Source of the DNA: Naegleria gruberi
Lineage: Eukaryota
Assembly: GCA_000004985.1 (NCBI GenBank)
Contig: GG739542.1
Length of the DNA stretch: 1,127 nucleotides
Strand: one strand, 5' to 3'
How positions within the stretch are numbered: the first letter of the stretch is position 1; the number at the start of each line of letters is the position of its first letter. The notes beneath the pieces are model-generated. The model searched no databases and was not told the DNA's origin. It worked only from the letters and a program-made list of their open reading frames with translations. Positions 1-1,127 of the stretch are shown here, piece after piece. The position numbers were made by a program, and so were the translations under genes.

Positions 1-73
1 TAATATATAGACCATTGATCAATATTAATAAAATTATTATCTAATTAACGCAAAGTAAAAAATCAAATCGAAA

Positions 74-83
74 TTTTTTTTTT
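74..83. repeat. Homopolymer T10 (a G7 run lies at 131-137)
   Basis: AAATTTTTTTTTTCAC and CGAGGGGGGGTG, read directly. Confidence 0.9.
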
Positions 84-147
84 CACTTTTGTCGTCTTTC
101 GCGCAAAACAAGGGTAACTTAAAGTCACGAGGGGGGGTGTTGTGTCA

Positions 148-156
148 TATAAAAAA
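148..156 (+). promoter_or_regulatory. TATA-like element ATATAAAAA (approx.)
   Basis: CATATAAAAAAATC sits just 3-prime of a G7 run. The first downstream ATG is at 231, but it opens only a 26-codon ORF. There is no other support. Confidence 0.12.
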
Positions 157-365
157 ATCATTATTTAAATAACTCGAAGGTGCACTGCAAATTGTCGGAC
201 AAAATAATCCACTATAATAAACATTGTTTGATGCCAAACGTTCGGGAGGTAGTCCAAACGGAGCAAGTAGGAAGTAAATGCATTTTTGGGAAATACGGGG
301 TTTCGGAGTAATTTAAAATACTGTTTACAGACCGATTATTTCATCCGACATTATTTGTGGGCTTT

Positions 366-385
366 CCCTTCGAATCCCTTCGAAT
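366..385. repeat. Direct 10-bp duplication CCCTTCGAAT x2 immediately left of the array
   Basis: CCCTTCGAAT at 366-375 and again at 376-385, read directly. Confidence 0.9.
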
Positions 386-396
386 CGGGATAAAAA

Positions 397-515
397 CCCC
401 TACAACTTGTCAATTAAAGTATATTAATAGGGTTTTATTATATTAAAAAAGAAAAATATCCCCCAAATTATGAAAAAATATCCAAGTCAGGATTGAAAAA
501 TTTTCGAAAAAAAAA
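397..515. repeat. Repeat copy 1, diverged (~85% similar to later copies by eye)
   Basis: CCCCTACAACTTGTCAATTAAAGTATATTAATAGGGTTTTATTATATTAAAAAAG...TATCCCCCAAATTATGAAAAAATATCCAAGTCAGG aligns to later units with several substitutions and a small indel (A6 instead of A8, ATCCCCCAAATTA vs CTTTCCCGAACTT). Confidence 0.85.
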
Positions 516-554
516 CCCTACCACTTGTCAATTAAGACGAGTTGATAGGGTTTT
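512..554. other. Unit-internal inverted repeat / potential stem-loop: 9-bp arms AAAACCCTA (512-520) and TAGGGTTTT (546-554), 25-nt spacer CCACTTGTCAATTAAGACGAGTTGA
   Basis: The arms are perfect reverse complements. The same pair recurs in copy 4 (751-759 / 785-793) and copy 5 (871-879 / 905-913). It is imperfect in copy 1 (AAAACCCCTA, extra C) and copy 3 (AAAACCTA, missing C). Confidence 0.7.
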
Positions 555-635
555 ATTATATTAAAAAAAAGAAAATACTTTCCCGAACTTGAAAAAATAT
601 CCAAGTCAGGATTGAAAAATTTTCGAAAAAAAAAA
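516..635. repeat. Repeat copy 2 (120 bp); junction is A9 then CCC
   Basis: Read directly. Identical to copies 3 and 4 except for the length of the junction homopolymers. Confidence 0.95.
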
Positions 636-754
636 CCTACCACTTGTCAATTAAGACGAGTTGATAGGGTTTTATTATATTAAAAAAAAGAAAATACTTT
701 CCCGAACTTGAAAAAATATCCAAGTCAGGATTGAAAAATTTTCGAAAAAAAAAA
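636..754. repeat. Repeat copy 3 (119 bp); begins CC instead of CCC after A10
   Basis: AAAAAAAAAACCTACCAC here versus AAAAAAAAAACCCTACCAC in copies 4 and 5. Otherwise base-for-base identical. Confidence 0.95.
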
Positions 755-874
755 CCCTACCACTTGTCAATTAAGACGAGTTGATAGGGTTTTATTATAT
801 TAAAAAAAAGAAAATACTTTCCCGAACTTGAAAAAATATCCAAGTCAGGATTGAAAAATTTTCGAAAAAAAAAA
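755..874. repeat. Repeat copy 4 (120 bp)
   Basis: Read directly. Identical to the copy 2 body. Confidence 0.95.
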
Positions 875-917
875 CCCTACCACTTGTCAATTAAGACGAG
901 TTGATAGGGTTTTATTA
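875..917. repeat. Repeat copy 5, truncated after 43 bp (…TTGATAGGGTTTTATTA)
   Basis: Matches the unit through TAGGGTTTTATTA, then diverges (AGCG versus TATT in full units). Confidence 0.9.
911..916 (-). promoter_or_regulatory. Candidate polyadenylation signal AATAAA (minus strand), about 41 nt downstream of the TAG stop
   Basis: Plus-strand TTTATT at 911-916 reads AATAAA on the minus strand. A U-rich CTTTATTTTTGT precedes it in the putative 3-prime UTR. Caveat: TTTATT is common in AT-rich DNA and recurs in every repeat copy. Confidence 0.25.
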
Positions 918-956
918 AGCGAACAAAAATAAAGCAATTTCCTTGGTTAGAGAGTC

Positions 957-1127
957 CTATTGAATGTTTTTATTTACAGTATTTACAGACATCTTATTAC
1001 GGTACCAAGATAATGCCACTAATGGTCCTCCAGGGGATCGACGAGTAGGAGGTCTTTCACGTTGATTATTTACAGGTTCTTCCTCGGGTTCTTCGTAAGG
1101 TACTTCCTCTTGCTTCCTCTTCCGTTT
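957..1127 (-). CDS. 3-prime terminal coding fragment of an unknown protein; ORF open at the window edge, stop TAG at 959-957. Low-complexity C-terminus …KRKRKQEEVPYEEPEEEPVNNQRERPPTRRSPGGPLVALSWYRNKMSVNTVNKNIQ*
   Basis: Only one of the three minus-strand frames is open across 56 codons; the other two hit stops within about 20 codons. The minus strand is purine/GAR-rich (GGAAGAGGAAGCAAGAGGAAG), as is typical for the sense strand of K/E/R-rich coding, while the plus-strand readings give F/L-rich antisense-like peptides. Local GC is about 45% against about 30% in the spacer. I recognise no homology. At about 7% chance for a random 56-codon ORF, this is suggestive only. Confidence 0.4.
   Translation of the reverse strand, partial: KRKRKQEEVPYEEPEEEPVNNQRERPPTRRSPGGPLVALSWYRNKMSVNTVNKNIQ
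971..988. repeat. Tandem duplication of the 9-mer TATTTACAG (x2). The same 9-mer recurs at 1067-1075, and TGTTTACAG is at 322-330
   Basis: Read directly. The TTTACAG 7-mer occurs 4 times in 1.1 kb, against roughly 0.1 expected per strand. Confidence 0.85.

Follow-up and report, generated by a model that had tools for sequence, protein, structure and literature searches.

Naegleria rRNA genes are carried on a circular rDNA plasmid (CERE), the circularity of which is known from the literature (PMC5805870). The published N. gruberi CERE is 14,007 bp long and has an endonuclease-like ORF behind its 28S gene. Repeats, in seven families with lengths of 34-371 bp, make up 31% of its non-ribosomal spacer (NRS), a region in which species differ greatly (PMC5805870). 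The repeats of this NRS (MG699123, strain EGB; AB298288, strain NEG-M; PMC5805870) belong to the same molecule and the same ORF-after-28S neighbourhood as the array reported here; the announcement of the N. gruberi CERE only counts them, and describes no hairpin, T-run, box, copy-number differences or function (PMC5805870). In the N. fowleri CERE (MT741533), a 168-bp tandem direct repeat lies just after the 28S gene, so that this species likewise has an NRS array downstream of the cistron, and a length difference is documented there in the form of a ~167-nt insertion in CM017919. The N. australiensis CERE has a 360-bp repeat region, and a 360-bp discrepancy was settled by PCR. Differences in repeat number within the NRS are documented for both species, although their unit lengths are unlike the 120-bp unit described below and they can be likened to it by description only. 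According to recent papers, hardly anything is known about the CERE sequences that govern rRNA transcription, replication and the conflicts between the two (PMC13398248).

The window is the whole stretch of 1,127 nucleotides from N. gruberi that was analyzed. It is 98.6% identical to contig L001 and 96-98% identical to L006. In L006, L003 and L007 (89-98% identical to the window), a single SSU-5.8S-LSU cistron lies upstream of the ORF and array on the same strand, which is the linkage of the Naegleria type, and ITS1 in the homologous rDNA contigs is 33 nt, a Naegleria-like length. The rRNA-sense strand is the minus strand of the window, and along it the 28S gene is followed by a conserved 3' flank, a His-Me endonuclease-like ORF, 43 nt, and the array. 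The layout of L003 is periodic at 13,799 bp, which is compatible with either a circle or a tandem array. The gene end that had been noticed beside the array proved to be that of a 344-aa endonuclease homologue, the last 56 codons of which are in the window. This 56-aa tail has the same sequence, at 100% identity, as residues 289-344 in AUH25140.1 from Naegleria gruberi (our P0001), a protein that matches PF05551 at 1e-28. The parent protein was found only by an exhaustive HMMER scan; for the tail itself, a word-index protein search, an exact-product look-up and Pfam gave nothing, and a PDB profile search with the endonuclease yielded no relative of solved structure. In the annotation of the N. 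gruberi CERE, this ORF is the endonuclease-like one, and its position after the 28S gene agrees with the published one (PMC5805870). Because the tail is that of an annotated N. gruberi protein and rRNA genes lie upstream in the homologues, the window is, judged from its sequence, NRS of the Naegleria CERE. The 120-bp array is one of the already-sequenced repeat regions of this spacer, and the repeat region itself is therefore already published.

The array is AT-rich (27% GC), and CpG is not depleted (observed/expected 1.29). ARAGORN found no tRNA, and a BLAST search of the whole window against phage and plasmid collections returned nothing or a chance 48-nt AT-rich match. Exact patterns of 29-35 nt from the unit had 0 matches in viral, prokaryotic-genome and metagenome contigs. 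Early ideas, namely a plastid or mitochondrial spacer, a low-GC bacterial terminator array, baculovirus hr-type repeats, and an insect or plant intron (GTAAAT and TTACAG motifs), were dropped after the rDNA linkage was recognized. A 17-nt direct repeat (324-340 and 982-998, 82%) is regarded as chance.

The first-pass annotation had reported a 120-bp tandem array of 4.4 copies at 392-917, and TRF returned exactly the same span (period 120, 4.4 copies, 95% matches, score 922), while a gap-free repeat finder gave five copies with spacings of 119, 119, 120 and 120. In the phase used there, the copies lie at 387/392-506, 507-625, 626-744, 745-864 and 865-917. Copies 2-4 and the 53-nt partial copy 5 were indeed found to differ only in homopolymer length at the junctions (A9 versus A10, and CC versus CCC), whereas copy 1 is 80% identical to copy 4, with 22 substitutions and 2 gap columns, its last ~44 nt being identical to the other copies. 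When the array is read as five hairpin modules separated by four spacers (Table 1), a hairpin stands at both ends. The truncation of the last copy within its unit, as noted earlier, is thus only a matter of phase. On the sense strand, the plan is n times a hairpin with its T-run and a young spacer (Sa), then a hairpin with its T-run and an old spacer (Sb), and lastly a degenerate hairpin (H'). Each unit carries two modules in the sense direction, a 43-nt hairpin followed by T8-T10, and a CTCGACTTG-like box followed by another T-run. H' and Sb together make up the former copy 1, and the fold of H' has a z score of ~0.

Table 1. Features of the window, listed in the direction of rRNA transcription.
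Feature	Positions	Strand	Remarks
His-Me-finger (PF05551, I-PpoI-like) endonuclease homologue, 344 aa: last 56 codons and TAG stop	957..1127	-	frame open to window end
Linker from ORF stop codon to first hairpin, 43-nt	914..956	-	last bases overlap AATAAA (911-916)
Hairpin module 1, nearest the ORF	865..913	-	AAAACCCTATCAACTCGTCTTAATTGACAAGTGGTAGGG then T10, rRNA-sense strand
Young spacer Sa, copy 1	794..864	-	box CAATCCTGACTTGGATATTTTTT at 831-853
Hairpin module 2	745..793	-	T10
Young spacer Sa, copy 2	674..744	-	box at 711-733
Hairpin module 3	626..673	-	GG in place of GGG; T10
Young spacer Sa, copy 3	555..625	-	box at 592-614
Hairpin module 4	507..554	-	T9
Old spacer variant Sb	437..506	-	box at 473-495, then ...CATAATTTGGGGGATATTTTTC...; orthologous Sb in lineage B
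Degenerate distal hairpin H'	392..436	-	outer arms and TTAATTGACA kept, inner stem gone, only T5 after
10-bp tandem TCCCTTCGAA x2.2	365..386	.	abuts array; single copy in lineage B
~293-bp dispersed direct repeat of the plasmid spacer, one copy	58..350	.	second copy ~1.9 kb further along in related contigs

Only the young unit varies in number between assemblies (n = 1 to 4). Three such units are present in the window, one in L001, two in L006, one in L003 and L004, and four in L007, and the units bear distinct homopolymer markers; since six related contigs break inside the array, the low counts may reflect assembly collapse. The anticipated copy-number-variable locus was thereby borne out when array lengths were compared across assemblies, and the array has the features of a minisatellite or VNTR, with head-to-tail units in the range of tens to about 100+ bp and a number that differs between assemblies (1, 1, 2, 3 and 4 in five of them, again with possible collapse at the low end). 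MG699123 and AB298288, too, are presumably of different lengths, one being longer by roughly a single unit. The diverged distal unit is shared with a second lineage, in which it has lineage-specific changes, and it is therefore old; dS for the adjacent ORF is 0.23 between the two lineages. As had been proposed, the identical copies are, from comparison of their sequences, young and the diverged edge copy is old. The young unit would grow and shrink by replication slippage or by unequal recombination between the identical hairpin modules, and the resulting variants in unit number could afterwards spread by drift through the ~4000 copies of the plasmid in each cell. The variable array is a possible strain marker, and it is also a warning that short-read CERE assemblies break or collapse at this place.

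Every unit contains an imperfect palindrome of 43 nt, which the first-pass annotation had not mentioned; folded as RNA, it has an energy of about -20 kcal/mol, with z scores of -4.9 (minus strand) and -5.7 (plus strand). When lineages A and B are compared, none of the 49 positions of the hairpin and T-run differs, versus 19 of the 117 positions in the spacer and linker next to them (Fisher p = 0.001), where the sequence has diverged by 16%; the 43-nt linker differs from that of lineage B at 9 of the 45 aligned columns. The same architecture was found in lineage C (L010, with an ORF that is 30% identical) and in lineage D (L013, L022 and L025), so that both the hairpin with its T-run and the box with its T-run recur in two more distant Naegleria lineages, always oriented in the rRNA-sense direction. 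The lineages that retain the hairpin, sense T-run and box have a 3' flank that is, in its aligned part, only 70-75% identical to that of lineages A and B, and unit length is 119-120, 230 or 311 bp depending on the lineage. For the hairpins of lineages C and D, folding energies lie between -24 and -26 kcal/mol and z scores between -5.7 and -7.4. Among five sequences from three to four lineages, pairing is kept in all 16 pairs, three of which have changed on both sides. In each of the four lineages, the sense strand has a T8-T10 behind the stem, whereas lineage C has not conserved the T-run of the antisense strand; the bias of G-U pairs towards the sense strand is only slight, and one C-A mismatch in lineages A and B corresponds to G-U on the antisense strand. 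A simple terminator scan of the window did not call the hairpins, and Rfam gave only sub-threshold matches (mir-454, and SpF36 sRNA, which scored 32.5 bits where the gathering score is 48), which merely reflect a terminator-like hairpin. Searches with the hairpin pattern gave eight single matches in prokaryotic genomes, all consistent with chance, and 9 of the 14 matches in metagenome contigs are likewise chance.

These results bear on a rival explanation, that the array is a functionless spacer minisatellite produced by slippage or unequal exchange, in which the hairpin was kept by chance or in which palindromes drive duplication. The repetitiveness and interspecific variability of the NRS agree with it, as do a copy number that varies without obvious constraint, the decay of the distal hairpin and the wide differences in unit length. 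Against it, the hairpin and T-run are unchanged where neighbouring positions differ, and hairpin, sense T-run and box are retained where the 3' flank has diverged and the ORF is only 30% identical or absent; moreover, the changes in the stem preserve pairing and the orientation of the modules is fixed in all lineages. We regard a neutral origin as unlikely, if still worth some weight. The suggestion that the array is a local VNTR thus stands as regards copy number, but its neutral reading is weakened by an invariant hairpin and T-run that recur in distant lineages.

In lineage D, which is without the ORF, the array starts ~460 nt after the LSU 3' end, directly behind the 28S 3' flank, arguing that it belongs to the rDNA 3' flank and not to the ORF; all four lineages have repeated elements of fixed orientation a short way past the LSU gene. 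On balance, the array is probably a cluster, variable in copy number, in which elements for 3'-end formation or termination of the rDNA unit are assembled, possibly with a part in fork pausing as well. The modules would serve as redundant signals for transcription termination or 3'-end formation at the downstream end of the unit, most likely as an RNA hairpin followed by a U-run, possibly aided by a factor that binds the box, and the pausing of replication forks, which occurs in other rDNA spacers, may be a further role of the cluster. The human 28S gene has several terminators downstream, and the terminator complex there is a fork barrier (PMC6281188). The shape of an intrinsic terminator is present in the unit, with U10 directly after a hairpin of about -20 kcal/mol (z = -4.9). 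By direct reading, the unit contains no match to the Sal box GGGTCGACCAG or the Reb1 consensus, having no GTCGAC and only partial TCGAC and GACTTG in the box. The eukaryotic Pol I terminators known to us are protein-binding sites and not hairpins, which counts against the terminator reading. In addition, a second, unrelated hairpin with a T-run is conserved ~190 nt beyond the end of the LSU gene (in lineage D, another stem sequence is present that still folds as a hairpin), and it may already be the main Pol I stop, in which case the array would be a back-up only, or would serve the ORF. A further and rather doubtful proposal is that the modules are factor-independent, bacterial-style terminators for Pol I and that the His-Me gene is a free-standing one of the homing type, was inserted at this terminator palindrome and may still recognize it; such an insertion would explain why rDNA plasmids that are otherwise nearly identical either have or lack the ORF. 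As a repeat region in a published rDNA plasmid, the array is ordinary, and what may be useful is its anatomy: for the 3' boundary of the rDNA transcription unit, concrete candidates are now the conserved, sense-oriented hairpin and T-run together with the CTCGACTTG box, and a cloned N. gruberi CERE that can be transfected would allow them to be tested.

One could also envisage that the palindromic units are part of the CERE origin, a dedicated fork barrier, or a partition or tethering array. Such a role would suit an AT-rich array with dyad-symmetric units, carried by a nuclear plasmid that replicates autonomously and at high copy number; the single CERE origin maps to a 2.1-kb NRS fragment, which may or may not overlap the array, and rDNA fork barriers normally lie at the 3' end of the transcription unit (PMC6281188). 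On the other hand, the yeast ARS consensus is absent from the window and from L007, the T-run is conserved on one strand only, and the loop (TTAATT/TTCATT) is conserved but asymmetric, contrary to what a duplex palindrome bound by a homodimer would show. A fork barrier, moreover, is compatible with the terminator reading and does not exclude it. A dedicated role in replication or maintenance therefore seems improbable to us.

An explanation tied to the ORF, whereby the hairpins signal the 3' end of the endonuclease mRNA or stabilize it, or else the palindrome is a DNA target beside a homing-endonuclease insertion, is very improbable, because lineage D keeps the array without any ORF and because one signal would suffice for an mRNA 3' end. 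In lineages A and B, the stop codon and the start of the first hairpin are, it is true, 43 nt apart, the ORF of lineage C likewise abuts the array, and AATAAA overlaps each hairpin base; furthermore, the ORF is intact with a dN/dS of 0.46-0.56, and its presence or absence depends on the lineage. The stem CTCGTCTTAA...GGTAG appears to resemble the I-PpoI site, CTCTCTTAAGGTAGC, yet binding or cleavage of the palindrome by the endonuclease is only putative. Finally, the proposals of a MITE- or Helitron-like internal array, or of a gene-adjacent plant repeat under siRNA-directed methylation, share with the locus only a general shape (a short array with unique flanks beside a gene, and AAACCCTA telobox-like motifs) and can be dismissed, as an inverted-repeat search of the window found no TIRs and no other transposon hallmark was seen, the flanks are collinear spacer in every relative, the unit occupies a single place on the plasmid, and the source is a Naegleria rDNA plasmid with undepleted CpG and not a plant, leaving the siRNA argument without basis.

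Among better-studied systems, the clusters of Pol I terminators and fork barriers (Sal boxes with TTF-I, yeast Reb1/Nsi1 and Fob1, and the Xenopus T3 box) likewise consist of several orientation-fixed elements, with T-rich stretches, downstream of the gene. Those clusters are duplex protein-binding sites, whereas the best-conserved module of the Naegleria array is a hairpin followed by a T-run; the array also differs in having no Sal-box or Reb1 consensus and in lying on a single-cistron circle instead of a chromosomal tandem array. We know of no terminator factor in Naegleria. GACTTG in the Naegleria box appears to resemble the Xenopus T3 box, GACTTGC, and a literature search for this terminator box gave nothing usable. 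Bacterial intrinsic terminators have the same shape, a stem-loop (-20 to -26 kcal/mol in the Naegleria modules) followed by U8-U10 with an A-tract upstream, and an equivalence of mechanism would be hypothetical; the Naegleria modules belong to a nuclear plasmid of a eukaryote, where Pol I and perhaps Pol II or III transcribe, and their stem is long, AT-rich at its base and interrupted by internal mismatches, and was missed by the simple scan. The yeast 2-micron STB and the family of repeats of EBV oriP are likewise tandem, short, dyad-symmetric units on a multicopy nuclear circle; for the CERE, we know of no partition protein, and a T-run confined to one strand, like the location at the 3' end of the rDNA, speaks for a different role.

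Queries specific to the repeat unit gave no match in phage, plasmid, viral, prokaryotic and metagenome DNA collections. A 56-codon open frame on the minus strand exits the right end of the window; a word-index protein search with this frame gave no match, and an exhaustive HMMER scan identified a 344-aa protein with a C-terminal stretch of 56 residues identical to it. The protein matches Pfam zf-His_Me_endon (1e-28), an I-PpoI-type homing-endonuclease fold, and is GenBank AUH25140.1, annotated as 'hypothetical protein [Naegleria gruberi]'. Contigs encoding this protein or its relatives were compared with the window, which forms lineage A with contigs L001 (98.6% identical to it) and L006 (96-98%); L003, L004 and L007 (about 89%) constitute lineage B, and L010, obtained through the protein search, lineage C. 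Rfam placed eukaryotic SSU, 5.8S and LSU genes immediately upstream of the ORF and co-oriented with it (L006, L003 and L007), the rRNA-sense strand being the window's minus strand, and in L003 the entire layout recurs with a 13,799-bp period. The published N. gruberi circular extrachromosomal rDNA element (CERE) is 14,007 bp long, of which 8,152 bp are non-ribosomal sequence (NRS; 36.7% GC). Because the ORF, the upstream rRNA genes and the 13,799-bp layout fit this element, the window is almost certainly NRS of an N. gruberi-type rDNA plasmid. The array, an rDNA spacer sub-repeat and VNTR, is thus one repeat region of a plasmid of which two complete sequences exist, and as an object it is already known. 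The first-pass suggestions of a MITE- or Helitron-like internal array and of a target for plant siRNA-directed methylation are refuted by the source organism, by the absence of terminal inverted repeats around the array in the window, by the single location of the 120-bp unit on the plasmid, and by undepleted CpG.

Tandem Repeats Finder placed the array at 392-917 (period 120, 4.4 copies, 95% matches, score 922), and a gap-free repeat finder gave five copies at spacings of 119, 119, 120 and 120 nt. Copies 2 to 5 differ solely in the junction A-run (A9 or A10) and C-run (CC or CCC); copy 1 shares 80% identity with copy 4, from which 22 substitutions and 2 gap columns separate it. Since these analyses agree, the first-pass description of a 120-bp array over this interval, with four copies alike save for homopolymer length and a diverged first copy, was correct. 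The last copy does appear truncated mid-unit, as had been claimed, but this is because five hairpins alternate with four spacers. Overlooked in that description was a 43-nt imperfect palindrome, one per young unit, which as RNA folds at about -20 kcal/mol (z = -4.9 for the minus strand and -5.7 for the plus strand); in copy 1 the outer arms alone remain (fold z about 0). When all loci were split at the hairpin start, the sense-strand plan was a stop codon, a 43-nt linker, n x [H + Sa], one [H + Sb], and H', where H is the hairpin module AAAACCCTATCAACTCGTCTTAATTGACAAGTGGTAGGG followed by T8-T10, Sa (young) and Sb (old) are two variants of a ~70-nt spacer, both with the box CAATCCTGACTTGGATATTTTTT, and H' is a degenerate distal hairpin. 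Sb and H' together make up the diverged copy 1. The box occurs in sense orientation only, with a T-run a few bases on, each unit holding one box in lineages A and B and about three boxes in lineage C and in a further lineage, D. Across the window (1-1127), CpG observed/expected is 1.29 and that of GpC merely 0.45; GpC is absent throughout the array.

Positions of the array and related features
Feature	Molecule	Position	Remark
Array copies, first-pass phase	window	387/392-506, 507-625, 626-744, 745-864, 865-917	
10-bp tandem TCCCTTCGAA x2.2	window	365-386	adjoins degenerate hairpin; single copy in lineage B
Box CTCGACTTG	window	473-495, 592-614, 711-733, 831-853 (-)	CCTGACTTG in window
Box CTCGACTTG	L010	11654-12037	
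Box CTCGACTTG	L013	1836-2360	
Endonuclease-like ORF	window	957-1127 (-)	
Endonuclease-like ORF	L001; L003; L005	361-1395; 7861-8916; 986-2029	
ORF-less LSU-to-array region	L013; L022; L025	1430-1940; 1-500; 234-1046	lineage D
Second hairpin + T8-T9	L007; L010; L013	6600-6630; 9530-9590; 1590-1630	
~293-bp dispersed direct repeat	window; L001	58-350; 3680-3971	
~293-bp dispersed direct repeat	L007	8818-9109, 10738-11030	
Second NRS array	L001; L003; L007	2788-3054; 10313-10570; 9847-10104	101-bp unit, 2.5 copies

Lineages A and B differ at 0 of 49 positions in the hairpin and T-run, as against 19 of 117 in the adjoining spacer and linker (Fisher p = 0.001), in a part of the plasmid that is otherwise among the most diverged (83-89% identity in 200-nt windows). 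When metagenome contigs were scanned for a degenerate hairpin pattern, L007 came up again together with the new lineage D (L013, L022 and L025); the remaining metagenome matches, and 8 of 8 in prokaryotic genomes, were single chance matches. The hairpin is AAAACCCGGTCAGTTTGTCTTCATTGACACTGACTGGG followed by T10 in lineage C and AAAACCCGGGCAGTTTGTCTTAATTGACACTGTCTGGG followed by T8 in lineage D (-24 to -26 kcal/mol, z = -5.7 to -7.4), and both lineages share the A/B architecture, with CTCGACTTG boxes carrying their own T-runs after each hairpin and repeat periods of 230 bp (C) and 311 bp (D). All 16 stem pairs are kept in every sequence of a five-sequence alignment, three of them changed on both sides; the covariation score was reached by 3 of 500 shuffles, and shifted-register controls dropped the paired fraction to 29-54%. 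With just three or four lineages sampled, we regard the stem covariation as supportive rather than decisive. All four lineages have a run of T8-T10 placed 3' of the stem when read in rRNA sense; the opposite-strand T-run is not conserved in lineage C.

Because Sb and H' are found in both A and B, with substitutions private to each lineage, old and young units were already distinct before the A/B split; the neighbouring ORF shows a dS of 0.23 between the two lineages. The young [H + Sa] units do not differ within a contig and vary in number between contigs (three in the window, two in L006, four in L007 and one each in L001, L003 and L004, the low counts perhaps reflecting assembly collapse). 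Since these counts and the homopolymer markers differ from array to array, the comparison supports recent lineage-specific expansion and contraction of the young unit. Six related contigs (L002, L005, L008, L009, L010 and L022) end within or at the edge of the array, indicating that assemblers struggle there. Of the earlier picture of an old edge copy beside young, number-variable units, the old copy therefore stands, and the variability holds for counts of 1-4 subject to possible collapse at the low end.

In lineage D the LSU-to-array interval is without any ORF, and the first hairpin lies ~460 nt past the LSU 3' end. Because the array is present there without the ORF, we take it, from comparative layout, to be part of the rDNA unit's 3' flank. 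Lineages A, B and C carry the endonuclease-like ORF as an insertion that separates the conserved 3' flank from the array; since one Naegleria lineage, whose SSU matches the gruberi type at 98.4% identity, is without it, the ORF is a presence/absence polymorphism at exactly that site. It has been labelled 'likely a pseudogene' (PMC5805870); it is intact in each sampled lineage (344-355 aa; 526-565 aa in distant relatives), with Nei-Gojobori dN/dS of 0.46-0.56 and dS up to 0.64, and is probably a functional gene. An unrelated second hairpin followed by T8-T9 is kept in all lineages ~190 nt past the LSU end, with the stem CCAAG/CTTGG, or TTCAGAG/CTTTGAA in lineage D, where the hairpin fold is retained; this element is a candidate for the primary signal of rRNA 3'-end formation or termination. 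Because this second element is also conserved, the sense-oriented 'hairpin plus T-run' is a recurring device at the downstream end of the transcription unit.

Along the plasmid, whole-contig comparison of L006 with L003 (A versus B) found SSU (2020/2020) and ITS1-5.8S-ITS2 (325/325) identical, with merely 83-89% identity in the ORF/array region and 77-84% in another NRS patch, a mosaic mode of evolution that suggests recombination or very uneven constraint. The array's left flank is one copy of a ~293-bp repeat, whose second copy (89-96% identity) lies ~1.9 kb on in the NRS, and each 101-bp unit of the second NRS array carries the telomere-like motif AACCCTA, also found in the hairpin arms. 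L007 has a twin-ribozyme intron at the SSU (193-1120; GIR1 branching ribozyme and a 245-aa His-Me endonuclease ORF), whereas in L003, which shares its spacer lineage, the SSU is uninterrupted (1463-3482, 2020 nt), so that the intron differs in presence within one lineage.

What the array is, where it lies, how it is built from modules, and its conservation, polarity and differing copy counts are shown by the comparisons above. The array would grow or shrink by slippage, or by unequal exchange, between hairpin modules of identical sequence, and the modules would be redundant signals for termination or 3'-end formation, serving transcription that leaves the rDNA unit and, where present, the ORF; fork pausing during replication may be a further role. 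The 28S gene is followed by several terminators in other rDNA spacers, where their complex is also a fork barrier (PMC6281188). The single replication origin of the CERE maps to a 2.1-kb NRS fragment. That the modules function as terminators is a tentative proposal falling a little short of probable, however, as known Pol I terminators are protein-binding sites and the upstream hairpin and T-run may already be the main stop. The combined explanation, in which identity, location and a modular variable array are joined to a terminator or 3'-end role, we consider modestly probable. Among its rivals, a neutral minisatellite has the variable young units to be weighed with the unchanged hairpin, and a replication or maintenance element the 3'-end position, usual for rDNA fork barriers, to be weighed with a T-run conserved on one strand; an ORF-specific signal or endonuclease target has the neighbouring ORF on one side and the ORF-less lineage D on the other.

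The CERE literature covered does not describe the conserved arrangement of hairpin, T-run and box, the fact that it persists from one Naegleria lineage to another, or its independence of the ORF, although part may be published; the same papers call the sequences governing CERE transcription and replication-transcription conflicts essentially unknown. An ordinary, already-sequenced spacer repeat nevertheless supplies testable candidate 3' boundary signals for the Naegleria rDNA plasmid. The box includes GACTTG, which is reminiscent of the Xenopus Pol I terminator box. For the differing counts, other Naegleria CEREs provide an independent precedent in repeat length: N. fowleri CEREs are told apart by whether the tandem repeat at position 6,207 contains a ~167-nt insertion, with a 168-bp tandem direct repeat listed for the LEE-strain CERE (rDNA region 5,863 bp), and in N. 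australiensis a 360-bp repeat discrepancy was settled by PCR.

Follow-up and report, generated by a model that had tools for sequence, protein, structure and literature searches.

What are the evenly spaced inverted repeats at this Naegleria gruberi locus for, and do they have anything to do with telomere-type sequence? An earlier note on the stretch of DNA analyzed here (1,127 nt, 32% G+C; called the window below) had singled out a pair of inverted arms, 512 to 520 and 546 to 554, separated by a spacer of 25 nt, and had described the pair as perfect in copies 2, 4, and 5 of a tandem repeat and imperfect in copies 1 and 3. Motif positions confirm this description. The arm AAAACCCTA lies at 512, 751, and 871 and its partner TAGGGTTTT at 428, 546, 665, 785, and 905, with spacings between successive units of 119, 119, 120, and 120. 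The perfect AAAACCCTA-N25-TAGGGTTTT pair is found in just those three copies; copy 1 carries AAAAACCCCTA, with one additional C and a diverged interior, and the left arm of copy 3 is AAAACCTA, which has one C fewer. The five hairpin copies are tandem duplicates and do not represent independent events.

The 9-nt arms make up only the base of a longer, 43-nt hairpin. The palindrome extends inward of them (CCACTTGTC / GACGAGTTG) to give about 17 pairs closed by a 6-nt loop, AATTAA, and the capacity to form a hairpin or cruciform, which the note had raised as a possibility, turned out to be stronger than claimed. The predicted RNA fold has an energy of -20.3 kcal/mol on the plus strand and -20.5 kcal/mol on the minus strand (z = -6.1 to -6.7; 0 of 200 shuffles reach this stability), and the DNA folds reach -10.0 and -8.6 kcal/mol (z = -4.5 and -3.2). 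Chance alone would come close to producing an isolated 9-bp inverted repeat in AT-rich DNA, but it does not account for the full hairpin. Unit 1, at the edge, is degenerate; its fold (-7.2 kcal/mol, z = -0.5) resembles those of its shuffles, its outer arms are roughly kept, its inner palindrome is gone, and neither the run of 10 T residues (T10) nor the short box described below follows it. A scan with the bacterial intrinsic-terminator consensus gave 0 sites, and both this consensus and that of sigma-70 promoters are uninformative for a eukaryote; a bacterial-type intrinsic terminator was rejected on those 0 sites and the eukaryotic host, the likeness being one of overall shape. Rfam returned only subthreshold matches, to the SpF36 sRNA (32.5 bits against a gathering score of 48) and mir-454, and a miRNA or known RNA family was rejected as well.

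The window comes from the circular extrachromosomal rDNA plasmid (CERE) of Naegleria gruberi and lies in its non-ribosomal spacer. It is 98.6% identical to locus L004 and 88 to 90% identical to L001 (VFQN01005947.1, a 14.4-kb metagenome contig that was the single match to the hairpin core in the metagenome scan) and L003. Eukaryotic SSU, 5.8S, and LSU rRNA genes are present in both L001 and L003, and the SSU twin-ribozyme intron of L001 contains a GIR1 branching ribozyme beside a His-Cys-box homing endonuclease gene; together, GIR1, the intron endonuclease, and the rRNA genes are the hallmark of Naegleria rDNA plasmids. L002 has a period of 13,799 bp, and L003 is the full circular unit, whose sense strand runs in the order SSU (1463 to 3482), 5.8S, LSU (3808 to 7263), endonuclease-like ORF (7861 to 8916), 119-bp array (8960 to 9243), a 293-bp dispersed repeat, and a 101-bp array. 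In L003, the 119-bp array is thus on the rDNA-sense strand and separated from the 28S gene upstream by about 1.7 kb; its location between the LSU 3' and SSU 5' ends of a circle of about 14 kb fits that of the repeats in the non-ribosomal sequence of Naegleria CEREs. In N. gruberi EGB, the spacer holds seven repeat families of 34 to 371 bp and an endonuclease-like ORF 3' of the 28S gene (PMC5805870). BLAST searches of the window against phage and plasmid collections, and of the exact hairpin core against viral and prokaryote genome collections, gave no match.

Orthologous arrays comprise 5.4 copies in L001 and 2.4 copies each in L003 and L004, and the degenerate edge copy orthologous to unit 1 recurs in L001 and L003. 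The second copy of the dispersed repeat was located at 3405 to 3697 in L001, 11204 to 11496 in L003, and 3680 to 3971 in L004. The 56 C-terminal residues of the ORF encoded at the edge of the window are identical to those of P0002 (AUH25140.1, a hypothetical protein of Naegleria gruberi), and the array, with its first hairpin, starts 43 nt past the stop codon of this ORF. Homologue searches for the spacer ORF found it in three lineages only; in the most distant, L006 (58% identity in the ORF), the contig stops 43 nt past the stop codon, at the place where the unit begins. A GIR1 or group I remnant before the spacer ORF was not found. We treat the rDNA-sense strand as the functional strand of the array; in the window, this is the minus strand (Table 1).

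Table 1. Coordinates, strand, and supporting evidence for the features of the window
Feature	Position	Strand	Evidence
Dispersed direct repeat of ~293 bp, one copy, on the array side away from the ORF	58..350	.	Second copy ~1.9 kb off in L001, L003, L004
Tandem array of 119/120-bp units, 4.4 copies	392..917	-	TRF period 120, 95% matches; direct-repeat family D1
Unit 1, degenerate edge copy	392..436	-	Fold no better than shuffles
Unit 2 hairpin (the inverted pair first noticed)	512..554	-	Direct reading, fold
Unit 3 hairpin, left arm AAAACCTA	632..673	-	Fold -14.3 kcal/mol, z = -4.5
Unit 4 hairpin	751..793	-	Fold -20.5 kcal/mol, z = -6.6; covariance model R1 match 710-800, 119 bits
Unit 5 hairpin, first after the ORF on the sense strand, 9-nt outer arms perfect	871..913	-	Covariance model R1 match 830-920, 113 bits
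GACTTGG box (plus strand CCAAGTC)	840..846; more at 720-726, 601-607, 482-488	-	Direct reading
3' end of His-Cys-box homing-endonuclease-like ORF, last 56 codons and stop (957-959)	957..1127, off right edge	-	Translation; PF05551 on full-length orthologue

Read on the sense strand, each unit has the order AATAAAACCCTATCAACTCGTCTTAATTGACAAGTGGTAGGG-T10-CGAAAATTTTTCAATCCTGACTTGGATATTTTTTC, that is, the hairpin, the T10 run, a further T-rich stretch, and a GACTTGG box located 24 nt past the hairpin. The first four T residues of T10 pair with the AAAA of the opposite arm, and in unit 4, the run that follows the hairpin corresponds to plus-strand positions 745 to 754. T10 is unchanged in three of the four window units that were aligned or scanned (unit 2 has T9) and in the units of L003 and L011, and is followed by CGAAAATTTTTC. 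Across the entire L003 plasmid, no other hairpin-plus-T-run on the sense strand is as strong as that of this unit.

Comparison among Naegleria plasmids shows which of these parts are kept. Between the window and the unit consensus of L001, none of the 43 hairpin positions differs, against 10 of 78 in the rest of the unit (Fisher p = 0.014), and within the N. gruberi group, the array has been homogenized separately in each lineage. Further Naegleria CEREs (L007, L009, L011, and L012) were recovered via the intron endonuclease. L003 and L011 are 99% identical in the LSU gene, whereas their spacers share just about four islands, namely, the 3' ETS, two promoter-proximal blocks, and the repeat unit (81 to 83% identity). 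L011 carries one copy of this unit, although its assembly may collapse repeats, at 446 to 532 nt after the LSU end and in the rDNA-sense orientation; the orientation of the unit to the rDNA is unchanged even though this plasmid has its endonuclease-like ORF inverted. This copy scores 106 bits against covariance model R1, a score that is not independent because R1 was built with the L011 unit.

The stem of the L011 unit (AAAACCCGAGTAGT...ACTACTCGGGTTTT) has three pairs altered on both sides (UA to GC, UG to GC, and CG to UA), which 4 of 500 shuffles reach; the covariation comes from a single diverged homologue, and the shuffle control is not a probability. In its arms, CCCGA/TCGGG replaces CCCTA/TAGGG with pairing intact (AAACCCGAG / CTCGGGTTT), and T10 with its flank, ...TTTTTCAATCTCGACTTGGAAATTTTT, is nearly identical between L003 and L011; both have kept the GACTTGG box. 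Because the hairpin was retained through this replacement, the telo-box letters are not what is conserved; what is conserved is the fold, together with the T-run, the box, and the way the unit is oriented to the rDNA. The source of the DNA, the position and orientation of the array, its fold, its conservation, and the compensatory changes are all direct observations.

In the more distant plasmids L007, L009, and L012, covariance model R1 found no convincing homologue (E of at least 0.03). Hairpin-plus-T-run modules on the sense strand within 0.2 to 1.9 kb of the LSU 3' end occur in all four complete or near-complete plasmids, with few on the antisense strand; those of L007 are at +364 and +809 and those of L009 at +317 and +1205. 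The box (GACTTGG or its variant CGACTTTG) followed by a T-run is found after the LSU on the sense strand only, at +33 and +48 in L012 and at +306 in L009. L007 has seven copies of the box (TCTCGACTTTGCCATTTTTT), mostly of the GACTTTG variant, with one exact GACTTGG. Closer to the LSU gene, a conserved CCAAGYTGATCARCTTGG hairpin with a T-run lies about 190 nt after the LSU in both L003 (+192, T8) and L011 (+187, T7).

Transcription termination by yeast RNA polymerase I (Pol I) offers a precedent for this arrangement. A roadblock protein halts the enzyme within a T-rich tract, 15 bp upstream of the site to which the protein binds, and the halted polymerase backtracks to the RNA hairpin immediately upstream; fail-safe terminators bear hairpins too, and the sequence of the hairpin is unimportant (Nielsen and Zenkin 2025, PMC12366685). 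In the Naegleria unit, a stable RNA hairpin directly precedes the T-rich element, the T-rich tract is on the non-template strand, the position downstream of the LSU in the rRNA-sense orientation is found in L003 and L011, and the conserved GACTTGG box 24 nt past the hairpin, a short one, provides a candidate roadblock site. Since all three parts of the yeast terminator recur here with order and orientation unchanged, we read the array as Pol I terminator modules. Our tentative proposal, to which we give a little less than an even chance, is that each unit is a Pol I terminator module of the hairpin/T-rich/roadblock type, tandemly amplified into a fail-safe array that possibly serves as a fork barrier as well.

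Termination itself and the binding of any protein we infer from the anatomy of the unit and its conservation. Pol I that leaves the 28S gene and continues across the endonuclease-like ORF would meet the array, and at each unit, the hairpin, then T10 and the T-rich tract, and then a roadblock protein bound to the box would stop it. The tandem units would act as fail-safe terminators, and the primary site is probably nearer the LSU gene; the CCAAGYTGATCARCTTGG hairpin is the likelier primary terminator, and polymerase may rarely reach the array. Pol I terminators double as polar replication fork barriers in yeasts and mammals. If a protein binds the box, the array is probably also such a barrier, which, if present, would benefit a plasmid that replicates from one origin.

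Among the alternatives, the one that fares best takes the palindrome as a DNA-level protein site for plasmid replication or maintenance, be it part of an origin, a fork barrier or replication terminus, or a partition or tethering array, comparable to the palindromic EBNA1 sites of Epstein-Barr virus (EBV) oriP or the STB repeats of the yeast 2-micron plasmid. Near-perfect palindromes in tandem on a nuclear plasmid of about 4000 copies would suit such a role, and the invariance of the hairpin within the N. gruberi group suits a sequence-specific site; the inner palindrome, CTTGTCAATTAAGACGAG, is 18 bp long, as a site for a dimeric His-Cys-box endonuclease would be, and an ORF of that kind is 43 nt away. 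The origin of CERE replication lies somewhere in the spacer (PMC13315211). The exact yeast ARS consensus is absent from the window and the array, however, and the two exact matches in L004 lie elsewhere, at 1168 and 2878. A single plasmid origin was reportedly mapped by Mullican and colleagues in 2019 to a 2.1-kb fragment of the spacer. A symmetric dimeric DNA-binding site could give equal two-sided changes in the stem, but the stem letters of L011 differ at many positions with pairing kept, which fits a structure better than a fixed site; moreover, a symmetric site does not need T10 on one strand or a kept orientation to the rDNA, and L011 seemingly has a single copy and no array, with the reservation that assembly can collapse repeats. 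On this balance, we regard a replication or maintenance site as unlikely.

A second alternative assigns the modules to the 3' end or terminator region of the transcript of the endonuclease-like gene itself, made by any polymerase, instead of to termination of pre-rRNA read-through. It accords with the start of the array so close behind the ORF, with an AATAAA that overlaps the 5' arm of every unit on the sense strand, and with an ORF that is intact in three lineages (dN/dS of about 0.5); the L011 unit is also 3' of its ORF, which is inverted there. T-tracts are able to terminate Pol II directly, according to two papers (PMC7615648, PMC11610936). Inversion in L011 nevertheless weighs against this explanation, because the unit there is antisense to the ORF; the ORF-sense strand has just TTTTGTTAT after the hairpin, and T10 is on the rDNA-sense strand. 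In addition, rRNA is the only documented CERE transcript according to one paper (PMC11075319). We therefore consider termination of the ORF transcript quite improbable as the sole role of the modules, while noting that it is compatible with termination of Pol I.

The array could, third, be a functionless satellite or, as the note had also suggested, the amplified TIR of a small, miniature inverted-repeat transposable element (MITE)-like element, with an incidental palindrome. Naegleria spacers are rich in fast-evolving repeats, which make up 31% of the spacer in N. gruberi EGB (PMC5805870); copy number varies from 2.4 to 5.4 across assemblies, and the edge copy is decaying. These properties of an idle repeat are set against the facts that the unit is among the very few spacer islands conserved between L003 and L011, that compensatory changes keep its hairpin, and that its position and orientation to the rDNA are conserved. 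The element was found at one position in 120 kb of Naegleria rDNA-plasmid loci, with no further copy there, and on one contig in the metagenome scan; target-site duplication is not evident. An origin as the TIR of an amplified small element is thus unsupported in the sequences searched, and an inert repeat in general appears very improbable to us.

Two further possibilities involve telomere-type proteins. The array could be a dual control element, a Pol I stop and a polar fork barrier in one, whose roadblock would be either a telomere-type Myb protein on the AAACCC/GGGTTT cores or the neighboring, domesticated His-Cys-box endonuclease on the inner 18-bp palindrome; this elaborated version of the terminator proposal is a long shot. 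Reb1 and TTF-I are Pol I roadblock proteins of the Myb family, a circumstance that also speaks for the idea with which the locus was first approached, namely, that a Myb-type telomere-repeat-binding protein recognizes the arms as telomere-repeat-like (telo-box) sites. The motif AAACCCTA/TAGGGTTT matches 8 of the 9 nt of the plant telo-box, but the full 9-mer, AAACCCTAA, is absent from the window, the ninth base being C in AAACCCTAC and T in the other arm, AAACCCTAT. TAGGGTT/AACCCTA occurs 14 times in the L001 spacer against 0.8 expected, with 13 of the 14 in two tandem arrays and hence not independent. Of the arms, L011 conserves AAACCC/GGGTTT, which corresponds to one unit of TTTGGG, the only published candidate for the N. 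gruberi telomere repeat (PMC3622300), although one 6-mer on its own argues only weakly for a binding site.

The interpretation as a plant promoter element fails on the host, since Naegleria is a heterolobosean amoeba and the organism, when checked, was not a plant, and derivation of the arms from telomeres fails on the repeat, whose only published candidate in N. gruberi is TTTGGG and not TTTAGGG; CCCTAAA and TTTAGGG are both missing from the window. Location gives the same answer, as the element lies 3' of the LSU gene and of the endonuclease-like ORF and not 5' of a Pol II gene; it is downstream of a gene and not in a promoter. The claimed motif is also not maintained, for the TA is replaced in L011 and the other arm compensates to give CCCGA/TCGGG. 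We reject the telo-box explanation as the least credible of all and regard the resemblance to telomeric sequence as coincidental, with a small residual possibility attached to the TTTGGG unit.

A Pol I terminator-type function for these repeats would matter beyond this locus. The sequence that contains the feature has been published, and spacer repeats of this class are known; the terminator-type reading in a heterolobosean is new, as a prediction. All rRNA genes of Naegleria, including those of the pathogen N. fowleri, are on a circular plasmid. The control of CERE transcription and replication and the conflict between the two are essentially uncharacterized, and how transcription ends and how collision with replication is avoided are described as unsolved (PMC13398248). 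The hairpin/T-run/box module is a concrete candidate for a terminator and possibly a fork barrier in this setting; if the proposal is true, hairpin-dependent Pol I termination would extend to Discoba, a deep eukaryotic branch, and the modules would aid the design of CERE-based vectors.

Compared with known systems, the repeat is one of the spacer repeat families of Naegleria CEREs (Maruyama and Nozaki 2007; Mullican et al. 2018, 2020; Nguyen et al. 2023-24), whose published lists, in the accessible literature, give neither the nested palindrome nor its conservation or function. It shares 8 of 9 nt with the plant telo-box and differs from it in the amoeba host, the wrong ninth base, the loss of the motif in a homologue, and a location outside promoters. 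T10 adjoins the hairpin directly, a trait shared with bacterial intrinsic terminators. Direct repeats that contain palindromes also occur on extrachromosomal protist rDNA in the spacers of Didymium and Physarum, but those arrays are upstream of the promoter and have been proposed to control initiation (PMC13182076), whereas the Naegleria array is just downstream of the genes. A comparison of the unit with the promoter-proximal region, as a test of a spacer-promoter or enhancer role, gave no similarity.

The Pol I terminators that act with Reb1/Nsi1, TTF-I, or Rib2 roadblocks offer the fullest set of parallels: the Naegleria array, too, is 3' of the large-subunit rRNA gene in the sense orientation, and its module is also present in tandem repeats. 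Repetition is seen in the mouse terminators, which comprise ten Sal-box sites, T1 to T10. The Naegleria array differs in its distance from the 28S gene (about 1.7 kb, with a protein-coding ORF in between) and in its location on a circular plasmid instead of in a chromosomal rDNA array. Its GACTTGG box is neither a Reb1 nor a Sal-box sequence and is a candidate site only; it presumably resembles the Xenopus T3 box, GACTTGC. In the order of its parts, hairpin, T-rich tract, and short box, the module is like the Pol I terminators already described (PMC12366685).

Nearer to the LSU (28S) 3′ end than the tandem array, the sister plasmid L003 and the more divergent Naegleria rDNA plasmid L011 share a conserved hairpin, CCAAGYTGATCARCTTGG, which is followed by a T-run (T8 in L003, T7 after AAA in L011); compared with the array, this candidate is the likelier primary Pol I termination site. 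Another conserved hairpin is found 40 to 100 nt past the LSU gene in L003, L011, and L007, a further plasmid of the genus, and its core is GTGATTTGATCAC in L011 and GTGAATTGATCAC in L007. Two of the seven TCTCGACTTTGCCATTTTTT copies of L007 form the 3′ arms of 16-bp hairpins, and an A-run precedes the 5′ arm of both, resulting in a bidirectional terminator-like shape.

Locations of spacer and flanking features in the window and related Naegleria rDNA plasmids
Feature	Coordinates	Remarks
Conserved hairpin CCAAGYTGATCARCTTGG, then T-run	L003 7437-7462; L011 ~12985-13012	~190 nt past LSU 3′ end
TCTCGACTTTGCCATTTTTT, 7 sense-strand copies	L007 +353 to +1039 past LSU end (locus ~795-1481)	
Spacer ORF, His-Cys-box (PF05551) domain	window 957-1127 (-); L003 7861-8916; L004 361-1395; L006 986-2029	
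Shorter His-Cys-box ORF, 188 aa	L011 13419-13985 (-)	31% identity to P0002 over 113 aa
~293-bp segment adjoining array	window 58-350; L001 3405-3697; L003 11204-11496	
TCCCTTCGAA, 2.2 tandem repeats	window 365-386	At decayed array edge
Second spacer array, 101-102-bp units	L001 4331-4588; L003 10313-10570; L004 2788-3054	
G+C-rich block, CAGC/TGGT-type microsatellites	L003 736-1272; L001 181-862; L007 6602-7016	
126/180-bp repeats with 37-nt AT-rich palindrome CTAATTAAAATTAGTTTCATAAAAACTAATTTTAATTAT	L009 13317-13586 and 1-253	

The N. gruberi EGB announcement labeled the His-Cys-box spacer ORF “likely a pseudogene.” Because it is uninterrupted in three lineages (amino acid identity, 58 to 81%), its Cys/His columns are retained across them, and its dN/dS values are ~0.46 to 0.52, sequence comparison suggests weak purifying selection on the ORF, not decay. 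No element resembling the branching ribozyme GIR1 was found upstream of it. The shorter L011 ORF occupies a spacer position equivalent to that of the ORF for P0002 (AUH25140.1, the N. gruberi spacer-ORF protein); its strand is the reverse one, so that it and the rRNA genes point toward each other, with the lone hairpin unit of L011 between this ORF and those genes.

The ~293-bp segment has a second direct-repeat copy ~1.9 kb off (89 to 95% identity between copies) and holds its own 17-nt inverted repeat (window 193-209/334-350). The tandem repeat TCCCTTCGAA is represented in the sister lineage (L001, L003) by one diverged copy only. The second spacer array and the hairpin right arm have the heptamer TAGGGTT in common, without exception in the same orientation; it is present in each unit of L001 and L003 and partly diverged in L004, where the array also contains one exact yeast ARS consensus (position 2878).

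The spacer proteins of L001 and L003 are 99% identical. In the SSU regions compared (L001 13282-14434, L003 1463-3482), the L001 gene carries a twin-ribozyme intron with GIR1 and an endonuclease, whereas the L003 gene has none, which is a presence/absence difference between near-identical plasmids. The G+C-rich block (57 to 59% G+C in L001) is located a few hundred nucleotides upstream of the SSU gene, and the long ORFs on both its strands look spurious.

In L009, another Naegleria rDNA plasmid, the LSU gene has a group I intron (11247-11534). The 126/180-bp repeats follow directly past its own post-LSU ORF (12384-13118), and their palindrome is unrelated in sequence to the window hairpin; L009 and the window plasmid share the same layout, an ORF and then palindrome-bearing repeats, but differ in sequence.
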